NCBI GenBank assembly: GCA_028707455.1 | Contig: JAQWAY010000001.1 | Coordinates: 9,764-73,763 of the forward strand | DNA length: 64,000 nt | From: Bacilli bacterium | GTDB lineage: Bacteria > Bacillota_I > Bacilli_A > RF39 > UBA660 | Direction of reading: 5' to 3' | Shown: piece after piece, positions 1-64,000 of the stretch | How the letters are laid out: each line of letters begins with the position of its first letter | How positions within the stretch are numbered: position 1 is the stretch's first letter | The notes under the pieces: generated by a model | What the model was told of the DNA's origin: nothing | Databases searched by the model: none | Seen by the model: the letters and a program-made list of their open reading frames with translations, nothing else | Translations under genes and position numbers: made by a program

Positions 1-303
1 CAAATAAGCTAATTCTTGTTCTAATTGTTTAATTGGACGAGCACTCAACAAGTAATCAAATACAGTCGTATTTTGATCTTCTAAAATTATTTCCTGTGGT
101 AGATAACCAACCCTTTTATTATGATTAATACTAATCTTACCACTATCTAATTCTATTTCTTTAAGAATAACTCTAAAAAGAGTTGTTTTGCCGGCACCAT
201 TTACACCAACTACTCCAACCTTATCGTTATCATTAATCATAAAATTAGCATTCTCATAAATTTTTTCTAAATTAAATGATAAATTGAGATTAGTTCCTTT
301 CAT
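1..303 (-). CDS. ABC-type ATPase, N-terminal portion; the gene continues beyond the window edge
   Basis: Reverse-strand translation begins at the ATG at 301-303 and contains the Walker A motif GAGKTTLF (about 160-185). The minus-strand frame stays open to position 1. Confidence 0.6.
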   Translation of the reverse strand, partial: MKGTNLNLSFNLEKIYENANFMINDNDKVGVVGVNGAGKTTLFRVILKEIELDSGKISINHNKRVGYLPQEIILEDQNTTVFDYLLSARPIKQLEQELAYL

Positions 304-336
304 ATTATCACCACGAGTAATATTTTATCACAAAAA

Positions 337-357
337 AAAGAATAGTTAAACTATTCT
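337..357 (-). terminator. typA terminator
   Basis: AAGAATAGTTaaACTATTCTT is followed by a T run on the minus strand. Confidence 0.55.
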
Positions 358-362
358 TAATA

Positions 363-2174
363 TTAATTATTTCGCCTACTATCAAATTTCTTTCTTTCAA
401 TAGTATTTAAGATCTTTTTTCTTAAACGAATACTATTAGGTGTAACTTCAACTAATTCATCAAAGTTAATATAATCTAAAGCATATTCTAGAGTTATTGG
501 TCTTGGTCTTTTTAAGACAACTGTCTTATCAGAACCTGCAGCACGCATATTGGTTAATTGTTTACCCTTAACTGGATTAACAGCTAAATCACCATCACGA
601 TTAGATTCACCAACAATCATTCCTTCATATACTTCAACACCTGGTTCAACAAACATAACTCCACGGTCTTCTAATTGACCTAATCCATAAGCTGTTGTTT
701 TTCCATTTTCCATTGAAACTAAAACACCTAATTTTCTTTCCCCTATTTCCGTTTTATCATATTTACGATATTCTTTAAAAGCAGAATTCATAATCCCATA
801 ACCTTTAGTCATTGTCATAAAAGCTGTTGAGAATCCAATTAAACCACGAGAAGGTATCGTATAAACTAATCTAACAAAGTTATTATAATTGTTCATACTT
901 TCCATAGTAGCATTTCTTAAACCTAATTGTTCAATAATAGTGCCAACACCATCTTCTGGAACTTCAATTTGTAATTCTTCGTATGGTTCATATAATTCCC
1001 CATCAATTTCTTTTAAGATAACTTCTGGCTTAGATACTTGTAATTCAAATCCTTCACGACGCATATTTTCAATTAAGATTGATAAATGCAGTTCCCCACG
1101 ACCAGAAACAACCCAAGATTCTGCATCATTTTGTTTAACTTTTAAACTGACATCTTTTTCTGTTTCTTTTAATAATCTTTCTTCAATCTTACGAGCCGTT
1201 ACTAATTTACCCTCTCTACCATTCATTGGACTATTATTAACACCAAAAGTCATTTGTAGAGTTGGTTCATCAATATGAATTAATGGTAATGCTTCTTCTT
1301 TACCTACATTACAAATAGTCTCACCAATTGAAATATCCGGTAATCCTGCAATTGCTATGATATCCCCAGCATTGGCTTCTTCTAATTCAATCTTTTTAAG
1401 TCCGTAATATCCAAAAATCTTTTGAATACGGAATTGTTTAATACTTCCATTTGCACGTACACATGAAACGGTTTGATTAACTTTCATTGTTCCTCTTTTA
1501 ATTACTCCAATTCCAATTCTTCCAACATAATCATTATAATCTAATAATGCTGGTTGAAATTGTAATGAACCTTCTTCTACTTTAGGTTCTGGAATATAGC
1601 TAATAATCATATCTAACACATAATTCATTGTTTTTTCTTGAGTTTCTATTTCAGGATGTAAGCTTGATGTACCATTAACTCCTGATGTGTAGACAACTGG
1701 AAAATCTAATTGATCGATATCAGCACCTAATTCGATAAATAAATCAATTACTTCATCTATTACTTCTTTAGGACGAGCACTTGGTTTATCGATTTTATTA
1801 ACAATAACGATTGGAATTACTCCTTTTTCTAAAGCTTTCTTTAGGACAAATCTTGTTTGAGGCATGGTTCCCTCATAAGCATCAACAACCAATAGTACAC
1901 CATCAACCATATTCATAATTCTTTCTACTTCGCCACCAAAATCAGAGTGACCAGGTGTATCTAAAATATTAATATGATATCCTTGGTATTTAATAGCCGT
2001 TGTTTTTGCTAAAATAGTAATGCCTCTTTCTCTTTCAATATCATTAGAGTCCATTACTCTGTCCGCTACTTCTTCATTATCTCTAAATGTCCCTGACATT
2101 TGTAATAATTTATCTACTAAAGTAGTTTTTCCATGATCGACATGCGCAATAATTGCAATATTTCTTGTTTTCAT
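363..2174 (-). CDS. typA: Translational GTPase TypA/BipA
   Basis: The 608-aa ORF has the G1 motif AHVDHGKTTL, DTPGH and NKID GTPase motifs, and EF-G-like domain architecture. The start was moved to the MKTRN methionine (ATG at 2172-2174). Confidence 0.9.
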   Translation of the reverse strand: MKTRNIAIIAHVDHGKTTLVDKLLQMSGTFRDNEEVADRVMDSNDIERERGITILAKTTAIKYQGYHINILDTPGHSDFGGEVERIMNMVDGVLLVVDAYEGTMPQTRFVLKKALEKGVIPIVIVNKIDKPSARPKEVIDEVIDLFIELGADIDQLDFPVVYTSGVNGTSSLHPEIETQEKTMNYVLDMIISYIPEPKVEEGSLQFQPALLDYNDYVGRIGIGVIKRGTMKVNQTVSCVRANGSIKQFRIQKIFGYYGLKKIELEEANAGDIIAIAGLPDISIGETICNVGKEEALPLIHIDEPTLQMTFGVNNSPMNGREGKLVTARKIEERLLKETEKDVSLKVKQNDAESWVVSGRGELHLSILIENMRREGFELQVSKPEVILKEIDGELYEPYEELQIEVPEDGVGTIIEQLGLRNATMESMNNYNNFVRLVYTIPSRGLIGFSTAFMTMTKGYGIMNSAFKEYRKYDKTEIGERKLGVLVSMENGKTTAYGLGQLEDRGVMFVEPGVEVYEGMIVGESNRDGDLAVNPVKGKQLTNMRAAGSDKTVVLKRPRPITLEYALDYINFDELVEVTPNSIRLRKKILNTIERKKFDSRRNN

Positions 2175-2290
2175 AATAACACTTCCCATAACTGCGATAT
2201 TATATCACAAATTTTATAAATAAGTAAAGCCTTTATTTTTATTATCTCCAATATTCACTTTAATATAATATTTCCCAAAGAAAAAGAACA

Positions 2291-2968
2291 CTATAAATTA
2301 GTATACTTTCTTCTTATTTCCCGATAATCTTTTTTATGCTCTTTTATCAACCGTTTATAACTAGATGAACTTTGTTGATAAGCAGAAAAATCATAATATC
2401 CTTTGGATTTAATATGAATACTAATAATAAAGTTATATATATTATCATTTAAATCCTTATATATACATAATATACGATTATGATCTTCTATAATAACACC
2501 ATCAATTTCTTCTACTAAATTAATAATTCTAGCTTGTATATTTTTTGTATCATTAGATGCAATATCAAAGGTTGTAAATAGTCTTTGATTTTTTTCTTTA
2601 TTACTAGCTTGTGTTCCATGAACTTGTTCACCAGTATATAAATCATAAAACTTAATATTTGAAGCAACACCATATCCAATATTATTAATAATTAAGTTAA
2701 CATTAATATCATTACTCGTTTCAGTAATATCAACATTTGTTTCAGGAAATGACTTTTGATAATTTTTCCCAATTGGTGTTAAATGATATTTAAACTTATC
2801 AATAGAATTAATTGCCTCTATTTTATTCAAAATGAGATATGGTTTATGATTTTCCCTATTTTCATTTTTAATTCGATTATTTACGGTATATACAGTCGCA
2901 AATACGGGAATAAAGATTGACAGAATTGGTAATAAGATATTTAACCATAGTAATGATAAATCCCCCAT
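2291..2968 (-). CDS. Hypothetical protein with an N-terminal transmembrane anchor
   Basis: The ORF has a hydrophobic N-terminus (LLWLNILLPILSIFIPVFATVY) and no recognisable catalytic motif. Confidence 0.4.
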   Translation of the reverse strand: MGDLSLLWLNILLPILSIFIPVFATVYTVNNRIKNENRENHKPYLILNKIEAINSIDKFKYHLTPIGKNYQKSFPETNVDITETSNDINVNLIINNIGYGVASNIKFYDLYTGEQVHGTQASNKEKNQRLFTTFDIASNDTKNIQARIINLVEEIDGVIIEDHNRILCIYKDLNDNIYNFIISIHIKSKGYYDFSAYQQSSSSYKRLIKEHKKDYREIRRKYTNL

Positions 2969-2975
2969 AATTCAC

Positions 2976-3419
2976 CTACTTTATATAATTATTTAATATA
3001 TGTTCCATCGTAATTTTAATATCTGGAAACACATTAATATTTTCTAAATCATTTCTTGAAAACCATCCGATTTCTTGACTTTCTTCTGGTCCAAATTCTA
3101 TTTCATCCTGTGTAATTGGTACACCAGCATAAATAATATCAATATGAATATCACCAGCAGCATTACGATTCTTTTGAATACCTAAAGGTTTTATAAAATC
3201 ACTTTCCCTAGGAAAACTTTCGCCTAATAATCTAACTCTAACGCCTGTTTCTTCATATGCTTCTCTTAATGCTGTTTCTTCAGGTGTCTCATCATCTTCA
3301 ATGTGTCCACCTGGTTGTACCCATTTGTTAAACTTTGGATGTTTCACTAATAATATCTTTTTTGTAATTGGATCAACTACAAAAACTGATGCACAAAAAT
3401 GTCTTGTCATACCACTCAC
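2976..3419 (-). CDS. NUDIX hydrolase
   Basis: A Nudix box is present: GGHIEDDETPEETALREAYEETGV (GX5EX7REUXEEXGU). Confidence 0.8.
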   Translation of the reverse strand: MSGMTRHFCASVFVVDPITKKILLVKHPKFNKWVQPGGHIEDDETPEETALREAYEETGVRVRLLGESFPRESDFIKPLGIQKNRNAAGDIHIDIIYAGVPITQDEIEFGPEESQEIGWFSRNDLENINVFPDIKITMEHILNNYIK

Positions 3420-3490
3420 CTAGTATTAGTATAACAAAAAAAAACATAATTAGAAACAACTTATCCTTTTTGGTTGTCTAATTATGTCAA

Positions 3491-5203
3491 TTATCTCTTT
3501 TTAGGTTCATTAGGTAACATCTCATTACGTTTTTGAATTATATTAGATAACAATGATTTTTTGTAATATCCTTCTGAATATTGTTTACTAAAATACTTAT
3601 CACATACTAGCCAATCAGCATTACTAATATAACCATTATACTTATTTTCTAATGCTTGATTATTTTTAGTAATAGAATCTAATATTTTAGCATCCACTGC
3701 GCTTCTTGCTCTTTTAATATCATTAATATATAATTTATTACACATATCAATAATATATTTATCAGACTTATTAGCAACACTAAGATAAATTAATTCATCA
3801 TAAAGTTTAAGACCATCATTTATTGCTTGGTTTAATATTTTTTGAACTAATTTAAATTCATCATCATCGAGTTTTTCAGCATATAGTTCTTTTTGAAAGT
3901 TTTTTATTTCATCATTAAATTTGTGTTCATCATTTATTAACTCCAATAAGTTTTTTCTAGTGCCGTCCATATTGTATTCTCTTTGTAATGCACAGTACTC
4001 ATTTAAACATTCTGGTACTTCTAAAATAATTCTATCAACCATATTTTTTGTCGATTCCTCTAGATGCCTTCTTTTCTCACCATCATAGTGAACTCGTGTG
4101 TTTTTAAGGGCCTTTTCATATTCAAGTTCATCTTTTAATTCTTCTGATTTTAATTTATATAAGGTAGGAGAATACTTTTTCAATGTTTTTAAAGTTTGTT
4201 CTATTTCATATATTTTGGCATCCATTTCAATTGACATTGCAGAATAATTATTTTTATAATAATCGGTCGTAACATTATAAATAAGGTTTTCTCTTGCCCA
4301 TAATAAAACATCAAAACTAGGGTTTCTATTTTCCTCAAACATTTTAGCTTGTAATACATGACGCATTTCATGATGACATGTTTTTATTATTTGTGGTAAA
4401 ATTTTTTCTTTTTTTCCTCTAAAATCAGTTAAATAAATAGCTAATGGGTTAATAGAAACAATATATAAAGTAGTACTACCATCTCTAAAAATAGTTGTCT
4501 CGGTTCCTAAAACCTTAATAAAATTATTGATTTTTATTAAGGATTTGGGTTTTAATAAAGAAATTTTTTCTTTCTTTATATACATTCTTAAATTAACTAT
4601 ATTAAGATTTATCTTTGTATCCATTTTGTAAGCTTTTTTATAAGACAAATATTTCATAATCCAAAGATCTTCAGAAACTGTTAATTCTGTTTTTTCATCA
4701 ACTAAATAACTAAAATAACGTTCACAAAAATTAGCCTCCAAGGGATTACCATAATCGATTATCTTAACATTATCAATAGCATATTTATTTCTTGCTTCTT
4801 TTGCTAAATTACTATATTTAATTTTTGCTAAATATTCCGTATATTCTAAACCTAATAATGGTTTAAATAAAATATCATAATATTTCTCATACAAAGATGA
4901 TTTGATAATTAAAGGATTAAATAAACATTTAATATCATGTGACTTATTGATCAACGGTGCTATAACCTTATCAGTGTATGATACTAAGCTTTTTAAATAT
5001 AATTCTTTTATACTTATTAATTCATGATTACAATAATTACATCCTATTCCATCACATAAAGGGCAAACCTTTACCTCTTCATCATCATTCATATAATTAA
5101 TATAATCCATCAACTTATAACTATAACGCTCAAGTTTTATTTGGTCTACGTTGGATAACTTTTGATAATTATTAATTGAGTTAATAAAATCTTGTAAGTT
5201 CAT
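3491..5203 (-). CDS. Hypothetical cytoplasmic protein with a CxxCxGxG zinc-finger-like motif and an HExxH metallopeptidase-like motif
   Basis: The 570-aa ORF has no TM segments. It carries CPLCDGIGCNYCNH near the N-terminus and CHHEMRHVLQAKMFEENRN, which fits an HExxH(+E/N) motif of the WLM or DUF45 kind. Confidence 0.45.
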   Translation of the reverse strand: MNLQDFINSINNYQKLSNVDQIKLERYSYKLMDYINYMNDDEEVKVCPLCDGIGCNYCNHELISIKELYLKSLVSYTDKVIAPLINKSHDIKCLFNPLIIKSSLYEKYYDILFKPLLGLEYTEYLAKIKYSNLAKEARNKYAIDNVKIIDYGNPLEANFCERYFSYLVDEKTELTVSEDLWIMKYLSYKKAYKMDTKINLNIVNLRMYIKKEKISLLKPKSLIKINNFIKVLGTETTIFRDGSTTLYIVSINPLAIYLTDFRGKKEKILPQIIKTCHHEMRHVLQAKMFEENRNPSFDVLLWARENLIYNVTTDYYKNNYSAMSIEMDAKIYEIEQTLKTLKKYSPTLYKLKSEELKDELEYEKALKNTRVHYDGEKRRHLEESTKNMVDRIILEVPECLNEYCALQREYNMDGTRKNLLELINDEHKFNDEIKNFQKELYAEKLDDDEFKLVQKILNQAINDGLKLYDELIYLSVANKSDKYIIDMCNKLYINDIKRARSAVDAKILDSITKNNQALENKYNGYISNADWLVCDKYFSKQYSEGYYKKSLLSNIIQKRNEMLPNEPKKR

Positions 5204-5251
5204 CCTACCACCTCAACTATATTATAGCAAAAAAAATAACGTTTTAAAATA

Positions 5252-5968
5252 TTATTCTAAAACATTACTTGGACCAACTACATCTTTTTCGAAAACAGTT
5301 AATTTATCATTATTATCAACAATTCCCAATAAAACATTTTCTAGTTTTTCACCTTTAATTTTCAACTCTCTTAATAACCACTTTTTATCCTTATTAATGT
5401 TTCTTAAATTATTGTCCATAATTTTACCATCAATAATCACATTAGCACATAATCCTTGCTTAGTTTCCTTTAATTTCATGTCAGATATAGTTACAGGTAA
5501 TTTCTTTCCTTTTGGTAAAAAACTAATTTCACCACTTGTTTCCATTACTGCGTATTCAATATCACTTATATTAAAGTAACCTGCTAGTCGACTTTCCTCT
5601 AATAAATCATTTATATCAAATTTCAATTTCTTTAAATTTTTCATTATTATTTTTCCGTTTTCAATGACAACAGTTGGTACCCCCATAAAAAAGCGACGTA
5701 AAACAATACTTTTTAAAGTTAAAACAGAAATTAAGTATGACATAAAACCAAAAAGAAGTAAGGCTACTACACCATTTATATATTGGGAATCAATATTAAT
5801 CGTCATTTCGGCAGCAAAATTACCAATTGAAATACCAATGACATAATCAAACAATGATAATTCAGATATTTGCTTTTTTCCAACCATTTTAGTAACCAAA
5901 AATAAAGTAGTTAATGCAATAATACCCCTGATTATTACATCAATTACTTCATTAAAATTAAAATCCAT
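5252..5968 (-). CDS. DUF421/YetF-family membrane protein
   Basis: An N-terminal TM region is followed by a soluble C-terminal domain. The sequence pattern (KKQISELSLFDYVIGISIGNFAA) is typical of DUF421. Confidence 0.55.
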   Translation of the reverse strand: MDFNFNEVIDVIIRGIIALTTLFLVTKMVGKKQISELSLFDYVIGISIGNFAAEMTINIDSQYINGVVALLLFGFMSYLISVLTLKSIVLRRFFMGVPTVVIENGKIIMKNLKKLKFDINDLLEESRLAGYFNISDIEYAVMETSGEISFLPKGKKLPVTISDMKLKETKQGLCANVIIDGKIMDNNLRNINKDKKWLLRELKIKGEKLENVLLGIVDNNDKLTVFEKDVVGPSNVLE

Positions 5969-6006
5969 AATATCACCTATTTATATTATGGATTTTTATA
6001 ATAAAA

Positions 6007-7098
6007 TTATTTCTTTTTAAACATAAATTTTTCTAAAAACTTAGGCTTTTTTGGATGGAATTCATAAACAACATTGGTTTTAGCTACAAAGAATATAACA
6101 ATAATTATTAATATACTATATATTACATAACCTAGTTCTCGGTCTTTTAAGAAAAAAACGATTGATGCTGTTGCAAATAATAAATTAATAAAATAAATAA
6201 TTAAAACTGTTTGTTTTTGAGTAAAATTACGTTTTAATAGTTGATGATGAATATGAAATTTATCTGGGGTGGAAATACTTTCACCTTTCAATAGTCTTCT
6301 TAATATAGCAAACATTGTATCAAGAATTGGAATTGCTAAAATAAGTAATGGAATAATTAAAGAGGTCATCGTTACATTTTTAAATCCTAATAATGCGATA
6401 ACTGCTATTATAAATCCTAAGAACATTGATCCAGAATCCCCCATAAAGATAGATGCTGGTGGAAAATTATGGAGTAAGAATCCTAAAGTAGCACCTAACA
6501 TAACAAAGGTTAAAACTAAATCTAATCCAATATTTCCTTTAAACATTGTAATAATTCCAATTGTTAAAAAGTAAATAGAACTAATACCACCGGCTAATCC
6601 ATCTAGTCCATCAATTAAATTCATACAATTAATACAACCTAGTATAAAGAAAATAGTTAATGGATAACATAAAACTCCAAAATCTAAGTAAATACCAAAA
6701 GCACTAACATCTTTTAATAATATTTGACCATAGAAGACAATTATTAATGCAGATATAAGTTGTCCTAAAAATTTAGTGCTTGGTTTTAAAGGCTTTATAT
6801 CATCTACAACACCAGTAAGAACTATAATAAAACTACCGATCAAGATAGAATTCATTGTTGAACTTGGGGTACCATATACCATATAGCCAAACAAGAAACC
6901 TAAAAAGATTCCTAATCCACCAAGTCTTGGCATAGGTACAGTATGAACCTTTCTTTCGTTTGGTACATCAACAGCACCAATATGAATAGCAACCTTGCGA
7001 ATAAATGGTATCATTGTTGCTACTACAATAAATGTTAATAATACCATTGATAGTATCTTTATTATCTCACTTTGAGTCATTTTTATCACCATTACCAT
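6007..7098 (-). CDS. tagO: Undecaprenyl-phosphate N-acetylhexosamine-1-phosphate transferase (MraY/WecA/TagO family, glycosyltransferase family 4)
   Basis: The protein is polytopic and has VDVPNERKVHTVPMPRLGGLGIF and DDxxD-type motifs characteristic of the family. Confidence 0.7.
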   Translation of the reverse strand: MVMVIKMTQSEIIKILSMVLLTFIVVATMIPFIRKVAIHIGAVDVPNERKVHTVPMPRLGGLGIFLGFLFGYMVYGTPSSTMNSILIGSFIIVLTGVVDDIKPLKPSTKFLGQLISALIIVFYGQILLKDVSAFGIYLDFGVLCYPLTIFFILGCINCMNLIDGLDGLAGGISSIYFLTIGIITMFKGNIGLDLVLTFVMLGATLGFLLHNFPPASIFMGDSGSMFLGFIIAVIALLGFKNVTMTSLIIPLLILAIPILDTMFAILRRLLKGESISTPDKFHIHHQLLKRNFTQKQTVLIIYFINLLFATASIVFFLKDRELGYVIYSILIIIVIFFVAKTNVVYEFHPKKPKFLEKFMFKKK

Positions 7099-7153
7099 TA
7101 TAACATAATTCGACTAATTTTTTATATATAAAAAACTAACTAAAAAGTTAATT

Positions 7154-8143
7154 TTATTTATCAATTAAATGTAAGTTTTCAAGTAATATACCAGTACCTT
7201 CAACTACACAAGTAAGTGGACTTTCAGCAATAAATACTGGCACTTTTAATTCATGTGAAAGCAATTGATCAAATCCATCAATTAGTGCTCCACCACCAGT
7301 TACTACAATACCTTTATCAATAATATCAGCTGATAATTCAGGTGGGGTTTGTTCTAAAACACTTTTAGTATTTTGAACAATAACATAAACGCTTTCTCTT
7401 AATGATTCTTCTACTTCGTCAGAACATATTGTAATTGTATGAGGTAATCCTGTAACTAAATCACGACCTCTAACTTCCATTTTTTCATTTCTTGAACCAG
7501 GGAAAACAGTACCAATAGTAAACTTTATTTCTTCAGCAGTACGATCTCCTATAAGTAATTTATATTTATCCTTAATATATTTCATAATATCGTTATCAAA
7601 GACATTACCTGCTATTTTAATTGAAGTACTAGTTACAATATCACCTAACGATAATATAGCAATATCAGTAGTTCCACCACCAATATCAATAACCATATTA
7701 CCGCTTGGTTTAGAAATATCTAATCCAGCACCAATAGCAGCAATTTTCGGTTCATCTTCTAAGAATACTTTCTTAGCCCCAGTTCTCTCAGCTGCTTCTT
7801 TAATTGCATTCTTTTCAACTTGAGTTATATCTGAAGGGCAACATATTAATATACGAGGACGTGAAAATAATTTTTTTCCGTTTACTTTTCTAATAAAGTG
7901 ATTAAGCATTATCTCAGTTATTTCAAAATCTGCAATAACACCATCTTTCATTGGACGAATAGCTTTAACACGACCAGGCGTTCTACCAAGCATGTCCTTT
8001 GCTTCTGAACCAACTGCTAATGGTTTCTTTGTTTCTGAATCTATTGCTACAACGCTTGGTTCATTTAATACTATTCCTTGACCTTTTATATGAATAAGAA
8101 CGTTGGCTGTACCTAAGTCTATTCCAATATCTTTTGCAAACAC
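7154..8143 (-). CDS. mbl: Rod-shape determining actin homolog MreB/Mbl
   Basis: It has the actin-fold phosphate-binding motifs (IGIDLGTANV, DIGGGTTD). It lies directly downstream of spoIIID, as mbl does in Bacillus. Confidence 0.85.
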   Translation of the reverse strand: MFAKDIGIDLGTANVLIHIKGQGIVLNEPSVVAIDSETKKPLAVGSEAKDMLGRTPGRVKAIRPMKDGVIADFEITEIMLNHFIRKVNGKKLFSRPRILICCPSDITQVEKNAIKEAAERTGAKKVFLEDEPKIAAIGAGLDISKPSGNMVIDIGGGTTDIAILSLGDIVTSTSIKIAGNVFDNDIMKYIKDKYKLLIGDRTAEEIKFTIGTVFPGSRNEKMEVRGRDLVTGLPHTITICSDEVEESLRESVYVIVQNTKSVLEQTPPELSADIIDKGIVVTGGGALIDGFDQLLSHELKVPVFIAESPLTCVVEGTGILLENLHLIDK

Positions 8144-8197
8144 TTTATCACTCTCATTTCTTCATTTATTATATCATATTATTATTTTTATTAATAG

Positions 8198-8452
8198 TTA
8201 GTTAGCCAACTTTAAATACTTTTTTTTCGTTGATTCCCCTCCCCTTATATGTCTTATTTCGATATGATACTTTAATATTTCATCGACACGTAAAAATAAG
8301 TTATAATCAATATAAGATAATCTTTCATGTAAATCTTTATGAACAGTACTTTTTGATACATTAAATACTTTAGCAATTTCTCTAACGGTACTTTGTGTTT
8401 CTATAATGTAATTAGCTTCATCTATAACCCTTTTAATAATCATAGAATTCAT
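8198..8452 (-). CDS. spoIIID: Sporulation transcriptional regulator SpoIIID
   Basis: The 84-aa protein has a helix-turn-helix (TVREIAKVFNVSKSTVHKDLHERL). It sits between a spoIIQ-like gene and mbl. Confidence 0.8.
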   Translation of the reverse strand: MNSMIIKRVIDEANYIIETQSTVREIAKVFNVSKSTVHKDLHERLSYIDYNLFLRVDEILKYHIEIRHIRGGESTKKKYLKLAN

Positions 8453-8510
8453 AGCTCACCTCTTAATTAATTATATAAAACAACAATTTATTTATGATAA
8501 AAAGTAGAGA

Positions 8511-9143
8511 TTATAAATCATCTACTTTTTTATCATAATAATCTTCTGGATTAACTGTTCTTCCATTAATAATTAACTCAAACAATAGATGACTACCTAA
8601 ACTTTTATTTAGATTTGATGTTCCACTTTTGCCAATTACATGGCCTTGTTTAATAGCATCATTTTCTTTAACCGTAACTTCACTTAAACTTTGATATACA
8701 CTAATTACTTCATTACTATGACGAACTTGAATAACATTACCTAAAGTATTATCTTTTTTTACTTGAATGACGGTACCATCTAGAATAGCCACAACATCAA
8801 AGTCTTCTTCTCCACCATAAATGATACCAGAACTTTGTAAATAAGTTCCTTCATGGTAAATAAGAGCATCCTTTTGTGTACTTTCCTCAGCTTTGTAATC
8901 GTAATACTTTTTTAAGACCTTAATCTCTTTATCTATATACGGTTTCACTACTACTTTACTAGTACTAACAACTGGCACATCATCATCAAAAATTGTTTTT
9001 GATACGTAATTATAATCATCCTTATCCTTAAAATCACCTTTAAAAAACATACTTTCGATAAGATAAATCGATGTAAGCAAAATAACAGCAGATATTCCAT
9101 AAATAGTTAAGATGGCTGACTTCTTTAATCTTGTTTTTTTCAT
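8511..9143 (-). CDS. SpoIIQ-like membrane protein with a degenerate M23/LytM domain
   Basis: It has an N-terminal TM segment and a C-terminal LytM fold, but HEGTY replaces HxxxD and SHLLFE replaces HLHxE, so the catalytic residues are lost. Its position, spoIID then M23 then spoIIID then mreB, matches clostridial spoIIQ. Confidence 0.55.
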   Translation of the reverse strand: MKKTRLKKSAILTIYGISAVILLTSIYLIESMFFKGDFKDKDDYNYVSKTIFDDDVPVVSTSKVVVKPYIDKEIKVLKKYYDYKAEESTQKDALIYHEGTYLQSSGIIYGGEEDFDVVAILDGTVIQVKKDNTLGNVIQVRHSNEVISVYQSLSEVTVKENDAIKQGHVIGKSGTSNLNKSLGSHLLFELIINGRTVNPEDYYDKKVDDL

Positions 9144-9196
9144 AATTTCACCTCTATTAAAAGTGTGGACAATTATGAGTTATTTATACAAGATTT

Positions 9197-10108
9197 TTAA
9201 ATTTTTTTAATTTTAGTACCTTGATAATAATGCTTTAATATTTCATCATAACTATAACCCGCTTTAGCCATTCCTAAGGCACCATATTGGCTCATTCCAA
9301 CACCATGACCATATCCTTTAGTAGTTATAGTAACCTTATTATTACTGTTTTTAATAGTAAAATAATTAGACCTTAAACCTAGTTTAGATTGAACAACATT
9401 ACCATCTAGTATAGTTCCATTTATTTTAATTTTTTTAATTCTTCCTGTACTAGTAGTAGTTACATTTTCCACTTTTAAAGCATCACTATAATTTAGATTT
9501 AATTTATTATAAAATTCCTTTAAGCTATAACTACAATAATCAGTATATACAGGAGATACATCACGATCCCATAAAGATGATACACTTCTTAAATATGGTA
9601 ATTTATTATTAAATATTTCCTCACTATTTTCAGTCATACCGGTACTAGTAGAGAAAAAGAAAGCATATACTACCTGACCATTATAATCTAAGTATTCCCC
9701 ATCAGTTTCAATAACTGCTGTTTTTAACTTATTAATATTATCAGTATAATATTTTCCCCAAGCAGTCTTTAAATACTCTAAATCAAAATAAACTTGATTG
9801 GTAACAGTATCAACTAAATCATAATTATTTTTAACATTTTCTTGCATTTTATTCATTGCATAACTACGAGCAGCAACAGCTTGTGCTTTTAATGCTTCTA
9901 AGTCAAAATCAACTGGCATTTCTCCAGCTAATACACCAACAATGTATTGTTCAAAAGGCACTTCTTCTATTGTCCCATTAGTTCTTTTTATTCTAACAAT
10001 CATATTTTCATGATACTCAAATTTTATTTCATCATCACGAATAAAAATATTTACAATTATTGTTGGTATTAGGAAAAAAAGTAAAGAAAAAAGTAGTATT
10101 TTCTTCAT
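9197..10108 (-). CDS. spoIID: Stage II sporulation protein D (SpoIID/LytB lytic transglycosylase family)
   Basis: It has a signal anchor and SpoIID-domain motifs (AQAVAARSYAMNKM, GYGHGVGMSQYGA). Confidence 0.8.
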   Translation of the reverse strand: MKKILLFSLLFFLIPTIIVNIFIRDDEIKFEYHENMIVRIKRTNGTIEEVPFEQYIVGVLAGEMPVDFDLEALKAQAVAARSYAMNKMQENVKNNYDLVDTVTNQVYFDLEYLKTAWGKYYTDNINKLKTAVIETDGEYLDYNGQVVYAFFFSTSTGMTENSEEIFNNKLPYLRSVSSLWDRDVSPVYTDYCSYSLKEFYNKLNLNYSDALKVENVTTTSTGRIKKIKINGTILDGNVVQSKLGLRSNYFTIKNSNNKVTITTKGYGHGVGMSQYGALGMAKAGYSYDEILKHYYQGTKIKKI

Positions 10109-10130
10109 ATCATCATACCTTTCGCTATAA

Positions 10131-10346
10131 TTACATAAAACTACTACTTAAAAAGAAATCATATAGAAAATTCACTAGTAAATAAGATAATACAAGACTT
10201 ATCACTAAATATAATATGCGTGCTTGTAATACTTTATTCTTTTTAAAAAAATTATTAAAATTAATACTATCTAATAACCAAATCATAAAGGGAACAGTTA
10301 TAATATATAGAATTGTCTTAATCATATCAATCTCGGTAATTATCAA
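10131..10346 (-). CDS. Small hypothetical membrane protein
   Basis: The 71-aa ORF has two predicted hydrophobic helices. It overlaps the rpiB stop by 4 bp, which suggests translational coupling. Confidence 0.3.
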   Translation of the reverse strand: MIITEIDMIKTILYIITVPFMIWLLDSINFNNFFKKNKVLQARILYLVISLVLSYLLVNFLYDFFLSSSFM

Positions 10347-10764
10347 TCATATCGTTTCTTAATTGATACTTTTCAAGGTCCTTGAAGCTACTTTTTAAAT
10401 ATGCATCAACCATATCCTTGGCTTTATATAAAGGCATTTTACTACTAAAAGAGATCATATTAGCATTATTGTGTACCTTACACATTCTAGCATCATAGCT
10501 ACTATCTACTTTAGCGCATCTAACACCTTTGACTTTATTAGCCGCTATTGACATTCCAATACCTGTTCCACAAATAAGAATTCCACAATCTAATTCTCCA
10601 TCACGAACTGCTCGACCGACTGCAAATGCATATAATGGATGATCAACTGAATCTTCAGTATTAGTACCATAGTTCATAACCTCATACTTTTTACTTGCTA
10701 AATAATTAATTATTTGCTTTTTTAGTTTAACTCCTCGATGATCACTCGCTATTCCAATTTTCAT
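10327..10764 (-). CDS. rpiB: Ribose-5-phosphate isomerase B / sugar-phosphate isomerase (RpiB/LacA/LacB family)
   Basis: The sequence MKIGIASDHRGVKLK...CGTGIGMSIAANK is the RpiB signature. The start was set to the ATG at 10762-10764, which has an AGGTG RBS 6 nt upstream; the ORF track begins at the upstream GTG. Confidence 0.8.
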   Translation of the reverse strand: MKIGIASDHRGVKLKKQIINYLASKKYEVMNYGTNTEDSVDHPLYAFAVGRAVRDGELDCGILICGTGIGMSIAANKVKGVRCAKVDSSYDARMCKVHNNANMISFSSKMPLYKAKDMVDAYLKSSFKDLEKYQLRNDMIDNYRD

Positions 10765-10773
10765 AACAAACAC

Positions 10774-11985
10774 CTACCATTCTAAATTCTTATATTTTTT
10801 ATGATAATTGATATCCCTTAAAAGTAAATATACTTTTCTTTTAAAACATTTATCGCCTTTATAATGTAGTGGGCGACAAAATTTTCCTTCTTTAATTAAT
10901 CGATTAATCTCTGCTTTTAACTTAGGATTAGTTACATATTTTCTAATAACTCCCTTTGGTACGAAACTAAGAACCATTTTATCCTTCATCAAAACAGGAT
11001 CTTTCTTTTTATTATAAATTAAGTCATCAACTAAATACTTGATTAAATTATGACCACAAGCTGCTAAATAATAACTACTTCGTGCTTGTCTTGGATTAAT
11101 TTCAAATACTTTATACTTACCATCACGGTAATCATATTTTAAATCAAATTCAGCAAAGCCTTGATAACCTATTTTCTCCATAAATTTTTTTAAATTATAA
11201 ATAACTTCTTCTTTATATCCGTTTTCATCGTAACCATTAACTAAAACAGTACAATTTCCTACTCCTGTATGAGTACGTTCTTGTAATCCAATTTGAGCAA
11301 AAGTCATAAGCTGAACTTCTGAATTTTTACTACAATAGAAAATAGAATCAAATAAGGCTGAATCATCACCTGGAATAAACTCTTGAATAATTAAAGTATC
11401 TTCATAACCTGATGCTTCTATTTGTTTAATTACTTCATATAGTTCTTCCTCAGATTTGATTTTATATACCTTACTCATACCTTCAAATTCATGCTTATAA
11501 TATTCTACTCCATTACTTGCTTTTAAAACAAGTGGGTAAGTAAATTCTTCTTTGATTTCATTCTTTTCTTTGCATGAATAAATATATGTCTTAGGCATAT
11601 CTAGTCCACTATCTTTAAATGCTTCATAAAAATTATCTTTAAGTAAAACATTATTAATTATATCTAATCTTGGATAATTAAATAAAAAGTATTTTTTCAA
11701 TAATTCCTCATTTTCCACAATTAATCTAACATAGGCATCATTTGTAGCCACTAAAATAATTTTTTTATCTTTATGTTCCTCTCCGTATTTTTCTAGAACA
11801 TCGATAAATACTTTAGTATCGCCTAAATTTGGAACAATCTTTACATTAATAAAACTACTTAAACTAGTAAAAGACATGGCTTGTTTACCTATCATATCAA
11901 CCTTTTTATGATATAGTTCATGGTAACATCTAGCCATATAATAAGCATTTATATCTGTCCCAATAAATAAAACATCAAAATCCAT
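10774..11985 (-). CDS. ATP-grasp domain carboxylate-amine ligase (function unknown)
   Basis: It has ATP-grasp motifs (LVLKASNGVEY, EINPR). It lies between alr and rpiB with spacings of 7 bp and -3 bp. Confidence 0.55.
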   Translation of the reverse strand: MDFDVLFIGTDINAYYMARCYHELYHKKVDMIGKQAMSFTSLSSFINVKIVPNLGDTKVFIDVLEKYGEEHKDKKIILVATNDAYVRLIVENEELLKKYFLFNYPRLDIINNVLLKDNFYEAFKDSGLDMPKTYIYSCKEKNEIKEEFTYPLVLKASNGVEYYKHEFEGMSKVYKIKSEEELYEVIKQIEASGYEDTLIIQEFIPGDDSALFDSIFYCSKNSEVQLMTFAQIGLQERTHTGVGNCTVLVNGYDENGYKEEVIYNLKKFMEKIGYQGFAEFDLKYDYRDGKYKVFEINPRQARSSYYLAACGHNLIKYLVDDLIYNKKKDPVLMKDKMVLSFVPKGVIRKYVTNPKLKAEINRLIKEGKFCRPLHYKGDKCFKRKVYLLLRDINYHKKYKNLEW

Positions 11986-11992
11986 AATTCAC

Positions 11993-13186
11993 CTACTTTT
12001 CATCAATATCAACTAATTTATTGTTTTTAATTAAAACAATAGGTACACTTCGATCAATCATACATATTACTTCCATTGATGTGGTACCTAAATGATGTGC
12101 TACTTCTTTAACACCAATACCTTCACCAATTAAAGTAACACGATCATAAGTTTTAACAGTTTTATCAACCTTAATAGTTATCATACCCATACAAATATCA
12201 CCTATAACTGGATATTTTTTAGTATTAATAATGACATGGCTATGGCGATTACCTCGACGATATCCATCTGCATATCCAACAGGAACTACCGCAAGATACT
12301 CATCTTCCTTAGCTACATATGTTGCTCCATATCCCACTTTAGAACCTGCTTTAATCTTTTTAACTTGAATAATTTCGCTATAGAAATTGAAAGCTGGCTT
12401 TAAATGAATATGGTTTTCAGTATTAGTAGGACTGATATTTAACTTTTTAACGAAGTAATTACGTCTAACCTCTCTTAATTTGCCTTTAAAACCACTACCA
12501 AGCCTTGGAGTTTGATCATACCCATACATAGCTGCTCCAACTCGTACCGCATTACAGAAAGGCAATTTCTCATGATTTAGAAGGTTAACACTTTTTGCCA
12601 TATGAACCATTGGTACCTTCTTAAGATTAACCAAAGAAGTAAGTTCCAAAAAGTTACTAACTTGATTATCCCATTCCTTATCATTAACCCCTGATGTCGC
12701 AAAATGAGAAAATATTCCCTCTAACTCTAAATATTCATGATCCATTAAAGTATTATAAGCATTCTTAATCTCTTCTTTACTTGTAAAGCCTAAACGACTC
12801 ATACCACTATCAATCTTAAGATGAATCTTTAACTTTTTATTAATATCTTGATCTAAAAGTAACTTAAAATACTCATAACTATGAACTGTAACCGTAATAT
12901 TATACTTAATACATTCATAAATAAATTCAATACTAATAGGCTCTAAGCATAAAATAGGTATGTCTTTAACAACCTTTCTTACCTCAATAGCTTCTTCCAA
13001 AGAAGAAACTGCTAAATAATTAATGCCACAATCAACAATATATTTACTAATCTTGTGACTGTGCCCATAACCATTACTCTTAACAACCCCAATATAATAT
13101 TTATATTCAGGGTAAGTTTTAATAATTTCTTTTATATTATCTTCAATATTATTAACATTCACTTCAACATAAGTGTTTCTATACAT
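11993..13186 (-). CDS. alr: Alanine racemase
   Basis: The PLP-lysine motif VVKSNGYGHS matches the alr signature AVVKANAYGHG. It has a C-terminal beta domain and is 397 aa. Confidence 0.8.
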   Translation of the reverse strand: MYRNTYVEVNVNNIEDNIKEIIKTYPEYKYYIGVVKSNGYGHSHKISKYIVDCGINYLAVSSLEEAIEVRKVVKDIPILCLEPISIEFIYECIKYNITVTVHSYEYFKLLLDQDINKKLKIHLKIDSGMSRLGFTSKEEIKNAYNTLMDHEYLELEGIFSHFATSGVNDKEWDNQVSNFLELTSLVNLKKVPMVHMAKSVNLLNHEKLPFCNAVRVGAAMYGYDQTPRLGSGFKGKLREVRRNYFVKKLNISPTNTENHIHLKPAFNFYSEIIQVKKIKAGSKVGYGATYVAKEDEYLAVVPVGYADGYRRGNRHSHVIINTKKYPVIGDICMGMITIKVDKTVKTYDRVTLIGEGIGVKEVAHHLGTTSMEVICMIDRSVPIVLIKNNKLVDIDEK

Positions 13187-13289
13187 GTTTTAACCTCACT
13201 TTATCATAATTAATTATACCATTATTAGAATAAGATGTAAATTAACAAGTACGACAAATATAAACAAAAAAAGATAATTTACATTATCT

Positions 13290-13679
13290 TTAAATTATTT
13301 CTTCACAAATATTGTTATATAATATTCTTAATCTTCTTTTATCTTCTGGTTTTAACTTAACAAACCTTAATCGCAGAGGGTAACCACTATCTAGATACAT
13401 CAAAATATCAGCAGAGCCAAGAAAAAACTTAATCGAACATGACGAAATTGAACAATAAGGAATAATTGTAATTTCTTTTATATTACCCGTTCCTTTTTGA
13501 TCAAATAAAATAATCTTTTTATTAGTAAAGACACCATGGTCACGATAAGTCTTATAAATAGCTAATGCTTTTTCCTTATCGGTTATATAATCCTTAATAT
13601 AATCAGGAACATCTTTAAATTCTATTTCTTTAAAAAAATTGAAATATTGAGTTAATTCTTTATACTTTAAAAACGCCAT
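13290..13679 (-). CDS. Hypothetical protein
   Basis: A 129-aa ORF with no recognisable motif. Confidence 0.3.
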   Translation of the reverse strand: MAFLKYKELTQYFNFFKEIEFKDVPDYIKDYITDKEKALAIYKTYRDHGVFTNKKIILFDQKGTGNIKEITIIPYCSISSCSIKFFLGSADILMYLDSGYPLRLRFVKLKPEDKRRLRILYNNICEEII

Positions 13680-13881
13680 AATACACCTCTATTATTAATA
13701 TAATATCATATAAAAAATAATTATAAAATAAAAAGACAAGCAATTTGACATTACTTGTCATTAAAAATTTGACATCCTTATTACATTTTCTATATTCTTT
13801 TATAAATTATTAGATTTTACCACTTTAATTATTGTTTGTGTTTATTGGCGAAAAAGTAATATTTTTGTAAATTATAACAAA

Positions 13882-13901
13882 AAAGAGCAAATGCTCTTTT
13901 A
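13882..13901. terminator. Perfect hairpin AAAAGAGCAaatGCTCTTTT at the 3-prime end of the giant gene
   Basis: A palindrome flanked by A and T runs overlaps the stop codon. Confidence 0.5.
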
Positions 13902-16900
13902 ATTATTGTTATGTATTATATCACTTGAAATTATACTTGTGTTTCCAGATATATCTTTTGCATATATCCATAATTTCCAATTAAGAATTCCATCTCCTAA
14001 AAGTCTTCTTTCAAAAATTGTGTTGTTTTCGAAAGTTGATGCAAGATTCTTCCACGCCCATTCTTTAGGCGTCCAATAAGGATTTTCTGACCAAATATAT
14101 TTCAATTCAGAAATTGCATCTTTATCTTCAACATTAACTAAAATATCAACATCCGAAAATGGTATTGTTATACAACCTAGCCATCCACATTTTTTATTAC
14201 TACCTCTAGTATATATTGGATCATTTATTTTTATAGTAGGAACAGTTGTATCCACTACACTAACAATTGTATTCTTTCCTAATGATCTAATTTCACCTTT
14301 TTCAGTACTTAGTACATATTGATATTCTAATTTATAATCTCCCTTTTGATCTTTATTAAATCTATTAGGAAGAGGATTTATAAAAAATTTTTCATCTTCA
14401 CTAATTGTAACTGTAGCTTGTGGTGCAATAAAGTCTTCCCCAAGTTCATGTTCAAAATTTTCAGGAGCAGTTACTAATGGTCTAATAAATACTAATCTTT
14501 CCTTTGTAGCTGTATTACCTGCACGATCAGTAGCTTTATATGTAATAGTGTATACACCTGCTACCTTATCATTAATACTACCTTCAGTAGTTACTTCAAT
14601 TTCACCATCAGCATTATCAGTAGCTGTAGCCCCATGTTCTACATATGTAGATTTTCCATAATCATATGTATAAGACCCATCTGATACTTTTAGATTAATA
14701 ACAGGTAATGTATTATCAATATTAAATGAATTAGTTCTATAATATATGATATTACCAACTTTATCTTCTATCATAAACCACAGATAATATATTCCGTTTG
14801 GATTTGAAATAACTTCTTTTATATTTTTGGGATATTTAACAAAATTTGTTGAACCATCTGTATTAATAATGATAGTAAATTCACTATCTTCAGGTTGTTC
14901 TGCAGAAGTAGTCCATACGTATTTAATACCTGCATTTGCGTTTAATCCTTCTTTTGCATTTACAGTTATTCTCGGACGACCACCTTGACCCGAATCCATT
15001 ACAGGATCAACTTTACCATTATTTAATACTTTAGTTATTTTTATTACATCCCTATCAATTTTGTCAATTATAATTTCTTTTTTATTGATATTTCCTGCGA
15101 AATCTTTAACCCAAATATTTACTGTTTGATTTTCAGTATAGGTTGCTGTTGTTTTTGTTCCCCATGTAGTTCCACCATCAAATGAATATGGTGATTCTGC
15201 AAGCATTTCACTATTATCCGTTGCATTGATAGTTAATACTACATCTTTATTTGTTAAGTTTTCTGGATTTCCACTTATTGTTACATCTGGTAATGTATTA
15301 TCAATATTAAATGAATCAGTTCTATAATATAGTTCATTACCATACGCATCTTCTATTTTATACCATAAGTAATATATTCCAGTGATAGGCCTCTTAAAGA
15401 AATTTCCTGATGTGTTAGCATTTACCCAGTTATATTCTTTATTCATATTTACTGATTTTACAAATTCTTCATCCATTGGTTGTTCTGCAGAAGTAGTCCA
15501 TACATATGAAGTTTTATATCCCGCTGTATATGTCTTCACACGAAGCCTGATATCATTATCAGCACCTTTTATTGGTAGTGTACTTCCATTACCAGTATTT
15601 CCACCAATTTTTATTATTTCTATTACATTTCGATCAATTTTATCAATTACAATTTCCTTTTTACTGATATTTCCCACATAATCCTTGACCCAAATATTTA
15701 CCGTTTGATTATCAGCGTAGCTTGCTGTTTTTTCTGTTCCCCATGTAGTTCCACCATCAAATGAATATGGTGATTCTGAAAGCATTCCGCTATTATCTGT
15801 TGCATTGATAGTTAATACTACATCTTTATTTGTTAAATTAGTAGGATTTCCAATTACATTAACCACTGGCGCTTCATTATCTAAATAAAACTCATATTCA
15901 GTTTCATTGCCAGCTTTATCTCTTAATATTAAGGTATTATTACCAGCTTTTCCAAAATATTTATTTGTAGAAACAGCATTGATATCTCCCCAGCTATTAC
16001 TAGATTTATCTAATAATGTACCATTCAAGTCAGCCTCTTTCAAGTTTTCATCAAATAGTTTAAATGATATATTACTGAAATATGGTTCATTACCTATTGA
16101 TTCCTTTTTAACTGTTATAGTTGGTTTTATACTATCAAATATAATATAATCTCTATTTGATACAGTTGTATATTCTTTTCCTTCATTACCAGCAATATCT
16201 TTATATCCACTAACTTTAAATGGTATATTTTCATTTTGTTTTAAATTGCTAGCAACATCTTCAGTTATAGTTAAATAATATGCATAATAAACATTACCAC
16301 TAGTATCCTTTGATACAGTGTACTCTTTAATGGTGACACCAGCTATTGTAACAACCGGGAATGTAGATAATTGTTCAGTATAACTTAGTTTCAAGTATAG
16401 TCTTGTTCCAATAGTTGCGTAATGATCAGTTGCATTGATTCTAAAAATTCTTTGATTTGCATTAGGAGCTGTTTTATCAATTGTGAAAGTTACTGTTGTA
16501 CTATGATTTGCTTTATCTGTTACAGTTATTGTATGTGATCCTTCTTCTGAAACAACTCCTGTTCTAGGGGTTTTTTCATCATAAGTGACACCATCAATAA
16601 TTATATTTCTTACATTTTTTTCAATGATTTCATACTCAATATCAACATTGTATAAACCATTATTTTCTACCCCGTTAATAACTGGAGCAACTTTATCTAT
16701 TCTTTTAACTTCAAAGTTAATAGTATTTGGATTACCTATTAAATCTTTTATATCAACTGAATATTTACCATTTTCAGCAAATACCCTTGTAAATGTTTTA
16801 CTATTTACTCTATTCCATCCTTCAATATCTTGGATTTCTTCATTTGCCGTTAAAGTTACAATTACGTCATTAGGTGTTACAGCATTACCATTATTATTTG

Positions 16901-18992
16901 AGAATGTTTTTTCAGCCAGTGGAGCTGTTTTATCCACTATAAAATTATATGTGTTTAAATTTCCAGCAGCATCACTAAAATCAATGCTTATATCCTTTGT
17001 TCTATAGTAATAATTGTAATATGTATTATTACCCAATGATCTCCATTCACTCTTACTTTTTGTAAAACCTGTAACATCTTCACTAAATTGAATAGTTACC
17101 TTAATTCTACCCTTTTCTTTAGCTTCGTATGTTTGATTAAAATCAATAACTTCAGGACGTTCATTATCAAATACAAATGGTCCAGCATTACTTACTATTC
17201 CGTTATTAGCGTTATCTTGAGCGTACACCCATAAATAATAAGTTCCATTTAAATTAGATGGTGCCACTGCTATTAATGGATCTTCTTCGTTATTTTCTAA
17301 ATGAGTTTGAATACTTATAGACTCAATACCTTCAGAAGCTTCTAACCATTGATATCTTAATTGTTTGATACCACTTAAATCACTTGCACTTAAAGTTACA
17401 TTATGATTTTGGCTTGATTCACCACTTGTACTTCCAAAATTAATTGTTGCTTTTGTCTTATCAATATTAGTTATTTCATATGTTACTTCATCTGAAATAT
17501 TTCCAGCAACATCTTTTACTCTTACGGTTACTGCTTGATTCTTTTTAAATGTTGCAAAATTTTCAGTTTGCCATTCGCCACTATTAAATTGGTATCCTGC
17601 AATACCACCGTGATCTTCAGCATTAACTGTTAAAATTATATCTTTATTAATTGGATTTTCATTGTTTGAAGTTATAGTTATATTTTTGGGTGCTTCATTA
17701 TCTAAATTAAATCCTTTTGTTCTTACTACTTCTTGATTCCCAGCCTTATCAGTAGCGACTACAACTAAATAATAAGTTCCTGTTTCTCCTTTAGGAGTAT
17801 ATAAATCTTTTGTATTTTCAAAGGTCGCAAATGATGAATCATTTATGTCAATATTTTGATTTTTTGTCCATACATATTTAAGTGAATCTGTATTGAAACC
17901 ACTTAAATCATCAGTAACAGTTGCTGCTCTTGCATGAGCTTTACGATAGTGATTTGAATAATTAACATAATTTAATTTAATTATTGGTGCTAATTTATCA
18001 ATATTATCGATAGAACCTTCTGATAAAGCAACAGTTTTTACTATATCATGATTAAAACTAACACATGCTACATAGTTACCATTTTCAGTAGCTACATATG
18101 AATATTCATCAGTTATTTCTTTAGCAACCATTTCTAGAAGACTAAAAATACTCATTGGTTTAGTATCTTCATCTTCTACTTCACAAGTGTTTCCTTGCTT
18201 AAATTCAATATTTTGAATTAAGTCTTTATCATAATTTGAAACATTTAATTTTAATGTAATATCTTTATTAGTCCATTCTGTAGTGCTTGGATCTAATGTT
18301 AAGATTGCATTATTAATTGCTTCTATTTCTTCTTCTAATTTTGTAATATCATTAAGTAAGTTTTGAATTGAATTTACTGATGTTAATTTATTACTAACAT
18401 TAGCTTTATTAAGTTCATCTTCATTACCAATTATTCCTTGTAATTGATTTAATAAATCTTTTAAATTATTATTAAGATTTTCATCCTCTGAATAATTACC
18501 TAAAAGTTTATTACTATTAGTAATTGCATTACTTAACTTTGTATTAATCTTCTTGTCAATACTGTTGATTAGATTAGAAATTGTAGTAGTTTGTGTATTA
18601 ACATTTGCTTGAGTAGTATTTCTAGTATTTAATAAAGTTTTAGCTTTCTTAATTTCTAGTTCAAGCGAATTTAGTAAACTTACTAATTCTTCATCTTCTG
18701 TTTCTATTTTTTCATAGCTGTCGGTGCTATTTACGGCTGTTTGTAAAGTTCCATAGTTGGTAACTACGTTTTGTTGTACTGGTACAACATTTTTTTCTTC
18801 TTCTGTTTTTTTAGTTTCTTCTTGAGGTGCTTTTTCATCATCTTTTTCCTTTTCACCATTGTTATTGTCTTTTTCATGGCTATCTGGATCTTTGACTTCA
18901 TTTAAATCTTCGTTTGGATTAGCAAACGTAAATACAAACAATCCAATTAATACGAACAACACAATAGCGAAAATTCTTTTCCTGTTTATCAT
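13899..18992 (-). CDS. Giant surface protein of 1697 aa: N-terminal signal anchor, coiled-coil region, and more than 10 cadherin-like/Ig-like beta-sandwich repeats
   Basis: An N-terminal hydrophobic anchor (IFAIVLFVLIGLFVFTF) is followed by a K/E/N-rich coiled-coil segment. Repeated modules then carry YYLxVxAxDxAGN and FN(I/L)DN(E/T)(A/L)P junction motifs reminiscent of cadherin DxNDN linkers. There is no LPXTG motif. RBS: GGAGGAAAATTAT then ATG. Confidence 0.6.
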   Translation of the reverse strand: MINRKRIFAIVLFVLIGLFVFTFANPNEDLNEVKDPDSHEKDNNNGEKEKDDEKAPQEETKKTEEEKNVVPVQQNVVTNYGTLQTAVNSTDSYEKIETEDEELVSLLNSLELEIKKAKTLLNTRNTTQANVNTQTTTISNLINSIDKKINTKLSNAITNSNKLLGNYSEDENLNNNLKDLLNQLQGIIGNEDELNKANVSNKLTSVNSIQNLLNDITKLEEEIEAINNAILTLDPSTTEWTNKDITLKLNVSNYDKDLIQNIEFKQGNTCEVEDEDTKPMSIFSLLEMVAKEITDEYSYVATENGNYVACVSFNHDIVKTVALSEGSIDNIDKLAPIIKLNYVNYSNHYRKAHARAATVTDDLSGFNTDSLKYVWTKNQNIDINDSSFATFENTKDLYTPKGETGTYYLVVVATDKAGNQEVVRTKGFNLDNEAPKNITITSNNENPINKDIILTVNAEDHGGIAGYQFNSGEWQTENFATFKKNQAVTVRVKDVAGNISDEVTYEITNIDKTKATINFGSTSGESSQNHNVTLSASDLSGIKQLRYQWLEASEGIESISIQTHLENNEEDPLIAVAPSNLNGTYYLWVYAQDNANNGIVSNAGPFVFDNERPEVIDFNQTYEAKEKGRIKVTIQFSEDVTGFTKSKSEWRSLGNNTYYNYYYRTKDISIDFSDAAGNLNTYNFIVDKTAPLAEKTFSNNNGNAVTPNDVIVTLTANEEIQDIEGWNRVNSKTFTRVFAENGKYSVDIKDLIGNPNTINFEVKRIDKVAPVINGVENNGLYNVDIEYEIIEKNVRNIIIDGVTYDEKTPRTGVVSEEGSHTITVTDKANHSTTVTFTIDKTAPNANQRIFRINATDHYATIGTRLYLKLSYTEQLSTFPVVTIAGVTIKEYTVSKDTSGNVYYAYYLTITEDVASNLKQNENIPFKVSGYKDIAGNEGKEYTTVSNRDYIIFDSIKPTITVKKESIGNEPYFSNISFKLFDENLKEADLNGTLLDKSSNSWGDINAVSTNKYFGKAGNNTLILRDKAGNETEYEFYLDNEAPVVNVIGNPTNLTNKDVVLTINATDNSGMLSESPYSFDGGTTWGTEKTASYADNQTVNIWVKDYVGNISKKEIVIDKIDRNVIEIIKIGGNTGNGSTLPIKGADNDIRLRVKTYTAGYKTSYVWTTSAEQPMDEEFVKSVNMNKEYNWVNANTSGNFFKRPITGIYYLWYKIEDAYGNELYYRTDSFNIDNTLPDVTISGNPENLTNKDVVLTINATDNSEMLAESPYSFDGGTTWGTKTTATYTENQTVNIWVKDFAGNINKKEIIIDKIDRDVIKITKVLNNGKVDPVMDSGQGGRPRITVNAKEGLNANAGIKYVWTTSAEQPEDSEFTIIINTDGSTNFVKYPKNIKEVISNPNGIYYLWFMIEDKVGNIIYYRTNSFNIDNTLPVINLKVSDGSYTYDYGKSTYVEHGATATDNADGEIEVTTEGSINDKVAGVYTITYKATDRAGNTATKERLVFIRPLVTAPENFEHELGEDFIAPQATVTISEDEKFFINPLPNRFNKDQKGDYKLEYQYVLSTEKGEIRSLGKNTIVSVVDTTVPTIKINDPIYTRGSNKKCGWLGCITIPFSDVDILVNVEDKDAISELKYIWSENPYWTPKEWAWKNLASTFENNTIFERRLLGDGILNWKLWIYAKDISGNTSIISSDIIHNNN
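14700..15880. repeat. Tandem near-identical duplication (2 x ~590 bp) inside the giant surface-protein gene
   Basis: DNA at about 14703-15290 is highly similar to about 15289-15880. For example, ggtaatgtattatcaatattaaatgaat at 14703 matches the run at 15289, and a long near-identical run ...ccccatgtagttccaccatcaaatgaatatggtgattctg... occurs in both copies. The protein copies are NLTNKDVVLTINATDNS...YSFDGGTTWGT...NIWVKD. Confidence 0.8.
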
Positions 18993-19022
18993 ATAATTTT
19001 CCTCCCCTAAAAATATATATAA

Positions 19023-19044
19023 AAGTTACAATTAAAATTGTAAC
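19023..19044. promoter_or_regulatory. Perfect 10-bp-arm inverted repeat AGTTACAATTaaAATTGTAACT in the leader of the giant surface-protein gene (candidate operator)
   Basis: It lies about 30 bp upstream of the start codon at 18992, between the likely promoter and the RBS. Confidence 0.45.
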
Positions 19045-19184
19045 TGCACTACCATTATATTTATTTTAAATATAAATTTTCTTAATCTGTTGACATTTAC
19101 TTGATAAAAAAGGCTTATGCATTTAGATAATAACATAAACCCTACTTCAATTCAACTTTTTTAAAGATATATATTTTAAATTCA

Positions 19185-19210
19185 ATCGACACAATTCGAC
19201 ACGATTCGAC
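19185..19210. repeat. Three tandem copies of (A)TTCGACAC immediately downstream of lepB
   Basis: The sequence atcgacacaattcgacacgattcgac shows a direct repeat with an ~10-bp period. Confidence 0.5.
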
Positions 19211-19738
19211 TTACTTAACAAAAGATATTTTTGTTAGTGGCCAGATTTTTAAAAACGGCTTTCCGATGATGTCTTTTCGCTTAATCAAACCAAAAGTTCT
19301 ACTGTCTAAAGAATTATTTCTATTGTCCCCTAAAACTAAATACATATTCTCAGGAATCGTATTATAACCTATTTCTTCAAGAGAAAAATCTTCAGTCATT
19401 AATCCATCAACTATCTTTTCTTCATAAGCTTTATCATTTATATATAAAATGTTATCTTTATATGTTATTGTCTCTCCTGGTAGTCCTATTACCCTTTTTA
19501 CTAAATACTTTGTATCGCCATAATCAAACGCAATAACTTCGTTACGTTCTGGTTCTCTAAATGTATATATAAACTTATTTAAGATTATAATATCACCATT
19601 ATTTAATGTTGGTTGCATAGAAGGTCCTACTACTTGTTGTAATGAAACGACATAAACTACAACAAATATAATACCTATTGCTACTAATATATATTTTATA
19701 ACGTCTTTGAAAAATTCTTTTATTTCTCTTAAATCCAT
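19211..19738 (-). CDS. lepB: Signal peptidase I (S26 family)
   Basis: It has an N-terminal TM segment, the catalytic Ser box GPSMQPTL, and a later Lys box. Confidence 0.85.
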   Translation of the reverse strand: MDLREIKEFFKDVIKYILVAIGIIFVVVYVVSLQQVVGPSMQPTLNNGDIIILNKFIYTFREPERNEVIAFDYGDTKYLVKRVIGLPGETITYKDNILYINDKAYEEKIVDGLMTEDFSLEEIGYNTIPENMYLVLGDNRNNSLDSRTFGLIKRKDIIGKPFLKIWPLTKISFVK

Positions 19739-19818
19739 ATTCTCATCTCCATATTGTAATTATTTTATCATTTATATTCAAAATATTCTAGTGGGCAAAA
19801 GAAAAAGAGAATACTCTC

Positions 19819-21654
19819 TTATTCATTTCCCAAAAAGTATACTTTATACCATAATAAGAATGCATAAATAGTCCATATTTTGCGACCATTATTTATTTTA
19901 TTGTGGTAATGTTCTTCTAATAATTTTAATACATCGGTTTGATTAAAGAATTCTTTAACATATGATGCACTAAATTCTTTCTTAACTAAATTATAGTATT
20001 TTTCCTCTTTAATCCATTGTGAAAATGGTACTGGGAAACCTACCTTAGGTCGTTTTGCCCATTCTTCTGGAAGCTTTTTATTAGCACATTTTCTAAATAT
20101 ATATTTAGTAGTATTATTACAAATCTTATATTTAGTTGGTATTTTAGATGCTAACGCCATTAACTCCTTGTCTAGAAGAGGTGCTCTAACCTCTACTGAA
20201 TGAGCCATTGTCATTTTATCAGCTTTTAATAAGATATCATGTGGTAACCATAAATGCATATCTAAGTATTGCATTTTAGTTACATCATCTTTATCTTTAA
20301 CTTTATCAAAGTATGGTTTAGTTATTTCTTTGAAATTCATACCATGTTTAAAACGATCAGTAACAATATTCTTTGCTTCTTTATCATTAAAAATGAATGC
20401 TTGACCAATATAATAGTCTTCAACAGGTAATCCATTTTTAATTAAGAAACGTTTACCATGAAATTTAGGTAAAGTACTCGCTAATTTACCTAATGGATAT
20501 CTTATAAACTTAGGTACTTTACGATACATACTATCTTCTTTTACTAATCCATAAGAAGTGTAACCACCAAACAATTCATCAGCACCTTCACCAGATAAAG
20601 CAACTTTTACATGTTTACTTGTCAGTTCAGACAAAAAGAATAAAGGAACTGCCGATAAGTTAGCGTGTGGTTCATCAGAATGATATTGAACTAGTTCTAG
20701 TTTATCAAAAAATTCATCAGCTGTAATAATTTTATTAACATTTTCAATTTTTAAAAGATCAGATAAGTCTTTAGCATAATTAACTTCGCTAAAGCCTTTG
20801 TTTTCAAAACCGACTGAAAAGTTTTTATCAGGCATTAATGTTGAGGTTATATAACTCGAGTCAACACCACCAGAAAGAAATGATCCCACTAAAACATCAC
20901 TGATTTTATGACAGTTCACTGATTCTTTAACTGCTTCTTCAATTTCTTCCATATATTTTTCAATTGGTTTATCTTTAGCATTAAACTTAATTTCATAATA
21001 TTTTTTAATACTCATTTTACCCTTTTTATAAGTAAAATAATGGCCTGGTTCTAACTTATAGACATTCTTAAAGAATGTTTCAAGTAATACAGAATATTGG
21101 AAAGTTAAATAAGGTTTTAATGCATCACTATTTAATTCCTTTTTAAAATCAGGATGTGGTAGAAAACTCTTTATTTCAGAACCGAATATAAATGTACCAT
21201 CCATATTAGCATAATAAAATGGTTTCATTCCAAAATGATCTCTAGCTCCAAATAATTCCTTTTTATTAATATCCCAGATTACAAAAGCAAATTGTCCTCT
21301 TAACTTTTTAACAATATTTACTCCATATTCTTCATAGCCATGTAAAACAACTTCTGTATCTGTATTAGTTATAAATTTATGCTTTTTCTTTTTTAGTTCT
21401 TTTTTTAACTCTTGGAAATTATATACTTCACCATTAAAAATAATAAGTTTATCATTTTTTTCATTATAAATAGGTTGATTACCTGTCTCAACATCAATAA
21501 TACTTAACCTTCGATGTCCTAATGCAATTGTATCATCAGCATAAATACCTTCATTTTCTGGTCCACGATGAATAATCTTTTTAGACATTTCTTTAATAAT
21601 CTTATTTTTTTCTTTGGTGTTTCTTTTATCTATAAATCCTACAATTCCGCACAT
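19819..21654 (-). CDS. asnB: Asparagine synthetase (glutamine-hydrolysing)
   Basis: MCGIVG gives the N-terminal nucleophile Cys, and SGGVDSS is the PP-loop. The protein is 611 aa. Confidence 0.85.
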   Translation of the reverse strand: MCGIVGFIDKRNTKEKNKIIKEMSKKIIHRGPENEGIYADDTIALGHRRLSIIDVETGNQPIYNEKNDKLIIFNGEVYNFQELKKELKKKKHKFITNTDTEVVLHGYEEYGVNIVKKLRGQFAFVIWDINKKELFGARDHFGMKPFYYANMDGTFIFGSEIKSFLPHPDFKKELNSDALKPYLTFQYSVLLETFFKNVYKLEPGHYFTYKKGKMSIKKYYEIKFNAKDKPIEKYMEEIEEAVKESVNCHKISDVLVGSFLSGGVDSSYITSTLMPDKNFSVGFENKGFSEVNYAKDLSDLLKIENVNKIITADEFFDKLELVQYHSDEPHANLSAVPLFFLSELTSKHVKVALSGEGADELFGGYTSYGLVKEDSMYRKVPKFIRYPLGKLASTLPKFHGKRFLIKNGLPVEDYYIGQAFIFNDKEAKNIVTDRFKHGMNFKEITKPYFDKVKDKDDVTKMQYLDMHLWLPHDILLKADKMTMAHSVEVRAPLLDKELMALASKIPTKYKICNNTTKYIFRKCANKKLPEEWAKRPKVGFPVPFSQWIKEEKYYNLVKKEFSASYVKEFFNQTDVLKLLEEHYHNKINNGRKIWTIYAFLLWYKVYFLGNE

Positions 21655-21723
21655 ATATATTGCCCTCTTTCAAATATACAATTATTATACCATTGTATGT
21701 TTATTTTTTGCAAAAAAAAAGAA

Positions 21724-21936
21724 TTATTTTTCTTCTTTTTGTAAACCATATTTACGATTGAACTTTTCAACTTTTCCAGCCTTCATAGTTGTTCCTTGGA
21801 CTCCTGTGAAGAAAGGATGACATTTATCACAAACTTCGATATGTAATTCTTCTTTATTTGATTGTACTGTAAATGTATTCCCACATGCACAAGATACTTT
21901 TGTTTCAACGTAATTTGGGTGTGTTCCTTTTTTCAT
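21724..21936 (-). CDS. rpmE: 50S ribosomal protein L31
   Basis: The sequence MKKGTHPNY...CxxC...[10 protein letters not shown] is a zinc-ribbon type L31. Confidence 0.85.
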
Positions 21937-22021
21937 ATAAATCTCCTTCCTCCGTATTAAGATTAATCCATATTAATCAAAAGCGTTATTATTATAGCAA
22001 GTATTAAATGAAATTGCAAGA

Positions 22022-22663
22022 TTAATCTCTTGTTTTTCCAAACAAACTTAATAATCTAATAAAAATATTAATAAAATCAAGGTATAATTGTAAAGCACCA
22101 ACGATAGCAATACTATTTTGATTTTGTATCAAAGGTATCATTCTCTTAATTTTTTGAATATCATAAGCAATAAAACCTATAAAAACAATAATACCAAACC
22201 AACTTAGAATGATATCAAACATTTCATTATTTAAAAACATATTTACTACGGTTGCAAGTACTAATCCAATCAACCCCATAAATAATATAGTTGATATTTT
22301 GGATAAATCAAGATTCGTAGTAAAGCCTATTAAGGCAAATAAAGCAAATACACCAGCTGTGATAGCAAAAATTAAAATAATTGAACTTATTTCAAATGCT
22401 ACAAATATTATTGAGAATGTTAATCCTGAAACAATTGAATAAATAACAAACATAACTGAAGCAGTGAAGAAATTCATTTTAGGGGCCCTAGCCGATAAAA
22501 TAAAGACTAATGCTAACTCAGTAATAATAATAAACCAATAAGTTCCAGTACTAAAGATATTATACAACATGTTTTCTTGGGTTGATACATACAGTGCTGT
22601 TCCAAATGTAAATAATAATCCTATAAACATCCAACTAAAAATTTTAGGAAAAACTTTATTCAT
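22022..22663 (-). CDS. Bax-inhibitor-1/YccA (TMBIM) family membrane protein
   Basis: It has seven hydrophobic helices. The C-terminal signature ALQLYLDFINIFIRLL is present. Confidence 0.65.
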   Translation of the reverse strand: MNKVFPKIFSWMFIGLLFTFGTALYVSTQENMLYNIFSTGTYWFIIITELALVFILSARAPKMNFFTASVMFVIYSIVSGLTFSIIFVAFEISSIILIFAITAGVFALFALIGFTTNLDLSKISTILFMGLIGLVLATVVNMFLNNEMFDIILSWFGIIVFIGFIAYDIQKIKRMIPLIQNQNSIAIVGALQLYLDFINIFIRLLSLFGKTRD

Positions 22664-22694
22664 TTAATTACCTCCAAATATATTATAACATTTT

Positions 22695-23396
22695 TTATTT
22701 AATTAAAGCAATTATTTTGTCAGCTATTGCTCGATAGCCCTCATTAGAAGGATGAATATTATTAGGATTAACTAAATAATCATTATCTTCAAATAGATAA
22801 TATAAATCCACATATCCAACATTATAATCATTACATAATATTTTTAATTTTTGATTAGCATAGATAATGATATCTTCTATTTCCTCTTTGTTTTGATGAT
22901 TTGGTAACGGATTATAATACCCTAAAACAATAATTTGTTCCTTAGAGTATTCTTTTAATAATTCAAGTAATACTTTCATATCACCCATTATTTCATTAAC
23001 CTTATTATATGGGTGATCGTAATCGATTGTTAAATAATATAATAAATCATTTAAACCAATTGATACCGTCGTTATATCAGTTTTAATTAAAGCATTTTGA
23101 AGAGTTTTTGGCTTATCATCAATCATTATTTCCCGATTGTTTTTTATGTCATTAATTAAATCAGTTGTTCGATATCCTTCTTTAGCAAAATCAGGAACGT
23201 AAGTTTCCAAATCTTTTTTTTCTTTCAAATAATCTCTTACTTGATTGGCATATCCATAAGACTTTTCCCCATAAGCATTAATACCTACCGCAATTGAATC
23301 TCCTAAAGATAAATAATATGTTTTTTTATTAGTTGTTGTTAAATAAATCAAGAAGATACTTACTACAATAATAAGACCTATAATTAGTTTTTTCAT
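22695..23396 (-). CDS. Secreted SGNH/GDSL hydrolase
   Basis: It has a signal peptide, a GDSIAVG block I, and a C-terminal DxxH-type block (NIHPSNEGY). Confidence 0.65.
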   Translation of the reverse strand: MKKLIIGLIIVVSIFLIYLTTTNKKTYYLSLGDSIAVGINAYGEKSYGYANQVRDYLKEKKDLETYVPDFAKEGYRTTDLINDIKNNREIMIDDKPKTLQNALIKTDITTVSIGLNDLLYYLTIDYDHPYNKVNEIMGDMKVLLELLKEYSKEQIIVLGYYNPLPNHQNKEEIEDIIIYANQKLKILCNDYNVGYVDLYYLFEDNDYLVNPNNIHPSNEGYRAIADKIIALIK

Positions 23397-23433
23397 AAAA
23401 ACCCCCTAAAAAAAGTAGATTTACTCTACTTAA

Positions 23434-24687
23434 TTATATTTCTTCTAATTTAATTTTAGCACCAACAGTACTTAATTTTTCAATTATATTTTCATATCCA
23501 CGTAAAATATGTTCTACTTCCTCAACAATTGTTTCTCCTTCAGCTACTAATCCCGCTAGTATTAGACAAGCACCTGCTCTTAAATCAGTTGCTTTTACAG
23601 TAGTACCAACTAATTTAGATGGTCCTACAATAATTATTGATTGATTATCAATTGTTATATCAGCGCCCATTTTATTTAAATATTCAACATTTTGAAATCT
23701 ATTTTCATAAATTGTCTCTTCTAAATGACAAGTACCATTAGCAAGAGTTAATAAAGTGGTCATTGGTTGTTGTAAATCGGTTGCAAATCCTGGGAAAACT
23801 TGAGTTTTGATATTGACTGGGATTAAATTGTCAGTTGCTGAAATAATTAAATAGTCATCATAAACTTCTAATTTCACACCCATTTCCTTTAATTTAATTA
23901 AAAGGGCTTCGATATGTTCTGGTATGATATTCTCTATTTTTAAATTATTTCCCACTAATGCACCCGCAATAACATAAGTTCCAGCTTCAATTCGGTCAGG
24001 AATAACTTCCATATAGCAACTACCTAATTTATCAACGCCTATGATTCTAATTTCACTAGTACCTGCACCCGTTATTTTAGCACCCATTTGATTTAAGAAA
24101 GTTGCTACATTAACTATTTCTGGTTCTTTTGCTGCATTTTCAATAATAGTTAAACCATTTGCTTTAACCGCTGCTAACATAATATTGATTGTAGCTCCTA
24201 CACTAGCCATATCCAAGTAGATATGACTGCCTTTTAATTCTTCAGCAATAATTGTATATTTATTGCCATCTTCAATAACTTTAGCACCTAAAGCTTCAAA
24301 TCCTTTTAAATGTAAATTAATTGGTCTAGCTCCAATTGAACAACCTCCTGGAAAATACATTTCCACTTTTTTATATTTTCCTAACAAAGCACCCATAAAA
24401 TAATATGAGGCCCTTAATTTCTTTGATATGTGTTCGGGAATACTTTTATTCTCGACTTCACTAGAATCAATTTCCATTATTTCTCCATTACGCTTTACTT
24501 TAGCACCTAAGAACGTTAGGATTTCATTTAAAGCATCAATATCAGATATATTAGGAACATTATCTAATTTAACTAATTCATCAGATAATAATGAAGCAGG
24601 TACTAGGGCAACAGCACTATTCTTTGCTCCACTTATTCTAATTGTTCCTTCTAGAAAATTTCCACCTGTAATTTTTATTCGTTTCAT
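23434..24687 (-). CDS. murA: UDP-N-acetylglucosamine 1-carboxyvinyltransferase
   Basis: It has EPSP-synthase-fold motifs (ISGAKNSAV and the catalytic Cys in GGCSIGARPI). The start was chosen at the ATG at 24685-24687, which has a GGAGGT RBS; the upstream ATG of the ORF track lies inside that RBS. Confidence 0.85.
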   Translation of the reverse strand: MKRIKITGGNFLEGTIRISGAKNSAVALVPASLLSDELVKLDNVPNISDIDALNEILTFLGAKVKRNGEIMEIDSSEVENKSIPEHISKKLRASYYFMGALLGKYKKVEMYFPGGCSIGARPINLHLKGFEALGAKVIEDGNKYTIIAEELKGSHIYLDMASVGATINIMLAAVKANGLTIIENAAKEPEIVNVATFLNQMGAKITGAGTSEIRIIGVDKLGSCYMEVIPDRIEAGTYVIAGALVGNNLKIENIIPEHIEALLIKLKEMGVKLEVYDDYLIISATDNLIPVNIKTQVFPGFATDLQQPMTTLLTLANGTCHLEETIYENRFQNVEYLNKMGADITIDNQSIIIVGPSKLVGTTVKATDLRAGACLILAGLVAEGETIVEEVEHILRGYENIIEKLSTVGAKIKLEEI

Positions 24688-24707
24688 ATATACCTCCATT
24701 TGATATA

Positions 24708-25559
24708 TTATGCTTGGTTTTGACTACCAAGTAAAATAATTTTTTGTTTAATAGCTTCTTTCATTGCTAATTCACCTGAACCAATAATCTTTCTCGGATC
24801 ATAAACAGTCGGATTTTTACTTAAATACATCTTAACTGCATTTGACCAAACAATTTGTAATTCAGTATTGATATTAATTTTAACAATACCACAACCAATA
24901 GCTTCTTTAATCTTATCATCCGATATACCTGTTCCACCATGTAAAACTAATGGTGTACCTGTTTTTATACTTATTTCGATCATTCTTTTAAAATCTAAAT
25001 TTGGTTCACCTTTATAAAGACCATGCACACTACCAAGAGCCGGAGCTAAAAAATCAACTTTTGTTTCTCTAGTAAATCTTATGCTTTCATCTACTTTAGC
25101 AAACATAATACTACTAGTTATATCATCTTCAGTTCCACCAATATGACCTAATTCTGCTTCAACTGTCGCTTTAAATTTTGATGCATATTTCATTACTTCC
25201 TTAGTCATTTTAATATTTTCATCTAATACTTCTTTAGATGCATCTAACATAACAGATGTAAAACCTGCATTAATAGCACTAATACAAGAGTTAATACTAG
25301 TTCCATGATCTAAGTGAATAGCTACTGGGACCGTTATTTTCAAATCATGTACCAAACTTTTAATAATATGGACAACAACATTATAACCACCCATATATCT
25401 AATAGCACCTTCACTAACTCCTAAGATAACCGGACTATTATTAGTTTGACTTTCTTCTAATACATATCTAGCCCATTCTAAGTTGTTAATATTGAATTGT
25501 GGTACTGCATATTTTCCTTTTTTAGCTTTAATAAGCATATCCTTCATATTTACAATCAT
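24708..25559 (-). CDS. fba: Class II fructose-bisphosphate aldolase
   Basis: It has the KYAVPQFN and HLDHG metal-binding signatures. The start is ambiguous among three in-frame ATGs; 25557-25559 has a GGTGA RBS. Confidence 0.8.
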   Translation of the reverse strand: MIVNMKDMLIKAKKGKYAVPQFNINNLEWARYVLEESQTNNSPVILGVSEGAIRYMGGYNVVVHIIKSLVHDLKITVPVAIHLDHGTSINSCISAINAGFTSVMLDASKEVLDENIKMTKEVMKYASKFKATVEAELGHIGGTEDDITSSIMFAKVDESIRFTRETKVDFLAPALGSVHGLYKGEPNLDFKRMIEISIKTGTPLVLHGGTGISDDKIKEAIGCGIVKININTELQIVWSNAVKMYLSKNPTVYDPRKIIGSGELAMKEAIKQKIILLGSQNQA

Positions 25560-25644
25560 CTTTATCACCAATTTAATTATATATTTTTTTAAGTATTAAA
25601 GCAATTGAATTATTTGAGCACTTGTCAATATAAGTAAAGTATTT

Positions 25645-26172
25645 TCAAAATAAATAGAAAAATCCGATAACGATTAAGATAAAGCCACCCATTATAGTTG
25701 CAACTGACCCTATTAACTTATTAATTTTATTCCCTAACATTAAACCTAAATAAGTGAATAAAGCACTAGCGACCGAAAAGAATGATGCTGCTAATAAATA
25801 ATTAGAAGTAATCGAATTCAAGCCAATTCCCACTGAAAAACTATCAATACTAACAGCAAATCCAAATAATATTGATTGAAATCCATTCATTTTTTTCACT
25901 TCTTTTTTCTTAAATGAATCAATAATCATTTCAATTCCAATAAAAGTTAAGATAATAAAAACAATTATGTAAGGTTTAATTGGGATATATTTTAAAATTT
26001 CATTTCCCAAAAACAAACCTATAATAGGCATTAAAAAGTGGAAGATGCCAATCATAATTGTTAGTGTAATTATATCTTTTTTATTATTTTTTAAAGTGCC
26101 ATATGCGAGGGAAAGAGAAAATGCATCCATACTTAAACTGATCGCTATTAACATTAAGGAAAACAAACTCAT
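25645..26172 (-). CDS. mntP: Manganese efflux pump MntP (DUF204)
   Basis: It has two DUF204 half-repeats, each containing SxDAF/SxDSF (SMDAFS and SIDSFS). Confidence 0.7.
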   Translation of the reverse strand: MSLFSLMLIAISLSMDAFSLSLAYGTLKNNKKDIITLTIMIGIFHFLMPIIGLFLGNEILKYIPIKPYIIVFIILTFIGIEMIIDSFKKKEVKKMNGFQSILFGFAVSIDSFSVGIGLNSITSNYLLAASFFSVASALFTYLGLMLGNKINKLIGSVATIMGGFILIVIGFFYLF

Positions 26173-26215
26173 AACATCCTCCTATAAAATTCTATTTTAC
26201 AATTATTAATTTATA

Positions 26216-26749
26216 CTACAAATATTTTTCAATTAGTTCTTTAATAAAAAACTTATATTCAACTTTATCATTTTCCGTTCCTTCTAATAAACATAATGGT
26301 GGAAAAAGAACACACCACCAGTTATCACCTTCACCTTTTCCTAAGGTTACTAGTAGTGATTCATAGTATCCCTCACTATAGACTACATCGTTGAATTCCT
26401 TTTCCGGAAAGTAATTATATCCAAAATTAACTTGATATTTTAATGGGTAATTTTCACGCGTTAATAAACTGTTAATTGACATATCGATTTTTTCTAAATT
26501 ATCATGAATAATACCTCTTGCATCAGCTATTCCTTTGGTATTTTTAAGTAAATGATACATTTCATCTTGTAGTAAAATCGATACTTTTTGTTTGATCGTT
26601 TGATCTTTCTTACTATTACTATTAGGAACTACTCTAAGCCTAATAGCTTCATCTGGAATAACTATTTTATTTGCATAAACATTACCTATAAGTAAATAGA
26701 AAGATAAAATACCTAATAAAATAATGAGCGTTTTATTCATCAATATCAT
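26216..26749 (-). CDS. spoIIR: Stage II sporulation protein R
   Basis: It has a signal peptide and the IRLRVVPNSNS and NWWCVLFPPLC motifs conserved in SpoIIR. Confidence 0.7.
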   Translation of the reverse strand: MILMNKTLIILLGILSFYLLIGNVYANKIVIPDEAIRLRVVPNSNSKKDQTIKQKVSILLQDEMYHLLKNTKGIADARGIIHDNLEKIDMSINSLLTRENYPLKYQVNFGYNYFPEKEFNDVVYSEGYYESLLVTLGKGEGDNWWCVLFPPLCLLEGTENDKVEYKFFIKELIEKYL

Positions 26750-26790
26750 CTCCTAATAAATAGTGAGTAATATTGATTTGTTTTATACAA

Positions 26791-27246
26791 TTATTTATGA
26801 TAACTTTCATTTTTTAGAATTTTAAATGAACGATATATTTGTTCTAAAAGAATGATTCTAAATAACTGATGAGGAAAAGTTAATTTAGAAAAAGATAATT
26901 GATAATCACTTCTTTTTTTTATATCACCATGTAATCCATAAGAACCACCGATAATAAAAGTAATATTAGGATTATTCATTAAAATGTTATCAATTTTTTT
27001 AGATAAAGCAGGAGAATCTAATATTTTGCCTTCTATTTCTAAAGTAATAACATAATCTTTTTCATTAATATATTTTAGAATACTATCTCTTTCTTTTTCT
27101 AAATTAATATTAACGTTTGAAACATCAACATCTTCTACCTCTATAATATTTATTTTTGTATATCGGGTTAACCTTTTTAAGTATTCATCGATAGCTTCTT
27201 TAAAAAACTTTTCTTTTATTTTACCAACACAAATTATTTTTATCAT
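26791..27246 (-). CDS. rlmH: 23S rRNA (pseudouridine1915-N3)-methyltransferase RlmH
   Basis: The SPOUT-fold protein is 151 aa and begins MIKIICVGKIKEKF. Confidence 0.8.
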   Translation of the reverse strand: MIKIICVGKIKEKFFKEAIDEYLKRLTRYTKINIIEVEDVDVSNVNINLEKERDSILKYINEKDYVITLEIEGKILDSPALSKKIDNILMNNPNITFIIGGSYGLHGDIKKRSDYQLSFSKLTFPHQLFRIILLEQIYRSFKILKNESYHK

Positions 27247-28001
27247 ATTTCTATTAACTCAATTCTTTTTTCTTGTTTTGCTACCGTAATATTATCAAAA
27301 TCAATCCGTTTTTTCCTTAAAGCATCTTGTAAGGTTGTAAGTGCTAATTCTTGAGTGTTATTATCAGCACTTAAATGAGCTAAAATAACGTTTTTAGTAC
27401 TTTCACCAATAAATTTTGATAAGTATTTAGCTGAATCTTTATTAGATAAGTGACCTTTATCGCTAATAATACGCATTTTAGTAAAATGGGGGCGACTACA
27501 GTTCATTACCATCTCGACATCATGGTTACTTTCCATAATATAAATATTTTTGTTTTTTAATTTAGAATGATACTTTTGGTTTATATACCCAGTATCAGTA
27601 ATATAAACTAGGTTCTTTCCTTCACTTTCAATAATATAGCCATTAATATCATTCTTATCATGAGATAACTTAATAACTTCAATTATAGTATCATCAAGAA
27701 CAAGAATGTCTTCTAAATAATAATAGTTTTTTAATTTTATTTTTAATTCTTCATGCATTTTTTCACTTAAATAAATAGTAGGATTATATTTTCGAATAAA
27801 TGGGGAAAGACCATTTACATGGTCTCCGTGCGTATGTGTTATTAAAATTGTATCAATTTCTTTTGGATCAATTCCAATTGAATTTAATTGGCTGGTTGTA
27901 TAAGTTAAATTAGTACCTAAATCAATTAAAATTTTATGATTCATAGTTTCGATATAAGTACAATTACCTTGGCTACCACTAGCAAGAACACATATTTTCA
28001 T
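27243..28001 (-). CDS. MBL-fold metallo-hydrolase of the YycJ/WalJ type
   Basis: It has the HTHGDHVNGL motif. Its position upstream of rlmH matches Bacillus yycJ. The start was set to the MKICVL methionine to avoid overlap with the upstream gene. Confidence 0.65.
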   Translation of the reverse strand: MKICVLASGSQGNCTYIETMNHKILIDLGTNLTYTTSQLNSIGIDPKEIDTILITHTHGDHVNGLSPFIRKYNPTIYLSEKMHEELKIKLKNYYYLEDILVLDDTIIEVIKLSHDKNDINGYIIESEGKNLVYITDTGYINQKYHSKLKNKNIYIMESNHDVEMVMNCSRPHFTKMRIISDKGHLSNKDSAKYLSKFIGESTKNVILAHLSADNNTQELALTTLQDALRKKRIDFDNITVAKQEKRIELIEI

Positions 28002-29455
28002 TAGTAATAATATAGTGGATTTGTTTGATATCCACCCCTCCATGGTGTTCCTACCCATAATTCATAGTGAAGATGTGGTCCGGTTGCATCACCGGTCATC
28101 CCCATATAACCAATTACTTCACCACGTCCAACAACTGACCCTACTTTACTTTTTCTAATACCAGACATATGAGCATATAGAGTATAGTATCCATTATTAT
28201 GATTAATAATGACGTAATATCCAAAACTATTATGCCATTCAGCACGCCAAATAGTACCATTATTAGCTGCATAAATTTTAGACCCATATCCAGGACCTGC
28301 AATATCTAAAGCTGCATGTAACTCACGACGACCAGTAAATGGATTATGTCGATATTGATAAGAGGAAGTAATCATCCAACCACCTTGAGTTGGCCATCCC
28401 CATGAATATAAGCTACCAACACTTGGTTGATACTTAGTACCAACTAAGACTACTTCTGTTACAGAAGGTTTTATTTCTAATGTTCCTTCAGGTTCAACAA
28501 TAACAACGTTACCATTAATTGATTTAACTCTAGTAGTCACACGGTCCATTCCGTTAACCCCTTCTTGAACAATTTCATCTTCACCAATAATACGACTAGT
28601 GTCTTTACGATATTCTGTTTGAAATTTACTTTCAACATCTTCTACTTTAGTTTCTTCAACAACAACACTTAATACCGGATCAATAATTCCTACATATACC
28701 TCTTGTCCTGGAAACAATAAATTATCTACACTATTAAACTCAGGATTACTAATAAAAAACTCTTCAACGTTAATCTTGTTAGTAAAAGCTACTTTATCAA
28801 TAGTATCACCTAATTTAACCTTATATGTTTGAGTTCTCTCTGTTGTTCCAAATAATAAGTATTGTGATAAAGTATCAACATCAGTGTATATATCTTCTTC
28901 AACTGATATTTTTGTTTTTTTAATTGTTATATCTTCTTCAATATATATATTATCAAAAATATTACCTGTCGTTTCTATCTTTTTTTGCTCATCATTTAAA
29001 TATAAATTATACTTATTTTCACCAATAAAAGCTGTTACTGTATTTTTAACAGCACCTTCAAATATTTTTTCTTCTGTTACATATATTGTTTCTATTTTAT
29101 CTTCTTTATTGATGGTTAATTGATATCCTTCAATGGTAAAAGGTTTTAAGGCTGCTATTTTATTATAAACATCACTAACTTTATCAACCTTTTCTTTATA
29201 TGTAGTTACTTTTTTAACTTCTAATCCATTAGGTGGATAAACATTATCAACACCTAATTCTTTTTTGAAATAATTACCTTTATTATTAATATATTTATAT
29301 AATTTTTCCTTTGATTCAATTACTCCCAATACTTGATCATCAAGATAAACTTGATAATATGTTTTAGGTGCTATAGGTGTTTTATAATCAAAACCTAACC
29401 AAAAGGTTGCAATACTAATTAGTACTACTATAACTCCTGTTGAAAACTTTTTCAT
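28001..29455 (-). CDS. Membrane-anchored M23 (LytM) metallopeptidase with intact catalytic motifs
   Basis: It has an N-terminal TM segment, and its C-terminal HAALDIA (HxxxD) and HLHYE (HxH) motifs are intact. Confidence 0.75.
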   Translation of the reverse strand: MKKFSTGVIVVLISIATFWLGFDYKTPIAPKTYYQVYLDDQVLGVIESKEKLYKYINNKGNYFKKELGVDNVYPPNGLEVKKVTTYKEKVDKVSDVYNKIAALKPFTIEGYQLTINKEDKIETIYVTEEKIFEGAVKNTVTAFIGENKYNLYLNDEQKKIETTGNIFDNIYIEEDITIKKTKISVEEDIYTDVDTLSQYLLFGTTERTQTYKVKLGDTIDKVAFTNKINVEEFFISNPEFNSVDNLLFPGQEVYVGIIDPVLSVVVEETKVEDVESKFQTEYRKDTSRIIGEDEIVQEGVNGMDRVTTRVKSINGNVVIVEPEGTLEIKPSVTEVVLVGTKYQPSVGSLYSWGWPTQGGWMITSSYQYRHNPFTGRRELHAALDIAGPGYGSKIYAANNGTIWRAEWHNSFGYYVIINHNNGYYTLYAHMSGIRKSKVGSVVGRGEVIGYMGMTGDATGPHLHYELWVGTPWRGGYQTNPLYYY

Positions 29456-29459
29456 CCAA

Positions 29460-30800
29460 TCACCTATCTTCTTCTTTATTAATTACATTAATAAAAGTAT
29501 TAGTGTTTTTTTGAAATAATAATTTTATATCTTTAGTTGGTCCATTACGATGTTTTGCAACTATTAATTCAATTTCGCTTGTTGGATCATCACTACTTCC
29601 TTCATAATAATCAGGTCTGTGTAGGAAAGACACAATATCAGCATCTTGTTCAATTGCACCAGATTCCCTTAAATCACTTAGCAGTGGTCTCTTACTTTCC
29701 CTTCCTTCAACATTTCTAGAAAGTTGAGCTAATGAAATAACTGGTACTCCAAGTTCCATAGCCATTGTCTTTAGACCACGAGATATTTCAGATACTTCTT
29801 GTTGTCTATTTCCAGCATAACGACTACTCCCTTGAATAAGTGTTAAGTAGTCAATTATAACTATTCCAAGTCCATCTTCAGAAGATGCTAGACGACGACA
29901 TTTAGCTCTTATTTCACTAATCGTCATTCCTGGAGTATCATCAATATACATTTTAGTATCAGCTAAACGACTAATAGCTTCATTTACTCTTTTCCAATCA
30001 TTATGTTCTAACCAACCATTTTTTAATTTATGTCCATCAATTTGACCAACTTGAGCTAACATACGCATTACTAATTGTTCAGCAGCCATTTCCATATTAA
30101 ATATAGCAACTGTTTTATCAGTATTCATTGCTACATTAGTTGCAATATTCAAAGCAAAAGCTGTTTTACCAACCCCTGGACGAGCAGCTATAATAATTAA
30201 CTCATTTGGATGAAAACCAGACGTAAGATTATCTAAATCATAAAAACCACTAGTTATACCAGTTATTTTACCTTTGTTTTGAGCTAATTTTTCTAAATCT
30301 GATTGTGCTTTAAAAAGTACTTCTTGAATAGTTTTAAATTCAGTACCTTTTCTTGTTCTAACAACATTTAATATTTTCATTTCAGCACTATCTAAAACTT
30401 CATTTATTGAATCAGTTGAATTATAACCCGAAGTAACAATATTGGTAGCTTCTTCAATTAATCGTCTTAATACAGCCTTTTCATTAACAATACGAATATA
30501 TTCATCTGCATTAGCAGCACTAGGTAACATATTAACTAATTGAGTTAAATATTCAACTCCACCTACTTGTTTTAACCATTTTCTCTTATCTAAATCAGCT
30601 GTTACTGTTGTTATGTCAACTGGTGTACCCTTTTCTGCTAAATCACTTATAACCGTAAATATTTTAGCATGAGCATCTAAGTAAAATAGTTCACTCGATA
30701 AGTTTTCTATCCCTCTTTGAAGAGCATAATTTGATAAAAATAATGAGCCTAATACTGATTGCTCTGCTTCTATACTATGAGGCATTACTCTTTCTGCCAT
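29460..30800 (-). CDS. dnaB: Replicative DNA helicase (DnaB family; called DnaC in Bacillus)
   Basis: It has the N-terminal MPHSIEAEQSVLGS, Walker A GARPGVGKTAF, and RecA-like C-terminal domain. Confidence 0.9.
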   Translation of the reverse strand: MAERVMPHSIEAEQSVLGSLFLSNYALQRGIENLSSELFYLDAHAKIFTVISDLAEKGTPVDITTVTADLDKRKWLKQVGGVEYLTQLVNMLPSAANADEYIRIVNEKAVLRRLIEEATNIVTSGYNSTDSINEVLDSAEMKILNVVRTRKGTEFKTIQEVLFKAQSDLEKLAQNKGKITGITSGFYDLDNLTSGFHPNELIIIAARPGVGKTAFALNIATNVAMNTDKTVAIFNMEMAAEQLVMRMLAQVGQIDGHKLKNGWLEHNDWKRVNEAISRLADTKMYIDDTPGMTISEIRAKCRRLASSEDGLGIVIIDYLTLIQGSSRYAGNRQQEVSEISRGLKTMAMELGVPVISLAQLSRNVEGRESKRPLLSDLRESGAIEQDADIVSFLHRPDYYEGSSDDPTSEIELIVAKHRNGPTKDIKLLFQKNTNTFINVINKEEDR

Positions 30801-30808
30801 AATTTCAC

Positions 30809-31252
30809 CTACTCTTTTATTAATTCTACTCGTAACGTAGTTTTTATTTGTTTATGTAATTTTATTTCAACATTATGAAACCCTAAGCTACTTAAAGGTT
30901 CTTTTAAATTAATCATTTTCTTATCAAGTTCAATTCCCTTGTTTTTTAACTCATTAAGTATTTGTTTAACACTAACACTTCCAAAAACACGATCTTTTTC
31001 TCCTGTTTTAACTTTAAACTTAAGTGTTATACTTTCTAATGCTTTCTTAATTTTTTCACTTTCCTTGATATCTTCCTTTTCTTCTAAGGCTTTCTTTTGT
31101 TGATTACTTTGAAGAGTTTTTAAGTTAATTTCATTAGCAATTACAGCATAACCTTTTTTAATTAAAAAGTTCATACCGTAACCATCCTTTACCTCTTTTA
31201 TTTCTCCCTTTTTTCCTTGACCTCTAAGATCTTTAATAAATATAACTTTCAT
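30809..31252 (-). CDS. rplI: 50S ribosomal protein L9
   Basis: The sequence [25 protein letters not shown] matches L9. Confidence 0.85.
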
Positions 31253-31340
31253 AACTCACCTCTTTATAAATAATTACATCATTATTATACTATAAATTAA
31301 GCAATATGTCTTAATTATAAAAAAAGAAAATGAGAAAAAT

Positions 31341-32270
31341 TCATTTTTTCTCATTGTTTCTTATTCGTTCAGCAAGAGTTTCAATTTTCTTCATTCGATG
31401 ATTAATTCCTGATTTAGTAATGGCTTTACCTGTTTCAATGGTAATAATCTCACTTAACTCTTGTAATGAAACTTCTGGATACTTTAATCTATAAGTAGCT
31501 ACTATTTGCTCTCTTTCATCAAGTAATTCGAGTCCTACTATATTGATAATAGTTTGAATATCGTTTACTTGTTTGGTCGCAGCTAAAATCATTTTATCAA
31601 CATTCGCTTGTTCACAATTATTTAAACGATTGGTCATATTTTTATGATCACGATAAATTCTAATATCTTCGTAATATAATACAGCATTACTTGCTTTAAT
31701 TAATCGTAAAAAGTCACCTATTTTTTCGGCTTCTTTTATATAAACCATATACTTATTTTCTCTTCTTATTACTTTACTGTTTAAATCAAAATAATTTAAC
31801 ATCTCAGAGATAAATTCAGCATATTTTTCATTATCAATTATAAATTCTAAATGGTATCGTGATTTTTTAGGATCATTAACACTACCTGTTATTAAAAACA
31901 GCCCTTTTAGGTAGGCTCTTTTTAATTCCTCATCATCAATAATATAGTCTTTAGGGATATTATTTTCATTGGTGTTATCAATACACAAATCATTTAAAAT
32001 CATTGATTTCCTTTGTTTTATCTCTAAAATGTATATGAACTTTTTCTGATAATTATATCCCTTTCTAGCAGTAATAATAGGAGTAATATCATAAGTATCT
32101 TTTATCAATGTATATATATGCCTAGCTACACTAGAATTTTCAGTGGTAATCCTAATATTGTTTTCACTATAATTACTGTTACGAATAATGGCAGATAATT
32201 CAGATATGTTTTCTGTTTCAAATAATTCTAATTTACTTACTTCATTTTTAACGATACTCGTAAATGACAT
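31341..32270 (-). CDS. whiA: DNA-binding protein WhiA
   Basis: At 309 aa it has a LAGLIDADG-like N-terminus and a C-terminal HTH. It lies downstream of yvcK as in other Firmicutes. Confidence 0.75.
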   Translation of the reverse strand: MSFTSIVKNEVSKLELFETENISELSAIIRNSNYSENNIRITTENSSVARHIYTLIKDTYDITPIITARKGYNYQKKFIYILEIKQRKSMILNDLCIDNTNENNIPKDYIIDDEELKRAYLKGLFLITGSVNDPKKSRYHLEFIIDNEKYAEFISEMLNYFDLNSKVIRRENKYMVYIKEAEKIGDFLRLIKASNAVLYYEDIRIYRDHKNMTNRLNNCEQANVDKMILAATKQVNDIQTIINIVGLELLDEREQIVATYRLKYPEVSLQELSEIITIETGKAITKSGINHRMKKIETLAERIRNNEKK

Positions 32271-32271
32271 T

Positions 32272-33234
32272 TTAACCTCTTATCAAAACAGAATAAATAT
32301 AAAACGATAATTTTATACGATCATGCCTAATCATTTCATCTTCAACAATAACAAAATCATCAGCTATAACTTGAAGATTCAAATCCTTTAAATTATCACT
32401 ATCATAAAGAACGGGATCTTTTTGTTCTAATGTTTCATATTTTTTAATTAATTCTTGATCTATATCACCATTATTTGTAACTACTATATCAATTTTTCTT
32501 TTACCTAAATATTTATTTAATATCTTAACATGATGACTTACATTACAATTATCAGTTTCACCTGGCTGTGTCATCATATTGCATGTATACATAATTGGAG
32601 CTTTACTTTGATCAATCTCTTTTATTAGTTCTTTACAAAGTAAAGTGGGAACAATACTAGTGAAAACACTACCCATACTTAATATTATTAAGTCTGCCTC
32701 TCTTATAGCATTAATTGCTTTGGGATTTATAATTGGTTTTTCTTTATAATAGACTTCACTAATTCCTTTATTAGAAAGGGTTATATTGTGTTCACCTTCT
32801 ATTATACTACCATCATCCATTTTACCCATTAAAATAACATTATCTTCAGTTAATGGAAGCACTTTTCCCTTTAAATTTAATACTTTACCTAATGACTCTA
32901 TCCCATCAGACATATTTCCTGTTATATTAGTCATAGCTGTTAATAGTAAATTGCCTACTGTATGACCATTTAAATCACTTGTTGTTTTAAATCTATAATT
33001 AAATAGTTCTTCAAATAGTGGTTCTGTTTCTGCTAATGAGATTAATACTCTTCTTACATCCCCTACTGCTGGTGTTTTAAATTCTTCTCTTAATCTTCCT
33101 GTACTTCTACCATCATCACTTACAGACACGATGGCTGAAATATCAATTGGATATTCTTTTAAACCTCTAAGTAAGAAAGATAATCCAGTTCCCCCTCCGA
33201 GAACGGCTACTTTTTTATGCATATTATCACCCAC
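32272..33234 (-). CDS. yvcK: Gluconeogenesis factor YvcK (UPF0052/CofD-like)
   Basis: It carries VAVLGGGTGLSFLLRGLK and SVSDDGRSTGRLR. Confidence 0.8.
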   Translation of the reverse strand: MGDNMHKKVAVLGGGTGLSFLLRGLKEYPIDISAIVSVSDDGRSTGRLREEFKTPAVGDVRRVLISLAETEPLFEELFNYRFKTTSDLNGHTVGNLLLTAMTNITGNMSDGIESLGKVLNLKGKVLPLTEDNVILMGKMDDGSIIEGEHNITLSNKGISEVYYKEKPIINPKAINAIREADLIILSMGSVFTSIVPTLLCKELIKEIDQSKAPIMYTCNMMTQPGETDNCNVSHHVKILNKYLGKRKIDIVVTNNGDIDQELIKKYETLEQKDPVLYDSDNLKDLNLQVIADDFVIVEDEMIRHDRIKLSFYIYSVLIRG

Positions 33235-33276
33235 TTAATTATACTATATTTTAACTATTTTTTATACCTAAACAAA

Positions 33277-33303
33277 AAAATACTCGGTTTTTTGAGTATT
33301 TTA
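33277..33303 (-). terminator. Rho-independent terminator downstream of trxB
   Basis: A hairpin AAAATACTC-ggtttttt-GAGTATTTT is followed by a T run on the minus strand. Confidence 0.55.
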
Positions 33304-33318
33304 AAACTTTAATTTACA

Positions 33319-34218
33319 TCATTTTAGGTTCTTCTTTACATTAATTGCCGCTATTGTTCCATCACTCGCAGCCGTTGTTAATTGGTAGACACTTTTCTTT
33401 ACAATATCACCACACGCATATATTTTTTCGATACTTGTCTGCATGTTTTCATCAACAACAATGTATTGTTTTTCAAATTTGATAGGTAACTTTTTCAAAA
33501 AATCATTAGTTGGTTCTAACCCTGTGTATATGAATACTCCTGAAACGTCAAGTTTATCTTTATCATTAATAATTATTGATTCTAAAATATCATCTTTACT
33601 ATTAAATTGTGTAACATTGCTATTATAAATAATTTTAATATTCTTAATATTTTTAACTTTTTCGATTATTGATTCATCACCATCAAAAGTATCCTTTTTA
33701 TTAATCATAATTACTTCTTTACAAATATCAGATAAATATATTGCTTCATTTAAAGCTCCATTTCCACTACCAACAGTAGCAACTATTTTATCTTTAAAAA
33801 ACATTCCATCACAAAGAGCACAATAACTAATTCCACGGCTTACTAATTCTTCTTCCTTTTTAAGACCTAATTTTTTAGGTTGACGACCTGTTGCAATAAT
33901 AACTGAGGATGTAGTAATTCTTTCTGTTTCAGTAGTTACTATTTTATAGTCATCATTATTTTCAACATCAATAACATTACCGTAGCGATATTCAATATTT
34001 AAACTATTAATTTGTTCAAAAAGGTTAGTGGCTAAATCCGGTCCACTAATAGTTGAAAAACCAGGATAGTTGTCAATTCTACTTATTTTATTAAGTTGGC
34101 CACCAGGTGCACTTTTATCAAGTAATAATACATTAACATTAGCTCTTTTAAGATAAATAGCAGCAGTCATCCCTGCTATACCAGCACCAATAACAACGCA
34201 ATCAATATTTGATTTCAT
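33319..34218 (-). CDS. trxB: Thioredoxin-disulfide reductase
   Basis: It has FAD-binding VVIGAGIAG, the redox CxxC motif CALCDG, and an NAD(P)H-binding GSGNGA. Confidence 0.75.
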   Translation of the reverse strand: MKSNIDCVVIGAGIAGMTAAIYLKRANVNVLLLDKSAPGGQLNKISRIDNYPGFSTISGPDLATNLFEQINSLNIEYRYGNVIDVENNDDYKIVTTETERITTSSVIIATGRQPKKLGLKKEEELVSRGISYCALCDGMFFKDKIVATVGSGNGALNEAIYLSDICKEVIMINKKDTFDGDESIIEKVKNIKNIKIIYNSNVTQFNSKDDILESIIINDKDKLDVSGVFIYTGLEPTNDFLKKLPIKFEKQYIVVDENMQTSIEKIYACGDIVKKSVYQLTTAASDGTIAAINVKKNLK

Positions 34219-35017
34219 TTATATCACTCATTTCATTATATTGATTTTTAAAACGTGACCCTCTATTTAAAAATATCATCATAATAAAACCAAACACGAT
34301 CATAACTAATGAAACAATTTGAGCTATTTTAAAGTCTCCTATCATTAAACTATCTGTTCTAAGCCATTCTATTAAAAATCTACCTATGCCATACCATATG
34401 AAGTATATACTAGTAAGTTGACCTATTTTTAGATATTTATATCTTTTAATTATAAGTAATAGTATAAAACCAATTAAACACCAGATTGATTCATATAAGA
34501 ACGTTGGATGATAATAAACTCCACCAATATTCATTCCTTCAATTATAAATTCTGGTAGATGAAATTTTTGTAATGTCTCTAAAGCTATTTCAGGGCCATG
34601 TGCTTCACCATTAAAGAAGTTGCCCCATCTCCCTATTGCTTGACCAATAATTAGCCCTAAAGCCATAAAATCTAATATTCTAAGGGTTCTAACTTTATAT
34701 CGTTTTGTATAAAATATAACCCATATTAATCCAACAATAATGGCTCCGTGAATAGCAAGTCCACCTTCCCACAATTTAACAATATCTATTAAATTGTTAC
34801 TATAATAACTCCAATTAAAAGCAACATAATATAATCTTGCTCCTATTATTGCTAAAGGAATCATAAAGAAAAATAAATTAATCATAAAATTTTCAGGAAC
34901 ATTAAATCTTTTGGATTCACGAAGAGTAAACGATCCTCCTAGTAAAATAGCTATAAACATTATTGCTGAATACCAATAAATTCTAATAACACCTAAGTCA
35001 AGTAAAACTGCTTTCAT
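34202..35017 (-). CDS. lgt: Prolipoprotein diacylglyceryl transferase
   Basis: It is a polytopic protein with Lgt signature regions (YWYSAIMFIAILLG, the G-rich GRWGNFFNGE). Confidence 0.8.
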   Translation of the reverse strand: MKAVLLDLGVIRIYWYSAIMFIAILLGGSFTLRESKRFNVPENFMINLFFFMIPLAIIGARLYYVAFNWSYYSNNLIDIVKLWEGGLAIHGAIIVGLIWVIFYTKRYKVRTLRILDFMALGLIIGQAIGRWGNFFNGEAHGPEIALETLQKFHLPEFIIEGMNIGGVYYHPTFLYESIWCLIGFILLLIIKRYKYLKIGQLTSIYFIWYGIGRFLIEWLRTDSLMIGDFKIAQIVSLVMIVFGFIMMIFLNRGSRFKNQYNEMSDINEIKY

Positions 35018-35018
35018 A

Positions 35019-35462
35019 TTATCTTCCCCTTCTTAATATAGGTTCAATCACTAATTTATCCATTAATATATTCATGATGGAAATAAAAATAGCAACTATA
35101 AATGACATGAATATTCCTTCTATAGTAAAATGATCTCCTAAAATAAAATCAACAATATTTAATATAATAACATTTATAAAAGGATAAAATAGTCCTAAAG
35201 TTAAACCTGTAATTGGTAATGTAAAAAAGATTAAAATCGGTTTTATAGTTTTATTTAATACATATATAACAATAGCGGCAAGTAATCCCCATAAACCAAA
35301 ATAAGCATTATCTATTTGAACTGTATCATTGAATAATACAGCTACCATGATCAATACTAATGCATAACCAATCATATTTATTAACCAATCAATAAAACGA
35401 TTTAGCCTTACTTTATGTAAACTACTTTTTTCATCAATTATGACTACTTTCATCTTCATCAT
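35019..35462 (-). CDS. DUF360/YvlD-like (phage-holin-4 superfamily) small membrane protein
   Basis: It has four TM helices and 147 aa. It lies adjacent to lgt, as the yvl/yvo genes do in Bacillus. Confidence 0.45.
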   Translation of the reverse strand: MMKMKVVIIDEKSSLHKVRLNRFIDWLINMIGYALVLIMVAVLFNDTVQIDNAYFGLWGLLAAIVIYVLNKTIKPILIFFTLPITGLTLGLFYPFINVIILNIVDFILGDHFTIEGIFMSFIVAIFISIMNILMDKLVIEPILRRGR

Positions 35463-35563
35463 CTCCTTGGTACATTATACCATATTTTATATATTTTTTA
35501 ATAATTATAAAATTAAAAATATTTTGTGTTTATATAACACTATTACTCAAAACCCTTGTTTTA

Positions 35564-37519
35564 CTATTTGTTTTCACTTTTGAGTTCAAATAAAATATCA
35601 CGTAATTCGGTTGCTCTTTCAAAATCTAATTCTTTAGCTGCTTCCTTCATCGCTTTTTCAACTTTAATCATTAACTTTTGTCTATCTTGTTTTGACATCT
35701 TAATTTCTTGTTCTGGAACATCTTCCTTATTATTACTTATAATTTCCTTTATTTCTTTAATAATTGATTTAGGCACAATATTATGTTTTTTATTATATTC
35801 ATCTTGAATAATACGACGTCTCTTAGTTTCCTTTATGGCTATTTCCATTGCTTCACTAATTGTATCTGCATACATAATGACTCTTCCTTCTTCATTTCTT
35901 GCTGCCCTTCCAATTGTTTGAATTAGACTCTTAGAACTTCTTAAAAAACCTTGTTTATTGGCATCCATAATAGCAATCAAACTAACCTCTGGTATATCTA
36001 ATCCTTCTCTTAATAAATTTATTCCAACTAAGACATCATATTTCCCCAATCTTAAATCTCTAATTATTTTTAAACGCTCTAAAGTTTTTACCTCGCTGTG
36101 AAGATATGCCACTTTAATATTAATCTTCTTTAGATATGTTGTTAGTTCTTCTGCCATTCGAATAGTTAAAGTTGTTATTAAAGTTCTTTGATTCTTTTCC
36201 GTTTGTTTATTAATTTCATCTATTAAGTTATCAATTTGATTATTAGTTTCTCTGACTTCAATAAGTGGATCCAATAATCCCGTTGGTCTTATAATTTGTT
36301 CTGTAATTTCATTATTTGTTTTTTCCAATTCATAATCACCAGGTGTTGCTGAAACATAAATAACCTGGTTAATTTTAGATTCAAATTCAGTAAACTTTAA
36401 TGGTCTATTATCCTTTGCACTAGGTAATCTAAAACCATAATCTACCAAGACTGATTTACGTGCTTGGTCTCCATTATACATTCCTCTAACTTGAGGTATT
36501 GTAACATGTGATTCATCAACCACTAATAAAAAATCATCACCAAAAAAATCGATTAAAGTAGTGGGAGTTTCTCCGGGTTGTTTTAAAGCAAGATGTCTTG
36601 AATAATTTTCCACTCCGCGACAAGATCCGGTTTCCTCTAACATTTCTAAATCATAATTAGTTCTTTCTTTTAATCGTTGATATTCTAATAATTTATTTTG
36701 ACTTTTAAAATACTCTAGTTGCTCTTCTAATTCCTTTTTAATATTAGAAAGAGCTAATTTTATTTTTTCATCGCTTGTTACAAAGTGACTAGCAGGGAAA
36801 ATAGAAACACTTTTCTTATTATTTATAACAACACCAGTTAAAGTATCAAATTCACTTATTTTTTCAACTATATCACCAAAAAATTCGATTCTAATTCCTT
36901 TACCATGTTGATTAGCTGGGATAATTTCTAAAACATCTCCTCTGATTCGGAAACTACCTCTCTTTAAATCAAAATTATTACGTTCATAAAACATTTCAAT
37001 TAATTTTTCCATTATATCTTTAGGTTCATATTGATCATTTTCATTAATGACTAACATTTTTTTGCGATATTCTTCTATTTCACCAATTCCATAAATACAA
37101 GACACTGATGCTACTACAATAACATCTTTATGATTTAATAAGGATGCCGTCGCAGCATGACGTAGTTCATCTATTTCATCATTAATTGATGCATCTTTTT
37201 CAATATATGTATCTGTTTTTGCAACATATGCTTCCGGTTGATAATAATCGTAATACGATACAAAATACTCCACCTTATTATTGGGAAATAATTCTTTTAA
37301 TTCACTATATAGTTGTCCTGCTAATGTTTTATTATGAGCTAAAACCAACGTTGGTTTATTAATTTTTTCAATAACATTTGCAATCGTAAATGTTTTACCA
37401 GAACCCGTAACACCAAGTAAAACTTGATGCTTTTCTCCCTTTTCAATTCCTTTGACTAATTTATTAATTGCATCTGGTTGATCACCACTTGGCTTATATT
37501 TTGATACTAATTGAAACAT
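35564..37519 (-). CDS. uvrB: Excinuclease ABC subunit B
   Basis: It has Walker [11 protein letters not shown], a helicase fold, and a C-terminal UVR domain ([12 protein letters not shown]). Confidence 0.9.
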
Positions 37520-37716
37520 AGAATCCTCCTTTTTAGGATATTATATTTAAATATTATTTAAAAAAATCAGTGAAATTATATCCACGCTTCACTAAATTTA
37601 TTTAATAACAATATGTTTTCAGTAATATATTTTATCATTTATTGTATATTAAAACAAGAAAGAACTAATAAGTAACTATTAATTGAATAATAATAATATT
37701 AAATTAGATATTGGTA

Positions 37717-37745
37717 TAAAAAAAAGTAATTAAATTACTTTTTTA
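37717..37745 (-). terminator. Hairpin AAAAAAAGTAATTaaATTACTTTTTT overlapping the noc-like stop codon
   Basis: A perfect 11-bp stem is followed by a T run in minus-strand orientation. Confidence 0.5.
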
Positions 37746-39417
37746 TTTTAAATATTACTTGATATATATCTTCAAAATCTATTTCTTCAATTTCAACATC
37801 AAATCCAATACCTTCTACCTTAGTACCACATTCTCTAATAATATCTATAGCATCCTTTAATACTTTACCTTCTTGAAGTATTGGTTCAACTATTTTTTCC
37901 TCTTCAATATCTTGATTTATATTATTAACTGGTTCAATTGCCTCATCAGTAGTTGATGCAATTGGCTCAAAAGGATTATTGAAAATTGGGTTTAGTGTCT
38001 CAACCTCAGTAGTTATTTGTGGTTGATCTTGTTCTTTTGGTTGCATTGGAATATCTATAGGTTGAACTGGAACTTCCACTGGTTGTGCTTGTTCTAAAGG
38101 TTGTACTAATGCTTCCGCTGGCTGAAAAGGTACATCACTTGGAAGTGGTGTTTCTATAATAGGCGAATCATTATTAACTGATTCTGCTGGTTCTGTTTCT
38201 GGTTCTTCATTTAAAATATCAAAGAACTTTCCTGGAGTTAATATGTTTTCTGGTTGTTCTACTTCAAAATCAAAACCAACATTATTATTATTATTATTAT
38301 TATTATTTTGAGCTGCAAAAGCTGAATCTGGCTCTAATAATGAGTTAACGTCAGCTAAAGGTTTATCTTCATTTATATTTTTAGCTTCCGTTGCAATTTT
38401 TTCTATATTCATAAAACCAGGATTAATTTCATTATCTATTTGTTCTTCAATAAAAATAGGTTCTTCTGATTTAGTTTCCTCTACTTTTTCTTCTGGTTGT
38501 TCTACAATAGGAGTACTTGGTAGATTAATTGATTCTTCAATATTCTCATTTATTATAGGTGAAGATGGAAGATTAACTGATTCTTCAACTTTATCATCTA
38601 TTATTGAAGAAGTTGGTAAATTTAAATTAGATGGAGTATTAAAAATATCAACTGTTGGTTGTTCAATATTATTATTCATTGAGTTATTCCTTTCTTCAAT
38701 TGGTCGTATTCCTAAAATGGAATCAACCGTTGGTGAAAACGTATTTTCTTCTGTTGGTTGTTCAAAAGCACTTACATCTAACACTTCAACTTCATCGGAA
38801 GAAACAACATCATTTTGATTCAATATTTTATCAATTTCGTCATCTGTTTTTCTAACTGTTAGTCTATTATCTATTATTTTATTTAATATTTCTATTTGTT
38901 GACTACTCTTATTAAGTCTTAAAATAGATCGTGCATGTCTTTCTGATATTTTTCCTTCTAATAATGCTTCTTGGACATCTTCATGTAAATTTAATAATCT
39001 TAATTTATTAGCTATTGTTGATTGCTTATTTCCTAACTTGCTAGCTAATTGTTCTTGAGTAAACCCCATATCTAAAATCTTTTTATATGATATAGCTTCT
39101 TCAATTGGTGTTAAATCTTGTCTTTGAACATTTTCAATTAAGGCTACTTCAGCACTATCTTTATCATTTAAATCAGTTATAATAGCAGGTATACTATTTT
39201 TACCAGCTAAAACACTAGCTTTATATCTTCTTTCTCCAGCTATTATTTCATATTTATCACCAATTGCTCTAACCACAATAGGTTGAATTACTCCATGTTC
39301 TTTTATTGATTCAGATAATTCATTTATTGCTTCTTCGCTAAACTTAATTCTTGGTTGAAAACGATTTGGTAAAATATCCGCAAGATTTAATTCAGTTATT
39401 CTTTTCTCAATATCCAC
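37735..39417 (-). CDS. noc: Noc-type ParB-family nucleoid occlusion protein homolog with an atypical ~370-aa acidic low-complexity C-terminal extension
   Basis: Residues 1-190 form a ParB N-domain plus HTH: PNRFQPRIKF, GERRYKA, and GNKQSTIANKLRLLNL...ISERHAR. From memory these match B. subtilis Noc (PNRFQPRTIF; QSTIANKLRLLKL) better than Spo0J (PNPYQPRKHF). The gene lies directly downstream of rsmG, as noc does. The rest of the protein is a P/E/Q/N-rich disordered region with a poly-Asn run. Confidence 0.7.
   Translation of the reverse strand: MDIEKRITELNLADILPNRFQPRIKFSEEAINELSESIKEHGVIQPIVVRAIGDKYEIIAGERRYKASVLAGKNSIPAIITDLNDKDSAEVALIENVQRQDLTPIEEAISYKKILDMGFTQEQLASKLGNKQSTIANKLRLLNLHEDVQEALLEGKISERHARSILRLNKSSQQIEILNKIIDNRLTVRKTDDEIDKILNQNDVVSSDEVEVLDVSAFEQPTEENTFSPTVDSILGIRPIEERNNSMNNNIEQPTVDIFNTPSNLNLPTSSIIDDKVEESVNLPSSPIINENIEESINLPSTPIVEQPEEKVEETKSEEPIFIEEQIDNEINPGFMNIEKIATEAKNINEDKPLADVNSLLEPDSAFAAQNNNNNNNNNVGFDFEVEQPENILTPGKFFDILNEEPETEPAESVNNDSPIIETPLPSDVPFQPAEALVQPLEQAQPVEVPVQPIDIPMQPKEQDQPQITTEVETLNPIFNNPFEPIASTTDEAIEPVNNINQDIEEEKIVEPILQEGKVLKDAIDIIRECGTKVEGIGFDVEIEEIDFEDIYQVIFKIKK
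38281..38307. repeat. (ATT)9 microsatellite, which is (AAT)n on the coding strand, encoding the poly-Asn run inside noc-like
   Basis: The run attattattattattattattattatt is in frame, so slippage would change only the Asn count. Confidence 0.8.
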
Positions 39418-39452
39418 ACTATACAGCCCCTTTTTATTCTTTCAAATATATA

Positions 39453-39508
39453 ATACTATATATTGGGAAATATTACAATAGTTTTGGGAAATATTCTGTT
39501 TCTTTTTT
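39453..39508. promoter_or_regulatory. Three direct repeats TTGGGAAAT(A/G)TT, which are NBS half-sites GGGAAAT, in the noc-like promoter region
   Basis: Copies lie at 39453-39464, 39474-39485 and 39497-39508, spaced 21-23 bp apart, between the noc-like start codon at 39417 and the rsmG terminator. Confidence 0.6.
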
Positions 39509-39527
39509 GGGAAATGTTTTTTCTATT

Positions 39528-39558
39528 AAAAAGACCACTTGATTTAAAGTGGTCTTTT
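39528..39558 (-). terminator. rsmG terminator hairpin
   Basis: AAAAGACCACTTgatttaAAGTGGTCTTTT overlaps the rsmG stop codon and is followed by a T run on the minus strand. Confidence 0.6.
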
Positions 39559-40248
39559 CTTCATCTCACTATATTTTCTTGGATACTTATTACTAGTTTT
39601 ACTAAGTTTTTTAAACTTAATTAAAGTCCTATTACTTTTTTCAATTGGTAGTAAAAACTTCTTAATTTCAATTTCTTCTATCTTTAACAATTCAATAGCA
39701 TTATTATAAGTATTTTCTTCTTTTTCAATATTTCCCTTCATAGCAATAAAATATTTATTTACTTTTACCATGGGAATGGCATACTCTAATAAAATATTTA
39801 AAGGTGCAACTGCACGAGCAGTTACCACATCAAATTTTTCTCGATTTTTTAAAGCATATTCTTCACATCGATAATGAATTGCTGTAATATTCTTTAATTT
39901 TAATTTTTCAATTACTAAATTAAGAAAATCTATTCTCTTTCTTAAAGAATCAACTAAAGTAATTTCTAGATTTGGAAATAATATTTTTAATACAATACCA
40001 GGAAAACCTGCTCCCGTACCTATATCACATAAACTGCTTTCTTCTTTTAAATTTATTATTTTATTAAGGGTTAAAGAATCATAAAAATGTTTTAAATATA
40101 CTTGTTCCTTATCAACAATAGCTGTTAAATTTATTTTCTCATTCCATTCAATTAATAATTCATAATAAAGTTCTAGTTGTTCTAATTGATGACTATTAAT
40201 CTCAATATTTATTTGTTTTAAACTTTCAATAAATTTATCTACGATCAT
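39544..40248 (-). CDS. rsmG: 16S rRNA (guanine527-N7)-methyltransferase RsmG (GidB)
   Basis: It has a SAM-MTase fold and GidB-like N-terminal region (LELYYELLIEWNEKINLTAI, DIGTGAGFPG). Confidence 0.85.
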   Translation of the reverse strand: MIVDKFIESLKQINIEINSHQLEQLELYYELLIEWNEKINLTAIVDKEQVYLKHFYDSLTLNKIINLKEESSLCDIGTGAGFPGIVLKILFPNLEITLVDSLRKRIDFLNLVIEKLKLKNITAIHYRCEEYALKNREKFDVVTARAVAPLNILLEYAIPMVKVNKYFIAMKGNIEKEENTYNNAIELLKIEEIEIKKFLLPIEKSNRTLIKFKKLSKTSNKYPRKYSEMKKRPL

Positions 40249-42109
40249 TATTATATTCCTTCTTTAAATATATCATTAATATCGATATATCACTTGGATT
40301 TATACCGCTTATTCTTAGTGCTTGACCAATTGAACTTGGTCTTACCTCTTGAAGTTTTTGTTTTGCTTCACTTGCTAAATTATGAATTTTATTATAATCA
40401 ATATCCTCTGGAATAAACTTATTATCTAAATTATTCATTTTTTGTGCTTCTTTTTTAACTTTTGCAATATATCCTTCATACTTATTATTTATTTCCACTT
40501 GTTCTATTATTTCTAAATCATAATCAATCTCAATAAACCTTTTAAAATGTTCGATACTAATTTCTGGCCTTTTTAATAAATCATATAGTGATACACTATC
40601 TTTTAGTTGGGTGCTATTTATTTCTTTTAAATATTCATTTACTTCTTTAGTAGGAGTAATTCTATGATGCTTTAGCTTAGTTTCTAAATCAGTTATATTT
40701 TTCTTTTTTGTTTTAAATATATTATATCTTTCTTCATCAATAAGACCAATTTGATATCCGTATTCAGTTAATCTTAAATCTGCATTATCATGTCTTAATA
40801 ATAAACGATACTCTGCCCTTGAAGTTAATAAACGATATGGATCTCTAACTCCTTTAGTTACTAAGTCATCTATTAAAACACCGGTATATGCTTCATCTCT
40901 TTTTAAAATAAGTGGGTCTTTTCCTTCTAATTTTAATGAAGCATTTATACCTGCGATTAAACCTTGACATGCTGCTTCTTCATAACCACTAGTACCATTA
41001 ATTTGTCCTGCAGTAAATAAATTAGTTATTTTTTTTGTTTCTAATGATTGTTTTAACTGAGTCGGATAAATAGCATCATATTCAATAGCATAAGCATATT
41101 TTAATATCTTAGCATTTTCCAAACCTGGTAAACTATGAACTAATTTATCTTGAATATCATATGGCATACTTGTAGAAAAACCTTGTATATATATTGAATC
41201 AGTATGTTTACTTTCTGGTTCTAAAAATAATTGATGTTTTTCTTTATCACTAAAGCGAACAATCTTATCTTCAATTGATGGACAATATCTAGGTCCTACA
41301 CCTTCTATATCATCTAATCCACCATACATACTTGATTTATTTAAATTTTCTTGAATAATCTTATGTGTTTCTTCCGTTGTATAAATTAAATGACATGGTA
41401 CTTGTTCTTCAATTTTATATTGAGGTTGATGATAATAACTAAACGTATGATAACAATCATCACCTTTTTCAATTTTTGCTTTACTAAAATCAATACTATC
41501 CTTTTGAATTCTTTGAGGGGTTCCTGTTTTTAGTCTAACAATATCAAAACCAAGTTTTGCTAAATTACTACTTAAATATAAACTAGGCTTTTCTCCATCT
41601 GGTCCAGAAGTACGACGAGTATCTCCTACCATAATTGATGGTCTTAAATATGTTCCTGTTGTTAATATAACTATTTTGCTTGTAATTTTTTTATCATTTT
41701 CTAAAACTACTCCGCCTACTACATCATTTTCAATAATTAAATCTTCTACAATTGTCTCTAATATTTCTAAGTTTATTTGGTTTTCTAATACTTTTAACAT
41801 TTCTTGTGGATATATTAATTTATCGGCTTGGGCTCTCAATGCTCGAACGGCTGGACCTTTACCACTATTAAGCATCTTTATTTGGATCAATGATCGATCA
41901 GCAATTTTACCCATTTCACCACCTAATGCATCTATTTCGCGAACTACAATTCCTTTTGCACTTCCTCCAATAGACGGATTACAAGGCATATCAGCAATAT
42001 TTTTAATATTTCCAGTAATTAAAAGTGTTTTATGCCCTTTTCTAGCACATGCTAAAGCGGCCTCACAACCAGCATGACCTCCACCAACAACTATTACCTC
42101 ATATTCCAT
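40235..42109 (-). CDS. mnmG: tRNA uridine-5-carboxymethylaminomethyl modification enzyme MnmG (GidA)
   Basis: It has FAD-binding YEVIVVGGGHAGCEAA and is 624 aa. Confidence 0.9.
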   Translation of the reverse strand: MEYEVIVVGGGHAGCEAALACARKGHKTLLITGNIKNIADMPCNPSIGGSAKGIVVREIDALGGEMGKIADRSLIQIKMLNSGKGPAVRALRAQADKLIYPQEMLKVLENQINLEILETIVEDLIIENDVVGGVVLENDKKITSKIVILTTGTYLRPSIMVGDTRRTSGPDGEKPSLYLSSNLAKLGFDIVRLKTGTPQRIQKDSIDFSKAKIEKGDDCYHTFSYYHQPQYKIEEQVPCHLIYTTEETHKIIQENLNKSSMYGGLDDIEGVGPRYCPSIEDKIVRFSDKEKHQLFLEPESKHTDSIYIQGFSTSMPYDIQDKLVHSLPGLENAKILKYAYAIEYDAIYPTQLKQSLETKKITNLFTAGQINGTSGYEEAACQGLIAGINASLKLEGKDPLILKRDEAYTGVLIDDLVTKGVRDPYRLLTSRAEYRLLLRHDNADLRLTEYGYQIGLIDEERYNIFKTKKKNITDLETKLKHHRITPTKEVNEYLKEINSTQLKDSVSLYDLLKRPEISIEHFKRFIEIDYDLEIIEQVEINNKYEGYIAKVKKEAQKMNNLDNKFIPEDIDYNKIHNLASEAKQKLQEVRPSSIGQALRISGINPSDISILMIYLKKEYNNDRR

Positions 42110-42124
42110 CTATTCACCTTCTTC

Positions 42125-43480
42125 CTATTTTCCTAAACAAAATTGACTAAATAATTGATCTAATAATTCTTCTTGATAAGTTTCACCAATTATTTCACCT
42201 AATAAATTCCATATTTCTTTAATATTAATTTCAATCATATCGATTGGTAAATTATTAGATAATCCTTTTTTAACTTCTTCAACGCTATCTAATGTATGTT
42301 TTAAAATTGCTATGCTTCGAGCATTTGTTAAATAACTCATATCGTCAGTTTCTATTTGCTCTAGATTAAATATTTCCTTGATTTTGTCTTTTAATTCTTC
42401 TATTCCTTTGTCTGTAACAGCACTGGTTTTAATAATATAGTCTGAGTTTAATTTTGAAACATCCAACTTATTTTCCAAATCATTCTTATTTATAATAATG
42501 ATGTGGTTTTTATCTTCTAATTTACTTAATATTTCTAAATCATCTTTCGATATTTCTTCATTATTATTTAATACATATAAGATTAAATCTGATTTATCAA
42601 TTAACTCTAAACTTTTTTTAACTCCAATACTTTCCACAATATCATCAGTTTTTCTTATTCCAGCAGTATCAACAATATTTAATATTATTCCATCAATACT
42701 TATTGTTCCTTCGACGATATCTCTAGTAGTTCCTTCTATTTCGGTAACGATAGCTTTATCTTCACCTATTAATTTATTTAATAAACTACTTTTACCAACA
42801 TTTGGTCTACCTATAATAGATGTTGAAATACCTTCTTTAATTAATTTACTGTTTTCACTTTCTTTTAAAATAGTTCTAATTTTACTTTCAATATTAGAGA
42901 TTTTATCTAATATGTGTTTATTAGTTATTTCTTCTATATCTTCATATTCTGGGTAATCAATATTTACTTCAATATTAGCTAGTATTTCAATTATTTCCTG
43001 ACGTAAACCTCTGATGAGATTAGACACCTTGCCATTTACTTGATTAATTGCTAATGTTCTAGCTTTCTCTGTTTTAGAATTAATTAAATCGATAACCCCT
43101 TCAGCTTGTGTTAAATCAATTCTTCCATTTAAAAAAGCCCTTTTGGTGAACTCACCGGGTTCTGCTAAACGACAACCACTATGTAATAATAGTTCTAAAA
43201 TCCTATTAGTAGTTGCAATTCCACCATGAGCATTAATTTCAACCACATCTTCACGTGTAAAAGTTTTAGGAGTACGCATTACTGAAATTAATACTTCATC
43301 AATAACTTTTTCTCCATCAATAATATGATCATAATGAATAGTATGACTTAATGAATTTTCTATTTTTTTTGTTTTAGTAATGCTATTTACTATACTTATA
43401 GCTTCGTTACCGCTAACACGAATAATTGATATTGCACCAACACCTAAGGCAGTTGATATTGCTGTAATTGTATCATCCAT
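42125..43480 (-). CDS. mnmE: tRNA modification GTPase MnmE (TrmE)
   Basis: It has a G-domain (GRPNVGKSSLLN, DTAGIR) and a C-terminal CxGK ending CLGK. Confidence 0.9.
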   Translation of the reverse strand: MDDTITAISTALGVGAISIIRVSGNEAISIVNSITKTKKIENSLSHTIHYDHIIDGEKVIDEVLISVMRTPKTFTREDVVEINAHGGIATTNRILELLLHSGCRLAEPGEFTKRAFLNGRIDLTQAEGVIDLINSKTEKARTLAINQVNGKVSNLIRGLRQEIIEILANIEVNIDYPEYEDIEEITNKHILDKISNIESKIRTILKESENSKLIKEGISTSIIGRPNVGKSSLLNKLIGEDKAIVTEIEGTTRDIVEGTISIDGIILNIVDTAGIRKTDDIVESIGVKKSLELIDKSDLILYVLNNNEEISKDDLEILSKLEDKNHIIIINKNDLENKLDVSKLNSDYIIKTSAVTDKGIEELKDKIKEIFNLEQIETDDMSYLTNARSIAILKHTLDSVEEVKKGLSNNLPIDMIEINIKEIWNLLGEIIGETYQEELLDQLFSQFCLGK

Positions 43481-43485
43481 AATAT

Positions 43486-44010
43486 TTACTCCTTTCTTCT
43501 TATTCCAATATACTTTGGTAATTCTTTTGGGCTTTTAAATATTTCAATTGAAACATATTTATCCACAATTGTAACTATCCAACTTTCTATATAACGTGGT
43601 GGAATCGGTGTTAGTGGAAACATATGTCTAACAATAATATTGCTTGTCTTTTTATCTATCAATGTTGGAAAATATTTTTTTGCATTTATGAGAGCTTCTT
43701 TCGAATGAACAAAACCATGTAATTGAAAAAACGATTTCTTGACCTTTATATTTTGTTGCCAATCCATATAATAAAAATCATGTAACAAACCACCAATAGC
43801 TGCCCTTTTTTTATCAAGATGAAAAGTTCTAGCTAGTTTATATGCTTTTATTGACACACTTAAAGAATGAACATAAACTGATCTATTTTCATGATGATGA
43901 TAGTTTTTTCTTTTAAGAAATTCTTCATGATTTAATATATCTTTAACTATTTCTTTATACTCTTCATCAACATTAGTTAACAATTTCTTTATTAATTTTT
44001 CTTCATTCAT
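43486..44010 (-). CDS. HD-domain phosphohydrolase-like protein
   Basis: The motif H...HD (YVHSLSV...GGLLHDF) is present in a 174-aa protein. Confidence 0.45.
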   Translation of the reverse strand: MNEEKLIKKLLTNVDEEYKEIVKDILNHEEFLKRKNYHHHENRSVYVHSLSVSIKAYKLARTFHLDKKRAAIGGLLHDFYYMDWQQNIKVKKSFFQLHGFVHSKEALINAKKYFPTLIDKKTSNIIVRHMFPLTPIPPRYIESWIVTIVDKYVSIEIFKSPKELPKYIGIRRKE

Positions 44011-44104
44011 ACTTTTTCCCTCTGTGGTTATTTTACATTAATTGTTTTCTATAGTCAATTAAAAAAAGACTATGTTGAAGTGAACCTCAAATAGTCTCTT
44101 TATG

Positions 44105-44716
44105 TTAGTCTTCTTTATATTTTATAATTACATATCTTTCTGGTGCTTCCCCAACACTAACTGTTTCAAGATCATTATAATTAGAAACAATAGTATGAAC
44201 AATCCTTCTCTTATATGAATTCATCGGATCTAATTTTACTTCTATTTTTGATTTTAAAACTTCTTTTACTATTTTTTTAATCTCATATTCAAAGTTTCTT
44301 TCTTTATTCCTTCTATAATTTGAAGAATCAACATTAACTTTTACATTGAAATTTGTCACACTACTAATTGATTGTCTTAACAACAATTGAATAGCTTCTA
44401 AAGTACGACCATCTTTTCCTATTATAATAGCTGTTTGATCTGTTACTAATATTACTTGAATAATATCTTCTACTTCTCTAACCTCACTATTTAGTTGTAT
44501 TCCCATTAAAGTTCCTAAATCTCTAATAAAACTTTTTATGTAATTAATAACTTCTTCTTTTAATAAAACTTCAATAATAATTTTTTTTCCTTTAAAAAGT
44601 CCGCCCTCTTGTTCCTTATCTATTATATATAAATCAGATAATTCTTTATTTAGTTCCGTTAGGCATTTACTTATTGCATCTTCTTTAGTTTTTCCTTCAT
44701 ACTTAAGCACTTTCAT
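44105..44716 (-). CDS. jag: Jag/KhpB RNA-binding protein (KH + R3H domains)
   Basis: It has a C-terminal R3H domain and lies downstream of yidC. Confidence 0.75.
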   Translation of the reverse strand: MKVLKYEGKTKEDAISKCLTELNKELSDLYIIDKEQEGGLFKGKKIIIEVLLKEEVINYIKSFIRDLGTLMGIQLNSEVREVEDIIQVILVTDQTAIIIGKDGRTLEAIQLLLRQSISSVTNFNVKVNVDSSNYRRNKERNFEYEIKKIVKEVLKSKIEVKLDPMNSYKRRIVHTIVSNYNDLETVSVGEAPERYVIIKYKED

Positions 44717-45635
44717 TTTCTTTACTCCTTTTTATATACATATTTTGGAATATTGTAAAACTACTATTTACTATCCAATATAATGCAATACCTGATGGAA
44801 TACTAAATGAAATCATAAGGATGAATGCTAACATGAATTTCATCATAAATTTCATTTGACTTTCTTGTTCCTTACTCATAGTAGCTCCACTATTTAACTT
44901 AAATGAAAAATATGTTGTTATAAATACTAATACAATTATAATTATATATTGAAATTGATTAGTTTTAAAAGCTGAAGCTGGACTTGTACCTAATTGAAAA
45001 GATAAAAATTCTTCTTCGAAAAGTACTGGTAAACGATTCATGGCTTCAAAGAAAGCAAAGAATAGTGGAATTTGAATTAATGAAAATAAACAACCTGACA
45101 TTGGGCTTATATTATATTTTTTATAAATCAATAACATTTCTTGACCCTTTTGCATAGAACTTTCTTGATCCTTACGATCTTTATATTTCTTTTCTAAATT
45201 ATCAAGTTCTGGTTTAGCCTTTTTCATATTTTCTGATTGAACAGCTGTTTTCTTTGTAACTGGGATTAAAACCGATCTTATCAATATAGTAATAATTATA
45301 ATTGATATACCATAATTATTAAATAATTTGGTTAGATTAACTAATACCCAGACTAGTGGTTTAACAAAAATAGTTGTCCATACACCTTCATACTTTCCGG
45401 TACTAAGGTTGAATTCATCACACTTTTGTAACTTACTGATATCAATTTTATTTTCTTTATATATTTTAATTATATTTTGATCCTCTGGTTGACACAATAT
45501 ATTAGCTGTTAAATTTTGTCCCGTTTCAGGGTTAACAACTGGTTTTTTGTCTTTAGTTTGAAGTGTTTTAGTACATCCACTTACAGAAAATACCATTACC
45601 ATCAATACTATAACTAATAACATCTTCTTTTTCAT
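44703..45635 (-). CDS. yidC: Membrane protein insertase YidC/OxaA (SpoIIIJ-type lipoprotein)
   Basis: It has a lipobox VFSVSGC and the five-TM YidC core. Confidence 0.85.
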   Translation of the reverse strand: MKKKMLLVIVLMVMVFSVSGCTKTLQTKDKKPVVNPETGQNLTANILCQPEDQNIIKIYKENKIDISKLQKCDEFNLSTGKYEGVWTTIFVKPLVWVLVNLTKLFNNYGISIIIITILIRSVLIPVTKKTAVQSENMKKAKPELDNLEKKYKDRKDQESSMQKGQEMLLIYKKYNISPMSGCLFSLIQIPLFFAFFEAMNRLPVLFEEEFLSFQLGTSPASAFKTNQFQYIIIIVLVFITTYFSFKLNSGATMSKEQESQMKFMMKFMLAFILMISFSIPSGIALYWIVNSSFTIFQNMYIKRSKENESA

Positions 45636-45973
45636 TAAACGTTCTCCTTTAATACTTTTATCTTGGTAAGAATTTCAAATAATTCTTTTTTCATATCGGC
45701 AAATGTTTTATTTAAAATATCTTTCTTTACTATTATAATACAATTAAAACCTTTTTGGTAGTTTTTTTGATCAATAATATTTTTTAATTGCCTTTTTATT
45801 TTATTTCTAACAACTGCATTACCAATTCTAGTACCTACTGAAATACCAAAGCGATATATTTCTTCATCGTGATGTTCTAAATAAATAATATAACTCTTAA
45901 ATTTATATGGTTTATAGTTTTTAATTATTCTTTGAAACTCACGATTTTCTCTTAGAATATTTATCTTTTTCAT
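45635..45973 (-). CDS. rnpA: Ribonuclease P protein component
   Basis: It is 112 aa and basic. It lies downstream of rpmH. Confidence 0.85.
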   Translation of the reverse strand: MKKINILRENREFQRIIKNYKPYKFKSYIIYLEHHDEEIYRFGISVGTRIGNAVVRNKIKRQLKNIIDQKNYQKGFNCIIIVKKDILNKTFADMKKELFEILTKIKVLKENV

Positions 45974-45998
45974 ATTTCACCTCTTAATAGTAAAAAAC

Positions 45999-46018
45999 CA
46001 CTGAAAAAACAGTGGTAG
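45999..46018 (-). terminator. Hairpin between rpmH and rnpA (attenuator/terminator)
   Basis: ACCACTG-aaaaaa-CAGTGGT is followed by a T run in minus-strand orientation. Confidence 0.5.
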
Positions 46019-46021
46019 TTG

Positions 46022-46144
46022 TTAATGGGATAATACTTTACGTCCTTTTTTTCTTCTTCTTTTTATAATTGATGTTTTCATACGAGCAAAGAATCCCATT
46101 TTTTTACTTCTTTTTCTTGTATTTGGTTGAAAAGTTCTTTTCAT
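46022..46144 (-). CDS. rpmH: 50S ribosomal protein L34
   Basis: Hand translation of the minus strand gives [40 protein letters not shown] followed by a stop. It is too short for the ORF track. Confidence 0.9.
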
Positions 46145-46255
46145 ACGTATACACCTCCTGAAATTTAATTTTTTGTGTGTTGCTAATTCATTATATATAT
46201 AAAAGCGGCTTTTGTCAAACTTTTTTTTCTTTATTTATAATACAAATATATAGTT

Positions 46256-46448
46256 TAGTGGAAAAAAATACTCACAAATATGTTTTCCACAGTATTTTGT
46301 TTTTTTATTTATATATATTTAATATCTTTTAACTAGTTTTCCACAAATGTGTGGAAAAGTTATGAACTTTTATATGTTAATAACTTTTTTTCCACTTTGT
46401 ATGTGGAAAAGTGTCTTTTATGAATGTTTTTAATAACTTTTTTCCACA
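46256..46448. promoter_or_regulatory. oriC, the DnaA-box cluster upstream of dnaA
   Basis: At least seven TTTTCCACA, TTTTCCACT or inverse TGTGGAAAA boxes lie at 46256, 46284, 46337, 46349, 46387, 46402 and 46440, in both orientations. An AT-rich tract sits at 46300-46326. Confidence 0.75.
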
Positions 46449-46515
46449 TTTTAATTGTTATTTATGAAAAAATAAGGTAAAATGTTAATTAGATGGTGAA
46501 TTGAGGTGGTTTGGT

Positions 46516-47868
46516 ATGAAAATAGAAGTTATTTGGGATTCTTTTTTAAATAAAATTAAAGAAGAGTTAAAACAACCATTACTATATGATGCTTGGTTTG
46601 CTGAAACTAAATTAATCGAATTAAAAGATGATTATGCTAAAATATTAGTTCCAATGCCTATCCATAAAAAACATTTAAAAAGTAATTACAATGATTTAAT
46701 TGAAAAAACATTTAATGAAATTACTGGTTCTAATTTTAAAATTGAGTATATTACAGAAGAAGAGTTAGAACAAAATATTGTTATTGATACTGATAATATG
46801 GGGGTCCCTGCTGATGTATTTGTATCTAATCTAGATCCTAAACATACATTTGATAATTTTATAGTTGGGGAAAGTAATAAATTTGCTAAATATAATGCTC
46901 TTGCTGTAGCAGAAAAACCAGGACAGATTTATAATCCTTTATTTATATATGGGTCAAGTGGTCTTGGGAAAACCCATTTAATGCACGCAATTGGAAATTA
47001 TATTGTGGAAAATAGTAATAAAAAGGTATTATATACGACAAGTGATTACTTTGTTAATGATTTTGTTGAACTATATAAACATAAAAGCAGTAAGAATAAC
47101 TTTGATATTGTTGATAAATTTAAAGAAAAGTATAGAAGTTTAGATGTTCTAATTATAGATGATATTCAATACTTAGAAATTGCACCTACATCACAACAAG
47201 AATTCTTTAATACATTCAATGATTTACATAATAATAAAAAGCAAATTATTATTGCTTCAGATCGTTCACCAGATGATTTAAGAAAATTGGAAGATAATCT
47301 TCGTACAAGATTCAATTGGGGACTTACAGTTAATATTTTTCCACCGGATTTTGAATTAAGAATGAATATTATCGATACTAAAATTAAATCGTATGAAATG
47401 ATGTTTGATTTTCCACAGGATGTTAAAGAATATATTGCTAGTAATTGTACTAGTGATATAAGGAAACTTGAAGGTGCTATTAATCGTGTATATGCTTACG
47501 CAACTATAATGAATGGTTCTAATATAACTTTAGAATTAGCTATTGAAGCTTTAAAAGATTATTTTGTAAAAAGTATTATATCAAAAAATAAAATTGAACA
47601 AGTACAGCAATTGGTTGCTAATCGATATAATATTACTGTGGAAGATTTAAAAAGTAAAAGGAGAAGTGCAAACATTGGAGTTCCGCGACAAATTGCTATG
47701 TATATATGTCGCATATACCTAGAAGAACCTTTTGCTAGAATCGGTAGTGATTTTGGTGGTAAGGATCATACAACAGTAATGCACTCTGTTGATAAAATAA
47801 CTAAAGAATTACAAAAGGATCCACAGTTAGCTACAGAAATAGAAAATATTGTTAACAACATGAAATAG
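46516..47868 (+). CDS. dnaA: Chromosomal replication initiator DnaA
   Basis: It has AAA+ Walker A GSSGLGKTHL and a C-terminal DnaA-box-binding HTH. The start was set to the ATG at 46516 (MKIEVIW), which has a GAGGTGG RBS. Confidence 0.9.
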   Translation: MKIEVIWDSFLNKIKEELKQPLLYDAWFAETKLIELKDDYAKILVPMPIHKKHLKSNYNDLIEKTFNEITGSNFKIEYITEEELEQNIVIDTDNMGVPADVFVSNLDPKHTFDNFIVGESNKFAKYNALAVAEKPGQIYNPLFIYGSSGLGKTHLMHAIGNYIVENSNKKVLYTTSDYFVNDFVELYKHKSSKNNFDIVDKFKEKYRSLDVLIIDDIQYLEIAPTSQQEFFNTFNDLHNNKKQIIIASDRSPDDLRKLEDNLRTRFNWGLTVNIFPPDFELRMNIIDTKIKSYEMMFDFPQDVKEYIASNCTSDIRKLEGAINRVYAYATIMNGSNITLELAIEALKDYFVKSIISKNKIEQVQQLVANRYNITVEDLKSKRRSANIGVPRQIAMYICRIYLEEPFARIGSDFGGKDHTTVMHSVDKITKELQKDPQLATEIENIVNNMK

Positions 47869-47946
47869 TGGAAAACAATTGTCGTAAATTAATTATATTT
47901 GTATGGTTTAATTACCAAAAAAGAATTTTCCACCATTTCCACCACA
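47867..47946. promoter_or_regulatory. Second DnaA-box cluster, between dnaA and dnaN, with a following AT-rich tract that is a candidate DUE
   Basis: AGTGGAAAA lies at 47867, and TTTTCCACC and TTTCCACCA at 47926-47946. A nearly pure A/T stretch runs 47950-48010. Confidence 0.55.
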
Positions 47947-48025
47947 ATAATAATAATACTTAATATAAAAAATATATAATATTATTTTGAAAAAAAGTCT
48001 TAATTAATAATTAAAGGAGGATATT

Positions 48026-49147
48026 ATGAAAATATCAATTAAAAAAAATATTTTAATGGAACATTTAAATTATGTTATTAAAGGAATTTCAAGTAAAAAC
48101 TTAATACCTATATTAAATTGTATTAAATTTGAATTAACAAGTGAAGGATTATATCTATTAAGTACAGATAATGAAATAGCTATTAAAACTTTTATCAATA
48201 AAAGTGAAATAGAAAATATTGAAGAAAAGGGAGATTTAGTAATTTCTGGAAGGTATATTTATGATATTATTAGAAAATTACCAAATGAAGTTATTCATAT
48301 TGAAGAATTAATTGATTCAAAAGTTAAAATATATACTTCTAACTCATCATTTAATTTAAATTGTAATAATCCATCTGAATTTCCTCAACTAGAATTAGAA
48401 GAACATAAAAATCCTATCAATATTAATAAAAAAGTATTTAAAAACATAGTTCAACAAACTATTTTTGCTACATCAAATCAAGAATCAAGACCAGTTTTAA
48501 CAGGTTTAAATTTTGTTATTAAAGATGATTTAGTAGAATGTACAGCAACAGATTCATATCGCCTTGCTAAAAAAAATGTAAAATTGCAAGATAATGTGGG
48601 GGAAAATATCAATATAATTATTCCTACTAAAAACTTAAATGAAATTAATAAATTATTAAATGATGAAGAAGAAAATATTCAATTACATATTTTCTCAAAT
48701 AAAATAATATTCAAATTTAGTACTATTACTTTTATGTCTAGATTAATAAATGGTACATATCCTGATACTAAAGCATTAATACCAACTGATTTCTTATTAA
48801 CAATAAAAGTAAAATTAGCGGATTTTTATGATTCTATTGATCGTGCTTCATTATTAACTAGTGAAAGTGATAAAAATACTATTAAACTCGAAAGTAAAAA
48901 TAATATCCTAGTTATTTCTTCAAATATTCCTGAAATAGGTAATGTTGAGGAAAAAATCGAGGGAATCAAAAATAATGATGAAGAAATAAAAATAGCTTTT
49001 AGTTCTAAATATATGATGGAAGCTTTAAAGTCATTAGAATGTGAAGAAATATTATTAATGTTTAATGGGGAAATTAAACCAATCATTGTGAAAAATCCTG
49101 AAAGCGATGATTTAATTCAATTAATTTTACCAATTAGAACATATTAA
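48026..49147 (+). CDS. dnaN: DNA polymerase III beta sliding clamp
   Basis: At 373 aa it has three-domain clamp architecture. The RBS is AAGGAGG. Confidence 0.9.
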   Translation: MKISIKKNILMEHLNYVIKGISSKNLIPILNCIKFELTSEGLYLLSTDNEIAIKTFINKSEIENIEEKGDLVISGRYIYDIIRKLPNEVIHIEELIDSKVKIYTSNSSFNLNCNNPSEFPQLELEEHKNPININKKVFKNIVQQTIFATSNQESRPVLTGLNFVIKDDLVECTATDSYRLAKKNVKLQDNVGENINIIIPTKNLNEINKLLNDEEENIQLHIFSNKIIFKFSTITFMSRLINGTYPDTKALIPTDFLLTIKVKLADFYDSIDRASLLTSESDKNTIKLESKNNILVISSNIPEIGNVEEKIEGIKNNDEEIKIAFSSKYMMEALKSLECEEILLMFNGEIKPIIVKNPESDDLIQLILPIRTY

Positions 49148-49175
49148 AATGAAGTTTTGCTTCATTTTTTTATTT
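49148..49175 (+). terminator. dnaN rho-independent terminator
   Basis: AATGAAGttttgCTTCATT is followed by TTTTTTATTTT. Confidence 0.65.
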
Positions 49176-49266
49176 TCCACCTTTTTCGACAATATACGAC
49201 AAAAAGAAGGTGTATAAGGATATTGATTCCTTTTGAGGAAAATATTAGTAGGGGGGAAGTGAGGAT

Positions 49267-49725
49267 ATGAGAGATAGTTACGAAATCAACAGAGGTACTT
49301 TAGCAATAATTCCAGTTACAGATAAAATTTCGCAAGTTATTGAGGATGAAAATCAATTTTTAGTAAGAAAATCAACCACTAAAATAATTGATGAGAGTTG
49401 TAAGTTTTTTGGAAGTTCGTATTTAGGCAGGAAAGATGGTACAAAAAGATTAATTGGTGTAACATATAAAGCACCAATTATTGTTTGTGAATCTAGTGGC
49501 ATAATCTTTTTTCCAACAAGCTCACCACGTTTTGATAATTGTCATTGGATATCATTAAATAACTTAAAAGATTACACGAAACATAAAACAGATATTAATA
49601 AATGTATTGTAACATTTAAAAATGACAAAGAAATACAATTAAATTTATCATTTTTTATCTTAGAAAATCAAATATATCGTGCAACTATGTTGGAATCTAA
49701 ATTAATGAAGCTAAAAACAGCCTAA
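49267..49725 (+). CDS. comK: ComK-family transcription factor homolog, short form lacking the C-terminal ~40 aa of B. subtilis ComK
   Basis: Conserved ComK blocks are present: YEINRGTLAIIPV, SCKFFGSSYLGRKDGT, FFPTSSPRFDNCHWIS and ENQIYRATMLESK. The comparison to the B. subtilis ComK blocks YEVNGATIAVLPE, SCRFFGSSYAGRKAGT and ENQVYRTAWLRTK is from memory. Confidence 0.65.
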   Translation: MRDSYEINRGTLAIIPVTDKISQVIEDENQFLVRKSTTKIIDESCKFFGSSYLGRKDGTKRLIGVTYKAPIIVCESSGIIFFPTSSPRFDNCHWISLNNLKDYTKHKTDINKCIVTFKNDKEIQLNLSFFILENQIYRATMLESKLMKLKTA

Positions 49726-49750
49726 AATAAGCAATATTGCTTATTTTTTC
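49726..49750 (+). terminator. Terminator after the comK-like gene
   Basis: AATAAGCAATATTGCTTATT is followed by TTTTCTTTTTTT. Confidence 0.6.
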
Positions 49751-49854
49751 TTTTTTTAATATAAATAATGTGATATAATATTTATGTGTATAGGACTACT
49801 AATAAGTACTAAAAAAATCTAAAAAGGGCAAAAAAATGGAAATGAGGCAATAAT

Positions 49855-50985
49855 ATGATTCTAAAGAGTATAAAAATTGAGAACTTTAGAAATTATGAAG
49901 CTTTAGAATTATTATTTGATAAAAAAATAAATATTATATATGGAAATAATGCCCAAGGTAAAACAAATATATTGGAGAGTATTTATGTATTAGGTTTAAC
50001 TAAATCACATCGATCATTCATAGATAATAATTTAATAAAAAATGGATTTAATAGAGCAAAAATTAGTGGAGTTGTTTTTAATAATAGACTTAACACTAAT
50101 ATGGAAGTGACTATTGAAAATAAAACAAAACATTTAAAAATTGATAATAGTGATATAAAAAAAACAAGTGATTATATTTCTAAATTAAATATTATTATCT
50201 TTTATCCAGAGGATTTAGAATTAATAAAGGGTTCTCCTAGCATAAGAAGGAAATATTTTAATTTAGAACTAAGTCAATTATATAGTCAATATTTTAAGGT
50301 TTTAAATGATTATAAGAAAATATTAAAAATAAGAAATGAATATTTAAAGCAAATGCAAAAAAATATTAAAGTAGATCAAACTTATTTTGATATATTGACT
50401 GAATATTTAATAGATAAAGCTATTTTTATATATAAAGCACGTGATAAGTTTCTTTTACGAATAAATGAATCATGTGAAAAGATTTATGAAAAGGTTTCAG
50501 GTAGCAAAGGATTAAATATTAAATATAGTCCTTATTTTAACTTTGAAAGTTTTGAAACAGATTATTTAAAACAATTTTTAAAGGATAAATGCTTAAAAAT
50601 GTATAATACCGAAATTAAATTAGGTATGACTTTAGTAGGACCACATCGAGATGATTTTATTTTTTATTTAAAGGATAAAAACTTAAAAGAATATGGTTCA
50701 CAAGGTCAACAAAGGTTAGCTGTTATTGCTTTAAAATTAGCAGAGGTTGAAGTTTTTAAAAATTATAATAAAATAAATCCTATTTTATTATTAGATGATG
50801 TCTTTAGCGAGTTAGATGATACTAAAAAAAATAAACTACTAAGATATATATCAAAAAATACCCAAACTTTTATAACAACAACCGATTTAAATAATATAAA
50901 TCAAAAGACATTAAGTAAAGCTAAAATATTTAAAATTAAAGAAGGCAAAGTAATAAAAACAAAAGAGGTGGAAAAAAATGGGTAA
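49855..50985 (+). CDS. recF: DNA replication and repair protein RecF
   Basis: It has Walker [10 protein letters not shown] and an SMC-like C-terminal signature. Confidence 0.9.
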
Positions 50986-52903
50986 TGAACAACATTATGA
51001 TGCATCAGATATTCAAGTATTAGAAGGATTAGAGGCAGTTAGAAAAAGACCTGGTATGTATATTGGAACAACAAGTTCAAGAGGATTACATCATTTAGTA
51101 TGGGAAATAGTTGATAATGCTATTGACGAGGCTTTAGCAGGTTATTGTGATGATATAGAAGTTATTATTAATAAAGATAATTCTATTACTGTTAAGGATG
51201 ATGGTAGGGGAATTCCTGTTGGTATTCATAAAAAAACAGGGATATCAACTGTTGAAACAGTATTTACAATACTACATGCAGGAGGAAAATTTGGTGGTGG
51301 AGGCTATAAAGTATCCGGTGGACTTCATGGAGTTGGTGGAAGTGTTGTTAATGCACTTAGTAGTTGGTTAGAAGCTACAATTTATCAAGGTGGAAAAGTT
51401 CACCATATTCGTTTTGAAAATGGAGGTAAACCAGTAAAATCACTAGAAGTAATTGACACATGTTCTTTAGAAAGAACAGGAACTACTATTACTTTTAAAC
51501 CAGATCCTACTATATTTACTGAAACTCAATTATTTGATTATGAGTTATTAAGAACAAGAATAAGAGAATTAGCATTCTTAAATAAAAATTTAAGAATTAT
51601 TTTGTGTGATGAAAGAGATAATAATGAACTTAAAAAGGAAGAATTTGTATATGAAGGTGGAATAAGTGCTTATGTTGAATTATTAAATAAAAGTAAATCA
51701 CCTATTCATGAAAATATTATCCATTTTGAAGGTGAAGTTGATAATGTTTCCCTTGAAGTGGCGTTTCAATATAATTCTAGTTATACAACAAATGTATATT
51801 CATTTACTAATAATATTCACACTCACGAGGGTGGTACCCATGAAGATGGTGTAAAAAACTCATTAACTAGAATTGTTAATAATTATGCTCGTAATAATAA
51901 GATTATAAAAGATAATGAAGAATCTTTAACTGGGGATGATGTTAGGGAAGGTTTAACAATGATTATATCTTGTAAACATCCTGATCCTCAATTTGAAGGT
52001 CAAACTAAAACAAAATTAGGAAATAGTGAAGTTAGAAAGATAGCATCTGATGTATTTAGTGAAGGATTTGAAAGATTTTTATTAGAAAATCCAGATCAAG
52101 CTAAAATAATCATTGAAAAAGCAATAACTGCATCTCGTGCAAGAATAGCCGCTAAAAAGGCACGTGAATTAACTCGTCGAAAAGGTGGACTTGAATTAAC
52201 AAATCAATGGGGAAAATTAACTGATTGTTCTTCAAAGGATGCATCAATTTCTGAAGTTTTTATAGTTGAAGGGGATAGTGCTGCAGGACCAGCAAAGCAA
52301 GGTAGAAATTCTGAAACACAAGCAGTATTACCAATTCGTGGTAAAATTTTAAATGTTGAAAAAGCTAGATTAGATAGAATCTTTAGTAATGAAGAAATAA
52401 GAAGTATGATAACAGCTTTTGGAACAGGTATTGGTGAAGATTTTGATATTACTAAATTAAGATATCACAAAATAATTATTATGACAGATGCTGATGTTGA
52501 TGGTGCACATATTAGAACGTTGTTGTTAACCTTCTTCTATAGGTACTTTAAACCGTTAGTTGAAGCAGGACATATTTATGCCGCTCAACCACCTTTATAT
52601 AAAATTAGTCATGGCAAAACAAATAAATATGTTTTAAATGAAGAAGAACGTGATGAATATATAGCTACATTACCAGAAAATACCAATTATGATATAACCC
52701 GTATGAAAGGGTTAGGTGAAATGGACGCTATAGAATTAAGAGAAACAACAATGCATATAGATTCACGAGTATTAGTAAGAATCGAATTAGACGATGCTAT
52801 ACAAGCAGACGAAATATTCCAAGTTTTAATGGGTGAAGAAGTTGAGCCTAGAAGAAAATTTATCGAAGATAATGCATTAAATGTTAAGAATCTTGATGTG
52901 TAA
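50978..52903 (+). CDS. gyrB: DNA gyrase subunit B
   Basis: It has a GHKL ATPase N-domain, a TOPRIM domain (EGDSAGG), and a tail. It is 641 aa. Confidence 0.95.
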
Positions 52904-52914
52904 GGGGTGATAGT

Positions 52915-55413
52915 ATGCAAGATAAGATGATAAATGTAAATATTACAACAGAAATGAAAACATCATTTTTAGATTATTCTATGAGTGTTATTGTATCAAG
53001 AGCAATTCCTGATGTTCGAGACGGTTTAAAACCAGTTCATCGAAGAATTTTATATACTATGTATGAAGAAGGAATGACTCCTGATAAAAAACATCAAAAA
53101 AGTGCAAATGCTGTAGGGGCAGTAATGGGGCATTATCACCCACATGGTGATTCAGCTATTTACGATACTATGGTTAGAATGGCTCAAGATTTTACTTACC
53201 GTCATGTTTTAGTAGATGGTCATGGTAACTTTGGATCTATTGATGGAGATGGTGCAGCAGCTTCTCGTTATACTGAAGCAAAACTATCTAAGATATCAAT
53301 GGAAATTTTAAGGGATTTAAATAAAAATACAGTTGATTTTTCTACAAACTATGATGGACAACGAAAAGAACCAACCGTATTACCATGTAGATTTCCTAAT
53401 ATTTTAGTTAATGGGAATATGGGAATTGCAGTTGGTATGGCAACTAATATTCCTCCTCATAATCTTGGTGAAGTAATTGATGGGTGTATTGCTTATATTG
53501 ATAATAGAGATATTACGATATTAGAATTAATGCAATATATAAAAGGTCCAGATTTTCCGACAGCAGGAACGATTTTAGGGAATAGTGGTATTAAAAAAGC
53601 GTTTGAAACAGGTCGTGGATCAATAACTATAAGAGGAAAAGTTAATATTGAAGAAAGTAATGGTAAAAATAGAATTATTATTACTGAGTTACCATATGAA
53701 GTTAATAAAAAGAATTTAATCACAAGAATTGCTGAATTAGTTAGAGATAAAGCTATAGATGGTATTTCTAATTTAAATGATGAATCAGCACTTGAAGGTA
53801 TTAGAATTGTAATTGATGTAAAAAAAGAATCAAATGCTAATGTAGTTTTAAATAACTTATATAAGCATACTCAATTACAAACATCATATGGAATAAACTT
53901 TTTAATGTTAGTTGATGGTAGGCCAAGAACACTTGATTTAAAAACAATTCTAGAAAAATATCTAGATCATCAAAAACAAGTAATCTATCGTAGATGTCAG
54001 TTTGATTTGAAAAAATGTCAAAATAGATTGCATATTTTAGAAGGTTTAAAGATAGCACTAGATAATATTGATGAAGTTATTAAATTAATAAGAGCATCAA
54101 AAAATGATGAAGAAGCCATCAATGGTTTAATTGAAAAATTCAACCTAACTAGAACACAATCAGAAGCTATCCTTGAAATGAAATTGCGTCGTTTAACAGG
54201 CTTAGAAAAGAGCAAGATTGAATTAGAAATCGAAGAATTGTTGAAGGAAATTCAAAAACTAGAAGAAATTATCTCTAGTGAAGAAAATATTTTAGCTGTT
54301 ATTAAAGAGGAATTATTAGAAATTAAAAATCGATATAATGATGAGAGAAGAACTATTATTGATATGACTTCTATAGAATATATAGAAGATGAATCATTGA
54401 TCCCCGTTGAGGATATTGTTTTAACTCTTACAAGTAAAGACTACATTAAAAGAATGAATAGTGAAGTTTATCGCACCCAAAATCGTGGTGGTGTTGGAAT
54501 CAAAGGAATGAGTACTAACGAAGAGGATTTTGTCGAAAATGTTATTTCTATGACAACTCATGATTATCTGTTATTCTTTACTAATAGAGGAAAAGTTTAT
54601 CGTATTAAAGGATATGAAGTCCCTGCATTTAATAGACAATCTAAGGGAATTCCTATAATTAATTTACTTCCATTAAGTGAAGGTGAAGTAGTAAATGTTA
54701 TGCTAAAATATGAAGAAAATGAAAATGTCGATAACATTGTATTTTGTACACAAAAAGGTTTAGTTAAGAGAACAAATATAAGTGAATTTGAAAGTATTAG
54801 AAATAACGGTAAAATAGCTATATCATTAAAAGATGACGATGAATTAATCTCTGTGAGAAAAACCACAGGTAATAGTGAAATATTAATTGGTACATCTGAC
54901 GGAAGAATGATTAGATTCGATGAAAATGAAATTAGAATAATGGGAAGAACAGCTTCTGGGGTTAAGGGAATAGATATTGGTGATGGTATCTGTGTTGGCT
55001 GTGAAGTTGTTAATGAAGGCCAAGAAGTATTAGTAGTCACTAAAAATGGTTATGGGAAAAGAACACCAGTTGAACAATATAGAATTACACATCGTGGTGG
55101 TAAAGGTGTTAAAGCATTAAATGTAACTGAAAAGAATGGTGATATCGTATCATTTAAAACTGTTGATGGATCAGAAGATTTAATGATAATTACTGATAGT
55201 GGTATTATTATTAGATTACCACTTGAACAAGTATCTACAACCGGTAGGGTTGCTCAAGGCGTTAAATTGATTAATTTAAAAGATGATCAAAAGGTAACTA
55301 CTATTGCAATTATTAAAGAAGATGAAGAATTAGATGAAGATGTTTCAAAAGAAGATAAAGATATAGAAGAATCTTTAAACGAAGTAACTGAAAATAATTC
55401 GACTGAAAAATAA
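52915..55413 (+). CDS. gyrA: DNA gyrase subunit A
   Basis: It has the active-site Tyr region AAASRYTEAKL and a C-terminal beta-pinwheel. It is 832 aa. Confidence 0.95.
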   Translation: MQDKMINVNITTEMKTSFLDYSMSVIVSRAIPDVRDGLKPVHRRILYTMYEEGMTPDKKHQKSANAVGAVMGHYHPHGDSAIYDTMVRMAQDFTYRHVLVDGHGNFGSIDGDGAAASRYTEAKLSKISMEILRDLNKNTVDFSTNYDGQRKEPTVLPCRFPNILVNGNMGIAVGMATNIPPHNLGEVIDGCIAYIDNRDITILELMQYIKGPDFPTAGTILGNSGIKKAFETGRGSITIRGKVNIEESNGKNRIIITELPYEVNKKNLITRIAELVRDKAIDGISNLNDESALEGIRIVIDVKKESNANVVLNNLYKHTQLQTSYGINFLMLVDGRPRTLDLKTILEKYLDHQKQVIYRRCQFDLKKCQNRLHILEGLKIALDNIDEVIKLIRASKNDEEAINGLIEKFNLTRTQSEAILEMKLRRLTGLEKSKIELEIEELLKEIQKLEEIISSEENILAVIKEELLEIKNRYNDERRTIIDMTSIEYIEDESLIPVEDIVLTLTSKDYIKRMNSEVYRTQNRGGVGIKGMSTNEEDFVENVISMTTHDYLLFFTNRGKVYRIKGYEVPAFNRQSKGIPIINLLPLSEGEVVNVMLKYEENENVDNIVFCTQKGLVKRTNISEFESIRNNGKIAISLKDDDELISVRKTTGNSEILIGTSDGRMIRFDENEIRIMGRTASGVKGIDIGDGICVGCEVVNEGQEVLVVTKNGYGKRTPVEQYRITHRGGKGVKALNVTEKNGDIVSFKTVDGSEDLMIITDSGIIIRLPLEQVSTTGRVAQGVKLINLKDDQKVTTIAIIKEDEELDEDVSKEDKDIEESLNEVTENNSTEK

Positions 55414-55417
55414 TATA

Positions 55418-55576
55418 TGTTTCACGTGAAACAAAATAATACATACAATGTTCCACGTGAAACTTTAATTAGTGAATCATTAATTATAAAAATTGTTTCA
55501 AAATTCAACGTTCCACGTGAAACAATTACAATTAGATATAAAATAACTAAAAAAAAGTAATGTTCCACGTGAAACG
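55418..55576. promoter_or_regulatory. Cluster of four parS centromere-like sites
   Basis: TGTTTCACGTGAAACA lies at 55418-55433, TGTTCCACGTGAAACT at 55449-55464, CGTTCCACGTGAAACA at 55509-55524, and TGTTCCACGTGAAACG at 55561-55576. All match the Firmicute parS consensus tGTTNCACGTGAAACa with 0-1 mismatches. Confidence 0.8.
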
Positions 55577-55619
55577 TTACTTTTTTATATACATTTATAT
55601 TCAAAAAACTAAAATTAAC

Positions 55620-55633
55620 ATTTCCCGGGAAAT
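55620..55633. promoter_or_regulatory. Noc-binding-site (NBS) palindrome ATTTCCCGGGAAAT
   Basis: It is a perfect 14-bp palindrome identical to the B. subtilis NBS consensus. It is a rare GC-rich word in this AT-rich DNA. Confidence 0.7.
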
Positions 55634-55680
55634 ATAATAAAAAATTTGATTTATAATTAGAAATAGTGTATCTTATATAA

Positions 55681-55753
55681 GACACAACATTTATGTTCGA
55701 ATCAGGTCAGAATCGGAAGATAGCAGCCTTAAGGACCTCTAAATGTGTGTGTC
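55681..55753 (+). ncRNA. ffs: Small (4.5S-type, minimal) SRP RNA
   Basis: It contains the SRP domain IV signature CAGGUCAG...AAUCGGAAGAUAGCAGCC...UUAAGG, which compares to E. coli GGUCAGGUCCGGAAGGAAGCAGCCAAGG. The terminal helix GACACAACAUUU/AAAUGUGUGUGUC is followed by CCUUUUUU. Its position next to tadA and dnaX matches Bacillus scr. Confidence 0.6.
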
Positions 55754-55767
55754 CTTTTTTATTGTAG

Positions 55768-56220
55768 GTGATGTTAGTGGATATATATATGAAAGAAGCT
55801 TTAAAAGAAGCTAGAAAAAGTTATAAGAATGATGATGTTCCAGTCGGTGCGGTTATAGTTAGAAATGATAAAATAATAGCTAAAGCTCATAATCAAAAAG
55901 AAAAAAATAAGATAGCAACGCAACATGCAGAAATATTAGTAATAGAAAAGGCATGTAAAAAGATAAACAGTTGGCATCTAGATGAATGTACATTATATGT
56001 TACATTAGAACCTTGTTTAATGTGTTTCGGCGCAATTTTAGAATCAAGAATAAAAAAAATAGTATATGCAACAAGTTCTGAAAAATTTGGTTTTGATTCT
56101 AGTACTGGTAATATACTATACGAGAAAATAAATAATAAAAATATTGAAATAATAAACGGAATTTGTAAAGAAGAATCTCAAAAATTATTGGTTGATTTTT
56201 TTAAAAGTAAAAGGAAATAA
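55768..56220 (+). CDS. tadA: tRNA-specific adenosine-34 deaminase
   Basis: It has CDA-fold zinc motifs HAEILVIEKA and PCLMCFGA. The start is ambiguous between 55768 and 55789. Confidence 0.85.
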   Translation: MMLVDIYMKEALKEARKSYKNDDVPVGAVIVRNDKIIAKAHNQKEKNKIATQHAEILVIEKACKKINSWHLDECTLYVTLEPCLMCFGAILESRIKKIVYATSSEKFGFDSSTGNILYEKINNKNIEIINGICKEESQKLLVDFFKSKRK

Positions 56221-56237
56221 TAAAATTATTTCCTTTT
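56206..56237 (+). terminator. tadA terminator
   Basis: AAAGGAAATAATaaaATTATTTCCTTT is followed by TATT and overlaps the stop codon. Confidence 0.55.
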
Positions 56238-56283
56238 ATTATAACCTTAAAAATGTTATAATATATGAGTGGAGGTGGTTTAG

Positions 56284-58050
56284 TTGTATCAAGCTTTATA
56301 TAGAAAATATCGCCCCTTAACTTTCGATGAAGTTTATGGACAAGATGTAATTGTTAAGACGTTAAAAAATTCAATTTTGAATAATAGATTAAATCATGCC
56401 TATTTATTTACTGGTCCTAGGGGTACTGGTAAAACCAGTGTAGCCAAAATTTTAGGTAAAACTATTAATTGCGAACAATTAAATGGTATTGAACCATGTA
56501 ATAAGTGTGTAAATTGTACACAAATAAATTTAAAACAGTCTGTTGATATAATTGAAATAGATGCAGCATCAAATAATGGAGTAGAGGAAATTAGAGAATT
56601 AAAAAGTAAAATTAATTTAGTTCCATCAATAGGAAAATATAAAGTTTATATTATTGATGAGGTCCATATGATGACAACGAGTGCTTTTAATGCCTTATTG
56701 AAAACATTGGAAGAACCTCCGGCTCATGTTGTATTTGTATTAGCAACAACAGAACCACATAAAATACCTGCAACTATTTTATCAAGATGCCAACGATTCG
56801 ACTTTAAAAAAATTGGTATTAATAAAATTGTAGAAAGACTCGATTATATTGCATCAAATGAGAAAATTGAAATAGATGAAAATGCATTAAAAGAAATAGC
56901 ACGACTATCTGATGGTGGAATGCGTGATGCTATTAGTATGTTTGATCAAGTATTATCATTTGCGGATAATAATATTACGACAAATGATATTCACGAAATA
57001 AACGGAACAATTACTCAACAGGAAATAAAAGTTTTTGTCGATGCATTATTGGAAGGAAATATTGAATATTTATTAAATTTAATTGATAATTATAATGAGT
57101 CAGGTAAGAATTTTGTGAAATTAGCAGAAGAAATAATTTATTATTTAAAAAATGTTTTATTATATATGACGGTTCCAAATTATTTTAAGAATAATAAAAT
57201 AAACATTAAAGAATATGAGGATTCTACAACTAAAATGAATGAAGATAAATTATTGGTAGTAATTAAGGAATTTAATAAATTGATTTTAGATATAAAAAAT
57301 ACTAATAATCCTAAATTGATGTTGGAATTAATAATAATAAATTTAGTAAATAGTAACTATGGGGTAAAAAACTCTGAAACTATTAAAGGAAAAGAAACAT
57401 TCTTTGATTCTAAAAAAACAGAGAATGAACAAAAAAATAAAAAAGAGCCAGTAATTAAATTGAAAGAAAAACCAAATATTGAAGAAAATATAATTAAAAC
57501 AAAAAAAAGTGAAAAGGAAGCTGATCAATCAACAATTGAGTGTGCTAAGGAAAATATAAACGATAGAGTGATTGATGAAAGTTTAAAATTACAATTAGAA
57601 AAAGTAAAAGAAGTAAGAATAAACAATGCGTTAGCTAACTTTGATAAAAAACAATTATTGAAGTTTCAAAAAGAATTAGATTTATTAAGAGGATTGATAC
57701 TAGATCCCAATTATTGTCAAATGGTTTCAATTATTTTAGATGGTAAACTTAAAGCACTTGGTGGAAATAATTTAATTTTTGTTTATGACAATGAAAAATT
57801 ATCTAATTATTTTAATGAAAATATTATGAATATTGAAAAAATATTTAGGAAAACTTATAAAATTGATTATAAAGTTATTTCTACTCATGCAAAGGAATGG
57901 GAAAAAATTAAGAAAGTATTTAATTCAAAGTTAAAGGAATTCAAATATGTTGAAGAGAGCAAGGAAATTGAGTCTATTTTAAAAAGTACCAAAAAGGATA
58001 ATAAAGATGATTTGAAAAAAATATTTGGGGATATAATAGAGTATAAATAG
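56284..58050 (+). CDS. dnaX: DNA polymerase III subunits gamma/tau
   Basis: It has AAA+ Walker A GPRGTGKTS and a zinc module CxxC...CxxC. It has an apparent TTG start with a GGAGGTGG RBS. Confidence 0.9.
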   Translation: MYQALYRKYRPLTFDEVYGQDVIVKTLKNSILNNRLNHAYLFTGPRGTGKTSVAKILGKTINCEQLNGIEPCNKCVNCTQINLKQSVDIIEIDAASNNGVEEIRELKSKINLVPSIGKYKVYIIDEVHMMTTSAFNALLKTLEEPPAHVVFVLATTEPHKIPATILSRCQRFDFKKIGINKIVERLDYIASNEKIEIDENALKEIARLSDGGMRDAISMFDQVLSFADNNITTNDIHEINGTITQQEIKVFVDALLEGNIEYLLNLIDNYNESGKNFVKLAEEIIYYLKNVLLYMTVPNYFKNNKINIKEYEDSTTKMNEDKLLVVIKEFNKLILDIKNTNNPKLMLELIIINLVNSNYGVKNSETIKGKETFFDSKKTENEQKNKKEPVIKLKEKPNIEENIIKTKKSEKEADQSTIECAKENINDRVIDESLKLQLEKVKEVRINNALANFDKKQLLKFQKELDLLRGLILDPNYCQMVSIILDGKLKALGGNNLIFVYDNEKLSNYFNENIMNIEKIFRKTYKIDYKVISTHAKEWEKIKKVFNSKLKEFKYVEESKEIESILKSTKKDNKDDLKKIFGDIIEYK

Positions 58051-58064
58051 AAAGAGGGAATATT

Positions 58065-58361
58065 ATGAATATTCAAGCGATGATGAAACAAGCGCAAAAA
58101 TTACAAAAGGATATGATGGAAGCAAAAGAAGAAATTGATAAGATGGAATTTAATGGTGTAGCTTCTTTTGTTACAGTAACAATGCTGGGAAGTAAGGAAG
58201 TTACAAACGTTAAAATAGATAATAAAAATATTGAGAGTGACGAAATTGAATTGTTGGAGGATATGATTGTCGTTGCTACTAATGATGCGATAAAACAAAT
58301 TGATGCTATAACTGAAGAAAAGATGGGCAAATATACACAAGGAATGCCAGGGTTATTTTAA
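58065..58361 (+). CDS. ybaB: Nucleoid-associated protein YbaB/EbfC
   Basis: The 98-aa protein begins MNIQAMMKQAQKLQKDMMEAKEE. It lies between dnaX and recR. Confidence 0.85.
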   Translation: MNIQAMMKQAQKLQKDMMEAKEEIDKMEFNGVASFVTVTMLGSKEVTNVKIDNKNIESDEIELLEDMIVVATNDAIKQIDAITEEKMGKYTQGMPGLF

Positions 58362-58969
58362 TGAATTATCCATCAACAATTAGAAATCTAATTGAGTGTT
58401 ATAAGAAACTACCTGGAGTTGGTGAGAAAACAGCAGAAAGATATTCATTAGCTTCATTAGAATTGGATCAAGAAGTAATTGATTTGTTTGCTAAGTCTTT
58501 AAAAAATATAAAAACTAAAATAAGAAGATGTGAAAAGTGTAACAATTTATCCGAGAATGAATTATGTGATATTTGTTGTGATGATAGTCGTGAACAAAAA
58601 ATTATATGTGTTGTTGAGCAACCTAAGAATGTTATTTTATTTGAAAAAGTTGGAAGTTATAATGGAAAGTATCATGTTTTAGATGGTTTAATTTCCCCAC
58701 TTGATGGTATTAATCCAGAACAAATTAAATTAAACGCATTAATTGAACGTATTAAAAAAGAAAAGATAGAAGAAGTTATTATAGCCGTTAAACCGAGTAT
58801 AGAGGGAGAAACAACGGCTTTATATATTACAAAGTTATTAGAAGGGTTAGATGTTACTGTTTCTAAAATAGCCCACGGAGTGCCAATTGGGGCTGAAATG
58901 GACTATATTGATTCTCTAACTTTAGAAATGGCTTTAGAAGACCGAAAAAAGATTTCGAATAATTCATAA
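58361..58969 (+). CDS. recR: Recombination protein RecR
   Basis: It has an HhH domain, a C4 zinc finger (CEKCNNLSENELCDIC), and a Toprim domain. Confidence 0.9.
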   Translation: MNYPSTIRNLIECYKKLPGVGEKTAERYSLASLELDQEVIDLFAKSLKNIKTKIRRCEKCNNLSENELCDICCDDSREQKIICVVEQPKNVILFEKVGSYNGKYHVLDGLISPLDGINPEQIKLNALIERIKKEKIEEVIIAVKPSIEGETTALYITKLLEGLDVTVSKIAHGVPIGAEMDYIDSLTLEMALEDRKKISNNS

Positions 58970-59000
58970 ATAATTAACATGCCTCATAATCTTTACTGAG

Positions 59001-59198
59001 GTGGACAAAATGTTGAAAAAAATATTGAAATTAGCTAAAAAGATAATTGTAAGTGCCTTTTTTATATATGGATATAATATAATTATGGCACCTCTTAATT
59101 TAATAATTCCAATTAATATCATAACGGTTTTAGCTGTTACTTTATTTGGTTTTCCAATGTTGTTATCTTTAATTGTAATATTATTAATAGTTTTTTAA
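59001..59198 (+). CDS. bofA: BofA-like small membrane protein (pro-sigma-K processing inhibitor family)
   Basis: The 65-aa protein has two TM helices. Its PLNLIIPINIITVLAVTLFGFP resembles the BofA core. It lies after recR, as in Bacillus. Confidence 0.4.
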   Translation: MDKMLKKILKLAKKIIVSAFFIYGYNIIMAPLNLIIPINIITVLAVTLFGFPMLLSLIVILLIVF

Positions 59199-59212
59199 AG
59201 AAGAGGTGAAGT

Positions 59213-60157
59213 ATGCTAGATGAGTATAAAACAGTCCAACCAATAGTTTATAAAATATTGAAAAATTCTTTAATTAATAATCGTAATTCGCATGCTTACC
59301 TTTTTGAAACAAAAGAGTATGATAAAGGTTTAGAACTAGCAATTGCTTTTTCTAAATATTTATTGTGTCCTTTTTCATATACTAATATTAATAATTGTGG
59401 AGAATGTACACAATGTCAAATAATAGATAATAATAATTTCACCGAAATAAAAATTATTGAACCAGATGGTATGTGGATTAAAAAAGAACAATTAATTGAA
59501 TTGCAAAAAGAATTTAGTACCAAAGCTGTAGCAAGTGATAAAAAAATATATATAATTAATAACGCGGAAAGATTAAATTCTTCATCAGCTAACTCCATTT
59601 TGAAATTTTTAGAAGAGCCTGAAGATAATATAATTGCTATTCTAATAACAAGTAATCGATATCAATTATTAGATACAATTGTTTCTAGATGTCAAATCAT
59701 ATCATTTATTGATTATATTAAATTTGATGGTAATGACACCTTTCAAAAAATAAGTAAATTAGTACTTCAAAAAGAAGAATTAGATATATTTAGTATTGAA
59801 CAATTAGATCATATAATTAATTTTGTGGATTTTTACGAAAAAAATGGGAAAGACACATTATTACACACTAATAAATTATGGCATAAGAATGTATCAAATA
59901 GACGAATGATGGAAATTTATTTTGAAGTAATGGCCCTTTTTTATAAAGATATATTAAATTATATGTGTCGAGGAAATATTGAAAACTTTGATGATTATCT
60001 AGAACAAATAAAAGCTATTGTTTCAAAAAATAATATAAGTAGTATTTGTGATAAAATTAAAAAAATTATAGAACTAAAAGATCATATAAAGTATAATGTC
60101 AATAATAATTTATTAGTGGACAAGCTAATTATTATGTTAGAAGGAGGTATAAAATGA
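59213..60157 (+). CDS. holB: DNA polymerase III delta-prime subunit
   Basis: It is AAA+-like with a degenerate Walker A, a zinc module CGECTQCQ, and the SRCQ motif. Confidence 0.8.
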   Translation: MLDEYKTVQPIVYKILKNSLINNRNSHAYLFETKEYDKGLELAIAFSKYLLCPFSYTNINNCGECTQCQIIDNNNFTEIKIIEPDGMWIKKEQLIELQKEFSTKAVASDKKIYIINNAERLNSSSANSILKFLEEPEDNIIAILITSNRYQLLDTIVSRCQIISFIDYIKFDGNDTFQKISKLVLQKEELDIFSIEQLDHIINFVDFYEKNGKDTLLHTNKLWHKNVSNRRMMEIYFEVMALFYKDILNYMCRGNIENFDDYLEQIKAIVSKNNISSICDKIKKIIELKDHIKYNVNNNLLVDKLIIMLEGGIK

Positions 60158-60933
60158 TTGATGTAGTTGGAGTATCTTTTAAAGAAAAAGGACGTATTTA
60201 TTATTTTTTACCAAATAATTTAAAACTAAAGAAAAATTTAACCGTTATTGTACAAACAGAAAAAGGTATTCAATTTGGTCGTGTAGAAACAGAGGTAATA
60301 AAAAAAGATTCTAATTTTTTTCATACCCAATTAAAAAAGGTTATTCGAATTGCTTCTAAACAAGATTATGATAAACATAAAAGTAATCTTCATGATGCTA
60401 AGAATGCTTTAAAAAGATGTCGTGAAATAGTAAGCCGAAAAGATTTGAAAATGCAAATAATTGATGCAACATATACATTCGATCGTGATCAATTAATATT
60501 TCGTTTTTTAGCTGATAACCGAATCGATTTTAGAGAATTAGCCAAAGAATTAGCATCTATCTATCGTACAAGAATTGAATTAAGGCAAATAGGTGTTCGT
60601 GATAAAGCTAAGGAAGTTAGTGGATGTGGTATCTGTGGACATGAATTTTGTTGTAGTCGCTTTTTAAATGAATTTGCACCTGTCTCTATCAATATGGCTA
60701 AAAATCAAAACTTAGCTTTAAATCCAAATAATATTAATGGTACATGTGGACGACTATTATGTTGTTTAAATTATGAGAATGAATGTTATCAACAATGTCA
60801 AAAAGGATTACCTAATATTGGAAAAATAGTTAAGACATCAAAAGGCGAAGGAAGAGTAGTAAGTGTTAATATATTAGAACGTAGTTATCGTGTTGATATT
60901 CCTAATGAAGGAATTGTAGAGGAAAAAATGTAA
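60154..60933 (+). CDS. ricT: PSP1-domain protein YaaT/RicT (stage 0 sporulation)
   Basis: It has a PSP1 C-terminal domain with Cys-rich clusters (CGICGHEFCCSRF, CGRLLCCLNYE). Confidence 0.75.
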   Translation: MIDVVGVSFKEKGRIYYFLPNNLKLKKNLTVIVQTEKGIQFGRVETEVIKKDSNFFHTQLKKVIRIASKQDYDKHKSNLHDAKNALKRCREIVSRKDLKMQIIDATYTFDRDQLIFRFLADNRIDFRELAKELASIYRTRIELRQIGVRDKAKEVSGCGICGHEFCCSRFLNEFAPVSINMAKNQNLALNPNNINGTCGRLLCCLNYENECYQQCQKGLPNIGKIVKTSKGEGRVVSVNILERSYRVDIPNEGIVEEKM

Positions 60934-61653
60934 ATGGAAGTTAAAAATTATCTATATGGATATGAACATTTATGTATTATCCAAAACGAAGAAATGTTTA
61001 ATGTTTCAATAGATTCCTTATTATTACCTAACTTTATTACTATTAATAAAAAGATAGATAAGATATTAGATATTGGTTGTGGGAATGCACCAATACCTAT
61101 TATTTTATCTACTAAAACATCTGCTCCTATAATTGGAGTTGAAATTCAAGAAGATGTTGCTGCGTTAGCAATTAAATCAGTTGAGTCTAATAATTTATCA
61201 GAACAAATCAAAATTATTAACGCAGATATTAATGAATTAGTTTTATCGTTAGAAACGGATTCGTTTGATATAATAACGTGTAATCCTCCTTTTTTTAAAT
61301 ATAGTGAGGGTTCTAATTTAAATAATAGTGATTATAAAACCATTGCTAGGCATGAAGTTAAGTTGAATTTAGAACAAATTTTTAAAATTTGTAAAAAATT
61401 ACTTAAAAATAATGGTATAATTGGATTAGTTCATCGACCAGAACGTTTAATAGATATTATTGAGTGTATGAGAAAGAATAATATTGAGCCTAAAAAGATT
61501 CAGTTAGTTTACCCACGTAAAGGTGATGAAGCTAATATTTTATTAATTGAAGGACGAAAAAATGGAAACTCTGGACTTAAGATATTAGATTCAATATACT
61601 TGAATGAAACAAATGGTGAATACACAGAACAATTAAAAAATATGATGAAATAA
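60934..61653 (+). CDS. tRNA (adenine37-N6)-methyltransferase YabB/TrmN6-like
   Basis: It has a SAM-binding DIGCGNAPIPI and the catalytic motif NPPFF. Confidence 0.7.
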   Translation: MEVKNYLYGYEHLCIIQNEEMFNVSIDSLLLPNFITINKKIDKILDIGCGNAPIPIILSTKTSAPIIGVEIQEDVAALAIKSVESNNLSEQIKIINADINELVLSLETDSFDIITCNPPFFKYSEGSNLNNSDYKTIARHEVKLNLEQIFKICKKLLKNNGIIGLVHRPERLIDIIECMRKNNIEPKKIQLVYPRKGDEANILLIEGRKNGNSGLKILDSIYLNETNGEYTEQLKNMMK

Positions 61654-61662
61654 GGTGATATA

Positions 61663-62508
61663 ATGTCACAAAAAAGTTACGATAATAGTCCAACTTTATA
61701 TTTAATACCTACTCCAATTGGTAATATGGATGATATTACTCTAAGAGCAATTAATATATTAAAAGAAGTAAAAGTAATATTTTCGGAAGACACAAGAGTA
61801 ACTGGATTATTATTAAGTAAATTAGGTATTAAAAAAAAGACAATTGCTAATCATGAATATAATGAGAAAAAAAATATGGAATTAGCTATTAAATATTTAA
61901 ATAATGGTGATAGTATTGGTCTAGTTAGTGATCGAGGAACCCCCATTATTAGTGATCCTGGTTATGAAATAACTAAATATGTTATTGAACAGGGGTATAA
62001 TGTTGTTTCACTACCTGGAGCAACAGCATTAATCCCAGCTTTAACAGTTTCTGGAATCAGTCCGATGCCTTTTCTATTTTATGGTTTTTTAAATAGTAAT
62101 GAAAATAAAAGAATAAAAGAATTAGAAAATTTAAAAAATGTAAAGGCAACTATAATCTTTTATGAAGCACCTCATCGTATTCATAAAACGTTGGGAAATG
62201 TTTTAAATGTTTTTGGAAATAGGGAAATTTGTATTTCCCGGGAAATAACTAAAAAGCACGAAGAGGTTTATCGTGGAACTGTCAAAGATGTTTTAGAACA
62301 AATTGTTGACATTAAAGGTGAAATTGTTTTAGTTGTATCTGGTAATAATAAAGGGGAAAACTATGACAACTGTACACTTATTGAACATATTGAACAATAT
62401 ATTGCCGATGGTTACAAAGTTATGGATGCAATTAAGGCAGTGAGTAAGGATCGTAATCTTAAAAAAAGCGATGTCTATAATGAATATTTAAAATATAAAG
62501 GTAGATGA
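61663..62508 (+). CDS. rsmI: 16S rRNA (cytidine1402-2-prime-O)-methyltransferase RsmI
   Basis: It has the tetrapyrrole-methylase fold and LYLIPTPIGNMDDITLRA. Confidence 0.85.
   Translation: MSQKSYDNSPTLYLIPTPIGNMDDITLRAINILKEVKVIFSEDTRVTGLLLSKLGIKKKTIANHEYNEKKNMELAIKYLNNGDSIGLVSDRGTPIISDPGYEITKYVIEQGYNVVSLPGATALIPALTVSGISPMPFLFYGFLNSNENKRIKELENLKNVKATIIFYEAPHRIHKTLGNVLNVFGNREICISREITKKHEEVYRGTVKDVLEQIVDIKGEIVLVVSGNNKGENYDNCTLIEHIEQYIADGYKVMDAIKAVSKDRNLKKSDVYNEYLKYKGR
62233..62246. promoter_or_regulatory. Second NBS palindrome ATTTCCCGGGAAAT, inside the rsmI coding sequence
   Basis: It is identical to the 14-mer at 55620. Confidence 0.65.
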
Positions 62509-62512
62509 TATT

Positions 62513-63070
62513 ATGAAATTAATTGTTGGTTTAGGAAATCCAGGTAAAGAGTATCAAAAAACTCGTCATAATATGGGATTTTTAATGATTGATAAGATGG
62601 TGGAAAATCTTAATGCTGATTTTAAAAATAAAAATGGTGGATTATATTTTGATACCCTTCTTTATGGAGAAAAAATAATTTTTTTAAAACCACAACAATA
62701 TATTAATCTATCAGGACAAGTTATTAAAAAGTATATTGATTATTATAAAATTGATATTGAGGATATTTTTATTATTCATGATGATTTAGATTTAGAAGTT
62801 GGTACTTTTAAATTAAGAACAGCTGGTAGTAGTGCTGGCCATAATGGTTTAAAAGATATTGAACGTTGTCTTAACACTCAAGAGTATAAAAGAATGAAAA
62901 TTGGGATATCAAATAATAAGAATATGGATACTAAGGATTATGTAATAGGAAATTTTTCTAAAGAAGATCAAAAAAAATTTGAGGAAGTTTTTAAACTTGG
63001 TCCAGAATTACTTAAAGACTATATTGAATTATCATTTTCTAATTTAATGAATAAATATAATAAAAGATAG
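62513..63070 (+). CDS. pth: Peptidyl-tRNA hydrolase
   Basis: It begins MKLIVGLGNPGKEYQKTRHNMGF, with the catalytic His in HN.G. Confidence 0.9.
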   Translation: MKLIVGLGNPGKEYQKTRHNMGFLMIDKMVENLNADFKNKNGGLYFDTLLYGEKIIFLKPQQYINLSGQVIKKYIDYYKIDIEDIFIIHDDLDLEVGTFKLRTAGSSAGHNGLKDIERCLNTQEYKRMKIGISNNKNMDTKDYVIGNFSKEDQKKFEEVFKLGPELLKDYIELSFSNLMNKYNKR

Positions 63071-63112
63071 TGATACTAAAAGTATCATTTTTGAATTGAA
63101 GGGAGGAATAAT

Positions 63113-64000
63113 ATGTCAATATTTAATAAACTATTTGATGACAATAATAAGTCATCACAGATTATTGGTTTAACAGATGAATTAAAGTGTTTATATGCAT
63201 ACAATTTATTTAATAAAACTAATAAAGGAGTTTTATTAGTTACTAGTTCTTTATATGAAGCTAGTAATTATTATCAATCGCTTCTAAATTATACTGATGA
63301 TGTATTATTTTTCCCAATGGATGACTTTTTAACTAGCGAAGCCTTAGCTATTAGTCCGGAATTTAAAATTACTAGGTTAGAAACCTTAAAGATGTTAGCG
63401 GAAAACAATAATAAAATTGTGATTACTAATTTAATGGGTTATTTGCGTTATTTACCAACCAAGAATAAATTTAAGACGAGTAAGATCACTTTAAAAGTGA
63501 ATGATACTTATAAGATAGATGATTTAATTAGTGAACTATATAATTATGGTTATACTAAAGAAGTGGTTGTTAATAAAACTGGTGAAATAGCAGTTCGAGG
63601 CTTTGTTGTTGATATTTTCCCGATTAGTGATACTAATCCAATTCGAATTGAATACTGGGGAGATCAAATTGATTCAATTCGTATTTTTGATATTAATAGT
63701 CAATTAACGATTAAAAGTATTAATGAAGTTGAGATAAATGCGAATACTGAGTTTTTAATTGATAAAGATATTGATACTTTTGACTTGAAGCAGCGTGATT
63801 TACCAAAATATACGACAGTTACTAATATTAGTGATTATGTGGGGAATATTACTATTTTTGATGATTATCGTCAATTGGAGGTAAGTTATAAATTATTATT
63901 GGATGAAATGTTAAATTATAACATAAGTCTAAATATTGATGGTAATACATCATATATGAATGATTTTTATAATATTAAAAATAATGAAGAAGTTTATTTT
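63113..64000 (+). CDS. mfd: Transcription-repair coupling factor Mfd, N-terminal part; the gene continues past the window end
   Basis: It has the UvrB-homology N-domain layout, an open frame to the window edge, and a GGGAGG RBS. Its position follows pth as in Bacillus. Confidence 0.7.
   Translation, partial: MSIFNKLFDDNNKSSQIIGLTDELKCLYAYNLFNKTNKGVLLVTSSLYEASNYYQSLLNYTDDVLFFPMDDFLTSEALAISPEFKITRLETLKMLAENNNKIVITNLMGYLRYLPTKNKFKTSKITLKVNDTYKIDDLISELYNYGYTKEVVVNKTGEIAVRGFVVDIFPISDTNPIRIEYWGDQIDSIRIFDINSQLTIKSINEVEINANTEFLIDKDIDTFDLKQRDLPKYTTVTNISDYVGNITIFDDYRQLEVSYKLLLDEMLNYNISLNIDGNTSYMNDFYNIKNNEEVYF

What the first reader, a model, noticed from the sequence alone, without database searches (positions are those of the whole stretch)
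13899..19044. 1697-aa cadherin-like repeat surface protein with a very recent internal 590-bp tandem duplication and a perfect palindromic operator in its leader
This is the largest gene in the window. It has a signal anchor, a coiled-coil stalk, and then more than 10 beta-sandwich modules whose junctions carry FN(I/L)DN(E/T)xP motifs resembling the Ca-binding DxNDN linkers of cadherin repeats. Two adjacent modules (about 190 aa each) are nearly identical at the DNA level. This indicates ongoing repeat expansion or contraction, a hallmark of surface adhesins under selection. A 22-bp perfect inverted repeat (AGTTACAATTaaAATTGTAACT) sits between promoter and RBS, suggesting dedicated repression. 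There is no LPXTG motif or C-terminal anchor, so retention is via the N-terminal TM only.
Basis: partly seen in the sequence, partly recalled or inferred. Interest (0 to 1): 0.55.

Follow-up and report, generated by a model that had tools for sequence, protein, structure and literature searches.

The report
Giant Ig-repeat surface protein gene
This is an ordinary but large secreted or surface protein made of about 16 immunoglobulin-like modules, from an uncultured low-GC gut-type bacterium; its internal duplication is old rather than recent, and the 'operator' in front of it looks more like a small transcription-terminator hairpin.

Summary
The gene is real: window 13899-18992, minus strand, 1697 aa, identical to a 'DUF5011 domain-containing protein' of a Bacilli MAG. 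It has one N-terminal hydrophobic segment, a disordered acidic stretch, about 140 aa of helices and about 16 beta-sandwich modules. It has no LPXTG and no second hydrophobic segment.

It is not a cadherin. No cadherin model or DxNDN/LDRE motif matches. Only one module passes a Pfam cut-off (Bact_surface_Ig-like). A confident AlphaFold model of the duplicated unit is closest to the BIg domains of the Salmonella adhesin SiiE.

The '590-bp very recent' duplication is overstated. The copies are 67% identical in DNA (57% in protein), 83% over the best 282 nt, with a longest shared run of 44 nt.

The 22-bp palindrome exists (19024-19045). It is followed directly by a T-run and lies 34 nt before the ATG. 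At least 12 related genes carry a c-di-GMP-I riboswitch whose perfect-palindrome terminator sits in that same position. The window and its sister species have no aptamer. Their hairpins keep the stem but differ in loop length by 2 nt. I read it as a terminator-like leader hairpin, not an operator.

The family shares a near-invariant signal ending TFA|NP, sits beside a signal peptidase I and bPH gene pair, and ranges from 575 to 2365 aa.

The parts
13899..18992 (-). Coding sequence of the 1697-aa Ig-like repeat protein (stop codon 13899-13901)
   Evidence: ORF list. The same protein is in NCBI MAG GCA_028684055.1, named 'DUF5011 domain-containing protein'.
18921..18992 (-). Signal peptide or signal anchor, aa 1-24 (MINRKRIFAIVLFVLIGLFVFTFA), ending in the family-invariant TFA|NP
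   Evidence: It is the only hydrophobic segment and AlphaFold places a helix at aa 2-23. Mean pairwise identity is 61% over 27 family members, against 29% for the mature parts. Position -1 is Ala in 27/27, position +1 is Asn in 26/27 and position +2 is Pro in 26/27.
18723..18920 (-). Acidic, lysine- and asparagine-rich segment predicted disordered, aa 25-90
   Evidence: Composition. AlphaFold gives no secondary structure and pLDDT below 50.
18309..18722 (-). Helical region, aa 91-228 (four predicted helices); coiled coil not shown
   Evidence: Helices at aa 91-122, 128-161, 171-188 and 196-228 in a low-confidence model. Weak FIVAR hit at E 0.005, below the cut-off.
13902..18287 (-). About 16 beta-sandwich (bacterial Ig-like) modules, aa 236-1697, of several types: A (M03, M10, M12), B with a Y-x-W...YYLW signature (M02, M04, M11, M13, M16), and others
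   Evidence: Module table and all-against-all scores. Sub-threshold Big_12, Big_13, Big_7, DUF4625 and PKD hits. Model of one A-B pair.
15318..15896 (-). Duplicated A-B unit, copy 1 (aa 1033-1225)
   Evidence: Direct repeat families D1 and D2. Codon alignment.
14733..15317 (-). Duplicated A-B unit, copy 2 (aa 1226-1420)
   Evidence: Compared with copy 1: 57% aa and 67% nt identity, dS 0.44 (A module) and 0.96 (B module). AlphaFold model pLDDT 86.
14463..14717 (-). Module M14 (aa 1426-1510), the only module above a Pfam cut-off: Bact_surface_Ig-like (formerly DUF5011)
   Evidence: 48.5 bits against a cut-off of 27. NCBIfam OmpL47-type domain, 41.6 bits against 40.
19001..19007 (-). Ribosome-binding site GGGGAGG, 8 nt before the ATG
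   Evidence: Sequence. Conserved in sister locus L008.
19009..19023 (-). T-rich tract (TTTTATATATATTTT) directly after the hairpin
   Evidence: Sequence. Identical in L008.
19024..19045 (-). 22-bp perfect palindrome AGTTACAATT-TT-AATTGTAACT. As RNA it forms a 9-bp stem with a 4-nt loop at -7.5 kcal/mol. I read it as a terminator-like leader hairpin.
   Evidence: Position and shape match the riboswitch terminators of related genes. L008 keeps the 8-bp stem with a different loop.
19127..19155 (-). Best promoter candidate: TTGAAT, 17 nt, TATTAT with an upstream TG
   Evidence: Consensus scan. Both hexamers, the spacing and the TG are conserved in L008. Function not shown.
19104..19143 (-). Hairpin plus T6 overlapping the promoter; probable terminator of the signal peptidase gene
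   Evidence: -11.2 kcal/mol. The arms differ from L008 but stay complementary: GGGTTTATG/CATAAGCC against GGTTTTGTGTT/AACACAAAACC.
19184..19210 (-). Three GTCGA(A/T)T boxes at 10-bp spacing (resembling the Spo0A box TGTCGAA), function unknown
   Evidence: Sequence. Conserved in L008. TGTCGAA occurs at 0.74 per kb upstream of family genes against 0.04 per kb elsewhere in those loci.
13881..13900 (-). Terminator-like hairpin at the 3' end of the gene
   Evidence: Terminator scan. -10.5 kcal/mol.
19211..19738 (-). Upstream neighbour: signal peptidase I (175 aa) with the catalytic Ser (GPSM) and Lys (KRVIG) motifs intact
   Evidence: Peptidase_S26, 150 bits. TIGR02227, 157 bits. Alignment.
13290..13679 (-). 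Downstream neighbour: bacterial PH-domain protein (bPH_1, 129 aa)
   Evidence: PF08000, 49.7 bits. The same neighbour is present in related loci.

Best explanation
The gene encodes a large Sec-exported protein that probably forms an extended rod on or near the cell surface.

From the N-terminus it has:
- a 24-aa signal sequence ending in a signal-peptidase-I-type site (TFA|NP);
- about 65 aa of acidic disordered linker;
- about 140 aa of helices;
- about 16 bacterial immunoglobulin-like beta-sandwich modules joined by (I/L/V)D(N/K)xxP junctions.

It belongs to an uncharacterised family found in uncultured low-GC Bacilli MAGs, mostly from gut or rumen. Three features define the family:
- the near-invariant N-terminal signal;
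- a location beside the signal peptidase I and bPH gene pair;
- free gain and loss of Ig-like modules.

The A-B/A-B duplication in this copy is one such event. It is old, possibly with later gene conversion of the A modules.

The likely role is adhesion or cell-surface structure. This is inferred from the architecture and from the c-di-GMP-I riboswitch that precedes many family members.

In this genome the riboswitch aptamer is absent. What remains between the promoter and the ribosome-binding site is a short AT-rich hairpin followed by a U-run. It most likely acts on the RNA as a weak intrinsic terminator or attenuator, or at least as a 5' stem-loop, and not as a repressor binding site.

Shown: the ORF, domain folds, repeat divergence, family signature, synteny, the riboswitches in relatives and the hairpin anatomy.
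Inferred: signal cleavage, surface location, adhesive role, Ca2+ binding and termination activity.
For: Architecture:
- One hydrophobic N-terminal segment and no LPXTG.
- Only Ig-like families are hit. One passes its cut-off and the rest are sub-threshold.
- The A-B unit model has pLDDT 86 and shows two beta-sandwiches.
- The best solved folds are SiiE BIg50-52 (E 4e-4, probability 1.0), then PKD, intimin and Hoc.

Family:
- 27 loci carry a giant ORF with the signal KK.IFAIVLF..LGL..FTFA|NP. The signal is 61% identical across them, against 29% for the mature parts.
- The order signal peptidase I, giant gene, bPH recurs with unrelated outer flanks.
- Sizes run from 575 to 2365 aa.
- Sister locus L008 is colinear for aa 1-611 (62% identity) and then lacks most of the modules found here.
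- L003 and L056 carry 92-97%-identical internal duplications, so module turnover is ongoing in the family.

Regulation:
- Rfam c-di-GMP-I matches of 60-70 bits lie in the leaders of L002, L011, L014, L036, L041, L044, L046 and L050.
- A profile of those leaders also finds L032, L034, L048, L049, L012 and L013.
- Those leaders end in perfect palindromes such as GCATTTATAC(n3-5)GTATAAATGC plus T6-8, placed 28-37 nt before the ATG. The window hairpin ends 34 nt before the ATG.
- Its folding energy (-7.5 kcal/mol) lies within the range of the window's gene-end hairpins, -6.2 to -16.5.
- 7 of about 10 perfect palindromes in the window are at gene 3' ends.
- Between the window and L008, the block from hairpin to ATG is 52/57 identical. 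The differences are confined to the centre of the palindrome (TTTTAA against TAAT).
- No regulator gene lies within six genes on either side.
Against: - No experiment or transcript data exist, so the promoter and transcription start are predictions.
- The hairpin is weak, with only 2 G-C pairs, and its U-tract is interrupted. The terminator scan with standard criteria did not call it.
- No alternative antiterminator pairing was found.
- Homology of this leader to the riboswitch leaders is not statistically supported. The covariance model gives 10.2 bits (E 2.8) for the window and 13.5 bits (E 0.45) for L008, and nhmmer finds neither. The link is therefore positional only.
- A perfect 10+10 palindrome is also what a dimeric repressor site looks like.
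- Only two sequences carry this hairpin, and the stem shows no compensatory change.
- Signal peptidase I directly abuts bPH in about 27 related loci with no giant gene between them. The peptidase is therefore probably the housekeeping enzyme, and the linkage may be plain synteny.
- A strongly conserved hydrophobic segment could equally mean an uncleaved membrane anchor.
- The adhesive function is inferred only.
Confidence: 0.68

Rival explanations
1. The palindrome is a DNA operator. A dimeric repressor binds AGTTACAA/TTGTAACT between the promoter and the ribosome-binding site and switches the adhesin gene off.
For: - The dyad symmetry is perfect and the exact palindrome occurs once in the window.
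- It lies downstream of every promoter candidate.
- Both half-sites are conserved in the sister species.
- The stem is weak for a terminator.
Against: - The half-site spacing changes from 6 to 4 nt between the two species. That rotates the half-sites by about 70 degrees, which is harmless for a loop but usually not for a dimer.
- A T-run starts at the first base after the stem.
- Related genes have bona fide riboswitch terminators of the same shape at the same distance from the ATG.
- No transcription factor gene is nearby.
- The three extra copies of the half-site in the window are in coding sequence. Two lie inside this gene and read V-T-I or I-V-T (and my reading of the frame).
- Most other perfect palindromes in this window are gene-end hairpins.
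Confidence: 0.17
2. The hairpin is a decayed riboswitch. The ancestor of this gene carried the c-di-GMP-I riboswitch seen in relatives. The aptamer eroded in the window/L008 lineage, and only the expression-platform terminator and part of the 3' aptamer strand (ATGGTAGT) survive, now acting as a constitutive attenuator.
For: - A riboswitch is present in at least 12 family leaders that span the family.
- The terminator lies at the same distance from the ATG.
- Local resemblance: ATGGTAGT-GCAGTTACAA in the window against ATGGTAGTCAGCTGCATTTATAC in L046 and others.
Against: - Neither the covariance model nor nhmmer gives a significant match, and Rfam finds nothing at E up to 10.
- In AT-rich sequence an 8-nt resemblance is weak evidence.
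- Other family leaders (L003, L004, L006, L022 and others) have neither the aptamer nor this hairpin, so the ancestral state is unknown.
Confidence: 0.2
3. The protein stays in the membrane through an uncleaved N-terminal signal anchor. The linker and helices act as a stalk through the wall and the Ig rod projects outward.
For: - It is the only hydrophobic segment, and no other anchoring domain exists.
- The hydrophobic core is unusually conserved for a disposable signal peptide.
- A disordered linker followed by helices is what a wall-spanning stalk would look like.
- Related small-genome gut Bacilli are reported to have reduced wall synthesis (PMC7301438).
Against: - T at -3, A at -1 and no Pro at +1 fit the signal peptidase I rule. 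These positions, plus N-P at +1/+2, are the most invariant of all.
- An active signal peptidase I gene is adjacent.
- The 15-18 residue hydrophobic core with a central Gly is typical of cleaved Gram-positive signals (general knowledge; no predictor was available here).
Confidence: 0.35

Closest known systems
SiiE of Salmonella enterica (giant non-fimbrial adhesin with 53 BIg domains; PDB 2yn3/2yn5; PMC5466336)
   Same: - It is a long tandem array of bacterial Ig-like beta-sandwiches.
- It gives the best structural match to the modelled A-B unit.
- Conserved Asp residues occur at the module junctions and in the modules (LDN..P, TNKD, ATD, KD.AGN). This recalls SiiE, where conserved Asp/Glu bind Ca2+ and stiffen the rod (PMC5466336).
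   Different: - SiiE is a Gram-negative type 1 secretion substrate with a C-terminal signal. This protein has an N-terminal Sec signal.
- Sequence identity is only 15-18% and TM-scores are 0.43-0.49.
- Ca2+ binding was not tested here.
- The modules here are heterogeneous (at least five types), whereas SiiE has 53 similar repeats.
c-di-GMP-riboswitch-controlled surface adhesins of Clostridioides difficile (CD2831, CD3246; PMC6447587, PMC6366702)
   Same: - They are Gram-positive surface proteins whose leaders carry c-di-GMP riboswitches ending in terminators.
- At least 12 relatives of this gene have a c-di-GMP-I riboswitch in the same place.
   Different: - The C. difficile proteins are sortase-anchored collagen-binding-type proteins under class II riboswitches.
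- This family has no sortase signal and uses class I.
- The window gene itself has no aptamer.
Bact_surface_Ig-like / DUF5011 (PF16403) and related Big_x Pfam families
   Same: Module M14 is a member (48.5 bits against a cut-off of 27). Other modules give sub-threshold Big_12, Big_13, Big_7, Big_3_2, DUF4625 and PKD hits.
   Different: Fifteen of the 16 modules are too diverged for any Pfam model. The B-type module (Y-x-W ... G-x-YYLW-x-x-x-D) has no curated family.
Classical and bacterial cadherin-like repeats
   Same: - Both are tandem Greek-key beta-sandwiches with an Asp/Asn-rich junction followed by Pro.
- A Ca2+-stiffened rod is a reasonable guess for how it works.
   Different: - No cadherin HMM matches. 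The best is Cadherin_5 at E 0.29 (11.4 bits against a cut-off of 26.5), on the module that is DUF5011.
- There is no DxNDN, LDRE or DxD pattern at the junctions.
- No cadherin appears among the top 50 structural matches.
Operons with a dedicated signal peptidase next to its substrate, such as tapA-sipW-tasA of Bacillus subtilis (recalled from memory)
   Same: A signal peptidase gene lies next to a major exported protein whose signal is unusually conserved.
   Different: - The enzyme here is an ordinary bacterial-type signal peptidase I (TIGR02227, 157 bits; SipW model only 18 bits).
- It has its own terminator.
- It directly abuts bPH in about 27 related genomes that have no giant gene between them. 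It is therefore probably the housekeeping enzyme.

Membership tests
Cadherin / cadherin-like repeat | Match to a cadherin-type profile (PF00028, Cadherin_5 and similar) above its cut-off | tested here: not met
   The whole protein and all 16 modules were scanned. The only hit is Cadherin_5 at E 0.29, 11.4 bits against a cut-off of 26.5, on M14, where Bact_surface_Ig-like scores 48.5 bits.
Cadherin / cadherin-like repeat | Ca2+-binding linker motifs DxNDN, LDRE and DxD at the repeat junctions | tested here: not met
   Regular-expression search finds no DxND[NG] and no LDRE. The junctions read [ILVF]D[NKST]x.P.
Cadherin / cadherin-like repeat | Structural neighbours are cadherin domains | tested here: not met
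   In the Foldseek search of the PDB, the top matches are SiiE BIg, MDGA1 Ig, CBM, PKD, intimin and Hoc. No cadherin is in the top 50.
Bacterial Ig-like domain proteins (BIg; Bact_surface_Ig-like/DUF5011, Big_x) | At least one domain above a curated profile cut-off | tested here: met
   PF16403 at aa 1448-1502 scores 41.8 bits for the whole protein and 48.5 bits for the module alone, against a cut-off of 27.
Bacterial Ig-like domain proteins (BIg; Bact_surface_Ig-like/DUF5011, Big_x) | The remaining modules adopt an Ig-like beta-sandwich fold | tested here: met
   Met for the one A-B pair modelled: pLDDT 86, all-beta, SiiE BIg best match at probability 1.0. The other modules rest only on sub-threshold Big/PKD hits and on internal similarity to A or B.
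SiiE-type Ca2+-binding giant adhesin | Ca2+ sites formed by conserved Asp/Glu at and within BIg domains | not testable with these tools
   Conserved Asp positions exist, but no coordinates or ion modelling were available.
SiiE-type Ca2+-binding giant adhesin | Type 1 secretion (C-terminal signal, adjacent ABC/MFP/OMP genes) | tested here: not met
   The protein has an N-terminal Sec-type signal. The neighbours are signal peptidase I, bPH, alanine racemase and asparagine synthase.
Sortase-anchored (LPXTG) surface adhesin | C-terminal LPXTG-like motif followed by a hydrophobic segment and a positively charged tail | tested here: not met
   No [LIS]Px[TSA][GAN] motif is present. The highest 19-aa hydropathy outside the N-terminus is 1.25.
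c-di-GMP-I riboswitch (RF01051) controlled gene | Aptamer match in the 5' leader | tested here: not met
   The window has no Rfam hit at gathering score or at E up to 10. A covariance model built from the family's riboswitch leaders gives 10.2 bits, E 2.8. The feature is met in at least 12 related loci at 60-70 bits.
Intrinsic (Rho-independent) terminator or attenuator | Stable stem-loop immediately followed by a U-run, on the transcribed strand | tested here: inconclusive
   The stem has 9 bp and -7.5 kcal/mol, followed by UUUU then AU repeats then UUUUU. It falls within the range of this window's gene-end hairpins but fails the standard criterion of at least 3 G-C pairs. Activity was not measured.
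Signal peptidase I substrate (cleavable Sec signal peptide) | n-h-c regions with small residues at -3 and -1 and no Pro at +1 | tested here: inconclusive
   The sequence fits: MINRKR, a hydrophobic core, then T-F-A|N-P, near-invariant in 27 relatives. No signal-peptide predictor and no experiment were available.
Palindromic repressor operator | Dyad symmetry with fixed half-site spacing conserved across orthologues, and a cognate regulator | tested here: not met
   The half-sites are conserved but their spacing is 6 nt in the window and 4 nt in L008. No regulator lies within six genes on either side. Binding itself is not testable here.

The most novel reading that the evidence does not exclude
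The giant Ig-repeat proteins with the invariant KK..LF..LGL..FTFA|NP signal may form an undescribed, lineage-specific surface system of uncultured small-genome gut Bacilli. In this reading the system is functionally tied to the adjacent signal peptidase I and bPH genes and is normally switched on by c-di-GMP through a class I riboswitch. The window lineage would then be a natural case in which the aptamer was lost, the terminator hairpin was kept as a constitutive attenuator, and control passed to another input, possibly the phased TGTCGAA (Spo0A-box-like) sites upstream of the promoter.
Probability: 0.15. Interest if true: 0.5.

Novelty: new member of a known kind. Interest (0 to 1): 0.33.

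Why it matters
On its own the gene is an ordinary representative of a very common class: large repetitive Ig-like surface or secreted proteins of Firmicutes.

The comparison is still useful in three ways:
- It defines an uncharacterised family in uncultured gut and rumen Bacilli. The family has a recognisable N-terminal signature, a preferred chromosomal neighbourhood and frequent c-di-GMP riboswitch control. This gives a first handle on how these organisms, known only from metagenomes, might attach to surfaces or hosts.
- It shows that a 'perfect palindrome between promoter and RBS' in an AT-rich genome should first be read as an RNA hairpin.
- It corrects a claim of ongoing repeat expansion that would otherwise invite a fruitless search for copy-number variation at this locus.

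Tried and rejected
1. Tandem Repeats Finder on the gene found only an 18-nt micro-repeat, because its longest period is 500. The 579/585-nt repeat came from the seed-extension tool instead.
2. BLASTP of the protein against itself listed no off-diagonal hits. I replaced it with module-by-module Smith-Waterman comparison.
3. A PDB sequence search found no solved relative at E up to 0.1.
4. The AlphaFold model of the N-terminal 335 aa had pLDDT 40. I used it for secondary structure only and ran no fold search on it.
5. I tested whether the window leader is a diverged c-di-GMP riboswitch by Rfam at E up to 10, by a covariance model built from 11 family leaders, and by nhmmer with --max. No result was significant. 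Homology is therefore not claimed.
6. A scan of JGI metagenome contigs for close relatives of the protein, meant to look for copy-number variants of the repeat, found none.
7. A scan of the same collection for the hairpin pattern gave one unrelated marine contig, a chance match.
8. I first read signal peptidase, giant gene and bPH as a dedicated three-gene cassette. The census weakened this: the peptidase directly abuts bPH in about 27 loci, and the giant gene can also lie upstream of the peptidase or about 4 kb downstream of bPH.
9. The half-site AGTTACAATT occurs 5 times against 0.69 expected. Two of these are the palindrome itself and two lie in this gene's coding sequence (V-T-I and I-V-T codons), so I did not take it as a regulon signal.
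10. Record titles of related MAGs (Muribaculaceae, Ignavibacteriales; NCBI places Ca. Scybalousia in Bacteroidales) were not usable for taxonomy.
11. I considered an assembly artefact for the repeat and rejected it, because the copies differ at one base in three.


Full report
**What is there.**
- The finding sits on the minus strand. One intact ORF runs from 18992 to 13899 and encodes 1697 aa. It is the largest ORF in the window.
- A strong ribosome-binding site, GGGGAGG, lies 8 nt before the ATG. A terminator-like hairpin overlaps the stop codon.
- The same protein is deposited for a metagenome-assembled 'Bacilli bacterium' (GCA_028684055.1) as 'DUF5011 domain-containing protein'.
- The window has about 27% G+C. 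It includes the replication origin region, with a GC-skew switch near 46 kb and a dnaA-like ORF.
- The neighbours are housekeeping genes. Upstream are signal peptidase I and asparagine synthase. Downstream are a bacterial PH-domain protein, alanine racemase, an ATP-grasp enzyme, RpiB, SpoIID and an M23 peptidase. None is a transcription factor.

**Protein anatomy.**
- The only hydrophobic segment is at aa 1-24. There is no LPXTG-like motif.
- Next comes an acidic, Lys/Asn-rich stretch (aa 25-90) with no predicted structure. After it are four predicted helices between aa 91 and 228.
- The N-terminal model is poor (pLDDT 40), so a coiled coil cannot be affirmed. There is only a weak, sub-threshold FIVAR hit.
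- From aa 236 onward I delimit about 16 modules of 70-117 aa. Ten junctions read [ILVF]D[NKST]x.P.
- All-against-all comparison sorts the modules into:
  - an A type (M03, M10, M12);
  - a B type with a Y-x-W ... G-x-YYLW signature (M02, M04, M11, M13, M16);
  - several singletons.

**Is it cadherin-like?**
- Pfam gives one hit above its cut-off: Bact_surface_Ig-like (the former DUF5011) on M14. Other modules give only sub-threshold hits to Big_12, Big_13, Big_7, Big_3_2, DUF4625 and PKD families.
- The only cadherin-type hit is Cadherin_5 at E 0.29, on the module that is clearly DUF5011.
- There is no DxNDN or LDRE motif and no solved sequence relative.
- I built an alignment of 29 A-B, A and B units from the window and its database homologues. 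AlphaFold then gave a confident model of aa 1226-1430: mean pLDDT 86, two beta-sandwiches.
- Foldseek against the PDB ranks the BIg50-52 domains of the Salmonella giant adhesin SiiE first (E 4e-4, probability 1.0, TM 0.43-0.49). PKD, intimin and phage Hoc Ig-like domains follow. No cadherin is in the top 50.
- The modules are therefore bacterial Ig-like domains.
- SiiE's BIg domains bind Ca2+ through conserved Asp/Glu, and this stiffens the rod (PMC5466336). Membership in the cadherin family is not supported.

**The duplication.**
- The repeat is real, with spacing of 579/585 nt, but it is not recent.
- In a codon alignment the two A-B units are 57% identical in protein and 67% in DNA.
- The A modules are about 80-90% identical in DNA (dS 0.44). 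The B modules are about 50% identical (dS 0.96). The longest identical run is 44 nt.
- The unequal dS suggests an old duplication with later gene conversion, or stronger constraint, on the A modules. This is inference.
- An assembly artefact is excluded by the divergence itself.
  - relatives range from 575 to 2365 aa;
  - the sister species (L008, whose bPH is 81% identical) has an 878-aa protein that is colinear with aa 1-611 here (62% identity) and then lacks most of the modules found here;
  - two relatives carry internal duplications that are 92-97% identical in DNA.

**The family and its neighbourhood.**
- Database homologues share an almost identical N-terminus.
- I scanned one genome per GTDB species with an alignment of the neighbouring bPH protein. 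This returned 80 loci, nearly all MAGs labelled Bacilli, 'Tenericutes' or Clostridium sp., many from gut or rumen samples by their isolate names.
- Twenty-seven loci contain a giant ORF beginning KK.IFAIVLF..LGL..FTFA|NP.
- Over 22 residues the signal is 61% identical on average, against 29% for the best local alignment of the mature parts. Ala at -1 (27/27), Thr at -3 (25/27), Asn at +1 and Pro at +2 (26/27 each) are near-invariant.
- This fits a signal peptidase I site. The adjacent peptidase has its catalytic Ser and Lys motifs and is an ordinary bacterial-type enzyme.
- In about 25 loci the order is peptidase, giant gene, bPH, with unrelated outer flanks.
- In about 27 loci the peptidase directly abuts bPH. 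In a few loci the giant gene lies upstream of the peptidase or about 4 kb downstream of bPH.
- The peptidase-bPH pair is therefore the conserved backbone, and the giant gene is a frequent but movable lodger. I do not claim a dedicated processing system.
- PF08000 proteins are ring-forming PH-like domains of unknown function (PMC2817789).

**The palindrome.**
- It lies at 19024-19045 and has 10-nt arms around a 2-nt centre. As RNA it forms a 9-bp stem with a 4-nt loop at -7.5 kcal/mol. TTTTATATATATTTTT follows at once, and then the ribosome-binding site.
- Such elements are common here. The window holds about 10 distinct perfect palindromes of this size, against about 3 expected. Seven of them sit at gene 3' ends, with energies from -6.2 to -16.5 kcal/mol.
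- The decisive context comes from relatives:
  - the orthologue in the complete 1.49-Mb genome OW818670.1 has a c-di-GMP-I riboswitch in its leader (65 bits);
  - Rfam confirms riboswitches in seven more family leaders (60-70 bits);
  - a profile of these leaders finds further ones.
- These leaders end in a perfect palindromic terminator, typically GCATTTATAC-AAA-TTGTATAAATGC plus T7. It lies 28-37 nt before the ATG, and the window hairpin ends 34 nt before it.
- In L011 and L014 the terminator's 5' arm includes the aptamer's conserved 3' strand. This suggests that c-di-GMP binding prevents termination, an ON switch. That would suit an adhesin and parallels C. difficile surface proteins (PMC6447587, PMC6366702). 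This is inference.
- The window has no aptamer:
  - Rfam finds nothing even at E up to 10;
  - a covariance model of the family leaders gives 10.2 bits, E 2.8;
  - nhmmer finds nothing.
- So I claim positional equivalence, not homology.
- The sister locus L008 has the same arrangement. From the hairpin to the ATG, 52 of 57 columns are identical, and all differences fall in the centre of the palindrome: AGTTACAA-TTTTAA-TTGTAACT against AGTTACAA-TAAT-TTGTAACT.
- A 2-nt change in half-site spacing is neutral for a loop. It is awkward for a dimeric DNA-binding protein.
- Together with the T-run and the lack of a nearby regulator, this favours an RNA hairpin over an operator. The hairpin could be a weak terminator or attenuator, or a 5' stem-loop.
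- The case is not closed. The stem is weak, the standard terminator scan does not call it, no antiterminator was found, and only two sequences carry it.

**Rest of the leader.**
- The promoter candidate TTGAAT-17-TATTAT, with an upstream TG (19155-19127), is conserved in L008.
- A second hairpin plus T6 (19143-19104) overlaps this promoter. Its arms differ between the two species but stay complementary. This fits a terminator for the peptidase gene.
- Directly after the peptidase stop codon lie three GTCGA(A/T)T boxes at 10-bp spacing, also conserved in L008. They resemble the Spo0A box TGTCGAA.
- That heptamer is about 18-fold denser upstream of family genes than elsewhere in the same loci: 6 in 8.1 kb against 17 in 419 kb. 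It is not enriched in the window overall.
- I record this as an unexplained lead.

**Verdict.**
- The object is a new, uncharacterised member of a well-known kind: an exported protein made of tandem Ig-like repeats.
- The cadherin label, the 'very recent' duplication and the 'operator' should be dropped or softened.
- The more interesting results lie outside the original claim: the family signature, and the riboswitch control in relatives contrasted with a bare hairpin here.

Noticed in passing
window 19184-19210 (minus strand): Three GTCGA(A/T)T boxes at exact 10-bp spacing lie right after the signal peptidase stop codon, about 30 nt upstream of the conserved -35 hexamer. They resemble the Spo0A box TGTCGAA and are conserved in sister locus L008. 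TGTCGAA is about 18-fold denser in the 300 nt upstream of the 27 family genes than in the rest of those loci.
   Followed up: partly
window 19104-19143 (minus strand) and L008 about 360-400: A hairpin plus T6 overlaps the conserved promoter. Its arms differ between the two species but remain complementary, so it is probably the terminator of the signal peptidase gene.
   Followed up: partly
window about 45600-47900: The GC skew changes sign near 46 kb and gene orientation flips there, next to a dnaA-like ORF (46501-47868). The window therefore spans the chromosomal replication origin. An SRP RNA lies at 55676-55761.
   Followed up: no
window 8511-10108 (minus strand): A SpoIID-domain protein and an M23 peptidase lie side by side, with a MurA-like enzyme at 23434-24699. 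These hint at sporulation-type and wall-remodelling genes in an organism from a small-genome lineage.
   Followed up: no
L039 7283-9940, L047 7628-9943, L049 4950-7097: In some related genomes, large ORFs with a type IV prepilin-like N-terminus (MKERGFTLIELLAV...) lie close upstream of bPH. In L039 and L047 they sit directly in front of it, where other genomes have the Ig-repeat gene.
   Followed up: no
L040 9231-9333, L059 2709-2822, L062 3148-3260, L074 9226-9337 (minus strand relative to bPH): Further c-di-GMP-I riboswitch leaders of the same type point away from the bPH gene. The riboswitch-controlled gene there is apparently inverted relative to the usual arrangement.
   Followed up: no
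L003 5495-6758; L056 4329-5879: Family members carry truly recent internal duplications: 234-nt and 300-nt units at 94-97% identity in L003, and a 300-nt unit at 92% in L056. The window copies are 83% identical at best.
   Followed up: partly
L009, L010, L012, L013 and others (record titles): Many related low-GC contigs with Bacilli-type gene content are deposited as 'Muribaculaceae' or 'Ignavibacteriales' MAGs, and NCBI places Candidatus Scybalousia in Bacteroidales. These labels look wrong for the contigs concerned.
   Followed up: no

What the first reader, a model, noticed from the sequence alone, without database searches (positions are those of the whole stretch)
37735..39417. Noc ortholog lacking the N-terminal membrane helix but carrying a 370-aa acidic, Pro/Glu/Gln/Asn-rich C-terminal extension
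The N-terminal 190 aa align well with Noc-specific blocks (PNRFQPR; QSTIANKLRLL) rather than with Spo0J. Two differences from canonical Noc stand out. The protein starts immediately at the ParB fold, with no equivalent of the ~10-30-aa amphipathic membrane-targeting peptide. It also has a very long disordered acidic tail with internal repeats (ESVNLPSSPIINENIEESINLPSTPIVEQPEE) and a poly-Asn run, ending in a small conserved-looking module (KVLKDAIDIIRECGTKVEGIGFDVEIEEIDFEDIYQVIFKIKK). In the canonical order soj-spo0J would follow noc, but here uvrB follows directly. This could be an undescribed architectural variant of the nucleoid-occlusion/ParB system. In it, membrane or partner attachment would be provided C-terminally, or the tail would act as a spacer or tether.
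Basis: partly seen in the sequence, partly recalled or inferred. Interest (0 to 1): 0.75.

Follow-up and report, generated by a model that had tools for sequence, protein, structure and literature searches.

The report
Noc with giant acidic clamp linker
This gene encodes the nucleoid-occlusion protein Noc of an uncultured gut-type Bacilli lineage; it lacks the usual N-terminal membrane anchor, and its normally ~20-residue linker is a ~310-residue acidic disordered stretch, so it must work somewhat differently from the textbook Noc.

Summary
The 560-aa ORF (37735-39417, minus strand) is real and was assembled independently three times.

**It is Noc, not Spo0J.**
- It groups with canonical Noc at 100% bootstrap.
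- It carries the NBS-specificity residues Q-K-N-R.
- The window holds two perfect NBS sites.
- In six related genomes the ortholog is followed by a bona fide soj-spo0J pair.

**The membrane helix is absent.** An in-frame stop lies 24 nt upstream of the start codon. All 120 homologs and all 75 species-level orthologs have the same short N-terminus.

**The "C-terminal extension" is misread.**
- The last ~40 residues are the canonical Noc dimerisation domain (hhalign probability 94%; same alpha-beta-beta topology).
- The ~310 acidic residues (net charge -57) are therefore an expansion of the DBD-CTD linker. In ParB that linker walls the DNA-entrapping compartment and is reported as "invariably ~20 aa" and lysine-rich.
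- Linker length varies from 165 to 583 aa across the family.
- The linker carries three conserved short motifs, including an invariant [KR]FF. These motifs occur in no other protein family.

**Verdict.** This is a new architectural variant of a known protein, found clade-wide in RF39-like Bacilli. How it acts is inferred, not shown: most likely through partner or membrane contact via the linker motifs.

The parts
37735..39417 (-). noc ortholog, 560 aa (NCBI MDD4607549.1, annotated only as a ParB/RepB/Spo0J family protein)
   Evidence: ORF. Exact protein found in four sources. Noc clade at 100% bootstrap.
39427..39433 (-). Shine-Dalgarno AAAGGGG, 9 nt upstream of the GTG start; an in-frame TGA at 39442-39444 closes the frame upstream
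   Evidence: Read directly from the sequence. Homolog N-termini align from residue 1.
39124..39417 (-). Residues 1-98: ParB N-terminal CTPase domain, starting 16 residues before PNRFQPR. No MTS, alpha2 or loop. FQPR, GERRxKA and ENVQRxDL boxes are invariant.
   Evidence: Pfam ParB_N, E 2.4e-33. Invariant columns. Short N-terminus in 120/120 homologs.
38797..39120 (-). Residues 100-207: HTH DNA-binding domain with specificity residues Q132, K138, N143, R160 (Noc QKKR pattern with K184 replaced by N)
   Evidence: HTH_ParB, E 1.8e-32. Alignment to Noc and Spo0J structures. Rule from PMC7383237. Family counts.
37867..38796 (-). Residues 208-517: expanded DBD-CTD linker, disordered, net charge -57
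   Evidence: pLDDT <50. Composition. No family hit. Length 165-583 aa in homologs.
38500..38628 (-). Residues 264-306: three 16-aa repeats, each carrying motif A (N-[IL]-P-[ST]-x-P-I-[IV]-[DE])
   Evidence: Regex and sequence. Motif A conserved at 86-89% per column in 120 homologs.
38329..38427 (-). Residues 331-363: motif B (NPGF[MV][DN][IV]xxIExxAxDI..EKPxADxxxLLxP), partly helical
   Evidence: F335 99% and I341 90% conserved. pLDDT 57-69, helix 338-344. Alignment A3.
38281..38307 (-). Residues 371-379: poly-Asn, a perfect (AAT)9 microsatellite
   Evidence: TRF, 9 copies, 100% match.
38200..38241 (-). Residues 393-406: motif C ([LI]xPG[KR]FF[NST][LIM]xxEEE)
   Evidence: F398 and F399 invariant, K/R397 invariant in 120 homologs. 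Exactly one [KR]FF per protein in 119/120.
37738..37866 (-). Residues 518-560: canonical Noc C-terminal dimerisation domain (helix 520-536, strands 540-547 and 552-559)
   Evidence: hhalign probability 94%, E 2.4e-8; HMM positions 250-288. TIGR04285 positions 215-255. pLDDT 92-94. Same topology in B. subtilis Noc model.
39463..39515 (-). Three same-orientation NBS half-sites ATTTCCCAA, 21-23 bp apart, in the rsmG-noc intergenic region
   Evidence: Relatives carry a full NBS 77-300 bp upstream of noc in 11 of 75 loci.
55620..55633 (.). Perfect Noc-binding site ATTTCCCGGGAAAT
   Evidence: 0 matches in 100 shuffles.
62232..62247 (.). Perfect 16-bp Noc-binding site TATTTCCCGGGAAATA

Best explanation
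**What it is (shown).** This is the Noc-lineage paralog of ParB in an uncultured, low-GC, RF39-like Bacilli genome.
- It keeps an intact CTP-binding N-domain.
- It keeps an NBS-specific HTH domain.
- It keeps the canonical C-terminal dimerisation domain.

**How it differs from canonical Noc (shown).** Both changes are clade-wide.
1. The N-terminal amphipathic membrane-targeting helix and the alpha2/loop that follow it are absent.
2. The DBD-CTD linker is ~17 aa with net charge +5 in Bacillaceae Noc. Here it is a ~310-aa disordered polyanion (net charge -57).
3. That linker carries three conserved short linear motifs: A ('N-I-P-x-x-P-I'), B (a ~33-aa partly helical element) and C ('G-[KR]-F-F').

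**How it most likely works (inferred).**
- It loads at NBS sites concentrated around the origin, binds CTP and closes into a sliding clamp, as Noc and ParB do.
- The two linkers that wall the DNA-entrapping compartment are each up to ~100 nm in contour length.
- The contact that canonical Noc makes with the membrane through its N-terminus is replaced here by the linker motifs. These would recruit a partner: a membrane-associated or division protein, or the membrane itself.
- The acidic disordered chain would serve as a long flexible spacer or steric-electrostatic brush around Noc-coated DNA.
For: **Identity**
- TIGR04285 is the best family, at 277.7 bits.
- Noc structures are the best sequence and fold matches.
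- NJ tree: Noc plus this family forms a clade at 100% bootstrap; the Spo0J clade stands at 99%.
- Q132, K138 and R160 are present in 120/120, 116/120 and 120/120 homologs. PMC7383237 shows that Q173, R201 and one lysine suffice for NBS specificity.
- The window has two perfect NBS sites against 0 in 100 shuffles, and they contain the only two CCCGGG in 64 kb.
- Relatives have 26 NBS sites (<=1 mismatch) in 1.28 Mb of flanks, against my rough base-composition estimate of ~0.1 by chance (the count is). 24 of these sites lie upstream of noc.
- Six relatives have the order noc-soj-spo0J, with a Spo0J carrying the LG[RK]GL motif and the R...G specificity residues.

**Architecture**
- The CTD is equivalent to the canonical one.
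- There is no MTS.
- Linker statistics, and a graded series: 17 aa/+5 in canonical Noc, 52-132 aa/-10 to -19 in the sister clade, 165-583 aa at about -0.17 per residue in this family.

**Motifs under selection**
- F398 and F399 are invariant and F335 is 99% conserved, inside otherwise unalignable sequence.
- The B-C profile matches only 152 of 1.84 billion cluster representatives. Nearly all listed matches have the length and match position of this family, and the nine short ones I read are its C-terminal fragments; three long, weak matches were not inspected.

**Literature context**
- The N-terminal helix is needed for B. subtilis Noc function and was conserved in all Noc proteins examined (PMC4331003; PMC8429893).
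- The ParB linker forms the DNA-entrapping compartment and is "invariably ~20 amino acid" and lysine-rich (PMC8367383).
Against: - No experiment or computation here shows CTP binding, clamp closure, membrane binding or any partner.
- Motifs B and C carry net negative or zero charge, which is unfavourable for binding anionic membranes.
- A PSSM built from the canonical MTS does not score motif C above shuffled linkers (z ~0-0.6).
- Motifs B and C are found in only about half of the 75 species-level orthologs ([KR]FF in 37/75). They cannot explain the clade-wide loss of the MTS.
- Linker length is very variable, and one segment is a pure microsatellite, which fits weak constraint on most of the chain.
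- Presence of Spo0J/Soj in this genome is only inferred from the parS cluster.
Confidence: 0.55

Rival explanations
1. **Degenerate or repurposed Noc.** In this fast-evolving, genome-reduced lineage Noc has lost membrane tethering. It acts only as an origin-proximal DNA clamp, for example in origin organisation or replication control. The long linker is mostly neutral low-complexity expansion driven by AT-rich slippage, without a tethering role.
For: - Linker length ranges from 165 to 583 aa and is mostly unalignable.
- The poly-Asn run is a perfect (AAT)9 repeat.
- [KR]FF is found in only 37 of 75 species orthologs.
- NBS sites in relatives cluster next to the origin-side genes mnmE-mnmG-rsmG rather than being scattered.
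- These orders have faster evolutionary rates and reduced envelopes (PMC10868615).
- S. aureus Noc has a replication-control role (title of PMC5540599).
Against: - Residues F335, F398 and F399 are invariant or nearly so, and a ~33-aa conserved element sits inside the linker across 120 homologs.
- Negative charge is consistent in every member, from -0.08 to -0.23 per residue.
- The gene is retained, with a long linker, in a 1.2-Mb circular genome (L014).
- Reduced genomes normally delete useless sequence.
Confidence: 0.25
2. **Acidic linker as an intramolecular DNA mimic or lubricant.** The polyanionic chain competes with non-specific DNA for the basic surfaces of the DBD and CTD, or repels DNA inside the clamp lumen. 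This would sharpen NBS specificity, speed sliding or roadblock bypass, or prevent bridging and condensation. No external partner would be needed.
For: - Charge inverts from +5 per 17 aa to -57 per 310 aa in exactly the segment that lines the DNA-entrapping compartment.
- The trend is graded across the sister clade.
- The linker lysines of ParB were proposed to track DNA (PMC8367383).
Against: - This does not explain the sequence-specific conserved hydrophobic motifs (NIPxxPI, GF[MV]D, [KR]FF).
- It does not explain the loss of the membrane helix.
- No computation here addresses electrostatics.
Confidence: 0.12
3. **It is the chromosome-partition ParB (Spo0J) of this organism.** It would bind the parS cluster near gyrA.
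For: - It is the only ParB-family gene in the 64-kb origin window.
- Four parS sites lie 16 kb away.
- NCBI names it a ParB/RepB/Spo0J family protein.
Against: - It groups with Noc at 100% bootstrap, apart from Spo0J.
- It has Q and R, not R and G, at the two specificity-switching positions.
- It lacks the LG[RK]GL ParA-binding motif.
- Relatives encode a separate canonical Spo0J next to it.
Confidence: 0.03
4. **Assembly artefact or frameshift fusion of two genes.**
For: The length is unusual and a low-complexity microsatellite sits inside the ORF.
Against: - The identical 560-aa protein comes from independent assemblies.
- 120 homologs and 75 species genomes share the order NTD-DBD-linker-CTD.
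- The C-terminal piece is the dimerisation domain that every ParB/Noc needs.
Confidence: 0.01

Closest known systems
Noc (nucleoid occlusion protein; Bacillus subtilis YyaA, Geobacillus thermoleovorans Noc; TIGR04285; PDB 7NFU/7NG0/7OL9/6Y93)
   Same: - Same evolutionary clade (100% bootstrap).
- 50-53% identity over the NTD and DBD.
- CTP-binding boxes intact.
- NBS-type specificity residues Q, K, R.
- Perfect NBS sites in the genome.
- Gene sits directly after rsmG.
- Homologous alpha-beta-beta C-terminal domain.
   Different: - No N-terminal amphipathic helix, alpha2 or loop. That segment is described as Noc-specific and, in B. subtilis, necessary for function.
- Linker of 310 aa with net charge -57, instead of 17 aa with net charge +5.
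- Three conserved linker motifs that are absent from canonical Noc.
- K184 is replaced by N.
- Falls below the TIGR04285 cutoff (277.7 < 315).
- soj-spo0J is not adjacent in this genome.
Chromosomal ParB / Spo0J (B. subtilis Spo0J 6SDK, T. thermophilus 1VZ0, C. crescentus ParB 6T1F)
   Same: - Same NTD-DBD-linker-CTD architecture.
- Presumably the same CTP-gated clamp cycle, with DNA held in the DBD-CTD compartment.
   Different: - Different paralog.
- No LG[RK]GL ParA-binding motif.
- Q and R instead of R and G at the specificity positions.
- The ParB linker is reported as invariably ~20 aa and Lys-rich; here it is ~15 times longer and acidic.
Disordered tethers carrying short linear motifs in bacterial division and replication proteins (for example the FtsZ C-terminal linker plus conserved C-terminal peptide, or the SSB acidic tail). 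From my own knowledge; not tested here.
   Same: A variable-length, low-complexity disordered chain carries short conserved hydrophobic motifs. This is the pattern expected of an entropic spacer that presents partner-binding peptides.
   Different: - Here the disordered chain is internal, between two folded domains of a DNA clamp, not a free tail.
- No partner is known.
- The resemblance of motif A (N-I-P-[ST]) to the FtsZ peptide (D-I-P-x-F-L), and of motif C (G-[KR]-F-F) to the ParB LG[KR]GL and Noc S-R-F-F peptides, is by eye only.

Membership tests
Noc (nucleoid occlusion protein, ParB/Noc family) | ParB-type N-terminal CTPase domain with conserved boxes (FQPR, GERRxRA, ENLQRxxL) | tested here: met
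   Pfam ParB_N, E 2.4e-33. R19-R23, G61-R64, E95, N96, Q98 and R99 are invariant in 120 homologs.
Noc (nucleoid occlusion protein, ParB/Noc family) | NBS-specificity residues Q173, K179, K184, R201 (Caulobacter ParB numbering; PMC7383237) | tested here: met
   Q132, K138, N143, R160 = QKNR. The paper reports that a lysine at either 179 or 184 is sufficient together with Q173 and R201. Three of four residues are identical; binding itself was not measured.
Noc (nucleoid occlusion protein, ParB/Noc family) | Phylogenetic placement with Noc, separate from Spo0J/ParB | tested here: met
   NJ tree, 100 bootstraps: Noc plus this family 100%; Spo0J clade 99%.
Noc (nucleoid occlusion protein, ParB/Noc family) | Cognate NBS sites (ATTTCCCGGGAAAT) present in the genome | tested here: met
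   Two perfect sites in the window against 0 in 100 shuffles. 26 sites (<=1 mismatch) in 1.28 Mb of relatives' flanks. Genome-wide distribution and a terminus gap are not testable with 64 kb.
Noc (nucleoid occlusion protein, ParB/Noc family) | N-terminal amphipathic membrane-targeting helix (aa 1-15, MKHxFSRFFGLG), followed by alpha2 and a loop | tested here: not met
   Only 16 residues precede PNRFQPR, and an in-frame stop lies upstream. It is absent in 120/120 homologs, 75/75 species orthologs and 31/31 sister-clade proteins. It is present in 32/32 Bacillaceae Noc.
Noc (nucleoid occlusion protein, ParB/Noc family) | C-terminal dimerisation domain | tested here: met
   hhalign probability 94%, E 2.4e-8 over 48 columns; HMM positions 250-288 align to residues 522-560. 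Same predicted topology. Dimerisation itself was not tested.
Noc (nucleoid occlusion protein, ParB/Noc family) | Curated whole-protein score for TIGR04285 | tested here: not met
   277.7 bits against a cutoff of 315. The shortfall comes from the missing N-terminus and the interrupted C-terminus. This is why NCBI names it only a ParB/RepB/Spo0J family protein.
Noc (nucleoid occlusion protein, ParB/Noc family) | Gene order rsmG-noc-soj-spo0J near oriC | tested here: inconclusive
   rsmG-noc is kept, about 7 kb from oriC. uvrB follows here. soj-spo0J follows noc in 5 of the 80 related loci and lies nearby in a sixth.
Noc (nucleoid occlusion protein, ParB/Noc family) | CTP-dependent clamp formation, membrane binding and division inhibition | not testable with these tools
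   Needs biochemistry and cell biology.
Chromosomal ParB / Spo0J | N-terminal ParA-binding motif (L/F/I)G(K/R)G(L/F/I) | tested here: not met
   The N-terminus is MDIEKRITELNLADIL. The motif is present in the relatives' second ParB (ALGRGLEELF). Motif definition from PMC12704722.
Chromosomal ParB / Spo0J | parS-specificity residues R173 and G201 | tested here: not met
   Q and R at these positions.
Chromosomal ParB / Spo0J | ~20-aa lysine-rich DBD-CTD linker | tested here: not met
   310 aa, net charge -57. Rule from PMC8367383.

The most novel reading that the evidence does not exclude
In a large uncultured gut-associated Bacilli clade (RF39-like), nucleoid occlusion no longer uses an N-terminal membrane helix. 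Instead, Noc presents partner-binding peptides from inside a ~100-nm acidic linker that also forms the wall of its DNA-entrapping compartment. Motif C (G-[KR]-F-F) and/or motifs A and B would dock onto a membrane-associated ATPase or an FtsZ anchor (MinD/ParA-like, FtsA or SepF), or directly onto the membrane. This would be a distinct way of coupling a CTP clamp to the division machinery. It would also be a natural experiment showing that the ParB/Noc clamp tolerates a lumen more than 15-fold larger and of opposite charge.
Probability: 0.25. Interest if true: 0.75.

Novelty: new variant of a known kind. Interest (0 to 1): 0.5.

Why it matters
Two features treated as near-universal in the ParB/Noc field are both broken here, across a whole clade.
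- The N-terminal amphipathic helix is held to be necessary for Noc function.
- The DBD-CTD linker that walls the DNA-entrapping compartment is described as "invariably ~20 aa" and lysine-rich, with unknown significance.

The family spans linkers from 165 to 583 aa, with a sister clade at 52-132 aa. This gives a ready-made natural series for asking what linker length and charge do to clamp loading, sliding, roadblock bypass and bridging.

It also poses a concrete question: how is nucleoid occlusion achieved without the membrane helix? The conserved linker motifs are specific, mutable targets for partner hunting.

Practically, these proteins fall below the curated Noc threshold and are annotated only as generic ParB. 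Noc is therefore probably under-called in RF39-like genomes.

Tried and rejected
1. **Is motif C a relocated membrane-targeting sequence?** A PSSM from 32 canonical Noc N-termini put its best linker hit in register with [KR]FF in 29-67 of 120 proteins, depending on PSSM span. Scores did not exceed shuffled linkers (median z 0.26-0.64). I kept this only as a lead. Hydrophobic moments are similar (0.46 vs 0.43), but the charge is -1 vs +2.
2. **Known domains in the linker.** No Pfam or NCBIfam hits.
3. **Other protein families sharing motifs B-C,** as a clue to a common partner. A profile search of 1.84 billion representatives gave 152 hits; nearly all fit this family by length and match position, and the nine short ones I read are its C-terminal fragments.
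4. **A second ParB or a ParA in the window.** None found. I could not reach the rest of the genome, so Spo0J/Soj presence is only inferred from the parS cluster.
5. **FtsZ in the window or in the 80 loci,** to compare its C-terminal peptide with motif A. None present.
6. **Cultured organisms with this architecture.** A search seeded with the short-linker sister protein returned only uncultured MAG and metagenome proteins.
7. **Prior descriptions.** Literature searches found none. The library excludes most subscription papers.
8. **Structure model limits.** The AF2 full-length model gives only pLDDT and secondary structure. I could not inspect whether motif B docks on a folded domain.
Full report
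**Observation**

The window is a 27% GC chromosome segment spanning the replication origin. GC skew flips at about 46 kb. Five TTTTCCACA DnaA-box variants lie at 46283-46448, upstream of dnaA.

On the minus strand the gene order is rnpA-yidC-jag-(HD protein)-mnmE-mnmG-rsmG, then the ORF in question at 37735-39417, then uvrB.

The ORF is 560 aa with a GTG start. An AAAGGGG Shine-Dalgarno sits 9 nt upstream. An in-frame TGA lies at 39444-39442, so no N-terminal extension is possible. The identical protein is on record from NCBI (MDD4607549.1), ENA, Logan and JGI assemblies, which excludes an assembly artefact.

**What the folded parts are**

- Residues 6-98 are ParB_N and residues 100-198 are HTH_ParB.
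- The best curated family is TIGR04285 nucleoid_noc, at 277.7 bits against a cutoff of 315.
- The best solved relatives by sequence are Noc 7ng0/7nfu (207-210 bits), ahead of Spo0J 1vz0 (180-183) and 6sdk (166-169).
- The AlphaFold2 model's best Foldseek match is 7nfu (E 1e-20, target TM 0.70, 53% identity).

Because these scores are not far apart, I built a tree. It used the NTD and DBD of the window protein, 20 close homologs, 12 Bacillaceae Noc proteins, G. thermoleovorans Noc, two Spo0J structures, and both ParB-family genes from six related genomes. Noc plus this family forms a clade at 100% bootstrap. The relatives' second ParB groups with B. subtilis Spo0J at 99%.

Those six relatives (L009, L039, L057, L060, L069, L070) also carry a Walker-A ParA gene and a 292-298-aa Spo0J: directly after the Noc-like gene in five of them, and about 8 kb away on the opposite strand in L070. 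That Spo0J has the ALG[RK]GLEELF motif and the R...G specificity residues. The long protein is therefore the positional and phylogenetic Noc ortholog.

**DNA specificity**

Jalal et al. 2020 (PMC7383237) showed that Q173, K179, K184 and R201 define NBS specificity, and that a lysine at either 179 or 184 suffices. The window protein has Q132, K138, N143 and R160. Across 120 homologs these positions are Q in 120, K in 116, N in 105 (K in 10), and R in 120.

The sequence agrees with this:
- The window has two perfect ATTTCCCGGGAAAT sites, at 55620 and 62233. The second is the full 16-mer TATTTCCCGGGAAATA.
- None occurred in 100 dinucleotide shuffles.
- These two sites contain the only two CCCGGG hexamers in 64 kb.

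In 1.28 Mb of flanks from 80 related genomes there are 26 sites with at most one mismatch. 24 of them lie upstream of noc, mostly at recurring offsets (about -77 to -300, -2700 and -4100).

**The N-terminus**

Canonical Noc begins MKHPFSRFFGLGEKE. Adams et al. 2015 found this segment extremely conserved in all Noc proteins examined, and found that NocN-delta10 is non-functional. Jalal et al. 2021 describe alpha1, alpha2 and the following loop as Noc-specific.

The window protein has only 16 residues before PNRFQPR. The same holds for:
- 120/120 close homologs, where 118 have 14-17 residues before PNRFQPR and the two longer N-termini were not inspected;
- 75/75 complete orthologs in GTDB species representatives, once naive upstream ORF extensions are discounted;
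- 31/31 proteins of a shorter sister clade.

**The "extension"**

The last ~40 residues are the ordinary Noc C-terminal domain:
- They align to the end of TIGR04285, positions 215-255 of 255.
- They align to positions 250-288 of an HMM built from canonical Noc (i-E 1.3e-4).
- The family's C-terminal profile aligns end to end with the canonical one (hhalign probability 94%, E 2.4e-8).
- The predicted topology is the same: helix 520-536 and strands 540-547 and 552-559 (pLDDT 92-94), against helix 241-259 and strands 265-270 and 275-280 in modelled B. subtilis Noc.

What is new, therefore, is the DBD-CTD linker, residues 208-517:
- It is predicted disordered.
- It has no family hit.
- Its net charge is -57, with 22% D+E and 3.5% K+R.

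In Bacillaceae Noc this linker is 17 aa with net charge +5. In the sister clade it is 52-132 aa with net charge -10 to -19. In the window's family it is 165-583 aa (median 294), at about -0.17 charge per residue.

For ParB, this linker forms the DNA-entrapping compartment and was reported as "invariably ~20 amino acid", with lysines over-represented and significance unknown (PMC8367383).

**Motifs inside the linker**

Within otherwise unalignable sequence, three islands are conserved in the 120 homologs:
- **A**: x-N-[IL]-P-[ST]-x-P-I-[VI]-[DE].
- **B**: about 33 aa, NPGF[MV][DN][IV]xxIExxAxDI..EKPxADxxxLLxP. F335 is 99% conserved. AF2 gives pLDDT 57-69 and a short helix.
- **C**: [LI]xPG[KR]FF[NST][LIM]xxEEE. 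F398 and F399 are invariant, and position 397 is always K or R.

A profile of B-C searched against 1.84 billion cluster representatives matches only 152 at E<=0.001. Nearly all listed matches have the length and match position of this family, and the nine short ones I read are its C-terminal fragments; three long, weak matches were not inspected. The motifs are therefore private to this family.

Their reach is limited: [KR]FF is found in 37 of 75 species-level orthologs. More distant members have different linker content, although A-like Phi-P-T-x-x-P-I-x-[DE] strings recur.

**Mechanism**

Shown:
- It is a Noc-lineage ParB-CTPase with intact nucleotide-binding boxes, NBS-type specificity residues, cognate sites in the genome, and a dimerisation domain.

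Inferred from the family:
- It loads at NBS sites and closes into a CTP-dependent sliding clamp that holds DNA between the DBD and CTD.

Inferred from the anatomy:
- The membrane helix is gone, and conserved hydrophobic peptides sit in a long flexible polyanion. The contact needed for occlusion is therefore most plausibly made by these peptides, with the chain acting as a spacer or brush.

I tested the attractive idea that motif C is the relocated membrane-targeting sequence (S-R-F-F-G-L against G-K-F-F-N-L). It has no statistical support, and the motif's local charge is unfavourable for anionic membranes. A protein partner is at least as likely as direct lipid binding.

Rivals are neutral low-complexity expansion in a repurposed, origin-proximal Noc, and an intramolecular DNA-mimic or lubricant role for the polyanion. 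Neither is excluded.

**Taxonomy and literature**

- All 80 related loci come from uncultured "Bacilli/Tenericutes/Mollicutes" MAGs, mostly from gut samples. The window's own sample is a fermentation metagenome.
- One locus is Candidatus Coprovivens, placed in GTDB order RF39 (PMC8035907).
- RF39 is predicted to retain a thin peptidoglycan wall (PMC10868615).
- I found no description of an MTS-less or long-linker Noc in the searchable library. This includes a 2025 survey of the ParB-CTPase fold.

**Verdict**

The finding is real, and the Noc call and the missing helix are correct. The domain reading needs correcting: this is an expanded acidic linker, not a C-terminal extension with a new module.

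It is a new architectural variant of a known protein, conserved across a substantial uncultured clade, with an inferred but untested mode of action. It is of moderate interest generally. It is of clear interest to the ParB/Noc field, because it breaks two supposedly constant features at once.

Noticed in passing
window 55418-55633 (gyrA-tadA intergenic region): Four parS sites lie within 160 bp: a perfect TGTTTCACGTGAAACA at 55418 and one-mismatch copies at 55449, 55509 and 55561. A perfect NBS follows at 55620. No ParA or second ParB is encoded in the 64-kb window, so a parS-binding Spo0J is presumably encoded elsewhere. Centromere and Noc sites sit side by side about 9 kb from oriC.
   Followed up: partly
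window 39463-39515 (rsmG-noc intergenic region): Three same-orientation NBS half-sites (ATTTCCCAA) lie 21-23 bp apart, just upstream of the noc start. In 11 of 75 related loci a full NBS (<=1 mismatch) lies 77-300 bp upstream of noc. This suggests a conserved Noc site at its own gene, either for autoregulation or as a loading site.
   Followed up: partly
window 62191-62247 (inside the rsmI-like gene 61663-62508): A perfect 16-bp NBS, TATTTCCCGGGAAATA, is preceded by two extra GGGAAAT half-sites at 62193 and 62222.
   Followed up: no
loci L003-L082, 0-6 kb upstream of noc: NBS sites recur at fixed offsets inside the conserved origin-side genes (about -2700 and -4100 bp from noc). Only one lies in the ~10 kb downstream of noc, about 9.2 kb away in L035. 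NBS sites in this clade may be concentrated at the origin rather than scattered.
   Followed up: partly
window 46283-46448: Five TTTTCCACA DnaA-box variants lie upstream of dnaA (46501), coinciding with the GC-skew switch. This is the likely oriC.
   Followed up: partly
window 38281-38307: The poly-Asn run inside the noc linker is a perfect (AAT)9 microsatellite. It is a likely hotspot for in-frame length variation.
   Followed up: partly
window 13899-18992 (minus strand): A 1697-aa ORF whose only Pfam match is a single bacterial surface Ig-like domain near residue 1450. It is probably a large surface protein and is otherwise uncharacterised.
   Followed up: partly
loci L060 and L069 (Noc-like ORFs, linker region): The linker contains 'KPFSFADRLM'. 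By eye this resembles the canonical Noc N-terminal K-x-P-F-S-R-F-F peptide more than motif C does. It sits next to an A-like 'MPTEPIII' string.
   Followed up: no

What the first reader, a model, noticed from the sequence alone, without database searches (positions are those of the whole stretch)
39453..39508. Three phased NBS half-sites (TTGGGAAAT) in the noc promoter, plus two full NBS palindromes in the window
The full NBS ATTTCCCGGGAAAT occurs twice, at 55620 and at 62233 inside rsmI. The half-site GGGAAAT is repeated three times at roughly two-helical-turn spacing directly upstream of the noc-like start codon. This suggests autoregulatory binding of the Noc-like protein to its own promoter. 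Autoregulation of this kind is not described for B. subtilis noc.
Basis: inference. Interest (0 to 1): 0.6.

Follow-up and report, generated by a model that had tools for sequence, protein, structure and literature searches.

The report
Half-NBS operators in noc promoter
The promoter of a Noc-like chromosome-organising gene carries three single arms of that protein's own DNA recognition palindrome, an arrangement kept across dozens of related uncultured bacteria, which suggests (but does not prove) that the protein switches off its own gene.

Summary
TTGGGAAAT occurs three times (39463, 39484, 39507; spacing 21 and 23 bp) in the 126-bp gap between rsmG and a 560-aa Noc-like gene on the minus strand. 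Exact NBS palindromes lie at 55620 and 62233. Read in gene direction, the repeats are TATTTCCCAAAA, one intact NBS arm. The proximal copy fills the 17-bp spacer of a sigma-A-type promoter (TTGTAA-17-TATTAT). The second abuts the -35 hexamer; the third lies 23 bp further upstream.

In 33 orthologous loci from uncultured Bacilli the same promoter skeleton is kept. ATTTCCC sits at the same spacer position in 28-30 of them, while flanking DNA is unalignable. The upstream copy is direct (21-23 bp), inverted or everted. Two relatives have a full NBS there, and distant relatives put a full NBS upstream of mnmE or mnmG in the same operon.

The protein has Noc-type specificity residues (Q-K-N-R) and a Noc-type C-terminal domain. 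It lacks the N-terminal membrane helix and has a roughly 300-residue disordered linker. Four canonical Bacillaceae noc loci, B. subtilis included, lack such sites.

Best reading: autorepression through half-NBS operators (confidence about 0.6). This rests on comparative inference only; binding is untested. It is a new variant of a known kind.

The parts
39463..39471 (-). Proximal NBS half-site. It reads T-ATTTCCC-AA on the - strand and fills positions 2-8 of the 17-bp promoter spacer.
   Evidence: The same position holds ATTTCCC in 28 of 34 orthologous promoters (28-30 of 33 per base with the stricter anchor).
39484..39492 (-). Second NBS half-site (ATTTCCCAAAA). It ends 5 bp upstream of the -35 hexamer and lies 21 bp from the proximal copy.
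   Evidence: A direct copy 21-23 bp upstream is present in about 15 relatives, and is inverted or everted in others.
39507..39515 (-). Third, distal NBS half-site (C-ATTTCCC-AAAAAA), 23 bp further upstream and next to the rsmG terminator. It is not generally conserved.
   Evidence: Only this window and a few relatives (L044, L025) have a third copy.
39473..39478 (-). Putative -35 hexamer, TTGTAA.
   Evidence: TTGnnn is conserved with an invariant 17-bp spacing in 33-34 loci.
39450..39455 (-). Putative -10 hexamer, TATTAT.
   Evidence: TAnnnT is conserved in relatives.
39427..39433 (-). Ribosome-binding site AAAGGGG, 9 nt before the GTG start codon.
   Evidence: Read directly from the sequence. 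AAGGGG or AGGAGG is conserved in relatives.
39528..39559 (-). Intrinsic terminator hairpin of rsmG: a 13-bp stem followed by a U-run. It insulates the noc-like gene from the upstream operon.
   Evidence: -16.5 kcal/mol, z = -5.1, and 0 of 200 shuffles fold as well.
37735..39417 (-). Noc-like ParB-family gene, 560 aa. It has a ParB_N domain plus an HTH domain with Q-K-N-R specificity residues, a roughly 300-aa disordered linker and a Noc-type C-terminal domain.
39544..40248 (-). rsmG (gidB), the gene upstream of the noc-like gene.
   Evidence: GidB domain, E = 1.5e-52.
55620..55633 (.). Exact full NBS palindrome. It is intergenic, 44 bp after a cluster of four parS sites and 43 bp before the SRP RNA gene.
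   Evidence: It is retained in a 99.6 % identical strain.
62233..62246 (.). Exact full NBS inside rsmI, with satellite half-sites at 62193-62199 and 62222-62228.
   Evidence: It is encoded with the only CGG among 470 Arg codons surveyed and with the rare TCC codon.

Best explanation
The three repeats are operator sites for the product of the downstream gene. Each is one complete arm (T-ATTTCCC) of the Noc-binding palindrome. I propose that each arm is read by a single helix-turn-helix domain of the Noc-like protein. One arm lies in the -35/-10 spacer and another abuts the -35 hexamer, all on one face of the helix (21-23 bp apart), so bound protein would block sigma-A RNA polymerase. The gene would therefore be negatively autoregulated.

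A lone arm probably cannot trigger the CTP-dependent clamp closure that a full palindrome induces. If so, the protein would stay parked instead of sliding away. The two DNA-binding domains of a dimer are tethered by a roughly 300-residue disordered linker and could bind two arms in any relative orientation.

Shown here: the sites, their position in a conserved promoter, their conservation, and the protein's Noc-type recognition residues. Inferred: binding, repression, and the no-clamp idea.
For: The sites match the NBS. Each repeat matches the 8-bp NBS arm TATTTCCC in 8/8, 8/8 and 7/8 positions, including A1 and C6, the bases read by Q173 and R201 (PMC7383237). In crystal structures each Noc or ParB subunit contacts one half-site.

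The protein looks like an NBS reader. Its specificity residues are Q-K-N-R against Noc's QKKR and Spo0J's RHTG, and 61 of 81 family members share QKNR. One lysine at position 179 or 184 suffices for NBS recognition.

The sites sit in a promoter. The promoter is TTGTAA-17-TATTAT with the proximal arm in the spacer.

The arrangement is conserved. The same skeleton with an invariant 17-bp spacer occurs in 33-34 orthologous loci. The CCC bases, which my anchor pattern did not impose, are present in 28-30 of 33. DNA further upstream carries less than 0.3 bits per position. Enrichment is 7.1 against 0.21 heptamers per kb, and 39/81 against 30/931 upstream windows, Fisher 5e-29.

The sites link to the full NBS. 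The orientation of the upstream arm varies (direct, inverted, or everted GGGAAATATTTCCC), and a full NBS replaces it in L032 and L073. In distant relatives all 11 full NBS in the 7 loci that carry one (L039-L078) are intergenic: 9 lie 43-103 bp upstream of mnmE or mnmG in the mnmE-mnmG-rsmG-noc operon, one lies 368 bp upstream of mnmE, and one (L073) lies 94 bp upstream of the noc-like gene itself.

The NBS is under DNA-level selection in this genome. The copy in rsmI uses the only CGG among 470 Arg codons.

There are precedents. P. aeruginosa ParB robustly binds half-parS heptamers without spreading (PMC5961200, PMC10419367). KorB and plasmid ParBs autoregulate (PMC7022226).

The predicted structure fits. 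AF2 gives a folded 1-209 region and a folded 517-560 region, with pLDDT below 50 for most of the stretch between them.
Against: There is no binding or expression data, and the organism is uncultured.

B. subtilis ParB showed no half-parS binding in the re-analysis cited in PMC7022226, so half-site binding is not a general property of the family.

Six of the 34 orthologous promoters keep the skeleton but lack CCC, although all but one of their proteins retain Q...R. The site is therefore dispensable.

The whole spacer (ATTTCCC-AAA-TATAG) is conserved, not just the arm, so a larger operator for a different factor is possible.

The transcription start is predicted, not mapped.

Some relatives with perfect arms have Q-T-N/S-R, with no permissive lysine at either position. 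In the Caulobacter scaffold that combination was non-functional.
Confidence: 0.6

Rival explanations
1. The arms are bound by the Noc-like protein, but for chromosome organisation rather than transcription. They would act as low-affinity retention or anchoring sites near the origin (like half-parS in P. aeruginosa) or as a cis-proximal landing pad for newly made protein. Any effect on the promoter would be incidental.
For: Half-parS sites in P. aeruginosa are proposed to retain ParB on the nucleoid and have only moderate effects on expression. Half-site pairs also occur in the dnaA-rnpA (oriC) intergenic region of L004, L005, L012 and L025. Satellite half-sites accompany the NBS inside rsmI.
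Against: The position is fixed to the nucleotide within a 17-bp promoter spacer in about 30 species, which is hard to explain without a transcriptional role. In distant relatives every full NBS in the loci that carry one lies upstream of the operon genes and none lies downstream of noc, although 10 kb was sampled on that side too.
Confidence: 0.15
2. A different, unidentified transcription factor recognises the conserved ATTTCCCAAA(A)TATAG element, and its resemblance to an NBS arm is coincidental.
For: Conservation extends beyond the 7-mer into AAA and TATAG. Six promoters lost CCC without a matching change in the Noc-like recognition residues.
Against: The motif is absent from almost all other upstream regions (30 of 931). 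The same locations carry full 14-bp NBS palindromes in L032, L073 and at the operon promoters of distant relatives. The motif retains exactly the two bases that define NBS against parS. I could not recall any known Firmicute regulator motif that matches; this was not a database search.
Confidence: 0.12
3. The conserved spacer is an intrinsic promoter feature, for example a spacer or UP-like element that tunes RNA polymerase, and no dedicated binding protein is involved.
For: The A-tracts after each arm sit where UP-element-like A/T runs occur. The proximal element has a fixed register relative to -35 and -10.
Against: Other promoters in the same genomes do not carry it. The G+C-rich CCC triplet is unusual for a spacer in a 27 % GC genome. 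The upstream copy flips orientation and is sometimes a full palindrome.
Confidence: 0.06
4. The cluster is a chance low-complexity repeat or a recent tandem duplication.
For: The region is AT-rich and intergenic.
Against: 0 of 400 simulations reproduced such a cluster. The expected number of such triples is about 5e-4 per window. The units share only the core. The sites are conserved across species.
Confidence: 0.01

Closest known systems
Bacillus subtilis / Staphylococcus aureus Noc with its 14-16 bp NBS palindrome (TATTTCCCGGGAAATA)
   Same: The N-terminal CTP-binding domain and DNA-binding domain are homologous (51 % identity to B. subtilis Noc over 199 aligned positions; best PDB hits are Noc structures). 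The specificity residues Q173, K179 and R201 are present. The C-terminal domain is Noc-type (hhalign 96.4 %). The gene sits directly downstream of rsmG. Exact NBS palindromes occur in the genome.
   Different: There is no N-terminal membrane-targeting amphipathic helix. A roughly 300-aa disordered linker is inserted between the DBD and the CTD. Position 184 is N, not K. The score is below the NCBIfam Noc cut-off (277.7 against 315). uvrB rather than soj-spo0J follows the gene. Canonical noc loci have no NBS arms in their upstream regions, and Noc is not known to regulate its own gene.
Pseudomonas aeruginosa ParB binding to half-parS heptamers (GTTCCAC / GTTTCAC)
   Same: A single 7-nt arm of the family's palindrome serves as a specific binding unit. 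Binding is local and non-spreading and is independent of clamp-type spreading (PMC5961200, PMC10419367).
   Different: Those sites are scattered genome-wide, mostly lie inside genes, and have weak transcriptional effects. Here the arms are concentrated in the protein's own promoter at fixed positions and phased 21-23 bp apart. The protein is of the Noc (NBS) rather than the ParB (parS) specificity class.
KorB of IncP-1 plasmids and autoregulated plasmid ParB systems
   Same: These are ParB-family CTP-binding proteins that repress promoters, including that of their own operon, by binding operators at or near promoters (PMC7022226). KorB structures are distant PDB hits to this protein (8qa8, E = 8e-16).
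   Different: KorB uses a full 13-bp palindrome (OB) and a partner, KorA; that detail is from my own knowledge. Here the operators are half-sites in the spacer, the protein is chromosomal, and no partner is evident.

Membership tests
Noc (nucleoid occlusion protein, ParB paralogue; NCBIfam TIGR04285) | ParB-type N-terminal CTP-binding domain (GERR box, ENxQR motif) | tested here: met
   Pfam ParB_N matches with E = 2.4e-33. The GERRYKA and IENVQRQ motifs align with Noc's GERRWRA and IENLQRE.
Noc (nucleoid occlusion protein, ParB paralogue; NCBIfam TIGR04285) | HTH DNA-binding domain with NBS-specificity residues Q173, K179, K184 and R201 | tested here: met
   The protein has Q132, K138, N143 and R160, that is Q-K-N-R. 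Both specificity-switching residues and one of the two permissive lysines are present, and one lysine suffices according to PMC7383237.
Noc (nucleoid occlusion protein, ParB paralogue; NCBIfam TIGR04285) | N-terminal ~10-aa amphipathic membrane-targeting sequence | tested here: not met
   The longest ORF starts only 16 residues before the PNRFQPR motif, against about 39 in B. subtilis Noc, and the whole family is the same. An invariant internal PGKFF-acidic motif resembles the MTS only weakly (BLASTP E = 4e-4; hhalign probability 16 %).
Noc (nucleoid occlusion protein, ParB paralogue; NCBIfam TIGR04285) | Noc-type C-terminal dimerisation domain | tested here: met
   The last 44 residues align end-to-end with the canonical Noc CTD profile (hhalign probability 96.4 %, E = 1.3e-9). 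AF2 folds residues 517-560 with pLDDT of about 88-91 from residue 521. Dimerisation itself was not tested.
Noc (nucleoid occlusion protein, ParB paralogue; NCBIfam TIGR04285) | Scores above the curated family cut-off | tested here: not met
   TIGR04285 scores 277.7 bits against a cut-off of 315. The match covers model positions 2-210 of 255 only.
Noc (nucleoid occlusion protein, ParB paralogue; NCBIfam TIGR04285) | Gene immediately downstream of rsmG (gidB) near oriC, in a genome that also has a separate ParB and parS | tested here: inconclusive
   Synteny with mnmE-mnmG-rsmG is met, and four parS sites are present. No second ParB or ParA lies in the 64-kb window or in the next 10 kb. Seven relatives carry soj-parB next to or near the gene.
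Noc (nucleoid occlusion protein, ParB paralogue; NCBIfam TIGR04285) | Cognate NBS palindromes in the chromosome | tested here: met
   There are two exact 14-mers in 64 kb. One is maintained with the rarest codons. Both are retained in a second strain.
Noc (nucleoid occlusion protein, ParB paralogue; NCBIfam TIGR04285) | Inhibits division over the nucleoid by recruiting DNA to the membrane | not testable with these tools
   This requires cell biology, and the organism is uncultured.
Autoregulating ParB-family repressors (KorB, plasmid ParB) | Cognate binding site overlaps the promoter of the protein's own gene or operon | tested here: met
   One half-site lies in the -35/-10 spacer and one abuts -35. 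A full NBS lies upstream of the operon genes in relatives. The promoter is predicted, not mapped.
Autoregulating ParB-family repressors (KorB, plasmid ParB) | The protein binds that site and lowers transcription | not testable with these tools
   This requires EMSA or footprinting and reporter assays.
Half-site (half-parS-type) binding by ParB-family proteins | The site equals one complete arm of the family palindrome, including the specificity-determining bases | tested here: met
   ATTTCCC is NBS positions 1-7 with A1 and C6.
Half-site (half-parS-type) binding by ParB-family proteins | In vivo occupancy of isolated arms | not testable with these tools
   This requires ChIP-seq, for example in a heterologous host.

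The most novel reading that the evidence does not exclude
In a large uncultured, small-genome Bacilli lineage, Noc has lost its N-terminal membrane helix and gained a roughly 300-residue disordered tether. In this form it doubles as a transcription factor. It would read single NBS arms in any orientation, with each DNA-binding domain acting independently, and stay parked on them because a lone arm cannot close the CTP clamp. That would make its own promoter, and in some species oriC, a sensor of the free Noc pool. This would be the first case of Noc-family autoregulation and of functional half-NBS operators.
Probability: 0.35. Interest if true: 0.7.

Novelty: new variant of a known kind. Interest (0 to 1): 0.58.

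Why it matters
Noc is known only as a nucleoid-occlusion factor that loads at full NBS palindromes, spreads, and pulls DNA to the membrane. A conserved set of single NBS arms built into the promoter of the noc gene would add two things.

First, it would be a feedback loop that sets Noc dosage. Dosage matters because excess Noc blocks division.

Second, it would be a natural system for asking what a ParB-family CTP switch does on half a site: bind without clamping. That question is currently approached only through the scattered half-parS sites of Pseudomonas.

The finding also flags an abundant but unstudied Noc architecture in gut and fermenter Bacilli.

Tried and rejected
- RNA-level explanation. 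Rfam found nothing credible in 39300-39700 (best E = 0.11, far below the gathering score). The upstream arm flips orientation between species, which argues for recognition of double-stranded DNA.
- Recent tandem duplication. Rejected because the units share only the core.
- Common AT-rich word. Rejected by counts and simulations.
- Alternative promoter TTGAAA-16-TATAGT. Rejected because its -10 abuts the start codon and would exclude the ribosome-binding site.
- A general property of noc genes. Rejected because the B. subtilis, B. pumilus-group, Metabacillus and Cytobacillus noc upstream regions have no arms.
- Profile comparison of the whole family against canonical Noc. It reported only the N-terminal 200 residues, so the C-terminal and linker segments had to be compared separately.
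- Literature. Wu 2009 and Sievers 2002 are not held, so the published B. subtilis NBS list and the noc promoter mapping could not be consulted.
- Search for a second ParB. None was found in the window or 10 kb beyond its right end. The look-up for the left end failed.
- Operator-protein co-variation. There is only one informative case: L023 has the ParB-type R...G residues and its spacer reads ATTTTCT. That is too few to count.

Full report
**Observation**

The window is a 27 % GC Firmicute origin region. GC skew flips at about 46 kb and dnaA lies at 46501-47868. On the minus strand the order is mnmE (42125-43480), mnmG (40235-42109), rsmG (39544-40248), a 126-bp gap, a 560-aa ParB/Noc-like ORF (37735-39417, GTG start), then uvrB.

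In the gap, TTGGGAAAT occurs on the + strand at 39463, 39484 and 39507, with spacing of 21 and 23 bp. Exact ATTTCCCGGGAAAT occurs at 55620 and 62233.

The cluster is not chance:
- Only 8 exact copies of the 9-mer exist in 64 kb on both strands.
- None of 400 Markov simulations gave three same-strand heptamers within 60 bp.
- The Poisson expectation is about 5e-4 such triples per window.

Outside the core TATTTCCCAAA(A) the three units are unrelated, so this is not a fresh tandem duplication.

**Anatomy**

Read in the direction of the genes, the gap contains, in order:
- the rsmG terminator (13-bp stem plus U-run, 39559-39528; -16.5 kcal/mol, z = -5.1);
- arm 3, C-ATTTCCC-AAAAAA;
- arm 2, T-ATTTCCC-AAAA;
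- 5 bp, then TTGTAA (-35, 39478-39473);
- a 17-bp spacer that begins T-ATTTCCC-AA (arm 1);
- TATTAT (-10, 39455-39450);
- about 16 nt, then AAAGGGG;
- 9 nt, then GTG.

One arm therefore fills the spacer and another abuts the -35 hexamer. Each arm is a full half of the 16-bp NBS TATTTCCC|GGGAAATA (8/8, 8/8 and 7/8 matches). The centre is changed from GGG to AAA.

**The protein**

Residues 1-200 are ParB_N plus HTH_ParB. The best solved relatives are Noc structures: Geobacillus 207 bits and B. subtilis 184 bits, against 166-180 bits for Spo0J.

At the four positions that switch ParB from parS to NBS (PMC7383237) the protein has Q-K-N-R. Noc has QKKR and B. subtilis Spo0J has RHTG. Q173 reads A1 and R201 reads C6 of the arm, and one lysine at position 179 or 184 suffices. 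All three arms carry both A1 and C6.

The last 44 residues align end-to-end with the canonical Noc C-terminal domain (hhalign 96.4 %, E = 1.3e-9). AF2 folds residues 1-209 and 517-560 with moderate to high confidence and gives pLDDT below 50 for most of the stretch between.

[quoted passage not shown] It also scores below the NCBIfam Noc cut-off. It is thus a Noc orthologue by domains, synteny and specificity residues, but an atypical one.

It belongs to a large family of 320-800-aa proteins from uncultured Bacilli and 'Tenericutes' MAGs. Seven relatives carry a separate soj-parB nearby, so the lineage has both paralogues.

**Comparative test**

I fetched 80 species-level loci that encode relatives.

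- *Enrichment.* ATTTCCC/GGGAAAT occurs at 7.1 per kb in the -150 to -20 window of the noc-like gene, against 0.21 per kb elsewhere. 39 of 81 loci have at least one copy and 28 have at least two. Among the upstream windows of other ORFs, 30 and 15 of 931 do. Fisher tests give 5e-29 and 1e-22.
- *Fixed position in the promoter.* A promoter skeleton TTGnnn-17-TAnnnT is shared by 33-34 loci with an invariant 17-bp spacer. ATTTCCC occupies spacer positions 2-8 in 28 of 34. The CCC bases, which my anchor pattern did not impose, are present in 28-30 of 33. Positions more than 20 bp upstream of -35 carry under 0.3 bits. A 12-species alignment shows TATTTCCCAAA ... TTG.A.TATTTCCCAA..TATA.TAT.AT invariant next to unalignable flanks.
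- *Variable upstream arm.* It is a direct copy 21-23 bp away in about 15 loci. It is an inverted copy 18-30 bp away in L004, L005, L007, L011 and L019. It forms an everted palindrome GGGAAATATTTCCC just upstream of -35 in L008, L009, L012 and L015.
- *Full NBS at the same place.* L032 (plus four more arms) and L073 have a full NBS there.
- *Distant relatives.* In more distant relatives the rsmG-noc gap is only 63-72 bp and carries no arms. Seven of these loci (L039-L078) carry full NBS, 11 in all, and every one is intergenic. Nine lie 43-103 bp upstream of mnmE or mnmG in the mnmE-mnmG-rsmG-noc cluster. One lies 368 bp upstream of mnmE, and one (L073) lies 94 bp upstream of the noc-like gene itself. 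None lies on the downstream side, although 10 kb was sampled there.
- *Canonical noc.* Loci from B. subtilis, the B. pumilus group, Metabacillus and Cytobacillus have no arm within 360 bp upstream.

**Is the NBS functional in this organism?**

The rsmI copy is encoded as ATT TCC CGG GAA ATA. CGG is used once among 470 Arg codons in 26 ORFs of the window, and that one use is here. TCC makes up 1.5 % of Ser codons. Both NBS and all four parS sites are retained in a 99.6 % identical strain from another sample.

**Mechanism**

The most economical reading is negative autoregulation. Single DNA-binding domains of the Noc-like protein would occupy the arms, which straddle and fill the core promoter on one helical face, and so exclude RNA polymerase.

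Orientation-independence of the upstream arm fits DNA-binding domains that act independently on a long flexible tether. It argues against an RNA-level element.

Full palindromes stimulate the CTP-dependent closure that releases Noc and ParB to slide (PMC8429893). P. aeruginosa ParB binds half-parS locally and without needing to spread (PMC10419367). I therefore infer that lone arms hold the protein in place. That step, and binding itself, are untested.

Rivals are an organisational role without a transcriptional one, a different transcription factor, and an intrinsic promoter element. They are listed with their evidence in the rival-explanations section. Chance is excluded.

**Points against**

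- Six of the 34 orthologous promoters lost CCC, and all but one of their proteins keep Q...R.
- The whole spacer is conserved, not just the arm.
- Five relatives (L020, L021, L022, L033, L045) with perfect arms lack a lysine at both permissive positions.
- B. subtilis ParB is reported not to bind half-parS.
- The transcription start is only predicted.

**Comparison and novelty**

The system works like plasmid ParB or KorB autorepression and like half-parS binding, but with Noc/NBS specificity and with half-sites embedded in a promoter spacer. I found no description of Noc autoregulation in the held literature, and canonical noc loci lack the feature. I rate it a new variant of a known kind, of moderate-to-good interest to people who work on ParB/Noc, and readily testable in vitro.

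Noticed in passing
window 55418-55633: Four parS sites (one exact TGTTTCACGTGAAACA plus three with 2 mismatches, at 55418, 55449, 55509 and 55561) lie just after gyrA. An exact NBS follows 44 bp later. The whole array sits in front of the SRP RNA gene (Rfam RF00169, 55676-55761). The NBS ends 43 bp before the RNA's 5' end, so it may overlap that gene's promoter. The array is identical in a 99.6 % identical strain (L087).
   Followed up: partly
window 62191-62246 (inside rsmI, ORF 61663-62508): The NBS in rsmI is encoded as ATT TCC CGG GAA ATA. It uses the only CGG among 470 Arg codons surveyed and the rare TCC codon, which implies DNA-level selection. Satellite arms precede it at 62193 and 62222, with a near-arm at 62214.
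   Followed up: yes
window 37735-39417 (protein residues 1-16, 205-516, 396-412): The Noc-like protein has no N-terminal membrane-targeting helix. A roughly 300-aa linker predicted to be disordered lies between the DBD and a Noc-type CTD. Within the linker a PGKFF motif followed by an acidic run is nearly invariant in the family (F398 and F399 are invariant in 32 sequences). It aligns weakly with the Noc N-terminal targeting sequence SRFFGIGEKEQEPE (BLASTP E = 4e-4; hhalign probability only 16 %). The membrane helix may have been relocated. A second conserved linker motif, NPGFMNIxKIE, forms a short predicted helix (residues 338-344).
   Followed up: partly
L004:2295-2360, L005:2303-2370, L012:3001-3030, L025:3148-3185: Pairs of NBS arms also lie in the dnaA-rnpA intergenic region (oriC, among DnaA-box-like TGTGGAAAA / TTCCACA words) of four relatives. 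This recalls the reported role of S. aureus Noc in replication initiation (PMC5540599). This window has none in 45636-46500.
   Followed up: partly
L039, L057, L060, L066, L069, L073, L078 (43-103 bp upstream of mnmE or mnmG): Distant relatives carry an extended 22-26 bp palindrome, AAAATT-ATTTCCCGGGAAAT-AATTTT, in front of mnmE or mnmG. In L078 and L066 it ends 7-8 bp before a TATAAT, so it overlaps the -35 region.
   Followed up: partly
L023:2000-2210: One family member has ParB-type residues R...G (R-K-N-G) instead of Q...R. Its otherwise conserved promoter spacer reads ATTTTCT instead of ATTTCCC. This is a single possible case of protein-operator co-variation.
   Followed up: partly
L020, L021, L022, L033, L045: These relatives have Q-T-N/S-R, with no lysine at either permissive position (179 or 184), yet keep two perfect ATTTCCC arms in the promoter. 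This is at odds with the rule derived from the Caulobacter ParB scaffold that QT.R variants are non-functional (PMC7383237).
   Followed up: no
L085:4896-4930 (Metabacillus litoralis): A parS-like palindrome, GTTTCATGTGAAAC (one mismatch from parS), sits directly after the rsmG stop codon and upstream of canonical noc.
   Followed up: no
window 2270-2322: Two arms (TTGGGAAAT at 2270 and TCGGGAAAT at 2316, - strand, 46 bp apart) lie upstream of typA/bipA (363-2189). One is intergenic, about 70 bp upstream of a TGTGATATAAT promoter-like site.
   Followed up: partly
window 35564-39417 and whole window: uvrB, not soj-spo0J, follows the noc-like gene. No ParA or second ParB is encoded anywhere in the 64 kb or in the next 10 kb to the right, although the genome keeps four good parS sites. 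In relatives soj-parB is adjacent or 6-8 kb away.
   Followed up: partly
L006, L009, L034 (about 270-300 bp upstream of the noc-like start, inside rsmG): Three relatives have an exact NBS inside the rsmG coding sequence, and L017 has a degenerate one there. At the equivalent place this window has only a single GGGAAAT (39730-39736).
   Followed up: no
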